DNA from: Macrostomum hystrix
Taxonomy: Eukaryota > Animalia > Platyhelminthes
Reading direction: 5' to 3'
Length of the DNA stretch: 64,000 nt
NCBI GenBank assembly: GCA_950097015.1
Contig: CATNEN010000001.1
Location: 21,824,001-21,888,000 of the forward strand
Shown here: in pieces, positions 1 through 64,000 of the stretch
Layout of the letters: every line of letters begins with the position of its first letter
Numbering within the stretch: position 1 is the first letter of the stretch
The notes under the pieces: generated by a model
Databases searched by the model: none
Seen by the model: the letters and a program-made list of their open reading frames with translations, nothing else
What the model was told of the DNA's origin: nothing
Position numbers and translations under genes: made by a program

Positions 1-869
1 AGTAAAAAAGTAAAACATGACAGTTTTTGATTTAGTAAGCACTTTTTTCGTTTTCGTGCAGGTTTAAAGTAAAAGTTGAGGGTGGCGCAGACTTTACGAA
101 TTCTGCGTGGTAGGCCTATGTCAAAAAGTTATGAACAGAGCACGCGGTGTTAACCATAAAATCCTCCTGAGCCAAATAAGCATCAAGTAATGAATCCTGT
201 TAATTTTTTACTTTGTATGAAAACAATCACCACCCAAAGTGTTATATATGATGAAGTAATATTACAGTCATATTTTTATGCTTGTCAAGTTTCGAATATA
301 CTTTACTCTATTGCACCATTTTATTGTCATTTGTGAACCAGTAGGCCCTTAGTAGAGGACTTATTAGCTATTTTTCAATACCTGTGGTCTATAACCAATC
401 TATGGATTTTGTCAGTTTTTAAGAATCACCCTTACAAAAAAAAGAACGTTGTAAGTTTCTACTATTGTCATGCTTGCCAAGTTACAAAATATTTATAATG
501 TTTTTACAATTTTATCGACTTGACTAATTCTGCATGAATTTCCCTTTGTGGCTTATATTTATTTATACTATACCTATTAGTGGCCTGAAAACGCCCATTT
601 TACCTACTAATTTACTCTTAGTGGTAGCATCTCATTCTCTGACACAAGCTGTTTCTCTCTAAAGGCTTTCTTCTGGTATTGAATGAAATCTAAAATCCCC
701 AGGGCATTGGAGAGTCCCCTGAATTGGAGAGTCAGCATAAACCTAGTGAGATAGGCCTTGTTTCCTAGAAATATTTTCCCGCGAAAATTAGTATTTTTGT
801 TTAAATGCACCAACTTTTGTTTTAATGCACCGATTTTGTTTAAATTCACCGTGCATAAAATTTAAGAAG

Positions 870-1528
870 TTATAATGAAGTGAGGAGGAAGAAATTTGCT
901 ATAAATACACGAGCAGAATCAGGGAGAAAAATAACGTTTTGTCTGCACATACGTTCTGATAAAGAAAGCTTGAATCTTTAAGTGTTCATGTTAAAGATTT
1001 ATTTGAAAGAGACATTGCGAAAGAAAAGTAACCAGAGTGGAGAATAGCTGTAACTCTAGATCCACTGGAAAGCCCAAGACGGACTGAAAGACTGAACTGA
1101 AGATTGAATTGAAGACTGAATGAAAGACTGAATGAAAGACTGAGTTGAAGACTGAATGAAAGACTGAATTAAAGACTGAATTAAAGATTGAATTTAAGAC
1201 TGAAATTGAAGAGTAATTGAAGAGTGATACAAACAGATAAAGACGAATAAAGACTGATATAGAAAAAGTTATAAGTAAACAAATAGAGGAGATAATACCG
1301 GCCATATTGTAAACGCTACCAGATTGAATACATAACGCTACCAATTTGAATTGAAATAAGAAGTATATAAAGTGAACAAAATTAAGAAACATAGTAAAAG
1401 GACAGTATTTTGAATAAAAGGAACTTTGGATAAACAACAGTACAAGATTATAATTGAAAAGACCTAGAACAACTTTGGTGTCAGCAGTGAGATCGTTAAT
1501 ATTAGCCCTGTAACAACTTTGGTGGCAG
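870..1528 (+). mobile_element. LTR retrotransposon (Gypsy-like) LTR remnant with primer-binding sites
   Basis: TATAAATA near 900, AATAAA near 1247 and 1413, internal (AAGACTGAATTG)-like repeats 1080-1210, end TGTAACA (1509-1515) followed by TGGTGGCAG (1520-1528). An upstream AACA-ACTT-TGGTGTCAGCAGTGAGAT (PBS part 1476-1493) resembles a tRNA-Leu PBS. No gag/pol follows; left edge approximate. Confidence 0.5.
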
Positions 1529-2009
1529 TTTTAGAATTAATAATCCAGTAAGAAGATAGCCCTACGACACTAGTCTTAGCCTACACTTAGACACAAATTC
1601 CTAAGTTTGTCTTTTTACACTATTGGCTAAATGCTTTCTCAGTTCTTGGTTGGTACACATTGATTTTATTTCAATACTGTCATCCTTATTTATAGTAAGA
1701 GCAAGCAGTTTTTTATATCTATAGCAATAAGAAATTATGGCATTCTAACTTTTTAATATATAAAATTATTGTAACACTTTTATATCATTGAGTTACAGAA
1801 ATATTTAAAATATTTATAACATTTATAGACCACTACATATATCACAGAACAAGCCTTGTAAGCAACAGTTTGCTTCATGTTACACTTTTCATATAGATAG
1901 ATAAGTATTTTTCTTAAAAAACTCTAAAATTTAATTTGTTTAAATTCAGACTCCAATTTATTAGCCAATCAGATCCCAGCCTTTCAAAAGGCCAAAAAAG
2001 AACAAATGA

Positions 2010-3950
<1,941 letters not shown>

Positions 3951-4429
3951 AAGGCGATAATTTTCCTAAAGGAAAGGCTTTAAATTTTGGTGCTATTTTT
4001 CGCATGTTGCTACTGCTAGTGAGTTTTTAAATTATTGTTAGTAGAATCATTAGAACACATAATTCATACTTGTGTTGCCGCTCAAAATTTGCATGTTTTT
4101 TTAAACAACGAATCGTCTAATTTAATATAAAACTCGGTGAATATTTTATAACCATTTTCTTCATAAAATGTGTATTTCGCTTGGTATGAAAAAAATCTAT
4201 TTTTGCTACTAATTTTGTTTTTCTAAGAACACTATCATGCCACATATCGTGACCACGAAAGTTACCTTGCACCGTGCATTTGTCTTGTTCCACTTTTGCT
4301 TGTTTCTAATTAAATTTTATTTATCGATCACTGTTAGGCTGCTAAATAATAATTTTACTATAACACAAGCACAAAAACACATTGAAAGAATTATGTTTTT
4401 TAATTACTCTAGCGGTCAACTCATCCTCC

Positions 4430-5768
4430 GAAACAACAGAATCCTCAGACCAGGCCTCCAAAACTACAGAATCCCCAGACCAGGCCTCCAAAACTACAGA
4501 ATCCCCAGACACTGGCCTCCAAAACTACAGAATCCCCAGACACTGGCCTCCAAAACTACAGAATCCCCAGACACTGGCCTCCAAAACTACAAAATCCCCA
4601 GACACTGGCCTCCAAAACTTCAGAATCCCCAGACACTGGCCTCCAGAACTACAAAATCCCCAGACACTGGCCTCCAAAACTACAGAATCCCCAGACACTG
4701 GCCTCCAAAACTACAGAATCCTCAGACCAGGCCTCCAAAACTACAGAATCCTCAGACCAGGCCTCCAAAACTACAGAATCCTCAGACCAGGCCTCCAAAA
4801 CTACAGAATCCTCAGACACTGGCCTCCAAAACTACAGAATCCCCAGACACTGGCCTCCAAAACTACAGAATCCCCAGACACTGGCCTCCAAAACTACAGA
4901 ATCCCCAGACACTGGCCTCCAAAACTACAAAATCCCCAGACACTGGCCTCCAAAACTACAGAATCCCCAGACACTGGCCTCCAAAACTACAAAATCCCCA
5001 GACACTGGCCTCCAAAACTACAGAATCCCCAGACACTGGCCTCCAAAACTACAGAATCCCCAGACACTGGCCTCCAAAACTACAGAATCCCCAGACACTG
5101 GCCTCCAAAACTACAGAATCCCCAGACACTGGCCTCCAAAACTACAGAATCCCCAGACACTGGCCTCCAAAACTACAGAATCCCCAGACACTGGCCTCCA
5201 AAACTACAAAATCCCCAGACACTGGCCTCCAAAACTACAGAATCCCCAGACACTGGCCTCCAGAACTACAAAATCCCCAGACACTGGCCTCCAAAACTAC
5301 AGAATCCCCAGACACTGGCCTCCAAAACTACAGAATCCTCAGACCAGGCCTCCAAAACTACAGAATCCCCAGACACTGGCCTCCAAAACTACAGAATCCT
5401 CAGACCAGGCCTCCAAAACTACAGAATCCTCAGACCAGGCCTCCAAAACTACAGAATCCTCAGACACTGGCCTCCAAAACTACAGAATCCCCAGACACTG
5501 GCCTCCAAAACTACAGAATCCCCAGACACTGGCCTCCAAAACTACAGAATCCCCAGACACTGGCCTCCAAAACTACAGAATCCCCAGACACTGGCCTCCA
5601 AAACTACAGAATCCCCAGACACTGGCCTCCAAAACTACAGAATCCCCAGACACTGGCCTCCAAAACTACAGAATCCCCAGACACTGGCCTCCAAAACTAC
5701 AGAATCCCCAGACACTGGCCTCCAAAACTACAGAATCCCCAGACACTGGCCTCCAAAACTACAGAATG
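4430..5768. repeat. 31-bp minisatellite (CAGAATCCCCAGACACTGGCCTCCAAAACTA)n with a 30-bp variant
   Basis: About 43 near-perfect units; explains the 626- and 517-aa ORFs. Confidence 0.95.
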
Positions 5769-6084
5769 CAGTGAGCAGTCATTCTTTCGTCTGTCCATCA
5801 GCCGCCCAATGGCCACAAACATTGCGCGCAGCCTACGGACTGTTGGTTTCCTCACCAATATGCCGTGCCGTTGCACAGCCCGCCATCAACACCATGCAAC
5901 ACCTGGCCTGCTTCCGCTGCGTTACTTGCGGCTAGCCAGCAGCTCAGACAAGCAGTTGTCCAGCCTGGGAGCCTCCGTCGGCAGCTGCGCCACACATCAG
6001 CTCTGGTACAGTGGAACCGTCTGGGCCAAGCAGTTCATTTACAATCGGGGCTCATTCATGTGCGGATTTATGACCACATTTTAT

Positions 6085-7245
6085 TTTCTTGTCACTCTCC
6101 CTCACACCATTATCTGATATTCTTGTCACTCTCCCTCACACCATTATCTGATATTCTTGTCACTCTCCCTCACACCATTATCTGATATTCTTGTCACTCT
6201 CCCTCACACCATTATCTGATATTCTTGTCACTCTCCCTCACACCATTATCTGATCTTCTTGTCACTCTCCCTCACACCATTATCTGATCTTCTTGTCACT
6301 CTCCCTCACACCATTATCTGATATTCTTGTCACTCTCCCTTACACCATTATCTGATATTCTTGTCACTCTCCCTTACACCATTATCTGATATTCTTGTCA
6401 CTCTCCCTTACACCATTATCTGATATTCTTGTCACTCTCCCTCACACCATTATCTGATATTCTTGTCACTCTCCCTCACACCATTATCTGATATTCTTGT
6501 CACTCTCCCTCACACCATTATCTGATATTCTTGTCACTCTCCCTCACACCATTATCTGATATTCTTGTCACTCTCCCTCACACCATTATCTGATATTCTT
6601 GTCACTCTCCCTCACACCATTATCTGATATTCTTGTCACTCTCCTTCACACCATTATCTGATATTCTTGTCACTCTCCCTCACACCATTATCTGATATTC
6701 TTGTCACTCTCCCTCACACCATTATCTGATATTCTTGTCACTCTCCCTCACACCATTATCTGATATTCTTGTCACTCTCCCTCAAACCATTATCTGATCT
6801 TCTTGTCACTCTCCCTCACACCATTATCTGATATTCTTGTCACTCTCCCTTACACCATTATCTGATATTCTTGTCACTCTCCCTCACACCATTATCTGAT
6901 ATTCTTGTCACTCTCCCTCACACCATTATCTGATATTCTTGTCACTCTCCCTCACACCATTATCTGATCTTGTCACTCTCCCTCACACCATTATCTGATC
7001 TTGTCACTCTCCCTCACACCATTATCTGATATTCTTGTCACTCTCCCTCACACCATTATCTGATATTCTTGTCACTCTCCCTCACACCATTATCTGATAT
7101 TCTTGTCACTCTCCCTCACACCATTATCTGATATTCTTGACACTCTCCCTCACACCATTATCTGATATTCTTGTCACTCTCCCTTACACCATTATCTGAT
7201 ATTCTTGTCACTCTCCTTCACACCATTATCTGATATTCTTGTCAG
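6085..7245. repeat. 34-bp minisatellite (TTCTTGTCACTCTCCCTCACACCATTATCTGATA)n
   Basis: About 34 units. Confidence 0.95.
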
Positions 7246-7964
7246 ATTAAGAACTGTCAGATTATTCTTTCATTGATTTAGAATTGTCTGGCTCGGAGGC
7301 TAACAGCCAGCAGGCAATCCGGAGCCAGCGGGCTCTGGATCGGCTGCAACATCAGCTTCGATGCAGCTCTGTATGCTCTCAGAGAGCCAAATAATTAACG
7401 GTGGAAATAAAAGTACAGTAATGCGATATTACTAAACGCCTGTTCTCATTGCCAACTCAAAACGTTTCGGTACTACTGAAATGCTGTGCGGATGTGTCAC
7501 CATTCAGCTGAAGCTCAACTATTTAACCATGACCCCACAAGAACTCAACTCGCGATTGAGTACGAGCTTGAACTGCTCGATATTTCTATAAGAAGCTAAA
7601 AATACTTAAAACTTTGTTATACGAGCTCGTAGAATCCAGAATTTTAAACACCGGTAAAAATTACCCTAGATGGTGAATATTTAGTTGAAAAATATTTGTG
7701 TATTCTTTGCAAAATTACGCCAATTATGCAAGTAAATACTCGTGTTAAACATAATTACTCGTGGAACAGGCACGAGCTGAAGGACAAAACGCAGAAAGCC
7801 AGGATAAGCACACTCCTAGTCATGCTGATTTTAATGACACATTCGTGTCAATAAAAAACAAGTATCTTTAGGAGTGAGGATACTAGAGTTGGCTGTCAAG
7901 AGTGTCAACTCTCGTTCTAATGGTCCAATGAACTCAAAGAACCCATGACCTATCTAATGCAGGT

Positions 7965-8238
7965 TCAAGGCAAATGTGCAGCCGACAGCACAGCCGCAGC
8001 TATTGCGCGGCCCATCTAAAGGCTGCGTACGGCTGATCAGTCCATGGACTGGGGGGACGTCACACCCACCTTCAATTATCCCAGCTAATGCTGGTACCCA
8101 TTTAACAGCTGGGTGAACTGAAGCAATGCAGAGTTAAGTGTCTTGCTAAAAGACACAAATTGTTCCAGTGGAGTCAGGAATCGAACCCCCGACCTTCAAG
8201 TCGTGAGCCCGACGCTCTAACCACAAGGCTACAACCTT
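7965..8238 (-). mobile_element. tRNA-derived SINE with CORE-like central domain (family B)
   Basis: Minus strand: A-box-like TAGCCTTGTGG, B box GGTTCGATTCC, then GCAAGACACTTAACTCTGCATTGCTTCAGTTCACCCAGCTGTTAAATGGGTACC resembling the CORE domain. Related copies near 25372, 29430 and 44815. Confidence 0.75.
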
Positions 8239-8919
8239 GATCAACAGTCAGCTTGAAAGAATTAGAAGTTAAGCCAAAGCATTACCCATATTGATTGATT
8301 AAAAAGTGTTACACTTTGTGCAGCAAAGTGCTGGAGAAAGAAACGGAGTTATTGCTGTGAGCCACTTTTTTATAATTAATCAGTTTGAAATAGCAGTTTG
8401 AAAAATTCAGGCTCTATATAAGCTAAGCTGAACTACAGCGCAGACTAAAAACTGAAAATTCACCTGTAAAATATGTTTTTGTGTGTAACTAAACAATTGA
8501 TCAGATGGATAGATAATTCTGTTGTTAGCAAAGCTAAAATGTTCAAAAACAAAAATATAACTATGCGAAATGGACTGTAATCTAACAGTTAAGGCAATAA
8601 GAAAATAAAATTAAGTTAGTAAAAAGCTTTAGCAGCTACTTAATAACCGCAAACGTAAGTAGTATTTAGCGGTAAGTGCATGCTAATTTGGCTAAATGGT
8701 TGTTATAAAACAAAATATCGACAATACTAAGGTCAAAAAGATTTGAACTATATGCGTAATGGGAATATTTTAGGCTTATAAGCTAAGAGGCTCCAATGCG
8801 TACCGACGCAAAGTTGTAAGAAAAACACAACAATAAATTATTGTGTGCAAATCAAAGGCTAAGGAGTCATTAATTTTAAATTGTATTTTTTAAGGGATTG
8901 ACAATGAAGTGTACTTTCG

Positions 8920-9545
8920 GGCAGGGGTTGGCCAGGAGTGAGTGTACATTAGTGAAGGGGTTGGCAAGGAGTGCGTGTACATTAGGGTAGGGGTTGGCCA
9001 GGAGTGAGTGTACATTAGGGTAGGGGTTGGCCAGGAGTGAGTGTACATTAGGGTAGGGGTTTGCCAGGAGTGAGTGTACATTAGGGTAGGGGTTGGCCAG
9101 GAGTGAGTGTACATTAGGGTAGGGGTTGGCCAGGAGTGAGTGTACATTAGGGTAGGGGTTTGCCAGGAGTGAGTGTACATTAGGGTAGGGGTTGGCCAGG
9201 AGTGAGTGTACATTAGGGTAGGGGTTGGCCAGGAGTGAGTGTACATTAGGGTAGGGGTTTGCCAGGAGTGAGTGTACATTAGGGTAGGGGTTGGCCAGGA
9301 GTGAGTGTACATTAGGGTAGGGGTTGGCCAGGAGTGAGTGTACATTAGGGTAGGGGTTTGCCAGGAGTGAGTGTACATTAGGGTAGGGGTTGGCCAGGAG
9401 TGAGTGTACATTAGGGTAGGGGTTGGCCAGGAGTGAGTGTACATTAGGGTAGGGGTTGGCCAGGAGTGAGTGTACATTAGGGTAGGGGTTGGCCAGGAGT
9501 GAGTGTACATTAGGGTAGGGGTTTGCCAGGAGTCAGTGTACATTG
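8920..9545. repeat. 33-bp G-rich minisatellite (CCAGGAGTGAGTGTACATTAGGGTAGGGGTTGG)n
   Basis: About 19 units, nearly all with TTAGGG. Confidence 0.95.
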
Positions 9546-10125
9546 AGGAAGGGGCTCAAGGGGCTGGGCAGAATCGAGTTTACATTGAGTAAAAATTAAT
9601 TGGTGGCTAGCTCAGCCCAGTAATATTTGAAATTAAAGATAAAGAAGCAGGATGAATTAAAAACCATTCTACGAGTATATTCACCTAAAAGTAAAAACAT
9701 GAAGATAGGCATAGATCTAGCCGTATACGGTCGTCTGTTGTAAAAGTCTGCAACTCACACAGAAAAATCACAGGTAAGAGAAAAATCTAAAGTAAATGTG
9801 CGGCAAATTATAGAAAAAGACATGAAGCCGAAACATTTCGGATATGTGCGAAGTCATTGTACGGAATTGGACAGACAACAATTAATGCAAAGCTAAGTGC
9901 CGTGTGAACTATGACCCAAATACCGAATGAAACAGATGTACTCCTAACACCAATGCTGGCACTGCAACACTGTCTGAACAACAGTTAGTTGAAATAATCA
10001 GTTTAAAGTGAAGAAAACTAACAAGTAGCGATAAACTACCCTCAAAATTAAGTACCGAAACTTTAATCCAATACTAGCTGAACTGAAGCTTAAGACTAAC
10101 GGACAATCAGTCAGCCAGCCAGGCC

Positions 10126-12218
10126 TCACTCTCCAGTCGGGTCGATCTGGGGCAGGAGGCCGGCAGCCGAGATGTTGTCGCCGGCGCCGCCAGTCTGCCT
10201 GACCCGGGTGCATACGAGGCCGGGCGCCACGCACATTGTGAGGCTGTCGGAGCCGGCAGTCTCATTCCAGCAGCTGACTGGCTCGCTGGCATTGAATGTT
10301 CTCCGGTCGGCTCCGGGCAGTTCGCTAACAGCGAAGCTGTCATCCATGAGCAGCTTGACCCGGCTGACGTCCACATCGGGCACGGCGCAGGTGTACCGGT
10401 GGGCCACCAGGGCGGCCCTGGCAGCAGCCGAACGTGGATTGACCCAGCGCGAATCGGAGCGGGTCAGGATGGCCTGGAAGCCCAGGGTGTGCAGGTGGAT
10501 GCGGCTGGGCTGCCGCTTCGAGTCTGGGATGCAATGGGGTGGGGCGGGGATGCCAGATTTTGTTTAGAACAAATACCGTACGCAGGCACACGTACACACA
10601 GGTGTGTACATTTGAACTGACTTTCTAATTTTCAGGCAGTGCACACATTCACCGTGCCTTGGAGGTTGGCCATCAAGGTGCACGACAAGTCCCCAAGCCT
10701 TCTCTTCTCGGCTGCGTCCCAAAATGGATCTGGCTTCGTAAAGGAATCGAGCTCAGAAACCTTGGTGCGAGAGGCAACGCATTCGACCGCTGTTTACAAA
10801 GGTAAATATTCGGCAGCTAACCTGGCAAGTCGCGCAGGGCGGTATACAGCCGACGCATCAGGTCCAGCATGGTGGCCACGCGCGGATAAGCGGCAGAGAG
10901 TACAATGGGCTTGCCAGTCTCCAAGACGCTAACCAAGTTCGGCAGCTCCTGTTCGTTCAGGCCGATGGAGTCCGCTTTGTTCAGCACGTGATGCACCACC
11001 AGGCTGAGTATGTCGGCGTCGGCAAACGAAGCCATCTCAAAGTGGATCAGCGGGTGAGTCTGCTCTGTTAGGAAATCTCCCAGTTTGCCCAGCAATGCAT
11101 CCGGCTCGCTGGCATTGGAGTAGGGAATGCCGTCCATGAGCTGCAGGCCGCCAATCACCAGCACGTCGGGCCTGAAGGCGGCCAGGCTGGTCCGGAAATC
11201 AGGCAGGCTGGCCAGCCGAGGATTGCTCCGATCGCGGTGAAATATGAAACGATTGGCGCGCGGGGCTCGAAGCCCGGACCACTCGTCGCCAACTTCGTAC
11301 TCAACGCTGACGTGATAATCAGCGGATTCGTCTAGACCGGTCAGGATCACTCGACGGTGCAGGGCCGCGCTGTACTCCGGCGTTAGCGTTGCCCCTAGCA
11401 ACACATCCGAGCCGTCGTTAGCCAAGCGATTAGCCATTGTGGGCGCGTTGCCGCCCAGGGAAAATCGCCTAGCAACGCTAGCAGAGGCTTTTAGCCTGGC
11501 GATGATATCGGCAAATATGGACTCGTTGTCAAGGTAACGCTCCGCAGCTGCGCCCTAAATTAAATAGCAAGCAGCGATTGTTGCAGCGTGACTTCTGTTT
11601 GCCTCGATGTAATTTGTATGTACATTAGTACTGATGTCAATTGAATATACGTTGCTTATTTATAACGTTTACAACTGATGCACAATAAATTATCCCCTAC
11701 CAATGTACATCAATTGTCCATAACCAATGTACATGGATATAATCTACTACATATGCTTTCTTATCGCATACTCATGCATATAACTTTTCACTTACTATGC
11801 TCAAGTTAACACTCATTATAATGGATTTTTAAGTACTCGTTCGCACACAGCCACAGACCTGCTTGAAGAAGAAGCCAAACATCTGCCTGAAATCGGCCAT
11901 TGTCCGCAGGTGCTCCGGATAGCTGTCGAAGCCAGATGCCGGCGCCAGCTTTTCCAGCTCAGGCGAATCAAAGATCGACCAGAAATCCTTAGCCGTCACC
12001 ACAATGTCCACGCAGGCGCCCAGGCCAACAGCCAACCTGGGCCTGCGCGAGGCGGATAGCGAGTAGTTCTCAGCTACGGCCATCTGCCTAGCAACTAGGC
12101 GCATGTGGTCGAGCTGCTCGCCTGTTTGAACGCCGAGCAACTCGTGCCGGCTATTGAGCCAGTAGGCCAGAGCAAATGCCAGGGCGGCAACCAGGATTGA
12201 CGACTTGAGGGACAGCAT
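10126..12218 (-). CDS. ADPGK: ADP-dependent glucokinase, 3 exons: 12218-11859, 11554-10822, 10523-10126
   Basis: N-terminal hydrophobic anchor; motifs VGLGACVD, GAAAERY, GGNAPTMA, PRANRFI, IHFEMASF, DSIGLNEQEL, RIHLHTL, GAGDNISAAGL. Splice joins keep frame. Confidence 0.95.
10570..10792 (-). mobile_element. tRNA-derived SINE family A, degenerate copy in ADPGK intron 2
   Basis: Aligns by eye with copies at 15500, 22545, 26536 and 29070. Confidence 0.8.
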
Positions 12219-12364
12219 TTGACTGGAATGCAAAGTTATGGAGAGCCTCATTAACATTAGCTAGGTGAAAACCATTGCTGGCCTTGAAAACTGTCCCTAA
12301 TTAATCAGGGCTAATCATCTTGATGGAATTGAGACCTCAAACGCAATGAAGGATCAGAGGAGCT

Positions 12365-13110
12365 GGTCCTGAAGGATCGGCCTTGAAAGTTAAGAAAGCG
12401 GTCCCTGAAGGATGAGATGATATGACCCTGAAGGATTAGAGGATTTGACCCTGAAGGATAAGAGGAGATGTTCCTGAAGGATAAGAGAAGACCCTGAAGG
12501 ATTAGAGGAGTTGACCCTGAAGGATAAGAGATGTTCCTGAAGGATAAGAAAAGACCCTGAAGGATTAGAGGAGTTGACCCTGAATGATAAGAGGATATGA
12601 CCCTGAAAGGATAAGAGAAGACCCTGAAGGATTAGAGGATATGACCCTGAAGGGTAAGAGGAGATATTCCTGAAGGATAAGAGGAGATATTCCTGAAGGA
12701 TAAGAGGAGTTGACCCTGAAGGATAAGAGGAGATGTTCCTGAAGGATAAGAGGAGTTGACCCTGAAGGATAAGAGGAGATGTTCCTGAAGGATAAGAGGA
12801 GTTGACCCTGAAGGATAAGAGGAGATGTTCCTGAAGGATAAGAGGAGTTGACCCTGAAGGATAAGAGGAGTTGACCCTGAAGTATAAGAAGAGATGTTCC
12901 TGAAGGATAAGAGGAGTTGACCCTGAAGGATGAGAGGATATGACCCTGAAGGGTTAGAGAAGACCCTGAAGGATTAGGGGATATGACCCTGAAGTTTAAA
13001 TAAATATGACCCTGAAGGATAATAAAAGACCCTGAAGGATTGGAGGATATGACCCGGAAGGATAAGAGGAGTTGACCCTGAAGTTTGAATAAATATGACC
13101 CTGAAAGATA
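12365..13110. repeat. Degenerate 23-24-bp minisatellite built on CCTGAAGGATAAGAGGAG
   Basis: Alternating TTGACCCTGAAGG and TGTTCCTGAAGG units upstream of ADPGK. Confidence 0.9.
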
Positions 13111-14039
13111 AGAGAGCACAAAAAAATAATGACATGATTATTTGACAATTGTAAAACAAAACATCAAGTGAAGGAACAAACAAACAAATAAATTTGTTAA
13201 AGTGTACTTCTAAGCAATTAAACTTTTTTTTAAGAAACTAAAAAATCATACATGACAGGAACTACTCACAAGATACTCAATTAAAGTATGAAGTGTGAAG
13301 TGTGACAGTTCAGAACAGCATAATAAGCAGTATTTGAAACCATTATCTTTGTAAGAAAATGGGCGAGATTATTGCATACAGAAACAATACAATACTCTGA
13401 TACAGAGATTAGTATTGTATTTTAGCAACGAACTAGATATTATTAACAATGAAAGAGTAATAAAACTTATACAGTCTGTTAGCAACGCTCCCAGTACTCC
13501 GCTAACAGTAAAAAAATTCGTTACTTTTAAGGTATGTATTATTAACGAGTAAGCGTTATATAAAAACAAAGAGTAACGAATAAAAACAAAGAATTCCAAT
13601 AAAGTAACGGATCAGAAAAGTAACGAAATTTATTTGAGGGGGGGAGATATATAGATTAATTAGCTACATTACAGACGAAAAATGAAAACAATCTCAGCTT
13701 TTTTTCGCGATTCTGTCTGTCGAAACCAACCAAGAAACTAAAATGTGAAGTTACATCAAACAATAAATAAAATGCACAAGCAAGTCTCTTTTTAGGACAC
13801 ATTAGTAACACATAAAATAAGGCATTGTTGACACATTCTAATCACATTCTTCGGAATGGCTGACAATGTACTCATAATTCAGATATAACATATAAGACAG
13901 CACTTCTAGAAACTCTGGGACAATTAATGACAAATAAATTACCTTTTATTGGAAAAGGAAGGGGAGAGAGTCTTAAGGATCTAGGATAGGGAAAGCAGGT
14001 TTAAAAGGACTATAGAGATGTTTTCATGCCTGCAGAGAT

Positions 14040-14990
14040 CTGAAGGATCAGAGGGAACACACCTGAAGGATCAGAGGGAACACACCTGAAGGATCAGAGG
14101 GAACACACCTGAAGGATCATAGGGAACACACCTGAAGGATCATAGGGAACACACCTGAAGGATCATAGGGAACACACCTGAAGGATCAGAGGGAACACAC
14201 CTGAAGGATAAGAGGGAAAACACCTGAAGGATCAGAGGGAACACACCTGAAGGATCATAGGGAACACACCTGAAGGATCAGAGGGAACACACCTGAAGGA
14301 TAAGAGGGAAAACACCTGAAGGATAAGAGGGAAAACACCTGAAGGATCAGAGGGAACACACCTGAAGGATCATAGGGAACACACCTGAAGGATCAGAGGG
14401 AACACACTTGAAGGATCATAGGGAACACACCTGAAGGATAAGAGGGAACACACCTGAAGTATCAGAGGGAAAACACCTGAAGGATCATAGGGAACACACC
14501 TGAAGGATCAGAGGGAACACACCTGAAGGATCAGAGGGAACACACCTGAAGGATAAGAGGGAACACACCTGAAGGATCAGAGGGAACACACCTGAAGGAT
14601 AAGAGGGAACACACCTGAAGTATCAGAGGGAAAACACCTGAAGGATCAGAGGGAACACACCTGAAGGATCAGAGGGAACACACCTGAAGGATCAGAGGGA
14701 ACACACCTGAAGGATCAGAGGGAACACACCTGAAGGATCAGAGGGAACACACCTGAAGGATCAGAGGGAACACACCTGAAGGATCAGAGGGAACACACCT
14801 GAAGGATCAGAGGGAACACACCTGAAGGATAAGAGGGAACACACCTGAAGGATAAGAGGGAACACACCTGAAGGATCAGAGGGAACACACCTGAAGGATC
14901 AGAGGGAACACACCTGAAGTATCAGAGTGAACACACCTAAAGGATCAGAGGGAACACACCTGAAAGATCAGGAACCACCTGAAGGATCAT
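14040..14990. repeat. 23-bp minisatellite (CCTGAAGGATCAGAGGGAACACA)n
   Basis: About 40 units just downstream of the RNFT-like stop codon. Confidence 0.95.
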
Positions 14991-15077
14991 GGGAAGACCT
15001 GAATAAATCAATTGTATTACACTGTTCTGTCCAGAAATCTTGTGACAAAACTCAGCAGTTAGTCAAAGTGTTCAATT

Positions 15078-18000
15078 TCAATACAGCTGCAATCCGATGC
15101 AAGTAGAGCCGTTCATGTACTTCAACGGATCTGCCTCGGTGTCGCCATTGGTGGCGGCAGCCGCGGCCGCAGCGGCCATGGCTGGCAGGGTGGCGAAGCC
15201 TACCCGGCACAGGGGACACACGCGGGCGGCGCCGGCGCAGCTGAGCCAGCGCATCACGCAGTCCTCGCAGAACACGTGGGTGCAGCAGGCCAGACGGACT
15301 GGGCGCTCCATGGGCGCCTCCTGGCACAACGGACAGACGCCTTCAAGGCCCGTGGCATTCACCTGGCGGATAGGGGTTGAAATGACAAATTAGTCACAGA
15401 TGGAACACTCCTGATACTACCCCGCCGGAGAAGTGTTTAGATCGACTTTTAATTATAGTAATAATTGGAGGAGTACTCTCTGCAATTGAAAATTCCTTTG
15501 GTGACACTAGACCCGCAGCCAGCGAGGAGGCAATTCTGCCCATTTCGCTGACTCCTGAGCACACACGCACATGGATACTGTACACAGGCACACGCTCACA
15601 CAGGTGTGTACATCTGCCCTGACTTTCTCATCGTCAGGCAATTTACACTTTCACTGACTGTGCCTTGGAGGTTGGCCCTCAAGGGGCGCAAATTGCACGA
15701 CAAGCCCCCAAGCCTTCTCTCCGCGGCTGCGCCTCAAATGAATGTGGCCTCGCCAAGGAATCGAGCTCAGGGACGTTGGTGCGAGAGGCAAACGCGTTGA
15801 CCGCTCTGCCACTCACCCCACTGACTTCTTACTTAATATTGTCTTTAGCTGTTCCGACTGTACTGTCTGTAATTACAGATTCTTATTAGCATACTACATT
15901 TCTTACTACAATTACTACTCATTCGACTAAATTCAGTTTTCCCACTAGAGTTACTAACACCAGCTATAATTAGTTCTTTCAATAAATGTTTGCCTAAATC
16001 CATATTTCTAGCCAGATTAAGTTAAAAAAATTCAATTAGTGTTATTATCGATAGTTGCTACAGTACTCACAGTAGTCTGCTGCTGCTGCTGCTGTTGCTG
16101 CAGGCTGACGCGGCCTCCAATAACGCCGAGATCCCTAGAGAATAGAGCCAGCCGAAGCGGCGGCAGGCTGATGCTGACCACACGCCAGGCATGCCAGAGC
16201 TTACAGAGGCTGTACAGCACAGTTAGGATAGTGCAGTAGATTCTGTTGTCAGCGAAGCCATCCGTTAGCACAGCCATCCAGGGTAGGACTGGCGGCAGCA
16301 GTCTGTACAGGTGATACATTCTTTCTAGGGCTATGAAAATTCGGCAGCGAACGAGTCGCGATGCGCCCGGCCTTGTCGTCACCAGAATAACGGTCGCCTG
16401 AATGATTGGCGATGGAAATTTTTATATCGATAAATTTCGATAATGAAAATAAAAAAGGTAAATTTAAATCTTTGTTCAGGGGATAAAAGAAAAGTCTGCT
16501 TGGATAAATAACCTGCTGATTGAGGGATCAGAAAGAAGCGATGAAAATATTAGAAAGAAGGATCCGGAGCTGTAGAGATCGGAACCCCACTTTCAGATCC
16601 CTTTGATTCCAGATCCTCATTTTTGACCCCTTCAGCCCCAGATCCCCACTTTCCGGAGTTAAAGGGATCAGAAATTGGGGATCTGAAGCTGAAGGGATAA
16701 GAAAGTGGGGATCTGAAGCTGAAAGATAAGAAAGTGGGGATCTGAAGCTGAAAGATAAGAAAGTGGGGATCTGAAGCTGAAAGATAAGAAAGTGGGGATC
16801 TGAAGCTGAAAGATAAGAAAGTGGGGATCTGAAGCTGAAAGATAAGAAAGTGGGGATCTGAAGCTGAAAGATAAGAAAGTGGGGATCTGAAGCTGAAGGG
16901 ATAAGAAAGTGGGGATCTGAAGCTGAAGGGATAAGAAAGTGGGGATCTGGAGCTGTAGGGATCAGACAGTGGGGATCTGAAGCTGAAGGGATAATAAAGT
17001 GGGGATCTGGAGCTGTAGGGATCAGACAGTGGGGATCTGGGGCTGTAGGGATCAGACAGTGGGGATCTGGGGCTGTAGGGATCAGACAGTGGGGATCTGG
17101 GGCTGTAGGGATCAGACAGTGGGGATCTGGGGCTGAAGAGGTCGCAAATGAGGATTTGGAGCTGAAGGGATCTGAAGCTAAAGGGATAACAAAATGGGAA
17201 TCTTAAGCTGAAGGGAGCAGACAGTGGGGATCTGGGGCTGTAGGGATCAGACAGTGGGGATCTGGGGCTGAGGGGATAAGAAAGTGGGATCTGGAGCTGT
17301 AGGGATCAGACAGTGGGGATCTGGGGCTGTAGGGATCAGACAGTGGGGATCTGGGGCTGTAGGGATCAGACAGTGGGGATCTGGGGCTGTAGGGATCAGA
17401 CAGTGGGGATCTGGGGCTGTAGGGATCAGACAGTGGGGATCTGGGGCTGTAGGGATCAGACAGTGGGGATCTGGGGCTGTAGGGATCAGACAGTGGGGAT
17501 CTGGGGTTGAAGAGGTCGCAAATGAGGATTTGGAGCTGAAGGGATCTGAAGCTAAAGGGATAACAAAATGGGAATCTTAAGCTGAAGGGAGCAGAGAGTG
17601 GGGATCTGAAGCTGAATGGATAAGCAAATGAGGATCTGGAGCTGAAGGGATCAGAAATTCGGGAGGGGTGGAGGTACGAACGTGGCGTCTGGAGATACAG
17701 GTATTATATATTCATTTCGAATTAAGATATCAGCACAAAAGCAAAACACACACCTTGGTGCTTATAAGTCCCATCTTAAGAAGCAGATCTGTTGTCACCA
17801 ACACGAAGGCCAGGGTCCACAAGTCGAGAGGCCCACCGTTGGGCATCAGTGGCGGCAGGCAGCAGAGGCAACGCCACAGAGAAATGTTTCGGTAATAGTA
17901 CAGGACAGCCGCCACGCTGGCTGCCATGGCAACCGCTAGCCAAACGGCACCGATTCGTCTCTGATAAGTTCTAGCCTCGCGACGTAGGGCAGATGCCAGC

Positions 18001-18434
18001 CAGAGCAGGTGAGAATTGGCATAAAAATAGGCCACATAGAGACCGCAGAATATCAGCAGGCCGGAGCTGTGGGACTGCAGCAGCTTCAGCACAACCAGCA
18101 GCAAGCATGGAGCTAGCGGCAGCAGCTGATAGGCTATGCTCAATGGGGACACCTGCTGCTGAGTTGGCAGCTGGGGATTGCCACCAGACCCAGCCGAGTG
18201 TGAGTGACTGTGCGCGTGCTGCTGATGGGAGCAGCGGTGGCCGCTGCTGTCCCCGCGCATGCACGCCTCGCCATCGCTGTCTTCTAGATCGTCGTCAACG
18301 AAGCCCTGATTGGTTCGCTGCTGCTCGAATAGGAACTGGCTGGCTGACATCTGGTCAGAGGAGCCACCTGACTGATGCTGCCGCATGCCTTGGAGCTGAT
18401 TGGGAGGTCGACGGCGCTGTTGGTGCTGGGGCAT
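15078..18434 (-). CDS. RING finger and transmembrane domain protein (RNFT1/RNFT2-like E3 ligase), 3 exons: 18434-17754, 16397-16071, 15362-15078
   Basis: Several TM segments (for example LWTLAFVLVTTDLLLK), C3HC4 RING CPLCQE...C.HVFCEDCV..W......CPLCR, C-terminal NGST..LQLY typical of RNFT proteins. Phase-0 joins. Confidence 0.85.
15500..15820 (-). mobile_element. tRNA-derived SINE family A (in RNFT intron 2)
   Basis: Head GGGGTGAGTGGCAGAGCGG (A box) and GAGCTCGATTCC (B-box-like); multi-copy in the window. Confidence 0.85.
16660..17660. repeat. 30-bp minisatellite (GTGGGGATCTGGGGCTGTAGGGATCAGACA / GTGGGGATCTGAAGCTGAAAGATAAGAAA)n in RNFT intron 1
   Basis: Two unit variants in blocks. Confidence 0.9.
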
Positions 18435-20079
18435 GCCAAATTGTTTAGATTAGTGCAGACAAAGCTGTAAATATTGCATAGTGCATTCGCATTGCTTTGA
18501 TACAAGTAGTCCTTATTTATTTGCTGATTAGATGACATGGCAATGATAACACATTAAGGTTTGCTATTTGCTCATAGTACATAAATTAGACATATTGATT
18601 CAAATGCTTTACTTAGAACTAGCAGGTTTTAAAAAGTGTGTTGCCAGCATAGTCTTGTTTCATTTAATGCAATTCAACCCAATAGAAGCTAGCTACCTGT
18701 AGGCCTAAAACTAAAGCCTTTGTAAGTTTAGTACAACATTTTCAAGCTTCCATTTCCATTATTGTTAAAACGTACTGCAAAATAAATTGTAACAATTTGT
18801 ATAAGAAACCACATTAGCTAACTATATTAGTGTCAGCTGTAATGTTAGTTAGTGTTAGTTGGTTACTGTTAGTGTTAGACTTTATTTTTGAGGGCATCAT
18901 GGTGTTACTGTTACTCTCATAATTGAAAAAAAAACTATGAAAACTTCAGTTGCTTTCAGCTTTTTCTTGTGGAACATATATAACTCATATCATGTAAAGT
19001 AGGATCACAAATTATTAAGCAATTAGCAGACTATGTTCTATTAAAATTATTTTTGACTAATCAGAAGTCATTGATTGATTAGTTTGCAAAACAACAAATA
19101 AAGATATGTGCTTTCTTATTGTGTAAATTGTCAGAGAATTATGAGATATATTTATTTAACTATGTCTAGCATTACATTTAAAGACCACAAAGTGACCCCA
19201 AGAAGACCAAGATTTCCAAGCAGCAGTGTAAAATCTTGTCATTAGAATTTGCCTAAATAAGGTAGACATATAAAGCTAAAAATGATTTTCAGTTTTTTAG
19301 AAAATAAATTTTATTAAAGAACATTTATGTTACTAAAGAACAAATTATGCTTTTGTACACAATACTGTTTTAAAAAGTAAATTCTGTGCTTTTTGGACAA
19401 CATTTGGCTTTGACTTCATAAATAAATATTGTAAAATGATATTTAAATTGAAAATTTAAAATTGTGTCTCTGAATAAAGTACCGACAAATCAACATTGTA
19501 TTATAAAGTATAAACTAATGACGAATGTACTAAACTAACAGGTAACATTTCAATATCACTATTTTTACTCATTTTTAGAACAACTTATGCAGAACTCACT
19601 AATATATTCCTACTGCATTTTTGTGCTTCAACATCCAATTTCCAGACACACACATAAGTACCTTTGCCCTCATTAGATTTTTTACTTGCAGTTAGTCTTA
19701 AGTTTTGCGAACTATATGAAACCATATCTGACCTAAGATTTTAGAACTAAGAACTGTCCTGCCTGCACAGGAAAAAATAAAATAGACATAACAATAAAAG
19801 AAACTTTCTAACTATCGAAGCATAATCGAAATGGTTTATAAAACACTAATAAGATTATCGATACTCTTCATTCTATTGTTGATATATATTTTTTAAAGAT
19901 AAGCTTGATAGAACTATCAGAGTGCTTTCCAAGAAAACAGGTCTGTCAACTTGAACTTCTTTTTATTTAAAAATCTAAAATTACGCGTAAGAGTAATAAC
20001 ATATTAACAAATCGCGGTTAATAAAATACGTAAATAATGACAATATTGAAATTAACAACAAAAAGAGAGGTGGCGATTC

Positions 20080-20296
20080 GGCTAATCCTCTGACTCCAGA
20101 GCACACATGCGCACAGATAACGTACGCAGGCATACTCTTACACGGGGTGTGTGCAAGTACCACTAAATTTCTAATTGTCAGACAGGCCTTCTCTCCGCGG
20201 CTGCGCCCCAAATAAATGTGGCCTCGCCGTGGAATCAAACTTAGGGACCGTGGTGCGAGAAGCAAACGCGATAACCGCTCTGCCACCGACCCCCCG
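20080..20296 (-). mobile_element. SINE family A, internally deleted copy
   Basis: Shares head and GCCTTCTCTCCGCGGCTGCGCCCC segment. Confidence 0.75.
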
Positions 20297-21613
20297 GGCT
20301 TGGGTAGCCATGAGATCACATGAAGATTTAGATTGATTGATAATACTGATGATGACAATATTATTGTCGTCAGAGTAAAGTTACAGACTATTGTCAGTCT
20401 GTCTATGGATTAACCAATAAATATTACGCAAATTTAAAGTTCGCAAAAACAGAAACCTTAAATTAAAATGAAAGCAAAATGTTTTCAATGTAAAACAAAG
20501 AAAATCGAAAGATATAGTTGCTAATTATATAATTTTGACTATCTTCATACTAGTATGCAAAAAAAAAATAGTCAATTTCAAAGGTTTTTAATGCAGCAAA
20601 ATACTGAATTTACAGGGCTGCTAATTTCTAGATTTTTTTCGGAAACTGCTTACGAATACAGGTAACGGGAAATGCACACTGTTAGTAACGACTCGTAACC
20701 ATTATATTCGTTACCAGCCTGTGGTAACGGGAAAAAGTAACTGCAAAAAAGTAACGATCGTTACCAAATTGGTGACTAGTAACGAGTAACGCGTTTAACA
20801 CAGTAAAATGCTTGCATAGATATATTCAGGACCATGAATTAACACCAAATTATTCTCGGCGCAGTAGAAATAGCTTCGAATTGATTTAAAACAACACCAT
20901 GCTTAATTGGTTTTCTGCGCAGGCATTAGAATTTTTCGAGACGTCGAAGGCCAAAGCCAACTAGATTTGTTATAATTTGTTTTAAACAAATTCCTTAAAA
21001 AACCTGCCTTTAGTTGAGAGCTTGAAGCTGCAACCACTGATCACTATGACTGAGATAAACTTTCGCAAGCTGAATATGCAGTCTAATCTTGGGTTGGCGA
21101 GCTTGCACGTACCACACCGCAAGAATAGATATCAGTTCATCATGCGTGCAGGTGCATGTAATTATCATGCGTGCAATCAAAAGAGCGCGAAAAACACGAA
21201 TTGATCTGGTATGATACATATGCGCAAATTCAACCATTTATTTATTCAAACAACATTATTTTTCTAAAATAGCAGCAGTTAACATGGTCTGTGAATTATT
21301 CTCGCTCTTTAATTTTCTATCACCCTATAACCTACCCACAGGTGTCATCTAATGCACAGTTGGCCATGGTACTGCACAACTCAATTGATCAAGCGGCAAG
21401 CCAGCCAATCAAAGGCCCCGGAGTCAGAGATAGCAATGTACATTCAAGATCGACTACGAAACAGGCAGCTCGGATTGCTGCGTAAAAGTCCATAAAAATC
21501 ACAACGTTAACTCTTCATGGTTTCTAAATGACACGCCCACGATCATCAAAAGTCCGCCGACAAACGCTGTATCATCTGCCCCGCACTGTAACCCGAGTTA
21601 GTCCAATTAAAAA

Positions 21614-23267
21614 ATGGCAAGTTTCAATCAAAAACTAGACAGCATGAAGGAATCGTTGGCCTCTCTATTTAAAAGTCGTCGTTCTTCGAGCAAACCCGCG
21701 GCCAACTCTAGCCGAAGCAACATCAGCACCAGCAGCGGCAGCAACTTCAGCGGCGGCACCTCCCACACGGAGGCCGCAGCCGGTGCAGTCACGGCAGACA
21801 GTCCGACTGCCAACAGCATTTCAACTCCGCAGAATGTGCACCGAGTCCTGCACATCACCTTCGATGCCCGGCGTCAATCCTTTGACGGCATTCCGGATTA
21901 CTGGAAACAATACTTTGAACCCGTCGACGCGGCCTCGGGAAACACTGCGACGATATTGCGGGAAGAGGATGCAACCAACGAGGACTCCGGCGTCTCCATG
22001 GCAAACAATACCATCGCTGCATCGTCCGAATTGTCGCCATCGCCGAAGCAGCCACAGGAGCTACTAAGTCTGACATACGACAGATCCAGCGGCAAGTTTG
22101 TTGATCTGCCTCCTCACTGGCAGGAACGCCTACAGCGGAACAACCTTCTGGAGCCTGAGTTCCAGAAGAATCCCGAGCTGCTGGTTTCTGTCTTTGCCAT
22201 GATGGACGAGGAGCTCAAAGCCATGAGCGAGGAAGGCTTCTGCCTGGACAAGGGCTTGTACTCCAGTTCCCCCGATCCGGGACACGAGGACCCTTGCCGG
22301 TGAGAGAGCCCTCGATTCATCGCTGCATTCTAGCGAAGTTAACGCAAGGAGCATTTCATTAGCTACAAGGACTTCTAGACTTCTCGTTCTTGAAGAAGCT
22401 TCGTTCGAACGTCTAGTCTAGAAGTCCTTGAGTTAACGAACAGCAGACAGACGGAATAGAATTAGACCAGTTGGCCAGATGTATAGCCTGTGGCACAGCT
22501 GCAGATGTATCAAAGACGCATTCAGTTTGTGCATAATAATAAAAATAATAATTAATAGTTGCAGGAGGGCTGTGGGCAAAGGCAATTTATTTGGTGACAG
22601 GGGACCTGCAGGCTGCAACCAGCGAGGAGGCAATCCTGCCCATTTCGCTGACTCTTGAGCACACACACACACAGATACTATACGTAGGCATACGCTCTCA
22701 CAGGTGTGTACATCTGCCGTGACTTTCTCATCGTCAGGCAGTGTACACTTTTTATCATTCACTGTGCCTTAGAGGTTGGCCCTCAAGGACGAAAATTGCA
22801 AGACAAGCACCCAAGACTTCTCTACGCGGCTGCGCCCCAAATACGAGTAACTGTGACCTCGCCATGGATTCTAGCTCAGGTACCTTGGTGCGAGACGCAA
22901 ATGCGTTAGACCGCTCTGCCACTCTCCCCCAATGGATTTTGTACCAATTGACTATAAAAAATTACTTTCCATTTGTTAGATTTGAACTCCTGACCTTTCG
23001 GTCAGAATTTGAAGCTCTTAAACCACTGTGAATTGAGAGCTCTCATGCTGATCATATCCTCGCTCGCCCACTCGCAGCTACGTCTACTCGATCGAAGCGA
23101 ACCCGTCAAACTCGTCCAGCGAGCAAGACTTGCCACCAGCGCTCGAATCTTCTAACGGCAACATTGACGCCGGCTTCGAGCAGTTTGGCGTCGTGCAATG
23201 CAACCGCCGACCGTCGCTTGTCCGTATGCGTGCTGTTGCCTTACCAGGTACAAGACGGGACCACTGA
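21614..23267 (+). CDS. Protein with two PAK-type CRIB/PBD modules and no kinase domain; exon 21614-22299 plus probable exon 23078-23267 (unspliced form stops at 22303)
   Basis: ISTPQNVHRVLHITFD..SFDGIPDYW and LTYD..GKFVDLPPHWQERLQRNNL....QKNPELLVSV resemble the PAK CRIB and inhibitory switch. Donor CG|GTGAGA and acceptor CTCGCAG| give an open final exon of about 63 codons. Confidence 0.7.
22545..22930 (-). mobile_element. SINE family A, near full length with (TAT)n tail
   Basis: Head near 22930; plus-strand AATAATAAT tail near 22535-22556. Confidence 0.85.
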
Positions 23268-24359
23268 TATCCTGGATGATGAAGCCCGCCTGACCGCAGT
23301 AGAGTTTTGGATTTGTACATTGTACAAAGACACTGTTTTCGGTTTAAATTAGCGCCTAACAGGCCGAACGTTGACGAGTTAGTCTCGACAGAACAAAATT
23401 CGCAATATCAGCGCTCATCAGCTGTACTTTTAGGCCCTTTATTTGCTGTTCGTGAAGTTATTGCGTTGGTTAAAGGATTATATGAAAGCCTCGCGTTAAT
23501 GTTTACTTTAAGAGTCATTTAATATTAGATCTGTACTTTATTTTCTCCATACTAAGATTTCTTTGAAGTTGTAGAAAAGCAAATGCCCATCTCGCTGCTT
23601 TTTAAAAGTGGCATACATTTTTGCATGCATTTTCACAGTTGCAGTTACCTTGAGCAGGCGTGCCCATTGTGTGCCTTTTTAATTCGACGTCTTAAAAAGC
23701 GACGCCCGCAAGCAAACTGCGCTACTGTTAGTAGGACGTCACGGCAGTGAATGTGTCTGCGACTCTGTGTTAGTGTGTATTAATAAACATCAAATACACA
23801 CCACTTCTCCTGGTGCTTTGTTATTATTGGTTTTTTAAAATCAGTTTCTTTGTGAAATCGTCATCACTTTGCAATGATGCTGACTTTGCTCATACTGACT
23901 CGCAATCGAATAATTGTCTTCTAAGCTTCCCATTGGTTTAATTGTTTTTTTGACAACTCCTTTCTTTCGTTAATCCACCTCCCAAAATTGTTTTAGCATC
24001 TGGGAGCACAGACTCGTCCTGCGCTGCCCTTACGCAACTCGGAAAAATCACTCAGATTTCGTTTGTCTTCGGAATTTATAATAAAGAATGAGAGACTGAG
24101 AAACATTTGTTCCATGATCAGAATCTCAAAGCCTTATCTTAGACTTTTATTCATTTGGTGACGTCACTTACTTTCGTTTGAATGCCAATGTGATGAAAAA
24201 ATAAGAACAAAGCACATTAACTGAGACAAACAACATGAAATAAGCATAAGGGACTATAGCTAACAATACGGAATAAAGTACGTGGATAGTTACTTAGTTA
24301 CTAAGCATGCTATTTCAGTTGGCTATTTTATATTAACGACTATTTTGATGTTCATGATG

Positions 24360-24765
24360 TACACTAGCTGGTGGATAATCAAAGACTGATAAACACACCT
24401 GTAATCAGCTAGCTGGTGGATAATCAAAGACTGATAAACACACCTGTAATCAGCTAGCTGGTGGATAATCAAAGACTGATAAACACACCTGTAATCAGCT
24501 AGCTGGTGGATAATCAAAGACTGATAAACACACCTGTAATCAGCTAGCTGGTGGATAATCAAAGACTGATAAATACACCTGTAATCAGCTAGCTGGTGGA
24601 TAATCAAAGACTGATAAACACACCTGTAATCAGCTAGCTGGTGGATAATCAAAGACTGATAAACACACCTGTAATCAGCTAGCTGGTGGATAATCAAAGA
24701 CTGATAAATACACCTGTAATCAGCTAACTGGTGGATCATCAGACTGATAAACACACCTGTAGTCA
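24360..24765. repeat. 45-bp minisatellite (AGCTAGCTGGTGGATAATCAAAGACTGATAAACACACCTGTAATC)n
   Basis: About 9 units downstream of the synapsin stop. Confidence 0.95.
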
Positions 24766-24968
24766 GGAAAGCTAATCGATTATCTAGGCCAATCACCAAG
24801 CCTAATTAAAAATACCTGTCTATCTATCTATCTAAACTAAAAGTACGAAGGACATCAAAGAAGTCGCACAACATCTATTAATAGAACGAACGAGAAATAC
24901 ATTCAGTGATTGCTTGTCAGCCATGAAATCAACAGTCAATCAACACTCGGTCGCCTGCCCAGAGCGCA

Positions 24969-27900
24969 TCAAGTTGAGTCGCCGAACAGCCCGGCGAAGG
25001 TCCGTCTCAGGCTCTGCATCGTGTCTTCGCTGCCAACTCCTCCTGGTTTAGTCTTCGGCTCCGGTGACTGCTGAACAGCCGAGTTCCCGCCAGCCTTGGA
25101 CGCCGACAGGTTCGCAGACATTCGCGCCAGAGTCAGGTCCGCCACACAGCGCCTGATGCCATCGGCTTCTTGAGGACAGCAGACGGCCTCGCCCAGAACC
25201 AGCTGCAGGGATTCCGATCCGTGAGCCTGGCCAGGGTTAAGGTTCAAAGGGTGCAAAGGGTTCAAATAAAGTTTCCCAAGCTTTTAGCCCTGTGATGAGA
25301 GCTTTCGACTTAAGGCCGAGAGGTCCGGATTTCGAATCTCATGATTACACCTACACTAAGTAGGTTAAATATGCACAGCACAGCCGAGGCTATTGCCCGG
25401 CGCATCTGAAGGCTCAATGATCAGCTAGCTGAACTGAAGCAACGCAGACTAAAGTGTATTTCTAAAAAACTTTCAATTCTTTTCCGACGGAGTCATCAAT
25501 CGAACCCCCGACCTTCAAGTTGTGAGTCCGACACTCTAACCACTAGGCTACGACCCTACTTAAGCAGCTATAAAACGGGTACTACGAGTAGCATCAGCTG
25601 TGACGGGATCCCTCAACTCCACAGACTGAGCAGCTGTAGCTACGGTTGGGCGTCCTCTGAAATCTACTACCTGAGTAATATGTGATTCCGTCCTGAAGCT
25701 ACATGATTAGAATGTCTACTCACATCAACAATGCGAATCGAGCCATCGCCATGCTGCACTGCCTCCACTGAGCAGATGTCGAGTCCGCCAAATAGTTCGG
25801 ACACTGAGTCTAACCAAGCTCGAAATCTGTTCGTTAATTGTAGGTGTGAATTTATTATTTCTACTCAAAGCCTTAACCCGACCGAATCAGATCAATCAAG
25901 AAAGCAGCGTTTGTTTTTTTGTTAAGACGAGGACGAAATTAGAATCACACGTTTATGACGTCTGTACGCTCACATGCGTCAGTTTTTCATAACAAAATGA
26001 GCTTACCTGTCTGTCACAGGCAGTATCTCCAAGGTTTTGGTGTCCTGAAAGGCCTGCCTCTCACCGCGAGACCTGCCAATTGTTGGAGCTATTGCAATCG
26101 AATACATATTTACTTTTATGTACTTTTAAAATACATATTTTTTGCCTTGCACTTACGAAAAAGCAAAATAATGGCTGCCAATCTTCTGAATTAAAATGTC
26201 GAACGGCGTACTACTGCAGCAAGCGCCACCGCTACTACTTATTGTCGCCGAAGGTTCAGTAGTAATGCACGCATTTTCTGTTGCCGAAATCAAGGTGAGA
26301 AGCTCTGACAGCTGCTGTGCTGAGGACACGATTATCTGAGTAAAAATAATCAACAAATGAAAATTACCCATTGTCCATTTGTGCTCCGAGTTTACGCGTT
26401 GCTTTAACAAATATTTACCTGTCCTGAATTTCCTAGTTTCTTGCCAATTTTAAGCACTACTGGATAATCGATGTTTTGCTTGTTTAAAACCTGAAATATA
26501 AATTGTTAGAATGGATTAGCGATGCAACGATATCATAATAATAATAATAATAATAAAATATAATAATAATAATAATAATGATTGCAGCAGGGTGGTGGGC
26601 AATGGCACATCATTTGGTCACACTTGCACGCAGCAATTCTGCCCATTCCGCTGACTCCTGAGCACACGCGCACACAGATACCGCACGCTGGCACACGCTC
26701 ACACAGGTGTGTACATCTGCCCTGACTTTCTTATCGTCAGGCAGTGTACACTCTCACTGTGCCTTGGAGGTTGGCCCTCAAAGGCGTAAATTGCACGACA
26801 AGCCTCCAAGCCTTCTCTCCGCGGCTGCCCCCACGCAAATTAATATGACCTCGCCGCGGAATCGAGCTCAGGGACCATGGTGCGAGAGGCAAACACTCAG
26901 CCACTTAACCTCCGATAAATCGAACTGGTGGTAAAAAATCACTAGCAAACAATAATTTACCAGTTGCGCAACGCTGGAGTAGAAGGTCTGCTTAACTAGC
27001 GGAAATTTTTCGTCTCCGAGTCGCTTTTGAATTCGCGCCAAGTTGTTGTACTGCAGTTTTGTTATTGTGGTAAGTTTGATAACTTTATAGACGACTATTA
27101 ATAGTTTTTCAACAAACTAAAGGTAGTCCTCTAAATTGAAAAACACTTACAACCCAGCTGCGATCGATAAAGTTATAGAGCGCCTCCGATTGGTTGAGGC
27201 AGGGCACGCCAGACCGGTCAAGGCCAATCAGAATCGAGCGCGTGTCCTGAACGCTGCTGCGATTGGCCTGCTGCAGCACCAGAACGAAGTCGGGACTGAA
27301 TGGACTGTGGATACGGCGAATCAAAGGCAACTTTGGCTGTGGCTCAGGGCGTGTTTGTGGGTAAGTTTTGGATGCTGAGCAGTAAAATAGCTTAGAAAAT
27401 AAGCTTAGAAACAGGGGTCAGTGGCGGAGGTCTCGCGGACGAAATTGAAGTTACTAATCAGGTACACACGAGCACCCCCCTCCCCGCAAGCGAAATTGAA
27501 GTTCCTAACGCCAGCCTACTGTGCTTAACTGTGCTTACTACTTCGGTACTCCTACTGTTTAGATGTCATAAGAAGTTGTTAAATAATTACCCCCATGGGG
27601 TACTAGTGGAATTTGCATAGCCGCAGTTAAAAGTAATTACCAAGCAAAAAAGGAGTTTCAAAACTGGTCATTTTTTTCTGGTTTTCTCGAGGCCAATTTT
27701 TCGATCAATCTACCATGCAGCATATTTTATATGATTTTTATCAACTTTACTTGTCGTGTTTTAACTCAGACTACGAGCTAACACAGATCAGACTATCTGG
27801 TGTAAAATTAGTTAGCTGATTACCCTGTGACGTCATCCCCAAGTCGATCAGTCGAGATAGGATTTCCGCGCCGATCGATAAACACTTTCAAATCGACGAC

Positions 27901-28573
27901 ATCGCCGTTAGCTGGGTCAGTGCGAGGTAGCTCCGTTGACAGGTGAATCTCATTGAAACTGGCCTAAAAATTTGCTTTCTCAGTGAAATTAAAAAAATGG
28001 AAGTAAGTTGTTATTATCGACAGGTTATTAACCTGAACTTACCTGTTCAACTTTAACATCCCATTCGGTGTTGATGCAACAATTTCTAAAATACTTCGAC
28101 CTGAAAATGATATGGCCGATAGCAGTCAACTATTATCGAAGGTGTACTCATTTAAGGTGAGGTTCATCAACTCACCAATCAGTCTCAGAGCTGTCAATCA
28201 CCAGTAGGATTTTGCACCTGCCCGCCGTGTCTTGATGAGTCGAATGATGTTGAAGCTGATGCTGGCCCCAATTTCCTGGAAAGCTGCTCTCCAGCATGTC
28301 CCTCGCGGCAATGAGAACACTGGCGCCAGTGCCGGAGACTTTGAGTCGGTTTGCATGCTGCTGCTGCTGCTGCTGCTGATGCTGCTGCTGCTGCTGCTGC
28401 TGATGCTGATGGTGGTGGTGAAGATGGCTGGTAATGCCAGCGTGGCTACATCGCTTCTGGGGCTGCCTGTGCTGCTGCTGCTGCTCTTGCTGTTGTTGGG
28501 GTTGTTTGAGTTTGGAATCTGTATCTCCCTGGAGATCACCGTGAGAGAGTCTCCGCTTCAAATAGCCCAGCAT
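24969..28573 (-). CDS. SYN: Synapsin (divergent), 11 exons: 28573-28176, 28100-28043, 27963-27824, 27304-27151, 27050-26961, 26490-26419, 26335-26157, 26072-26007, 25826-25724, 25226-24969 (10 coding exons identified; a further non-coding exon is not established)
   Basis: Domain A YLKRRLS; domain C LLVID..TDWSKYF, VKVEQ, PDFVL, LYNFIDRSWV, LGDEKFPL, YPVVLKIG, IQKIG, LFGGLDICSVEA; domain E EDTMQSLRRTFAGLF. All joins are GT-AG and phase-consistent. Confidence 0.92.
25372..25556 (-). mobile_element. SINE family B (CORE-like), internally deleted, in last synapsin intron
   Basis: Matches 7965-8238 (TCGAACCCCCGACCTTCAAGT...CTCTAACCAC). Confidence 0.75.
26536..26897 (-). mobile_element. SINE family A in synapsin intron, (TAT)n tail
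   Basis: Similar to other copies; head slightly truncated. Confidence 0.85.
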
Positions 28574-29069
28574 TTCAGCTGCGGAGATCAGTGGCGGAAA
28601 CGGTTAAGAATATAATTGCGAGTAAAAGATTTGAAACACAAAATGTGTATTCGTAAATCCACGCAAAATGTGTTGCAAAAATTTTCCCAGTCTAATCTAC
28701 AGATGGCTCTTGTCGGCTGCCTGAAGCGAGAAACAAATTCTGCATGTGTTTTATATCGTTCTCTCTCCCACTCTCGATCTCCCAATCTTCAATTTCTCAG
28801 CAGAGGTGGCCAGTGGCACCCGATAAGCCAATTCGAATTCGGCCCCACCAATGCAAGCAAATTTGAGCACACACTTTATGAGAGGCGGGCATCTCCCAGT
28901 GGATCTAGTGAGCCGGGTGTGAGTTTTCTCGCAGGCCGGAGCGGGTACTGGAATATGTACTGGATCTCTCGCATCTCTAGGATGCATAGATTAGGCATTT
29001 GCTAAGCTCTGCAATTCTCGACAATATTTTTGTACCCCTAGGAGTCATTTTGTACTAATGCTCCAGCAT

Positions 29070-29404
29070 GGGGTGAGAGGCAGAGCGATTGACGCCCCCT
29101 GAGTTCGATTCCACGGCGAGGCCAAATTTCTTTGGGGCGCAGCCGCGGAGAGAAGGCTTGGTGGCTTGTCGTGCAATTTACGCCCTTGTGGGCCAAGGTA
29201 CAGTGAGAGTGTACACTCCCTGACGGTGAGAAAGTCAGGGCAGATGTACACACCTGTGTGAGCGTGCGCCTGCGTACGGTATCTGTGTGCGTGTGTGCTT
29301 AAGAGTCAGCGAAATGGGCAGAATTGCCTCCTCACTGGTTGCGGGTCTAGTGTCACCAAATGATGTGCCACTGCCCGCAGCCCTGATGCAAATTTTATTA
29401 TTAT
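29070..29404 (+). mobile_element. SINE family A, plus-strand copy
   Basis: GGGGTGAGAGGCAGAGCG head, GAGTTCGATTCC B box, TTATTATTA tail. Confidence 0.85.
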
Positions 29405-30255
29405 GAATGCACCATCATTCCAAAGCTTGCGATCAGGCGTTCAGTCCATGGACCGGACTGGTCGCCTTAACCTACCTTTAGCAGTGCCCTGCTAAAGGAT
29501 GCAAACTATCTCAAATAGGCTGAAATTCGAACTCCCGACGTCTTTGTATGCAATCCGATGCTCTACTTGGCCACAAGCTTTTTCTTCAGATAAAAATTGA
29601 CTTTTGTCCTTGTGCCAAAGGTGGATTAGAAGACTCATTCTGCGAATAATTGGCAATGTTCATCACTCAAATCTCATTCAGTCACACCTCGAGGCCAGTC
29701 GCAACATCAAAAGCTGTCAGAACTGAGCAGCTTATCAGCGGTGTTTGCGCTTGATAAGCCCTGGCCCGGAAAATGGCTAGCTGACACCTGAGTGATTCCA
29801 AAATATCCAATAAAAACTGTCAGTTGGTTGTCAGTATTGGGTTTCTGATCTGAGGCAAGTGACCTAGCCTTGTCAGCTTGCTGTCGAAAATCGAAATAAA
29901 TTTCACGACACACGTAGTAATTCGGATACATCCTTTCGAAACTTTGGATGTGAAGGCCATCATTTTTTAGCTCATTAAGTGTAACACGGTTTATTTGTAA
30001 GATAGAAATCACACCAGAGAATATTCAATATTCTGTGGAGACTAACCTGAGAGAAATCATAGGGAAATCCGGATGAAAATTCTATCAAACCTTAGAGAAA
30101 ATTGCGGGGAAAACCCGGATAATCCTTGGGAATTCCTGATAATTAAAACCAAATAAGTAAACCCCAATTGGAAATCCCGATATAGGGAAATTGTATTATT
30201 TGTTTTCAAAAAATTTAATTGTTGCTTTAAAGCTGAGACACGTACGGAAACCCCC

Positions 30256-30495
30256 ATGGGGAAAACAGATGGGGAAACCCCGAGAGAGAAACCCCGAGAG
30301 GGAAACCCTGAGAGGGAAACCCCGAGAGGGAAACCCCGAGAGGGAAACCCCGAGAGGGAAACCCCGAGAGGGAAACCCCGAGAGGGAAACCCCGAGAGGG
30401 AAACCCCGAGAGGGAAACCCCGAGAGGGAAACCCCGAGAGGGAAACCCCGAGAGGGAAACCCCGAGAGGGAAACCCCGAGAGGGAAACCCCGATA
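30256..30495. repeat. 14-bp repeat (GAGAGGGAAACCCC)n
   Basis: About 16 units. Confidence 0.95.
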
Positions 30496-30712
30496 AAGAA
30501 ATCTTGATCCGGATTAGCCAGGAATGAAACCATCAGACCATTGCCGCAAAGGATCTACTTGAGGAAATCCCATTTGCCCGGGTTAATTTTTCTAATCCTG
30601 GCAGACTGAAGTAAATAAATTTGTAAGACGTGTCTTAACTTTAAAGCAAAATTTTAATTTTTTGAAACAAATAATACAAAAAAGCTACAGAAAAAACAGA
30701 CGCCAGCATCAT

Positions 30713-33079
30713 TCAGTTTCCAGCAAAGCCTTGCAGATTGTCATAATAGCTCTGGCAGCGAGTAATGTCCTCGGGTGAAAGTCCAGTCGAAGATCCCAGC
30801 AAGGCGGCCCGCGCCGACGTCGGGATGTGCAACACGCCGTCGTGAATGCCGTCCTCCTGCGGTTGTGAAAGATAGGTGAATTTAAATCTAAACGTTTCTT
30901 AGAATTTAAGAGCGAAACATTGGCGGGTGTTCAACCTGCCTCACCTCGCTGTCCGCATCCTCGTAGATGACGCAGAAGGCGTGGACGAAAACGAAACCAG
31001 AGATTAGAATCAGCGAGAGACCCCCGCCAGTGGTGCCGACACCAATGGGCATCATGACGCTGCAATCACAAACGGTTTTTTATGAAATTAGAAAGCATGA
31101 TATTTAGCAATGTCTCTGGGTGGCTACTGCAAGTAGAAAGAATCGGCAATCACTTATTAATGTTGGCTTTGTTGCTCTTGCAGTCGATTCCATCCTCAGC
31201 ATCGCAACTAAAAAATTAAGATTAGAGAAGTTCAAAAATGATAAAGAGAAAGCCATAGACAATTGCTAAACTCACCAAACATTTTCCACTCTCACTGCTT
31301 CTCTCGCTGCTTCTCTCACCCTGCTTCTCTCACCCTGCTTCTCTCTCCCTGCTTCCCTCTCCCTGCTTCTCTCTCCCTGCTTCCCTCTCCCTGCTTCCCT
31401 CTCCCTGCTTCTCTCTCCCTGCTTCCCTCTCCCTGCTTCTCTCTCCCTGCTTCCCTCTCCCTGCTTCCCTCTCCCTGCTTCTCACTGCTTCTCTCCCTGC
31501 TTCTCTCTCACCCTGCTTCTCTCTCCCTGCTTCTCTCTCTCCCTGCTTCTCTCTCCCTGCTTCTCTCTCCCTGCTTCCCTCTCCCTGCTTCCCTCTCCCT
31601 GCTTCTCACTGCTTCTCTCCCTGCTTCTCTCTCACCCTGCTTCTCTCTCCCTGCTTCTCTCTCCCTGCTTCTCTCTCCCTGCTTCTCTCTCCCTGCTTCT
31701 CTCTCCCTGCTTCCCTCTCCCTGCTTCCCTCTCCCTGCTTCTCTCTCACCCTGCTTCTCTCTCCCTGCTTCTCTCTCTCCCCTGCTTCCCTCTCCCTGCT
31801 TCTCTCTCACCCTGCTTCTCTCTCCCTGCTTCTCTCTCTCCCCTACTTCTCTCTCCCTGCTTCTCTCTCTCACTGCTTCTCTCTCTCTCTGCTTCTCTCT
31901 CTCACTGCTTCTCTCTCTCACTGCTTCTCTCTCTCCCTGCTTCTCTCTCCCTGCTTCTCTCTCCCTGCTTTTCTCTCTTCCTGCTTCTCTCTCCCTGCTT
32001 CTCTCTCCCTGCTTCTCTCTCTCCCTGCTTTTCTCTCTCACTGCTTCTCTCTCCCTGCTTCTCTCTCACCCTGCTTCTCTCTCCCTGCTTCCCTCTCCCT
32101 GCTTCTCTCCCTGCTTCTCTTTTTGTAACCCAGCTGGCAAACCAAATCAATAAACAAAGCAGCTGTCAGGTGACTCACGCGTGCAAATACTTGTTTATCT
32201 GCAGGCTAATGATGCCCACCAGTGTGAGTACAACCCCCGTGAGGGTGAGCGCACCAGAGAGAAACTGCGGTATGAGCCAGCTGCGAGTTTTTAGCTTGTA
32301 GGTGTCTCCGAAACGGAATCTTCTGAGGAATCGAACCTGGAATCGAAGAGCACTAAAAACTTGCAGCAGAGACCTCACAATGATCAAATATCACAATGAT
32401 CAACTATCACAATGACCAAATATCACAATGACCAAATATCACAATGATCAACTATCACAATGACCAAATATCACAATGACCAAATATCACAATGACAAAG
32501 TATCACAATGACCAAATATCACAATGACCAAGTATCACAATGACCAAATATCACAATGACCAAGTATCACAATGACCAAATATCACAATGACCAAGTATC
32601 ACAATGGCCCAATATCACAATGACCAGGTTTTAAAATGACCAATTATCACAATGAGCAGGTTTTACGATGCCCAAGTACAAAACTGTATTAATATCCCGT
32701 TTTTTTGTCTCACCTGGTCACCCCTGGACATTGGTGGTGTTTCACGCACGCAAAATCTGAACCTCGGACCCATCCCTGGCGGCTGGCGCTTTGTAACAAA
32801 TTTCGGCCGTTCCGCTGCCACCGATGCTCCTTCATTTTCTGTTTTATCCGCAGACGCCGACCGCAGTTCTAATTCGCTGTTCGTTGCAGAAACTGGAAAT
32901 GGCTGCTCAGTCTGGCGCTGATCTGTCAGACATTCAACTGCCTCATTCAGCTGCCCAAAAACTTCATCAGTATCGCCTGCATCCACGATCTCGTGGCCAA
33001 CATCGTGACTGCTGCAGGCGATGACAAGAATGGCTGGCGGCTGCTGCTGGCTTGTCTGCTCACAATCAGCTGACTGCAT
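30713..33079 (-). CDS. Uncharacterised protein with two predicted TM helices, 4 exons: 33079-32714, 32336-32179, 31059-30945, 30856-30713
   Basis: Canonical splice sites with consistent phases; hydrophobic segments LSGALTLTGVVLTLVGIISL and IGVGTTGGGLSLILISGFVFVHAF. No family recognised; start may lie further upstream. Confidence 0.65.
31290..32120. repeat. Pyrimidine-rich low-complexity repeat (CTCTCCCTGCTT)n
   Basis: Fills intron 2 of the 2-TM gene. Confidence 0.9.
32376..32660. repeat. 16-bp repeat (ATCACAATGACCAAAT)n
   Basis: Fills intron 1 of the 2-TM gene. Confidence 0.9.
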
Positions 33080-33834
33080 TCTAATAGAAGTCCTCACGCG
33101 AATGTTTACAACAATCCGTCAGGCTGTAATGCATCCGATTCGAATCCACAGCCAAATGATATATGTCGCGCTGTTGGGCTATTGGAAATGAAGAATAATG
33201 TATGGCCCAGGGCGAGCCTGTGTTTAGACGGCCGGGCATTGGTTCCGTAAGTGGAACAATTTCGGAGAAGGAAGGCTACAATTGTAGAGAACGAGTGGGG
33301 TAGAGGGAGATGGCATGGGAGAAGACCGGATAGGGGAGGGGGAGAGAGCAACAGCATCCCAGCAGGCGTCATCGCCGGGTTTGTGGGGCCCGGGTCTGGG
33401 CGGTTTGAACTCCGCATGCAAATCCTGATCCTCGCCTCATCTCGTATATCCTCGGCCTCGCCTCTCAGTTGCTAATCTATTCTGCATGGCTGTGGAAAGA
33501 ATTTAGTGTTCTTATTCTGCACAATGAAGACTTTGGTTGCCGATTCTGCTAAATGCGTCTCTGCCTTATTCCATATGCCCTTAGAGATACAGATAGTGAA
33601 TTTCAAGCTAAATTGGCCTGTTAGAAATTTTGTGATGAACTTTAAATTGCGTCGTGGATCTAGGCAGGATCTGGTTTTCATGATCTGGCGAGATAGACTG
33701 ACAAATGTACTTGTAGGCCATCGAAGTCTGGACTGCTGAACTGAATGTTTAAACTAACCAGCAGCGGTGGGTTTGGATGTAATAAACTGTGTTTCAATCG
33801 ATTCTAGTCCACAGAAATGACTTTATGAGAGATT

Positions 33835-35095
33835 ATTGGGAGATTCTTGATGGGAGAATCTAGATTGCCGACTCTAGATGGGGGAATCTAGATGGGAGAA
33901 TCTTGATGGGATAATCTAGATTACTGACTCTTCATGGGGGGAATCTAGATGGGAGAATCTTGATGGGATAATCTAGATTACCGACTCTTCATGGGGGGAA
34001 CTAGATGGGAGAATCTTGATGGGATAATCTAGATTACCGACTCTTCATAGGGGAATCTTGATGGGAGAATCTTGATGGGATAATCTAGATTACCGACTCT
34101 TCATGGGGGGAACTAGATGGGAGAATCTTGATGGGATAATCTAGATTACCGACTCTTCATAGGGGAATCTTGATGGGAGAATCTTGATGGGATAATCTAG
34201 ATTACCGACTCTTCATAGGGGAATCTAGATGGGAGAATCTTGATGGGATAATCTAGATTACCGACTCTTCATGGGGGGAACTAGATGGGAGAATCTTGAT
34301 GGGATAATCTAGATTACCGACTCTTCATGGGGGAATCTAGATGGGAGAATCTTGATGGGATAATCTAGATTACCGACTCTTGATGGGGGAATCTAGATGG
34401 GAGAATCTTGATGGGATAATCTAGATTACCGACTCTTCATGGGGGAATCTAGATGGGAGAATCTTGATGGGATAATCAAGATTACCGACTCTTGATGGGG
34501 GGAACTAGATGGGAGAATCTTGATGGGATAATCTAGATTACCGACTCTTGATGGGGGATCTAGATGGGAGAATCTTGATGGGATAATCTAGATTACTGAC
34601 TCTTTATGGGGGAAACTAAATGGGAGAATCTTGATGGGAGAATCTAGATTACTGACTCTTCATGGGGGAAACTAAATGGGAGAATCTTGATGGGATAATC
34701 TAGATGGGAGAATCTTGATGGGATAATCTAGATGGGAGAATCTTGATGGGATAATCTAGATGGGAGAATCTTGATGGGATAATCTAGATGGGAGAATCTT
34801 GATGGGATAATCTAGATTACCGACTCTTGATGGGGGAAACTAGATGGGAGAATCTTGATGGGATAATCTACATTACCGACTCTTCATGGGATAATCTAGA
34901 TTACCGACTCTTGATGGGAGAATCTTGATGGGATAATCTAGATGGGAGAATCTTGATGGGATAATCTAGATTACCGACTCTTGATGGGGGAAACTAGATG
35001 GGATAATCTTGATGGGATAATCCTAGATGGAAGATTGTTGATTGGATAATATAGATAGGAGAATCTTGATGGGAGAATCTTGATGGGATCATCTC
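33835..35095. repeat. About 56-bp satellite made of four diverged 14-bp subunits (GGGAGAATCTTGAT family)
   Basis: Visible higher-order periodicity. Confidence 0.9.
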
Positions 35096-36219
35096 GTTGG
35101 GACATTATTGATGAGGGAAACTTTGTGGGAGAAACAAAGTTTCATAAAAATATAACAAAATGCATTTGCTTTCAGGTATGCGAACTGTGTAAGTTATTTT
35201 TCACTATGAAATAAAGTTATTTTGCGTAGGTCGATCTTTTTAACTATCTTTCGTATAAGCTAGCTAAAAGTGCTATCACAAGGCAATCTATCTTTTGCTA
35301 AAATAATCTTCATAAAATCAATGTGGCAATTTCGAAGTAAAAAAAAGACGAACACAGAAGTTGCAGACTGCGGCACAGGCGCAACTGTCTTGTGTATTCA
35401 ATGTTGCCAATATTTGTCTGCTAGCTCTCTGATTGGCAAAGGGAGAACTGCTGGCGACTGCCTAGGCCCTGATCATCGATGTGAGGGAGAGAAAGAGACT
35501 GACAGAAGCAAGAGGCACTGCCTGAATCCCCATGCAGCAGGGCGCACTTGAAGTTTTACAAGACCAGTGTGGATTTTGTGCAAAAGTGCAACTGATGCAT
35601 CACTGCAGACACTTTCATCATTTTTAGTGCGATTTGCTAGTTTCCTAGACCAGTGAATCCATACAGCAATGTTTGAACTATCTTTATAATGTCATGCCAA
35701 TATGCGAATCTACACTAACATGACATTTTCTTAAATAACGCATGTCCATTCATTCCTGTTAGCTCAAGAAGAATTTGTAAAACAATTCGTATCTTTTTGC
35801 AAGCAAAGTAGGTCAGTATATCAACTTCACCAATCAAAAGTTAGTTGGCGTAAAAAATCAACATACGCTCATGGTTGGACGAATTTTTCAGCTAGCCAAT
35901 CAGAGAAAGGCCTGATGTGAAAGGGGGACGGAGAGCATAGGCTTACTGAAGGTCATACCCACGATAACCTCTTACCCCTCACCCACCACCCCAAATTATA
36001 GTTTTAAATAGAAGGGGGGTAGAGTTTTAGGGTCGCAGTGAAGGGTCGCAGTGGCTGTCGACCTAGTATGTACAAACGTACTGACCAACGCCTCACACTT
36101 AAACATCTCCGCATGATCCAAGTCCAAATAGCCGCAGCTTAAATGGTGTGAAAAAAAACCGTCCAACTGCATGGTTCGCATATATATAAGGATTTCTCTC
36201 ATCAAGCCTACTCTCTAAA

Positions 36220-36500
36220 CTATAAGCGCCAAGAGACCTCCAAGCTCGCCAACCGCAGCCAGCTCTGCCCGGAGGAGCTGAACATGGCCCTGCGTGGTAC
36301 CTTTCTTTGCCAAGAAGGACAACAACCAGAAGATGGAGGACCTGCTGGCCAAGGCTGGCGACAAGGAGTCTCTAAACTCATGACGAGTTCATCTCATCCA
36401 TGCCATCCTTGGAGGCCAACAAGTGTGACGAGAGAAGCCATCTCACCTGCGCACGACTCTTCAACAAGTTTGCTTCAAGGACAATATTTCCTTCATCATA
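36220..36500 (+). pseudogene. Frameshifted EF-hand/calmodulin-like fragment
   Basis: Reading through two +1 frameshifts gives QLCPEELNMALR..FFAKKDNNQKMEDLLAKAGDKESL.THDEFISS..ARLFNKF, with coding-like codon usage. Confidence 0.4.
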
Positions 36501-37214
36501 ATGTCATACATAAGAATAAAACATTTTTATTTTCCACAAAAATACTAACTTATAATTCTGTTACTGCGTACAATAGAGATGCACAACTAAATAAATGAAC
36601 AAATATGGAAGCATTTTGATTTCGATTTACTAACTAAAAACTTTATTGTCATTTTGAATTAGTTCTTTGTGTCGTGACAACTGCCGTACGCACTACTGAC
36701 AGCATAATTTTGTATTGTACTTTTAATTATGAATGTTTAGAATAAGATTAACTGCTCAATAAAATAGCTCAGCAGAGTAAACTAACGGTACATACAAATG
36801 TAAATACAGAAGCCAGTAACGCTGTTAAAGGCGCTGTTACAGCTGTTCAATCCATTCGAACCCCAGACCTCTTTGTAACTTATGTACATACACGTGCCTT
36901 GTGGCCAAATCAGTTTATATAGTGATTGTACGAGTAAAATGTTCAAGGCACAAATGAAATTATCAAGATGAAAATTTCTACGGAGGACAAGTAGGGAAGG
37001 TGTTTCTTAATTAAGATAAACTCTGATAAGGACGGACCGGGCCACCCTTGTCCACTTCGGCGATATCGGCAACTGTCTAACTGGGGTTAAAATCTATATT
37101 GCAGGTTAGCATTTTAACACCTCTTGCACCTCACTTCGCGACATTATTCAACCATCAGAAGTCACACCTTCACAAAGTAAAGGAAGTCCCAAAGAATTAT
37201 TCCTTGTACTCTTT

Positions 37215-39347
37215 TGCTTCTCTTAGCCTATGCTTCTCTTAGCCTATGCTTCTCTTAGCCTATGCTTCTCTTAGCCGATGCTTCTCTTAGCCTATGCTTC
37301 TCTTAGCCTATGCTTCTCTTATCCTATGCTTCTCTTAGCCGATGCTTCTCTTAGCCGATGCTTCTCTTAGCCGATGCTTCTCTTAGCCTATGCTTCTCTT
37401 AGCCGATGCTTCTCTTAGCCTATGCTTCTCTTAGCCTATGCTTCTCTTAGCCTATGCTTCTCTTAGCCTATGCTTCTCTTAGCCTATGCTTCTCTTAGCC
37501 TATGCTTCTCTTAGCCTATGCTTCTCTTAGCCTATGCTTCTCTTAGCCTATGCTTCTCTTAGCCTATGCTTCTCTTAGCATATGCTTCTCTTAGCATATG
37601 CTTCTCTTAGCCTATGCTTCTCTTATCCTATGCTTCTCTTAGCCTATGCTTCTCTTAGCCTATGCTTCTCTTATCCTATGCCTCTCTTAGCCTATGCTTC
37701 TCTTAGCCGATGCTTCTCTTAGCTTAGCTTCTCTTAGCCTATGCTTCTCTTAGCTTAGCTTCTCTTAGCCTATGCTTCTCTTAGCTTAGCTTCTCAGCCT
37801 ATGCTTCTCTTAGCTTAGCTTCTCTTAGCCTATGCTTCTCTTAGCCGATGCTTCTCTTAGCCTATGCTTCTCTTAGCCGATGCTTCTCTTAGCCTATGCT
37901 TCTCTTAGCCTATGCTTCTCTTAGCCTATGCTTCTCTTAGCCTATGCTTCTCTTAGCCTATGCTTCTCTTAGCCTATGCTTCTCTTAGCATATGCTTCTC
38001 TTAGCCTATGCTTCTCTTATCCTATGCTTCTCTTAGCCTATGCTTCTCTTAGCCTATGCTTCTCTTATCCTATGCCTCTCTTAGCCTATGCTTCTCTTAG
38101 CCGATGCTTCTCTTAGCTTAGCTTCTCTTAGCCTATGCTTCTCTTAGCTTAGCTTCTCTTAGCCTATGCTTCTCTTAGCTTAGCTTCTCAGCCTATGCTT
38201 CTCTTAGCTTAGCTTCTCTTAGCCTATGCTTCTCTTAGCCGATGCTTCTCTTAGCCTATGCTTCTCTTAGCCGATGCTTCTCTTAGCCTATGCTTCTCTT
38301 AGCCTATGCTTCTCTTAGCCTATGCTTCTCTTAGCCTATGCTTCTCTTAGCCTATGCTTCTCTTAGCCTATGCTTCTCTTAGCATATGCTTCTCTTAGCC
38401 TATGCTTCTCTTATCCTATGCTTCTCTTAGCCTATGCTTCTCTTAGCCTATGCTTCTCTTATCCTATGCCTCTCTTAGCCTATGCTTCTCTTAGCCGATG
38501 CTTCTCTTAGCTTAGCTTCTCTTAGCCTATGCTTCTCTTAGCTTAGCTTCTCAGCCTATGCTTCTCTTAGCTTAGCTTCTCTTAGCCTATGCTTCTCTTA
38601 GCTTAGCTTCTCAGCCTATGCTTCTCTTAGCTTAGCTTCTCTTAGCCTATGCTTCTCTTAGCCGATGCTTCTCTTAGCCTATGCTTCTCTTAGCCTATGC
38701 TTCTCTTAGCCTATGCTTCTCTTAGCCTATGCTTCTCTTAGCCTATGCTTCTCTTAGCCTATGCTTCTCTTAGCCTATGCTTCTCTTAGCCTATGTTTCT
38801 CTTAGCCTATGCTTCTCTTAGCTTAGCTTCTCAGCCTATGCTTCTCTTAGCTTAGCTTCTCTTAGCCTATGCTTCTCTTAGCCGATGCTTCTCTTAGCCT
38901 ATGCTTCTCTTAGCCTATGCTTCTCTTAGCCTATGCTTCTCTTAGCCTATGCTTCTCTTAGCCTATGCTTCTCTTAGCCTATGCTTCTCTTAGCCTATGC
39001 TTCTCTTAGCCTATGCTTCTCTTAGCCTATGCTTCTCTTAGCCTATGCTTCTCTTAGCCTATGCTTCTCTTAGCCTATGCTTCTCTTAGCCTATGCTTCT
39101 CTTAGCCGATGCTTCTCTTAGCCTATGCTTCTCTTAGCCTATGCTTCTCTTAGCCTATGCTTCTCTTAGCCTATGCTTCTCTTAGCCTATGCTTCTCTTA
39201 GCCTATGCTTCTCTTAGCCTATGTTTCTCTTAGCCTATGCTTCTCTTAGCTTAGCTTCTCAGCCTATGCTTCTCTTAGCCTATGCTTCTCTTAGCCTATG
39301 CTTCTCTTAGCCTATGTTTCTCTTAGCCTATGCTTCTCTTATCCTAA
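37215..39347. repeat. 16-bp minisatellite (CTTCTCTTAGCCTATG)n with a 394-bp higher-order repeat
   Basis: About 130 units; a diagnostic variant recurs at 37681, 38075 and 38469. Confidence 0.95.
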
Positions 39348-40178
39348 GATAGCTTCGCAAGTTTTGCCATCCAACAAAAGTCTACGGACAAAATTCAATC
39401 TTCAAAAAATGTTTTTTTAATTCTTGTCTGGTGTGTACTAGTTTGTCTTCCTCACACATCTAGTTGAGCTTAATCTGAACGACCAGACCCTGCACCCTCG
39501 AGCTATCAGCCTATTCAACGAACGAACTTATACTATACGCTCTCGGAGCCGAGAACACGCCTGAGGACCATGGCTACAACAGTGAGTCGTTCTTTTTGCA
39601 ACAAGAGTGCAAAGTTAAATTTAGTTTATAACCAATTCATGCATCTGCACAAACTTAATACACTATTCAATGCATAGAAATGCGGTTCGCAGTATCAAAA
39701 TGTCCCTGCCCTATTTTTCAATTTTCTAAAGACCGACTTAGATGTTAAACTGAGTACTAACTACGAACTTTAACACAGCTAACGTGCGCAGCTTGAGAAA
39801 GGATATGGAGAGCCAGGAGAGTGAGAGAAGACGTTGCAACCTTTGTGCCAATAAAAACCTGCACAAAGTAGACAAATTAGACAAACAGCTAAAACTGTAC
39901 AGAAAGAGCATGACTACGCTGGTATAACTCAGTGGCCGAGAGTGCGCATTTTATGAGTAATGCTGCTATAAAAGTATTGATTTATTCTGCGCATTACACT
40001 GCACGTTGTGTACGCGTTATAAATACTCTGTACATTTCTGCCCTTGTGCATTCCACAAGTGTATTATCTCGTTAACGTGCACGAGCTATCAGCAATTTTA
40101 TAACACTAAGTTCTCCGTAACAAATTACGTTTTTGATCATTGCGGGAAGTACTTGTAACACTATAGTGCAGCAGCAGC

Positions 40179-41327
40179 ATGTCCAGTGACAGTTTGTACC
40201 GAGAAGTCTTCAATCAGTTCGACTTGAACGGTGATGGCAACATCAGCGTCAATGAGCTGCGTGTGGCAGTCAGAACTGCCGGAGTCAATATTAGCGACGA
40301 CACTGTACAGGTGAGCATTTGTAGTCACAGAATGTGCTCAGCCGTGAGGCAGTTGCTCAACCAACATTGACAGCTTTACAGAATTAACAAAATACATTTC
40401 CCGGATAAGAATTTAATAAAGAAAATCAGTTTCCGAAGCTAAAATTAAGAATTCTGAGACCAGCCAATTACCATTTACAATTTTAAACATCCTATTTTTG
40501 AAAACAGACTCACTTGTTGAAAAAAAACTGAGGTTTTGAAAGCAAGTTTCATGAATCTATTTAAATTTTATTTTTTGACGTCCTTACATTTTACTTACTA
40601 ATTAATACTTACTTGCGGGAAGTATTAAGTAGGGAAGCCCTTTAGGGCCCTATCGCAGCCCTTAAAAAGTGAATCGCACCTTGGCCCACCTCAGCGTCGG
40701 CGACACTCATCCATCGATATCTCGAAGGCGGATATTATGCGAGATTGTCATCAGGTCAATAAACTGGGGTTTAGTAGCTAAGGTGCTAGATCAAAATCAA
40801 AATCTAATTATCAAAAAACGGGCAGAAGAGGACGCTGCCACAGAGAAGGCAGGTGGTAGAGTACCCTGTTTGAAACCAGACGTCTCATTGGAAGAGTCCA
40901 TAGCCATGGTTAGGACCATGCACATCTCCCTCTCTGCTGTCGGTTCTCTTGAGTTTGAGTCAGTCAGGAATTCAGCTACTCGACTGCACTGACTTCATTA
41001 TAATTTCAACAGGAGATTCTAAAGAGTGCTGACATCAACTCTAGCGGCGGTCTGGACTATAAGGAGTTCGTCTGTTTCGTGAAGCTGGCAGCCGGGTCCG
41101 AGGACGCCATGCCGCCTCGACCGAAGGAGCTGTTTGATGCGGCGGCCGACGGCTTTGATCTAGTCGGGCCAAATGAGCTAGCTGCTCTGACACAGGCTGA
41201 GCACAGTCTGTCAGCCATTGAGGCGGCAGTCCTGTCTGGCATTGCTGACAACCTTCAAGGCCGCAGCGTTGACTTGACTGAGTTTGTCGGACTCTGGCGC
41301 CAAGTAGAGACCAAAATGAACGCGTGA
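40179..41327 (+). CDS. Calmodulin-like EF-hand protein (148 aa), exons 40179-40310 and 41013-41327; possible upstream micro-exon 39570-39581 spliced to 40167
   Basis: EF1 DLNGDGNISVNE, EF2 DINSSGGLDYKE; C-lobe loops degenerate. Confidence 0.85.
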
Positions 41328-41911
41328 TTTCACAACCGTTTTGTTTTGATAGTGCTGCTAACAATGGGTTGTCCATTTAGAGATTTACGAATCCACTAGC
41401 ACGACAGAAAACAAGGATTAATCATTAATAACATTTACCAATTGACTGTCTTTAGTTCGCATTAAAAAACTTTCGTGTTAAAGGATACACACCGTTTTTC
41501 TTCTAGATTTTGACATTAAACATTCGATAAAACATTAGGTAAGGTCATAACGTTAAACCCAGCTGTAGAAAGAACATTATTTTTATAGTTTAGTCTGGAT
41601 GAGTTTTAAATAGTATCAGTAGGCCACATTGCTTTACTCATTCGAATTACCAGTTGATGTAACAATTTACTCCGCGCTTTATTTGTTTCGCTTCGAGCCA
41701 AAGATGCCGCTAAATGACGTTGAAATTTGAAAGAAACATCTACATTAAGTTTGGATATTTGACCGCATGATTCGATCCGAAAGTGAAAATAAAATTTAAC
41801 TGATAAAATAGTCCGACAAAGATATTTTATTATTGAATTTTTGGCTCAATTTTTTATCTCTCGTTCTTAATCCTTTCCAATATTTATCAGAGACAAGTTT
41901 TCGCATTCTGA

Positions 41912-42502
41912 TCAATTCTGCGCGAATTGATCTGCGCGTAGAGACACAAAATACGAGTCAGTAGATATTGCAGATGCACAATCGGTGGTTCTCGTACACT
42001 CGTACCAGAATTTTTTCACAACACTGGAGTTGAAGTATATGGAGTCCACGTGGCTCATCTCCGAGACGCTGGTCACGTCGGCCATGATCACCAGACCGCT
42101 CTCCGACTCGCACTTCTGTCTGCTGGGCCACCAGTATCCGATGCCAGTGTACAGTAAGTACTTCCCTCCGCGCTGCTCCATGCCGTAGCCAGACGGACAC
42201 AGCGCGCCCGCCTCGAGTCCCGGTCGCTGCTTCACAAACACCTGGCCTCTCCTTGAGCAGCCGCAGATCCTCACCGACTTGCTGCACTTGTCGAACACGA
42301 ACAGCTGACACGGACCGTCAGCCATTGTGAAGGCCTGGCATCGCGGGTTGCCACTGCACAGAGCTACACAAGCGATTCTGGCTTTCAAGGTCGAGCGGAT
42401 TTCAACAAACTCGGCGTTGATGAAGAGGCTCGCCTCATTATCGCCTGCGCTAGAATGCCAAAAACACTGGAACACCAGGATCAGGTGCACAGACAGGAGC
42501 AT
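41912..42502 (-). CDS. Secreted protein: signal peptide, PAN/apple-like domain and partial C-type lectin domain
   Basis: MLLSVHLILVFQCFWHSSAG signal; CVALCSGNPRCQAF....PCQL (PAN-like); CPSGY....KY....WW.S.QKCES (N-terminal half of a CTLD). Confidence 0.6.
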   Translation of the reverse strand: MLLSVHLILVFQCFWHSSAGDNEASLFINAEFVEIRSTLKARIACVALCSGNPRCQAFTMADGPCQLFVFDKCSKSVRICGCSRRGQVFVKQRPGLEAGALCPSGYGMEQRGGKYLLYTGIGYWWPSRQKCESESGLVIMADVTSVSEMSHVDSIYFNSSVVKKFWYECTRTTDCASAISTDSYFVSLRADQFAQN

Positions 42503-42809
42503 CTGGGACTCCTCTCCAGTCTACGATCGTTTGCTTCTGACTCTGCTATTGTGCTTTTTAGCATGTTTTTTTTCTCTTTGGCTGGAAAAATTTGACCTAC
42601 TTATGCGACCCCAACTAGCTACTTCAAGCATGACAGGTGGGAAAGTTTTAAAAATCTCTTGCAAGTGGCCTGAAAATTTCCGTCACTGTTGACAATGACA
42701 GGCCAACTGTGGCAGTGTTTTTCTTTCCCTCTTTTTTAGTTGCAACATTTTTTCCTTTGAGCAATGAGTACAGGCTTTCTTGAACACGGGAAATTTTTCA
42801 ACTCCGGCC

Positions 42810-43410
42810 GATCGATGGAGCAACCCTCCCCCTCCCGTTAATCGATGGACAGCAACCCTGCCCCTTTCCGCCAATCGATGGACAGCAATCCTTCCCACCA
42901 ATCGATGGACAGCAATCCTTCCCACCAATCGATGGACAGCAACCCTTCCCGCCAATCGATGGACAGTAACCCTTCCCGCCAATCGATGGACTGCAACCCT
43001 TCCCGCCAATCGATGAACAGCAACCCTTCCCGCCAATCGATGAACAGCAACCCTTCCCGCCAATCGATGAACAGCAACCCTTCCCGCCAATCGATGGACA
43101 GTAACCCTTCCCGCCAATCGATGGACAGCAACCCTTCCCGCCAATCGATGGACAGCAACCCTTCCCGCCAATCGATGGACAGCAACCCTTCCCGCCAATC
43201 GATGGACAGCAACCCTTCCCGCCAATCGATGGACAGCAACCCTCCTCCTTCCCGCCAATCGATGGACAGCAACCCTCCCCCTTCCCGCCAATCGATGAAC
43301 AGCAACCCTCCTCCTTCCCGCCAATCGATGGACAGCAACCCTCCTCCTTCCCGCCAATCGATGGACAGCAACCCTCCCCCATCCCGCCAATCGATGGACA
43401 GCAACTCCAG
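42810..43410. repeat. 27/33-bp minisatellite (GCCAATCGATGGACAGCAACCCTTCCC)n
   Basis: About 20 units. Confidence 0.95.
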
Positions 43411-43672
43411 ATTCTCCCCTGATATTCGATTGTAGAGATACAGTTTATACACAAAGCTAAACGACACAATGTACTGGTTAGTCATTTTAATGCTTGACCT
43501 TTATTTGAGCGGGTTATCTTTTAATTCTGTTGACAGGTATGACAGCGACAAATTTCACAGAGGCACTTTAGCAGCGCAATTTTTTAAGTTTCCTTTGTCG
43601 AAATTAACCTTTTTGTCTAAGCATCTAAAGAAATAACAAAACGTTTTTTGGTTAAACATTTGAGCTGCTCAG

Positions 43673-43720
43673 AAGAGAGAGAGATAGAGAGAGAGAGTGT
43701 GTGTGTGTGTGTGTGTGTGT
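43673..43720. repeat. (GA)n(GT)n compound microsatellite
   Basis: Directly visible. Confidence 0.9.
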
Positions 43721-44049
43721 TAAAAGGGCTCGGCTATGGAATGAGTATAGTTTAGTTGTTTCTATTCAGCCAGCTCTATTTGCCTCAAAATAGATTTTGA
43801 GCAAACAAATTCTTCGTGCCGAGAGTGTATAAATAAAAGCGCAAAGGAAGGAAAATTTCAAAGCAAAATAATGGCTGTTGTTCTGCCGAGGTCAAGATGC
43901 TGCCCGCATGCTTATACTTTTTTGTTTTTTCATTGAGAAAAAAAACTTTATTTTGCTAATAATATTCGCATGCGCTGCAATTCACACAGGCTGCTATAGT
44001 TAGAGATTTCAGCTTCGAAATAGAGGCCGCATGAGCAACAACACAATAA

Positions 44050-44767
44050 TATATAATAATAATTGCTGGGCTACGTGCGCGGCAATGGCACACTGGACCC
44101 GCAGCCGGCGAGGAGGCAATTCTGCACATTTCGCTGACTCCTGAGTACACATATTAAACTAGTGAGTCGAAGCCAGGCGGTTGGCCCGGCGGGCGCAAGT
44201 TCGAACCTGGCCCTTAAGAATCGAGCATTATCAATGTACTAACTCAAATTTTATTTAATGAGCAAGACGAAGGCAGATTAAAAGAGAAACACTATTCGTT
44301 GTGAATTAAAAGCAGAGACATTGAGGCAAAAAAATCAATAAGCCTCTCGGAGAGACGCCGCCGGTGCACAGCGCGACACACTAAATAGGGCTGTGCAAGG
44401 CCGACCCCAAGAGGGGGGGTGGGCGGCCTCGCGACCAGGCAACGTACATGCACCCCCCGCACCAATGTACAAGCCCCAACCCCCCGGTTTAACCTCCAAC
44501 CAAGCTTCGCTCGGTCGGACCACACAGATACCGTACGCAGCCACTCGCTCATACAGGTGTGTACATCTGCCATGACTTTGCCATCGTCAGGCAGTGTACA
44601 CTCTCCCTGTGCCTTGGAGGTTGGCCCGCAAGGGCGAGAATTGCACGATAAGCCTCCAAGCCTTCTCCGTGGCTGCGCCCCAAATGAATGTGGCCTCGCC
44701 GCGGAATCGAGCTCAGGGACCTTGGTGCGAGAGGCAAACGCGTTAACCGCTCTGCCATCGACCCCCC
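44050..44767 (-). mobile_element. SINE family A split into 44050-44150 (3' part) and 44520-44767 (5' part) by an insertion
   Basis: The two pieces are contiguous in the family consensus (..GACTCCTGAG.CACAC | CACACAGATACCGTAC..). Confidence 0.75.
44159..44519 (-). mobile_element. Non-autonomous Helitron-like element
   Basis: Minus strand begins TC within hairpin TCCGACCGAGC-GAA-GCTTGGTTGGA and ends with hairpin GCCGGGC-CAACC-GCCTGGC, a 9-nt spacer and CTAG followed by T. Confidence 0.55.
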
Positions 44768-44814
44768 ATAGATAAAGTCGGGTTAGTTGGTCGTGATAGC
44801 AACGTGACACCTAT

Positions 44815-45048
44815 CCTAGTTAAGCCAGATGCCCACGGCTACTCCAAAAATTGTGTACAATACGTTGTTCAGTCTGTGGACTGTGGATGTCACCGAACCC
44901 ACCAAAATTTCTACCCCAGCAAACGCTGGCACCAACTGAACAGCTGGATGTAGCGAAACCTTATAAAATTGTCTTGCTCGAGGACAGATTCGAACCCCGA
45001 ACGTCAGAATACGTAAAAAAATCCGAAGCTTGAACCACATTACTACAC
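44815..45048 (-). mobile_element. Degenerate SINE family B copy
   Basis: GCTGGCACC..AACAGCTGG..GTCTTGCT..TTCGAACCCCG segments match 7965-8238. Confidence 0.55.
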
Positions 45049-45426
45049 TTTGTTATAGTACCTTATCTACCTATCGTTGTGCCCTTTTACAATTCAAGTT
45101 TCACATTGCTTTCTTTGATACAAAATACAAGTATGAAGCGCAAATCTCCTACAAAAGATGGTCTCATTTCGAGTCTGTCGGTTTAGGGTAAACAATTCCA
45201 GTAGAGCTGAGGTTGGGCGCACTTTCTTCACTCTCCGAGACGAATCTGAGCTCAGCGGAAATTCGGAATGGGAAAGACGCGTAGAAAGAGAGAAGAAAGG
45301 AGTTTGAGAGAAAAGAGACAGAATAAATTAAATTGCAGCGCCGCAGGCGCAGTGGACCGACGAGAGAAACTCGAGCGACCGTGCTCTTCTAAATTCATCT
45401 AAACTGCAGAATCCGGAGAATCGGAC

Positions 45427-47094
45427 ATGTCTGGCCCTGACTCGGCTCAGCTTGCGCAGTACCGCGAAGCATTCAACACATTCGACAAGAACCGCGACGG
45501 TCGAATCAGCGCCAAGGAGCTGGCCGCGGTGATGGAGAATCTGGGCGAGAAGCCCAGCAAGAAGGAGCTTAAAGTGAGGTCTTGGGATTCTGATTCGACG
45601 GTTGGAGTTGTGCTCATGTGACTCACAGAGTTGTGCTCATGTGACTCACAGAGTCGTGCTCATTTGACTCACAGAGTTGTGCTCATGTGACTCACAGAGT
45701 CGTGCTCATTTGACTCACAGAGTTGTGCTCATGTGACTCACAGAGTTGTGCTCATTTGACTCACGGAGTTGTGCTCATGTGACTCACAGAGTTGTGCTCA
45801 TGTGACTCACAGAGTCGTGCTCATTTGACTCACAGAGTTGTGCTCATGTGACTCACAGAGTCGTGCTCATTTGACTCACAGAGTTGTGCTAATGTGACTC
45901 ACAGAGTCGTGCTCATGTGACTCACAGAGTCGTGCTCATTTGACTCACAGAGTCGTGCTCATTTGACTCACAGAGTTGTGCTAATGTGACTCACAGAGTC
46001 GTGCTCATGTGACTCACAGAGTCGTGCTCATTTGACTCACAGAGTCGTGCTCATTTGACTCACAGAGTTGTGCTAATGTGACTCACAGAGTTGTGCTCAT
46101 GTGACTCACAGAGTCGTGCTCATGTGACTCACAGAGTCGTGCTCATGTGACTCACAGAGTCGTGCTAATGTGACTCACAGAGTTGTGCTAATGTGACTCA
46201 CAGAGTCGTGCTCATTTGACTCACAGAGTCGTGCTCATGTGACTCACAGAGTCGTGCTCATTTTACTCACAGAGTTGTGCTAATGTGACTCACAGAGTCG
46301 TGCTCATTTGACTCACAGAGTTGTGCTAATGTGACTCACAGAGTCGTGCTCATGTGACTCACAGAGTCGTGCTCATTTGACTCACAGAGTCGTGCTCATT
46401 TGACTCACAGAGTTGTGCTAATGTGACTCACAGAGTTGTGCTCATGTGACTCACAGAGTCGTGCTCATGTGACTCACAGAGTCGTGCTCATGTGACTCAC
46501 AGAGTCGTGCTCATTTTACTCACAGAGTTGTGCTCATGTGACTCACAGAGTTGTGTACATGTTTTTGACAGAGTTGTGCTCATGTTACAGATAAATTTGT
46601 TCTCATGTGACAGATGAAGTTGTGCTCATGTGATAGTTAGAGTTGCGCTAATATGACAGTTTGCCTAAGTGCTCATAGATATTTTATCTGAATGCACGAC
46701 TGTGTTGCACACTTTTTAAAAAAATTCAAATTGACCCCTTTTGAGAGGCCCGCAAGTACATGACGAATTCCAATATTTCAATATCCAGGATATGATAAAG
46801 TCCGTAGATGGCGATGGCAGTGGCAAAATAGATTTCAGTGAGTTCGTCCGGATGATGGAGGCCCGCACAGCGCAGCGAATGAGCGACCCGGAGCTCACGA
46901 AAATGTTCTTAGCCTTCGACAAGAACGGAGACGGCATCATCACCCTGGACGAGTTGCGCGTTGCCATGGAGAACATGGGCGAGGACGTCACCGAGTCAGA
47001 GCTGCGCAAGATGATTCGCCAAGCTGACAGCAACAAAGACGGGTCCATTGATTTCTCAGAATTTAAGAGGCTGCTTCAGTCGCTTGGCATGTAA
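45427..47094 (+). CDS. Calmodulin-like protein with four EF-hands (150 aa), exons 45427-45573 and 46789-47094
   Basis: DKNRDGRISAKE, DGDGSGKIDFSE, DKNGDGIITLDE, DSNKDGSIDFSE; too diverged to be canonical calmodulin. Confidence 0.92.
45606..46560. repeat. 23-bp minisatellite (GTTGTGCTCATGTGACTCACAGA)n
   Basis: About 41 units filling the calmodulin-like intron. Confidence 0.95.
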
Positions 47095-50000
47095 CATTGT
47101 GGATTTCTAACTCTGTCTTAAGGTAAAGCGTTTATGATGACTCTCCCGTAGTAACTGTTCAAATGAAATAGAATAAGCTCAAATGAGACCGGAAATTAAA
47201 CAAGTCAAAGATCAACGAGGTCTTAAATATTATAATTGTTAATTAGCATCTTAAAACCCTGAAGTTTAAGTTTAAGACGAATCGAAACCCAAACCTACAT
47301 GGATCCTTATATCGCCGGCCACGCTAATCAATTGACAGAAAATTAACTACATGCATGTACTCGTTTATTATTTATTGTGCTTACTTCATGTACTGTACTA
47401 AAGTACTAAAGTATAATATATGGCTATATGTATATGTAATTTTCATTATTTAAAAGTTCGTATCATTACATATGTCTCTTTAACATTTTTACGGCGCCGA
47501 TTATAATTTAACCATAGTTTATACTTGTATTCTTGCATTTTATTCAATGAATCCCTGAGACTTTAACGGCCGGTTTGTATTATCTGCGCCAACTGCGCCG
47601 TTAGTCACTGCATATCGTCAGCTGGGTAAATGCAAAAATATACGCAGCCAGAACCATTTTGATTTACAGCGACAAAATGGGACGACTATGGAACTACTAA
47701 CTATTTGATTGCTTGATTGCTTTGATGGAAATAGGGACACTGTGCGAGGTGTTCACAGGGAGTAGGTTCAGCAAGAATTGAAATTATGCATATGGGATTC
47801 TTAGGGATATGCAGCTAAGATTGAGGGCTTAACCCAAGGTTGAGAATGTCCAAATAGAGACAGCCTAGGTTCTTACTAGGATTCGATCGATATTTCTCAT
47901 GCCTCAACCACACAAAGACGTTACAATATTCGGCGACCATGGTTCAGACGGTCGTTCGACGCTGAGTCTTTAGGTTCCGTAGGGTTTGACGACGGAAACG
48001 AAACGCCAAGGGAGAATAAAGGTACGAAGGGTGACGAAGAGTCCCAAACGAAGAAGACTGAAATGAAAGACTGGTTCTAATGGCGTGTTCTTGACGAGGT
48101 AGCTGAGGTCTTGCCCGAAATGCCGCCGTACCACCTCCTTCTTATAGAGCCAAACTCAGGCACACACGCCGTGATCAGCCCGACCTTGACAGACAACCGT
48201 ATCACGTGCTCCGCCAGCCGGATGGTGATTTGTAGGGAAGGGAACGGGGTGGGCGCATAGAATGATTTATGGTCTAAAAAATGCAATTACAGTTAACTAT
48301 TCAGGAAGATTGATGACTAAAATGCAGACAGGTAGATGACAAGCGCAAAAATCGGAGTTTGATTTATTACTATAACATACATAGAGGGACGTGAGGGAGG
48401 CGGGTGCGCATTGACAGGTGAGGATGATTATTGACGGAGAACAATGGAAAGAAGGGAGGTGGATGAACGCTGAAAAAACGCAAAGTCATATTAGTAGGGG
48501 ACTAAACAATCCGGGAAAGGAAGGGATGGGTGAAACTGATAGATGGAGAAAACTCATAATAAATTTATAGTGCACAATGGAGGGGGTGGGTGAATTTGAC
48601 AGGTGAAAACCCCCCAAAATGAAAGTGATTTACGACCAGGGGAGGGGTTGGTGTTCATCACAGAAAAAAGGGCGAGTCATCAGGAATTGGGGAAATCGTG
48701 GGTAAATGAATGAGATAATTAATTGACTTGGCTAAAAAAGATTAATACCCCTTAAACCGTCGCTGTTGCCACAATTCATTTGACACAATATCAAAGTGAA
48801 TAATCAAATTCAATTTAATTTTAAACGCCTAGATCATATCCTCTCTCACGAAATTCATATGTTTTAAAAGAAACAAAACAATAAAAGTGAAATACCTTGC
48901 CAAGTAAAAGAATATGTATAAAATGCATTCTCGAAATTTAAATTTGTATATCTTTTGTAAAGAGAATATTTTATAAATATAAAGAAATCACACTAATACA
49001 CTAATTGTTTCTAATTGTAGAATCCCTGGGCCTCATTTATAAATGCTGCATTTATAACGCGCCACATTAAAAAAGTTAACGTTTGCTATTGGACTAAAGC
49101 ACGCAAATAACACACTATTACCATACATGTTAAAACATTTAGCTAGTGTAGCGCTCAGATTTAAGTGAATAAAAAACGAGTTTGCATTAATAGCAGCCAT
49201 GTAGTCTTTTAGTTAATTTTAATTTTAATTTATTGATTTTTAACGTTTGGTTGTACAAATTAGTAAAAAGAGACAAATAAAAACAAATAATAAATTAATT
49301 GTCTAGACTTATTGGTTTTAAAGGGAAATACATGTAAAAAATTAACTCACATCAATATTTTACAAGTCCATTTTGGTGATAAACATTTATGATTATTTTA
49401 AATAGTTACATCTTAAAAACACAGTTTTAATTCATGATCCTTTAGAAGTAGGCCTAAGAAAATATGTAGTATTACTGTAATAATTTAACCCTAAAATAAC
49501 ATTATAAATCAAGTACAGGTAATGTAGCAGCTGTAGCTCACTTTATGAAGAGTAAATAAAAAATGTAGGCCTAATAATCAAAATACTATAGTAAGTTTTT
49601 AATGCCAATGCATTTTTCATTTCATCCACCTCAAATTTGATATTTCTTTAAATTAGCTGAATAAACCTGGCCTGCATCACTTGTCTGCCTACGACAGTTT
49701 GGTCTTACTGGCTAAATTCACGCAGCATTAAGCCTTCTTAAGTATCTGGACTGCCCTTTCCATGTTGGCAATCTAGCATGTCTGTGGTGCATTGCTGATT
49801 GTTAGTGGAATTCTGTGAAAGCTCAATTGTGGCTAGCACTCTTGGTTGCTATAGCCAGTGTTGGCTCAGTAGTACATTGCAGTGACAGTACAGTTGCCAT
49901 TTTAGTGCTGGCATTTTTGTCCTGAGGGGCTACCTCATAAAGTTCACCATGGGCAACAGGAATAGAAACTTGGTTAGTGGCACAGTCTGGTCTGTTGTTG

Positions 50001-50236
50001 CAGGTGCAGTATTGTGCATTGCGCACTAGGCCTATAGCTAATAACAGTTTTCAATATCTATTGTTTCAATTTACAAACTGATTAAATAGGCCTCGTTCAA
50101 TTTTAAATTTATTTATATAATCACTCTGAGTAGAAATAAACAATCATGTCTTTCCAGCCAAAATAAAGTAGCTTAAAAGAGCACATAGAGCTCTTTGATT
50201 GGAATAAGTGAGCTACCATTCAGCTGACCAGACATC

Positions 50237-53200
50237 ATGCAGGAGTCTGGTAAGTGAGCTACACATCTCCCATAGTTTGCTGAAGGCTCACTAATTTGAG
50301 CATGGTCATTCAAATAATTTTTTTAAACATTGGATAAAATTTATATATTTTTTTTCACCCCTGCCTGTTTAGGAAGCAGCGCTTCTTTAGCTGACATGGA
50401 CAATGGATCGCTCCATGCTGCCGCTTCTGATGCTTCATCAACCTCATGTGGCTATGTTGTCAAGGGCAACATCTATCAGGGCGCCCCGGCAAATCACTGG
50501 CGGTCTTCATCACTGCAACAATTGCATTTGCAGCAGCAGCAGTTGCAACAGTTGCAGTTGCAGGCCAGACGGCAGAGTGAAGCACTTGAAAGTGTGACTG
50601 ACTGCTCATTTGCTAATGAACCTGCCCCAAGCTCCGCCACCCTGCCAGTGTCTGCGAGGGTCAAGCAGCTGCAGGTCTGCGTCCCGATTGCTGCTGTTTT
50701 AATTGAGCCTAATTAACCCATCCCCAATCCCCATCCACCCCATACTCAGGACACTCTTGCCTAGTTTACCGATCCCAACCTCCCCATACTCAGGACACTC
50801 TTGCCTAGTTTACCGATCCCAACCTCCCCATACTCAGGACACTCTTGCCTAGTTTACCGATCCCAACCTCCCCATACTCAGGACAGTATTGCCTAGCTTA
50901 CCGATCCCAACCTCCCCATACTCAGGACACTCTTGCCTAGTTTACCGATCCCAACCTCCCCATACTCAGGACACTCTTGCCTAGCTTACCGATCCCAACC
51001 TCCCCATACTCAGGACACTCTTGCCTAGTTTACCGATCCCAACCTCCCCATACTCAGGACACTCTTGCCTAGCTTACCGATCCCAACCTCCCCATACTCA
51101 GGACACTCTTGCCTAGTTTACCGATCCCAACCTCCCCATACTCAGGACACTCTTGCCTAGTTTACCGATCCCAACCTCCCCATACTCAGGACACTCTTGC
51201 CTAGTTTACCGATCCCAACCTCCCCATACTCAGGACACTCTTGCCTAGTTTACCGATCCCAACCTCCCCATACTCAGGACACTCTTGCCTAGTTTACCGA
51301 TCCCAACCTCCCCATACTCAGGACACTCTTGCCTAGTTTACCGATCCCAACCTCCCCATACTCAGGACACTCTTGCCTAGTTTACCGATCCCAACCTCCC
51401 CATACTCAGGACACTCTTGCCTAGTTTACCGATCCCAACCTCCCCATACTCAGGACACTCTTGCCTAGTTTACCGATCCCAACCTCCCCATACTCAGGAC
51501 ACTCTTGCCTAGCTTACCGATCCCAACCTCCCCATACTCAGGACACTCTTGCCTAGTTTACCGATCCCAACCTCCCCATACTCAGGACACTCTTGCCTAG
51601 TTTACCGATCCCAACCTCCCCATACTCAGGACACTCTTGCCTAGTTTACCGATCCCAACCTCCCCATACTCAGGACACTCTTGCCTAGTTTACCGATCCC
51701 AACCTCCCCATACTCAGGACACTCTTGCCTAGTTTACCGATCCCAACCTCCCCATACTCAGGACACTCTTGCCTAGTTTACCGATCCCAACCTCCCCATA
51801 CTCAGGACACTCTTGCCTAGTTTACCGATCCCAACCTCCCCATACTCAGGACACTCTTGCCTAGTTTACCGATCCCAACCTCCCCAAACTCAGGACACTC
51901 TTGCCTAGTTTACCGATCCCAACCTCCCCATACTCAGGACACTCTTGCCTAGTTTACCGATCCCAACCTCCCCAAACTCAGGACACTCTTGCCTAGTTTA
52001 CCGATCCCAACCTCCCCAAACTCAGGACACTCTTGCCTAGTTTACCGATCCCAACCTCCCCATACTCAGGACACTCTTGCCTAGTTTACCGATCCCAACC
52101 TCCCCATACTCAGGACAGTATTGCCTAGTTTACCGATCCCAACCTCCCCATACTCAGGACACTCTTGTCTAGTTTACCGATCCCAACCTCCCCATACTCA
52201 GGACACTCTTGCCTAGTTTACCGATCCCAACCTCCCCATACTCAGGACACTCTTGCCTAGTTTACCGATCCCAACCTCCCCATACTCAGGACACTCTTGC
52301 CTAGTTTACCGATCCCAACCTCCCCATACTCAGGACACTCTTGCCTAGTTTACCGATCCCAACCTCCCCATACTCAGGACACTCTTGCCTAGTTTACCGA
52401 TCCCAACCTCCCCATACTCAGGACAGTATTGCCTAGCTTACCGATCCCAACCTCCCCATACTCAGGACACTCTTGCCTAGTTTACCGATCCCAACCTCCC
52501 CATACTCAGGACACTCTTGCCTAGCTTACCGATCCCAACCTCCCCATACTCAGGACACTCTTGCCTAGTTTACCGATCCCAACCTCCCCATACTCAGGAC
52601 ACTCTTGCCTAGCTTACCGATCCCAACCTCCCCATACTCAGGACACTCTTGCCTAGTTTACCGATCCCAACCTCCCCATACTCAGGACACTCTTGCCTAG
52701 TTTACCGATCCCAACCTCCCCATACTCAGGACACTCTTGCCTAGTTTACCGATCCCAACCTCCCCATACTCAGGACACTCTTGCCTAGTTTACCGATCCC
52801 AACCTCCCCATACTCAGGACACTCTTGCCTAGTTTACCGATCCCAACCTCCCCATACTCAGGACACTCTTGCCTAGTTTACCGATCCCAACCTCCCCATA
52901 CTCAGGACACTCTTGCCTAGTTTACCGATCCCAACCTCCCCATACTCAGGACACTCTTGCCTAGTTTACCGATCCCAACCACCCCATACTCAGGACACTC
53001 TTGCCTAGTTTACCGATCCCAACCTCCCTAAACTCAGGACACTCTTGCCTAGTTTACCGATCCCAACCTCCCCATACTCAGGACACTCTTGCCTAGTTTA
53101 CCGATCCCAACCTCCCCATACTCAGGACACTCTTGCCTAGTTTACCGATCCCAACCTCCCCATACTCAGGACACTCTTGCCTAGTTTACCGATCCCAACC

Positions 53201-56200
53201 TCCCCAAACTCAGGACACTCTTGCCTAGTTTACCGATCCCAACCTCCCCAAACTCAGGACACTCTTGCCTAGTTTACCGATCCCAACCTCCCCATACTCA
53301 GGACACTCTTGCCTAGATTACCGATCCCAACCTCCCCAAACTCAGGACACTCTTGCCTAGCTTACCGATCCCAACCTCCCCAAACTCAGGACACTCTTGC
53401 CTAGCTTACCGATCCCAACCTCCCCAAACTCAGGACACTCTTGCCTAGTTTACCGATCCCAACCTCCCCATACTCAGGACACTCTTGCCTAGCTTACCGA
53501 TCCCAACCTCCCCATACTCAGGACACTCTTGCCTAGTTTACCGATCCCAACCTCCCCATACTCAGGACAGTATTGCCTAGTTTACCGATCCCAACCTCCC
53601 CATACTCAGGACACTCTTGCCTAGTTTACCGATCCCAACCTCCCCATACTCAGGACACTCTTGCCTAGTTTACCGATCCCAACCTCCCCATACTCAGGAC
53701 ACTCTTGCCTAGTTTACCGATCCCAACCTCCCCAAACTCAGGACACTCTTGCCTAGCTTACCGATCCCAACCTCCCCATACTCAGGACACTCTTGCCTAG
53801 TTTACCGATCCCAACCTCCCCATACTCAGGACACTCTTGCCTAGTTTACCGATCCCAACCTCCCCATACTCAGGACACTCTTGCCTAGTTTACCGATCCC
53901 AACCTCCCCATACTCAGGACACTCTTGCCTAGTTTACCGATCCCAACCTCCCCATACTCCGGACACTCTTGCCTAGTTTACCGATCCCAACCTCCCCATA
54001 CTCAGGACACTCTTGCCTAGTTTACCGATCCCAACCTCCCCATACTCAGGACACTCTTGCCTAGTTTACCGATCCCAACCTCCCCATACTCAGGACACTC
54101 TTGCCTAGTTTACCGATCCCAACCTCCCCATACTCAGGACACTCTTGCCTAGTTTACCGATCCCAACCACCCCATACTCAGGACACTCTTGCCTAGTTTA
54201 CCGATCCCAACCTCCCCAAACTCAGGACACTCTTGCCTAGCTTACCGATCCCAACCTCCCCATACTCAGGACACTCTTGCCTAGTTTACCGATCCCAACC
54301 TCCCCAAACTCAGGACACTCTTGCCTAGTTTACCGATCCCAACCTCCCCATACTCAGGACACTCTTGCCTAGTTTACCGATCCCAACCTCCCCATACTCA
54401 GGACACTCTTGCCTAGTTTACCGATCCCAACCTCCCCATACTCAGGACACTCTTGCCTAGTTTACCGATCCCAACCTCCCCAAACTCAGGACACTCTTGC
54501 CTAGTTTACCGATCCCAACCTCCCCATACTCAGGACACTCTTGCCTAGTTTACCGATCCCAACCTCCCCATACTCAGGACACTCTTGCCTAGTTTACCGA
54601 TCCCAACCTCCCCAAACTCAGGACACTCTTGCCTAGTTTACCGATCCCAACCTCCCCAAACTCAGGACACTCTTGCCTAGTTTACCGATCCCAACCTCCC
54701 CAAACTCAGGACACTCTTGCCTAGTTTACCGATCCCAACCTCCCCATACTCAGGACACTCTTGCCTAGCTTACCGATCCCAACCTCCCCATACTCAGGAC
54801 ACTCTTGCCTAGTTTACCGATCCCAACCTCCCCATACTCAGGACAGTATTGCCTAGTTTACCGATCCCAACCTCCCCATACTCAGGACAGTATTGCCTAG
54901 TTACCCATCCCATCCTCTCCAAACTCAGGACACTCTTGCCCGCCTGAAGCGTCGTCCGCTGCTTCTGTCGCCAACCGCGGCCGTGGCTGCCGCTCCGTCG
55001 CGCGGCCTCGAGTCCCTGCCACTGCTGGGCGCCGCTTTCGCCGACGAGGATCGACCGGCCTCAGCCGCCGCCGCCCCGGCCTCAATCGATGAGGCTCTGC
55101 AGCGTCACGCTAGTGAGGCCTCCGGCAAACTGCCCGCCATCACCTGCGTTGAAACCGACGGCAAACTGGGCCGCAGTCTGACCTACGCCAAGCTGTACAG
55201 CTCAGCCAGAAAGCTGGCTCACTACCTGCTCAACAAGGTTGGCCACAAGGGTGCGGGCAGTTTGAAACCCGGCGACAAAGCCGCCATCCTGCTGCCAGCT
55301 GGCGATGTCTGCACCCTGGCTGTGGCCTTTGCGGCCTGTCAGCTGGCTGGCCTGGTGCCCGTGCCCGTAGAACCACCACCAACCGCCACGCAGGAGACCG
55401 GACAGATGCTTGCTGCGCTTGAGGTTGGTGTCCTTCATCAATTTAACTTAAGGGAGGAGTTGATCGTCTTTCAAATGATACTCAGGTTGCTAGGCAAATA
55501 CTTCCACAAAGATTCTAAGATTCTTAGGTTGCTAGGCAATCTTCTCCCCAGATACTCAGGTTGCTAGGCCCCAGGTTGCTAGGCAACCTCTCAGAGTCTC
55601 TGATCCACGATCGCCTTGTGTAACTCCGCCCGCAGGCTCGGGCAGTGCTAACCAGCGAGTCGTTCTACCGGACCCTGAAGACGCAGTCGCAGCACGAGCC
55701 GCCCTCTTACACTGGCTGGCCGGGCGGTCTGCACTGGATCCTGGCCGATTCGTCCGGCCTTGCCAAGCCGACCAAGGACTGGCGACCTCCGCAGTCGACG
55801 TCAACGCCGGTGTTGGCCTATGCCGAGTGCGGGCCGGCCAGGGATGGGACGCCGCGCGCCGTCTGCGTGACTCGAGCAGCCCTGATGGCTCACGGCAGAG
55901 CGCTCTGTTCGGCTCTGGGCTACGCTCGCGGCGATGCTGCCGTCTGCCTGCTGGATGCTCGACGCGATGTCGGACTGTGGCATGGACTGGTGGCCGCGAT
56001 GCTGTCTGGCATGCACGTGTACTTTGTACCCTACCTGCTGATGAAGGCCGAACCGTTGGCCTGGCTGCGGCTGGTTGCTAAGCAACGCGTCTCATTCGCC
56101 TGGGCCAAGTCGCGGGATCTGTACTGGTCGCTGCTGGCTGGCAGAGACGATTCCGCCACCAGTTCAATCAGTCTGGCTAGCTTGAAGTGCCTGCTAGTGG

Positions 56201-59200
56201 CCGACTCGGCCAATCCATGGTCGCTGACCTCATGCGACTCATTTCTGGCCTGTTATAGGCACCGCGGCCTGAACCAGAACTGCCTGGTCACTTGCGCGTA
56301 TTCTCCGGAGTCTCTCACTGTCAGCATCAGGCGGCCCGCTTTGTCCGTGGGTCGAGCTGTGATCAGCATGCACGGACTGAGCTATGGACTGGTTCAGGTG
56401 GGTTGTTTGTTCCTGAAGGCATTGTTCCTGAAGGATTTGTTCCTGAAGGCATTGTTCCTGAAGGATTTGTTCCTGAAGGCATTGTTCCTGAAGGATTTAT
56501 TCCTGAAGGCATTGTTCCTGAAGGATTTGTTCCTGAAGGCATTGTTCCTGAAGGATTTGTTCCTGAAGGCATTGTTCCTGAAGGATTTGTTCCTGAAGGC
56601 ATTGTTCCTGAAGGATTTGTTCCTGAAGGCATTGTTCCTGAAGGATTTGTTCCTGAAGGATTTGTTCATAGAGGATTTGTTCCTGAAGGATTTGTTCTTG
56701 AAGGATTTGTTCCTGAAGGATTTGTTCCTGAAGGATTTGTTCATAGAGGATTTGTTCCTGAAGGATTTGTTCCTGAAGGATTTGTTCCTGAAGGATTTGT
56801 TCCTGAAGGATTTGTTCCTGAAGGATTTGTTCCTGAAGGATTTGTTCCTGAAGGATTTGTTCCTGAAGGATTTGTTCATAGAGGATTTGTTCCTGAAGGA
56901 TTTGTTCCTGAAGGATTTGTTCCTGAAGGATTTGTTCATAGAGGATTTGTTCCTGAAGGCATTGTTCCTGAAGGATTTGTTCCTGAAGGATTTGTTTCTG
57001 AAGGATTTGTTCTTGAAGGATTTGTTTCTGAAGGATTTGTTCCTGAAGGCATTGTTCCTGAAGGATTTGTTCCTGAAGGATTTGTTTCTGAAGGATTTGT
57101 TCCTGAAGGATTTATTCCTGAAGGATTTGTTCCTGAAGGATTTGTTCCTGAAGGATCTCTTCCTGAAGGATCTCTTTCTAAAGGATCTCTTCCTAAAGGA
57201 TCTGTTCCTGAAGGATTCGTTCCTGAAAGAAGAATAAATTAGGTATCTGAGTGGCAACAGGAGTGCTCAATATAAGGATAAAACTGATTTGCGAACATGC
57301 ACCCATTCATTCCTCGCATTCCTCATATTTATTTATTGCCAAATCCTTTCCAGGTAGACTCGGATGCTGCCTACACCTCCATGACTCTGCAGGACTGCGG
57401 GCACCTCCTGCCAGCCTCGGCTGTGGCCATAGTCCGTCTGGGACGTCCGGGCGCCACGGAGCCTCGGCCGCAGCTCTGCCGGGTTGACGAAATGGGCGAA
57501 GTCTGCGTCTGTTCGCGCTACGCCGCCGCTCGCTACGCCGGCGCCGACTCGCCTAACGAGCGCGTCTTCAACTGCCGGCCAGTCAGCGCCACCGGCGACG
57601 ACTGCGGCAGCGGTGATCCGGCCGATCCAGACGGAGCTTTCGTGCGCACCGGCCTGCTGGGCTTCGTCGGACCGCCCACCTCTGTGAGTGAAGTGTGCAC
57701 CTGAGGTATTTGATTGTGTGCACCTGAGGTATTTGATTGTATGCACCTGAGGTATTTGATTGTGTGCACCTGAGGTATTTGATTGTGTGCACCTGAGGTA
57801 TTTGATTGTGTGCACCTGAGGTATTTGATTGTGTGCACCTGAGGTATTTGATTGTGTGCACCTGAGGTATTTGATTGTGTGCACCTGAGGTATTTGATTG
57901 TGTGCACCTGAGGTATTTGATTGTGTGCACCTGAGGTATTTGATTGTGTGCACCTGAGGTATTTGATTGTGTGCACCTGAGGTATTTGATTGTATGCACC
58001 TGAGGTATTTGATTGTGTGCACCTGAGGTATTTGATTGTGTGCACCTGAGGTATTTGATTGTGTGCACCTGAGGTATTTGATTGTGTGCACCTGAGGTAT
58101 TTGATTGTGTGCACCTGAGGTATTTGATTGTGTGCACCTGAGGTATTTGATTGTGTGCACCTGAGGTATTTGATTGTGTGCACCTGAGGTATTTGATTGT
58201 GTGCACCTGAGGTATTTGATTGTGTGCACCTGAGGTATTTGATTGTGTGCACCTGAGGTATTTGATTGTGTGCACCTGAGGTATTTGATTGTGTGCACCT
58301 GAGGTATTTGATTGTGTGCACCTGAGGTATTTGATTGTGTGCACCTGAGGTATTTGATTGTGTGCACCTGAGGTATTTGATTGTGTGCACCTGAGGTATT
58401 TGATTGTGTGCACCTGAGGTATTTGATTGTGTGCACCTGAGGTATTTGATTGTGTGCACCTGAGGTATTTGATTGTGTGCACCTGAGGTATTTGATTGTG
58501 TGCACCTGAGGTATTTGATTGTGTGCACCTGAGGTATTTGATTGTGTGCACCTGAGGTATTTGATTGTATGCACCTGAGGTATTTGATTGTGTGCACCTG
58601 AGGTATTTGATTGTATGCACCTGAGGTATTTGATTGTGTGCACCTGAGGTATTTGATTGTGTGCACCTGAGGTATTTGATTGTATGCACCTGAGGTATTT
58701 GATTGTGTGCACCTGAGGTATTTGATTGTATGCACCTGAGGTATTTGATTGTGTGCACCTGAGGTATTTGATTGTGTGCACCTGAGGTATTTGATTGTGT
58801 GCACCTGAGGTATTTGATTGTATGCACCTGAAGTATTTGATTGTGTGCACCTGAGGTATTTGATTGTGTGCACCTGAAGTATTTGATTGTGTGCACCTGA
58901 AGTATTTGATTGTGTGCACCTGAAGTATTTGATTGTGTGCACCTGAGGTATTTGATTGTGTGCACCAGAGGTATTTGATTGTATGCACCTGAAGTATTTG
59001 ATTGTGTGCACCTGAGGTATTTGATTGTGTGCACCTGAAGTATTTGATTGTGTGCACCTGAAGTATTTGATTGTGTGCACCTGAAGTATTTGATTGTGTG
59101 CACCTGAGGTATTTGATTGTGTGCACCTGAAGTATTTGATTGTGTGCACCTGAAGTATTTGATTATGTGCACCTGAGGTATTTGATTGTGTGCACCTGAA

Positions 59201-62200
59201 GTATTTGATTGTGTGCACCTGAAGTATTTGATTGTTTGCACCTGAAGTATTTGATAGTGTGCACCTGAATATTTGATAGTGTGCACAATGAATCTGATTG
59301 ATAATTAAAAGGCTTGGTACCTGTATGATAACAAAAACCGCAATTACAGGAGGGCAATGGCATATCACTAAAAGACACCAGACCCGCAGCCAATGAGGAG
59401 GCAATTCTGCCCATTTCGCTGACTCCTGAGCACACACGCAGATACCGTACGCAGGCACTCGCTCACACATCTGCCCTGACTTTCTCATCGTCAGACTGAG
59501 TACACTCTCATTGTGGCTCAAGCTCAGGGACCTTGGTGCGATAGGCAAACGCGTTTGACCACTCTGCCACTCAACCCCGTAACTGTATGATTTTACCGAA
59601 ATAATTAAATTAGATTAGATTAGTACCTGAAGGATTTAGTAACTACATAATCTGGTGTCTACCTGTAGGATTAATTAATAATCTAACTCCCTTTCAGGGC
59701 GGCCTTCTATTTGTCTGCGGCACCATCGCCACCCAGCTGTGCGTTGCTAAGCGACGCCACAGCGCCGACGACCTCATTGCCACCGTGCTAGCCATTGAGC
59801 CGCTGAAATTTGTTCACCGCGGCCGGATCGCCATTTTTGGCCAACCGTTGCTAGGCGACGATCGAATAGTTGTGGTTGCCGAGCAACGACCCGAGGCTAG
59901 CGACTCCCGCTGCCACAAGTGGGCCTGTGACGTGCTGCAGGCCATTGAAACTATTCACCAGGTGAGTTGAACCTGCTGATTCCTGCTGATGCTGCACTGA
60001 CCTCCTCGGACACATACCCATCTTGAGACTTCAAGTTTAGGATAGACACTCTCGGACAGACGCTAATGTCAGGATAGACACGTCAAGGCAGACACTCACC
60101 TCAGGACAGACGCACATCTCAGAACAGACACTCACCTGAGGACAGACACTCACCTCAGAACAGACTCACCTGAGGACAGACACCCACCTCAGGACAGACA
60201 CTCACCTCAGGACAGACACTCACCTGAGGACAGACACTCATCTCAGGACAGATACTCACCTCAGGACAGACACTCACCTCAGGACAGACACTCATCTCGG
60301 GACAGACACTCATCTCAGGACAGACACTCACATCAGGACAGACACTCATCTCGGGACAGACACTCATCTCAGGACAGACACTCACATCAGGACAGACACT
60401 CACCTCAGGACAGACACTCATCTCGGGACAGACACTCATCTCAGGACAGACAATAATCTCTGTATTGACACTGATTGTTCAATGCGCCCATTGGTGTGTA
60501 CATGGCCAGCAAGCAATGGCTGTATTATCCCGTCACACCGCAGGTGTCGGTGTACTGCCTGGCGCTGGTGCCGGCCAACACGCTGCCCCGCAATCCGCAT
60601 GGCTCAGTTGACACCGTGGCAGTTCGCCAGCTCTACTCAGCGGGCCGGATTCGACCCTGTCGTGTGCTCATGTGCCCCCAGGCCGCTGTGGCTGACATGC
60701 TGGATGATCCAACGACACCTTTTGCCAATGCTAACAGCGACGACTCTTCTACGGCTCTGGCTATCGAACCTCAGACCTCCGCCGTCGACGGAGCATCGTC
60801 GGCGCCAACCCTGCCCTGCCTGACGCTCACCGATGCACTGCGCTGGCGTGGCACTCGCGAGCCCGACGCTCGCCTGCTCTCCGTCTGCTGCGATTCTACA
60901 TCGGCGTCATCGTCTTCGACCGATTCCGCAGCCGTTGCGCCGGACAGCCTGCCGGACATTGTGGCCAGCTGTTCCATTAGCGAGCCGCTGACCTCTCAGA
61001 CTCTGCTGAAACGCTCCGAGCGGGTGGCCAGCCTCGTGAGGGCCGGCCTCCAGCTGTCCCAGCAGCAGGCGCCTGCGGTGGTGGCCGTTGCCGCTGCTCC
61101 TGGGCCCGACCTCCTGTCCGGCATCTTCGGCGCAATGCTGGCTGGCTGCGTGCCCGCCGTCATGCGGCCGCCAGCGCCTGCGCCCAGCAGCCTGGCCGCC
61201 TTCGCCAGACTGGTCCGACTGGCCGACTCAGCAGGGGTCATTGTCAGCCAGCCCGTTGCCAAGCTGCTCAAGGTATTCAAGCTATTAAACTCACATTCCA
61301 TAGACCAGAATAGAAATCCCATTAGTATGATGTAAGGGGCAAAGTTTCATATTTAAAAAGCAAATCACATCTCCTGTGCTCAAAAGAAAACCTTAGCCTT
61401 ACTAGAAATCCTATCATCCTTATTAAAAATCCCATCATCCTTATTAGAAATCTTATCATCCCTAGTAGAAATCCCATCACCCTTAGTAGAAGTCCCATCA
61501 TCCTTAGCAGAAATCCCATCCTTTTTTAGTTAAAGCACGTCATCCTTACAAGAAATCCCTTCATTCTTTGTTAGAATCCATCATCCTTGCTTGAACTCCC
61601 ATAATTCTTACTAGAAATTCTATCATCCTTGATTGAAATCCCATCATCCTTACAATAAATCCCATCATCCTTAGTAGAAATCCCATCACCCTTAGTAGAA
61701 GTCCCATCATCCTTGCTAGAAATCCCGTCATCCTTACCATCATTCACCTTCATTCCCATTCAGGCAAAGTCCTCGCAGCCGCACCTGCGCCCAACCCTGC
61801 CACCACTGCTGGAGCTGGACAAGGCCAAGAAGGCGGCGGAGAAGGCGTCATCTGCGGTTGACGCCGACGGCTCTGGCGCCGGACCAAAGACGGCCGCTCA
61901 GACAGACCCCGACGCCGTCGCCTACCTTGACCTGTGCGGCGCTTCCGGTGGCAACTTGTCTGACGATCTGCTGCTGTCTTCGCCGACGGCGACAACCGGC
62001 TCGGCTGCCTCGCCCGGCTCCAATGGCGTTGGAGTGCGCGTCACCCACCGGGTTGCCATGGCAGCCTGCCAGTGCCTGCAGACCCGCTGCGACTTGCAGC
62101 TGGGCCGCGACCTGCCGGCCTGCCTTGACCTGTACAGCGGCGGCATGGCCTTCATTGTGGCCTGCCTGGCTAGCGTGGCATGCGGACATCACACCCTGCT

Positions 62201-64000
62201 GATGCCCGCTGGTCAGTGGGAGCTCACAGCCTCGGGAGCTGCCGGGTTCCTGCAGATGCTGGCTCAGCGAACCGCTAGGGACGCCTTGTGCGGCTATGAA
62301 CTGCTGGACAGATGCTGCGCCAGACTGCAGCCTGAGACTGTCAAGGTCTGTCCCGCGTGTGGCCTTGCTCGGCCTGGCTTTGGGGTGTCTGCCGGTCTAT
62401 CGGGGTGTCTGTCTGTCTAATAGGGTGTCTGCCGGTCTATCGGGGTGTCTGTCTGTCTGTCTAATAGGGTGTCTGCCGGTCTATCGGGGTGTCTGTCTGT
62501 CTAATAGGGTGTCTGCCTGTCTAATAGGGTGTCTGCCGGTCTATTGGGGTGTCTGTCTATCTAATAGGGTGTCTGCCTGTCTAATAGGGTGTCTGCCGGT
62601 CTATTGGGGTGTCTGTCTATCTAATAGGGTGTCTGCCGGTCTATCGGGGTGTCTGTCTAATAGGGTGTCTGCCTGTCTATTGGGTGTCTGCCGGTCTATT
62701 AGGGTGTCTGCCTGTCTATTGGGTGCCTGCCGGTCTATTAGGGTGTCTGCCTGTCTATTGGGGCGTCTTCCTGTCTATTAGGGTGTCTGCCTGTCTAATA
62801 GGGTGTCTGCCGGTCTATTAGGGTGTCTGCCTGTCTATTAGGGTGTCTGCCTGTCTAATAGGTTGTCTGCCGGTCCATTGGGGCGTCTTCCTGTCTATTA
62901 GTGTGTCTGCCTGTCTATTAGGGTGTCCTCCTGTTTATTAGGATGTCTGTCTACTCATTCTAGGCACCGGCTAGTTCTTTCTTATTCGCTCGCTTTTTTA
63001 CATGTCTATCTCTCACTTTCTTACTTTCTCGTCATTTATCGTATATTGTTTCATACATTAGTCTGATCTTCCTATTCCAAGCTTTGGATCTTAATATCAA
63101 ATGCTAAAATTAGGTCTGGTATTCTAGAATGGACCTAATAATTAGGTAGCAGCACCAATAAAGTAGATCGAGGCACTTTGGTCCTTCTAAGTATCAGTTA
63201 TTTGTGTTTAGGTCTAAAAATACTTTTTTCTTCACACGAGTTTCTACTATTGTTTATGCCACAATGACTTTAACTAGACCTTATTATTATCGAAGATTGC
63301 GCTTAAAAATATCTAAATTCTCTGTCTTGACATCAGATTTAACTGCGTTTGACTGTACTTTGTCTATCAAAATTTCATTTCGATACTAATAGCTTGGAAA
63401 CATACGTTTAGAGAAGCAGAGGTGTGTACCTGCTGTGTTAAGCCACGAATTAAAAAAATTATATAAACTTACGTTGGAAGCGCCCGATATGTATCGAAAA
63501 AAGCATTATAAATCCAATATCTTTTAATTGATCAGCAAAAGCACAGCCTGGCCAGCCTGCGCTCCCTGGTGGTTCTGGGCAACGAGCGGCCACGTGCCGA
63601 CCTGCTAGCCAAATTCGGCCGCCTCCTTGTGCCTCTGGGCCTGAGTCCCAGTGCTCTCCGCTGCTCATTTGGATGCCGCGCCGTCCCGTGCCTGACGCTG
63701 CCATCCGGCGCCACCGACTCGTCCGGCTCTGCTACCATCTACGCCGACGCCAAAGCGCTCAGAGAAGATCGCCTGGTACCAGTTGACTCGGACAGTCCCA
63801 ATGCCATTGTACTAATGGAGGCCGGACAGCCCATAGCCGATGCTCGGGTATCGCTGGCTACTCCGGCTGTGCGAGGCGCCGACGTCGGCGAGATTCTAGT
63901 GAAACTCCGCGGCAACCAGCTGGCAACCCGGACTGGCTACCTGGGCGTCATCAGACAGCTGGACGAGTCCCGGCCGCCGGCACTGTTCGTCGTCGGCTCG
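50237..64000 (+). CDS. DIP2: Disco-interacting protein 2 homologue (tandem FAAL-like AMP-binding domains), 3' end beyond window. Exons: 50237-50249, 50373-50674, 54929-55423, 55636-56397, 57354-57683, 59698-59961, 60544-61272, 61764-62345, 63536->64000
   Basis: VSARVKQLQDTL..KRRP, LTYAKLYS.ARKLAHYLLNK, LKPGD, GLWHG, VADSANPWSLTSCD, GLSYGLV, RTGLLGFVGP, RRHSADDLIATVLAIEP.KFVHRGRIAIF, VYCLALVPANTLP, MCP, ERPR match DIP2. The first exon is less certain. Confidence 0.93.
50740..54900. repeat. 44-bp minisatellite (ACTCAGGACACTCTTGCCTAGTTTACCGATCCCAACCTCCCCAT)n, about 95 copies
   Basis: First unit AG ends at 50749 and last at 54885; the difference 4136 equals 94 x 44. Confidence 0.97.
56405..57230. 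repeat. 15-bp minisatellite (TTGTTCCTGAAGGAT)n in DIP2 intron
   Basis: Gives the LFLKD repeat ORF tail. Confidence 0.95.
57692..59285. repeat. 23-bp minisatellite (GTATTTGATTGTGTGCACCTGAG)n in DIP2 intron
   Basis: About 69 units; CCTGAAG variants cluster at the 3' end. Confidence 0.95.
59335..59577 (-). mobile_element. SINE family A, internally deleted, in DIP2 intron
   Basis: Head and 3' domain match other copies. Confidence 0.8.
60090..60452. repeat. 18-bp repeat (CTCAGGACAGACACTCAC)n in DIP2 intron
   Basis: About 20 units. Confidence 0.9.
61400..61740. repeat. Degenerate 21-bp repeat (AGAAATCCCATCATCCTTAGT)n in DIP2 intron
   Basis: Visible periodicity. Confidence 0.8.
62380..62950. repeat. 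About 20-bp repeat (GGGTGTCTGCCTGTCTAATA / GGGTGTCTGCCGGTCTATT)n in DIP2 intron
   Basis: Visible periodicity. Confidence 0.85.

What the first reader, a model, noticed from the sequence alone, without database searches (positions are those of the whole stretch)
50675..54940. DIP2 intron built from about 95 tandem copies of its own 3' splice site, each followed by an in-frame stop
Seen: the productive acceptor is CCAAACTCAG|GACACTCTTGCCCGC (exon starts 54929), restoring the DIP2-type motif VSARVKQLQ|DTLARLKRRP. Each upstream 44-bp unit reads CCCATACTCAG|GACACTCTTGCC-TAG: the same acceptor, the first four exon codons (DTLA; variant DSIA) and an in-frame TAG. The first copy (AG at 50748-49) would close a compact 75-nt intron with a CTAAT branch-like motif, so it looks like the ancestral acceptor. 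A GCC microhomology (GAGCC|TAATT versus CTTGCC|CGCC) bounds the duplicated unit. The last two decoys are the GACAGTATTGCC variant. Inference: the spliceosome must skip about 95 poison acceptors to make full-length DIP2. Array length could therefore tune DIP2 dose through NMD or a short N-terminal peptide, or the locus shows strict exon-definition splicing and intron growth by splice-site amplification.
Basis: partly seen in the sequence, partly recalled or inferred. Interest (0 to 1): 0.85.

Follow-up and report, generated by a model that had tools for sequence, protein, structure and literature searches.

The report
Silent splice-acceptor repeat in flatworm DIP2
A 44-base piece spanning the end of an intron and the start of the next exon is repeated 95 extra times in a flatworm DIP2 gene, yet the assembled transcripts use only the last, genuine copy, so it is likely a tolerated, large example of a repeat type already known from lancelets rather than a dosage switch.

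Summary
The array is real: 95 extra copies of a 44-nt unit (32 nt intron tail, 12 nt exon head) fill intron 2 of a DIP2-like gene, likely of a Macrostomum flatworm (77% identical to M. lignano Mlig027150). 94 of 95 keep the AG; all 95 carry an in-frame TAG. Spliced, leader-bearing contigs from 4 of 5 runs (2 studies) join exon 2 to the last acceptor; none of the 4 runs laid on the 5' side shows a decoy joint. Decoys have equal or better branch motifs than the real site, so the choice is likely made from the exon side, with NMD likely clearing any leak. The stop is not special: the original intron reads TAA there. Arrays fill 34% of the window and 6 of 8 introns of this gene. This is a 'mirage' minisatellite as described in amphioxus, the acceptor-side mirror of human F7 IVS7. 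The scan found this kind before on other DNA (32 notes, at least 11 genomes). The dosage-tuning reading is unsupported but not excluded, because contigs drop rare isoforms. New member of a known kind; interest 0.25.

The parts
50158..50249 (+). DIP2 exon 1, trans-spliced to the spliced leader at its 5' end; start codon at 50237
   Evidence: (22-letter loose end in X3, joint skipping 123 nt)
50373..50674 (+). DIP2 exon 2 (donor of the array intron follows 50674)
50675..50749 (+). Unique 5' part of intron 2 with the first acceptor copy: GCC breakpoint 50707-50709, branch-like adenosines 50712 and 50716, AG 50748-50749; would be a 75-nt intron
50750..54928 (+). Mirage minisatellite: 95 units of 12 nt exon head plus 32 nt intron tail, each head followed by in-frame TAG; 94 intact decoy acceptors
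54854..54856 (+). The one upstream AG (TAG) that would keep the frame open (+24 residues); no use seen
54898..54928 (+). Intron tail of the last, diverged unit with the productive acceptor AG at 54927-54928
54929..55423 (+). DIP2 exon 3 (66% GC; start of first AMP-binding domain)
55636..56397 (+). DIP2 exon 4
57354..64000 (+). DIP2 exons 5-9 (57354-57683, 59698-59961, 60544-61272, 61764-62345, 63536 to window end); exon 5 start seen in contigs, the rest inferred from the open frame and alignment

Best explanation
The array is a tandem amplification of the intron 2/exon 3 border of a DIP2-like gene, the assembled transcripts splice only to the last copy, and it is likely a selectively tolerated 'mirage' minisatellite whose spare acceptors are likely ignored because only the last copy is followed by the rest of exon 3. 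Steps: (1, inferred) a 44-nt segment bounded by GCC was duplicated in a short intron of about 67-75 nt; (2, inferred from the variant pattern) unequal exchange or slippage amplified and homogenised the interior while both edges kept older bases; (3, shown at contig level) exon 2 joins the last acceptor; (4, inferred) recognition comes from the exon side (enhancers in the GC-rich exon, or pairing with the exon 3 donor), since intron-side signals do not favour the last copy; (5, inferred from general knowledge) rare decoy products carry a stop at codon 110 with at least six junctions downstream and would be removed by NMD.
For: Anatomy. Junction exon 2 to 54929 in contigs of X1, X2, X3, X5, two studies, with at least 51 letters on the shorter side; no 75-nt or other decoy joint in the 4 runs laid on 50100-50790. 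Both edge copies share two bases absent from all 94 interior intron tails, and a 15-unit block is duplicated (0 of 300 shuffles reach 15): the turnover pattern described for amphioxus mirages (PMC3087553, passages). Interior decoys have a yTnAy branch match at -26, the first copy two (-38, -34), the real site none; pyrimidines 15 versus 16 of 21. Arrays cover 34% of the window and 6 of 8 introns of this gene; intron 4 with its array is also joined across in X2, X3, X5. Two partial M. lignano models begin exactly at the first residue of the exon 3 equivalent, a hint that the intron predates the array.
Against: Contigs drop rare variants, so a minor leak is not excluded; the runs' RNA status is not on record (inferred from joints and leader). 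A collapsed 74-nt array contig is present in 4 of 5 runs and cannot be assigned to pre-mRNA, DNA, decoy-spliced RNA or another locus. Exon 3 is long (495 nt) and its donor is far from consensus, so exon definition is not obviously strong; no enhancer was identified. The last two heads both being the rare variant (6 of 95; 0.003 if independent) could reflect selection near the real site, though edge exclusion explains it too. Neutrality itself was not tested.
Confidence: 0.72

Rival explanations
1. Leaky but unregulated: the spliceosome often picks a decoy (most likely the first, which closes a 75-nt intron), and NMD destroys these products so that only the productive form is seen.
For: The first copy has the best branch motifs and is closest to the donor; 195 of 196 upstream AGs give a premature stop; array sequence is present in 4 of 5 runs.
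Against: If all array depth came from first-decoy transcripts it would be about 2-4% of exon depth (crude, contig depth is a poor measure). The 15-mer array of intron 4, which holds no copy of a splice site, shows an equal or higher per-copy depth in X3 (1 of 4 runs), so plain intronic background suffices.
Confidence: 0.15
2. Regulatory poison array: copy number tunes DIP2 dose through NMD or a short N-terminal peptide.
For: Every head carries an in-frame stop; two of the donor-side human cases use nearby pseudo-sites (6-16, CBS; as summarised in PMC1557585).
Against: No decoy joint. The stop lies where the first copy's intron reads TAA, so it needs no selection, and a 44-nt unit brings it into every frame. 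The decoy peptide has no known domain; this paralogue lacks the DMAP1-binding domain. Arrays are commonplace here.
Confidence: 0.06
3. The array is real but its length is inflated or partly duplicated by the assembler.
For: An exact 15-unit block occurs twice; no long read or DNA run spanning the array was available.
Against: Twelve unit variants with shared, recurring substitutions and distinct edges; head-to-tail units occur in run contigs (joint going back 44 in X2); no N in the window.
Confidence: 0.05
4. The intron is removed stepwise (recursive splicing) using the repeats as ratchet points.
For: Each unit has an acceptor; six variant units have a donor-like GT four bases after it.
Against: Ratchet points need AG followed directly by GT (own knowledge); here AG is followed by GA in all 94 intact copies, and the mature junction has no extra bases.
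Confidence: 0.02

Closest known systems
Amphioxus 'mirage' minisatellites (Adh3, globins BflGb6 and BflGb9, troponin C, PGBD5): PMC3087553 and PMC3902484, passages read; original Adh3 paper not held
   Same: Tandem unit spans an intron-exon border, including the acceptor-side type (BflGb6: intron 3' end plus exon 5' part); splice signals kept; normal splicing; homogenised interior with excluded edges.
   Different: Flatworm rather than cephalochordate; 95 extra copies against 3-6 units in BflGb6; 99% mean unit identity; length polymorphism and somatic instability not tested here.
Human splice-donor VNTRs: F7 IVS7 (37 bp), 6-16, CBS IVS13, LMNB2, PDGF, as described in PMC1557585 (abstract, introduction and passages read)
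   Same: Minisatellite reiterates an authentic splice site inside the intron; the exon-adjacent site is used, at most the nearest pseudo-sites leak.
   Different: Those are donor-side with 5-25 copies and explained by 5'-to-3' scanning to the first site; here the acceptor side is repeated and the last site is used, which a first-site rule cannot explain.
DIP2 family (PF00501 tandem AMP-binding domains); M. lignano Mlig027150
   Same: 77% identity over 1287 aligned residues; conserved motif across the exon 2/3 junction.
   Different: This paralogue and its M. lignano orthologue have a short N-terminus without the DMAP1-binding domain PF06464.

Membership tests
Mirage minisatellite | Tandem repeat unit spans an exon-intron boundary of the host gene | tested here: met
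   32 nt intron tail plus 12 nt identical to exon 3 head
Mirage minisatellite | Many units keep the splice signal | tested here: met
   94 of 95 decoys keep CAG
Mirage minisatellite | Regular splicing to the authentic site is undisturbed | tested here: met
   Productive junction in 4 of 5 runs, no decoy joint in 4 runs laid; contig level only
Mirage minisatellite | Concerted evolution of the interior with excluded boundary units | tested here: met
   Edges share two states absent from the interior; duplicated 15-unit block
Mirage minisatellite | Length polymorphism or somatic instability | not testable with these tools
   One assembly; no genome or DNA run held
Regulated unproductive splicing (AS-NMD poison site) | Use of the alternative site creates a premature stop | tested here: met
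   195 of 196 upstream AGs
Regulated unproductive splicing (AS-NMD poison site) | The poison isoform is made at measurable, regulated level | tested here: inconclusive
   No decoy joint, but contigs drop rare and NMD-cleared forms
Regulated unproductive splicing (AS-NMD poison site) | Conserved across species and NMD-sensitive | not testable with these tools
   No orthologous DNA found
Recursive splicing ratchet points | Acceptor AG directly followed by a donor GT | tested here: not met
   All intact copies read AG then GA
DIP2 protein family | Tandem AMP-binding (adenylate-forming) domains and DIP2 best hits | tested here: met
   PF00501 in 3 of 8 exon translations (one above the curated cut-off); 50 hits, named ones mostly DIP2
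DIP2 protein family | N-terminal DMAP1-binding domain | tested here: not met
   Only 105 residues precede the junction, no Pfam hit in exon 2; orthologue P0002 also lacks PF06464

The most novel reading that the evidence does not exclude
The array is a heritable, length-variable sink: a fraction of DIP2 pre-mRNA is spliced to decoy acceptors and destroyed by NMD, so copy number of a splice-site minisatellite sets gene dose, and mirages in repeat-rich genomes are an unrecognised class of expression variants.
Probability: 0.07. Interest if true: 0.7.

Novelty: new member of a known kind. Interest (0 to 1): 0.25.

Why it matters
As it stands it extends mirage minisatellites to a flatworm (no such report in my searches) and is much larger than the published cases I read. 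Its value is as a natural test of 3' splice-site choice: 94 intact acceptors, the first with better branch motifs and closing a 75-nt intron, are passed over for the one followed by the true exon. In a genus with RNAi and transgenesis this can separate exon-side recognition from NMD masking. It would matter more only if decoy use proved measurable and length-dependent.

Tried and rejected
No whole genome is held, so no genome-wide count of mirages, no search for the unit at other loci and no orthologous intron. No RNA holder was listed as RNA on record. Unique intron parts (50676-50723 and the last unit) have no cover in the runs laid; this is not used as evidence. Metagenome scans for the unit and for exon 3 relatives found nothing. 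A shared CCTGA core among the window's arrays (6 of 24) was rejected: the best 5-mer count is at chance level (P 0.49). RNA folding does not favour the real acceptor (unpaired probability at the AG 0.15 against 0.79 for a middle decoy), so structure does not explain the choice. Intron creation by the array was rejected as unlikely: the unique 5' intron part has its own donor and branch motifs, and M. lignano partial models start at the same residue (indirect). X4 is not counted for the junction: its contig leaves the window at 50675 but its onward letters were not displayed; my notebook entry saying 5 of 5 is corrected here to 4 of 5. Papers sought but not held. A search for NMD in Macrostomum returned no Macrostomum paper among the 10 listed; NMD activity there is assumed.

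Full report
Observation. The sequence at 50675-54940 is as described. TRF gives period 44, 95.7 copies, 98% matches. Cut at each acceptor there are 95 upstream units in 12 variants, 60 identical to the consensus; 94 of 95 decoy heads follow CAG, one follows CCG; all 95 have TAG at codon 5; six heads are the DSIA variant (units 4, 32, 39, 65, 94, 95). The first copy would close a 75-nt intron; the intron to the last copy is 4254 nt.

Gene. Nine exons from 50158 to the window end give an open frame of at least 1314 residues without a stop. Exon 4 finds 50 relatives, the best M. lignano Mlig027150 (79% on the exon; 77% over 1287 aligned residues), then other Macrostomum and animal DIP2 proteins. 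PF00501 is hit by 3 of 8 exon translations. The junction peptide aligns with the conserved DIP2 motif in 10 of 12 relatives aligned; P0005 is gapped and P0040 diverged. The window is thus likely from a Macrostomum species other than M. lignano; the species was not determined. This paralogue lacks the DMAP1-binding domain, as does its orthologue.

Transcripts. Five runs hold the gene, in two studies, none on record as RNA. They behave as RNA: contigs join across GT..AG introns of 123 and 212 nt, and a 22-letter loose end before exon 1 in X3 matches the end of the M. lignano spliced leader printed in PMC8629364 (passages). Exon 2 runs directly into 54929 in X1, X2, X3 and X5; X4's onward letters were not displayed. 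Of the 4 runs laid on 50100-50790 none gave a joint to the first decoy or a loose end with the stop-bearing head among those shown (4 loose ends were not displayed). A collapsed 74-nt array contig occurs in X2, X3, X4 and X5, not X1, and X2 shows the head-to-tail joint, so the repeat exists in molecules apart from the assembly. Its depth divided by the 68-fold word multiplicity is about 2-4% of exon depth; the 15-mer array of intron 4 gives an equal or higher figure in X3, the 1 of 4 runs that shows it. These depths are crude and only hint that the array is at intronic background level.

Origin. The first copy keeps the original upstream intron, the last keeps the original exon. Both edge tails share two bases that all interior tails lack, and the first has 8 extra bases. 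Units 1-15 recur exactly as 36-50; 0 of 300 shuffles reach that length. This is ordinary minisatellite turnover with excluded edges. The 'poison' stop stands where the first copy's intron reads TAA, part of its branch-like motif, so it came along with the breakpoint; with a 44-nt unit it enters all three frames. One upstream TAG (54854-54856) would even be in frame. Two partial M. lignano models start at the first residue of the exon 3 equivalent, indirect support for an older intron at this place.

Why the last site. Intron-side signals do not favour it: interior decoys match yTnAy at -26, the first copy at -38 and -34, the real site does not; pyrimidine counts are 15 versus 16 of 21; folding leaves the real AG less open than a middle decoy. 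What is unique to the last copy is the exon beyond +12 (66% GC against 52% in the array). I therefore infer exon-side recognition, with NMD as back-up (own knowledge; the decoy product would be 109 residues). Leak hidden by NMD remains the main rival.

Background. Tandem arrays cover 34% of the window; 6 of 8 introns of this gene hold one, intron 5 with 55 donor-like words. M. lignano has 15% simple and tandem repeats (PMC5730564, passages); repeat content in two other species is 23-28% and not yet characterised (PMC10468722, passages). Of the six intronic arrays of this gene only this one crosses an exon border.

Known kind. I first reached the human donor-side VNTRs (F7 IVS7 and others; PMC1557585, abstract, introduction, passages). 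The scan's earlier notes (32 findings in at least 11 genomes, 8 shown, up to about 840 copies, unchecked) led me to the amphioxus 'mirages'. PMC3087553 (passages) describes tandem duplications of an intron 3' end plus exon start, intact splice signals, undisturbed splicing, concerted interior and excluded edges; PMC3902484 (passage) agrees. Four of five defining features are met, one is untestable. Searches for a flatworm case found none; the library lacks most subscription papers, and no supplements were read.

Verdict. Real, transcribed, correctly spliced; a large new member of a known kind, likely neutral. It is a tidy test case for acceptor choice, not evidence of a dosage device. Interest 0.25; regulatory reading probability 0.07.

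Noticed in passing
window 50157-50166: DIP2 is trans-spliced at 50158; the leader's terminal ATG would open a three-codon upstream frame before the main start at 50237.
   Followed up: partly
window 57693-59286: Intron 5 holds a 23-nt array of 69 copies starting 9 nt after the donor, with 55 donor-like AGGT(A/G) words that are not copies of the real donor.
   Followed up: partly
window 55470-55590: Intron 3 has four degenerate short repeats that share a 9-nt word and a C-rich lead-in with the array unit; local score 24, reached by 0 of 553 other windows (post hoc). Possibly a transferred fragment of the unit.
   Followed up: partly
window 60089-60452: Intron 6 holds an 18-nt array whose unit looks like an acceptor (13 CAGG words in the intron); its splicing was not covered by the runs laid.
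   Followed up: no
window 2049-3948: A thymidylate-synthase-like gene (recognised by eye, not searched) with minisatellites in both introns, each ending 20-30 nt before the acceptor.
   Followed up: no
window 40180-41327 and 45427-47095: Two small EF-hand/calmodulin-like genes (by eye, not searched); the second has a 23-nt array in its intron.
   Followed up: no
window near 10580, 15520, 22610, 26620, 29060-29360, 44100-44760, 59390: A dispersed repeat of about 300 nt recurs at least seven times, on both strands; SINE- or MITE-like, not analysed.
   Followed up: no
window 50654: Run X1 (other study and organism label) differs by one base in exon 2 (Ala to Ser) but uses the same junction.
   Followed up: no
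window, 6 of 24 arrays: A CCTGA word occurs in six array units, four of them in DIP2 introns; not above chance as a 5-mer.
   Followed up: yes
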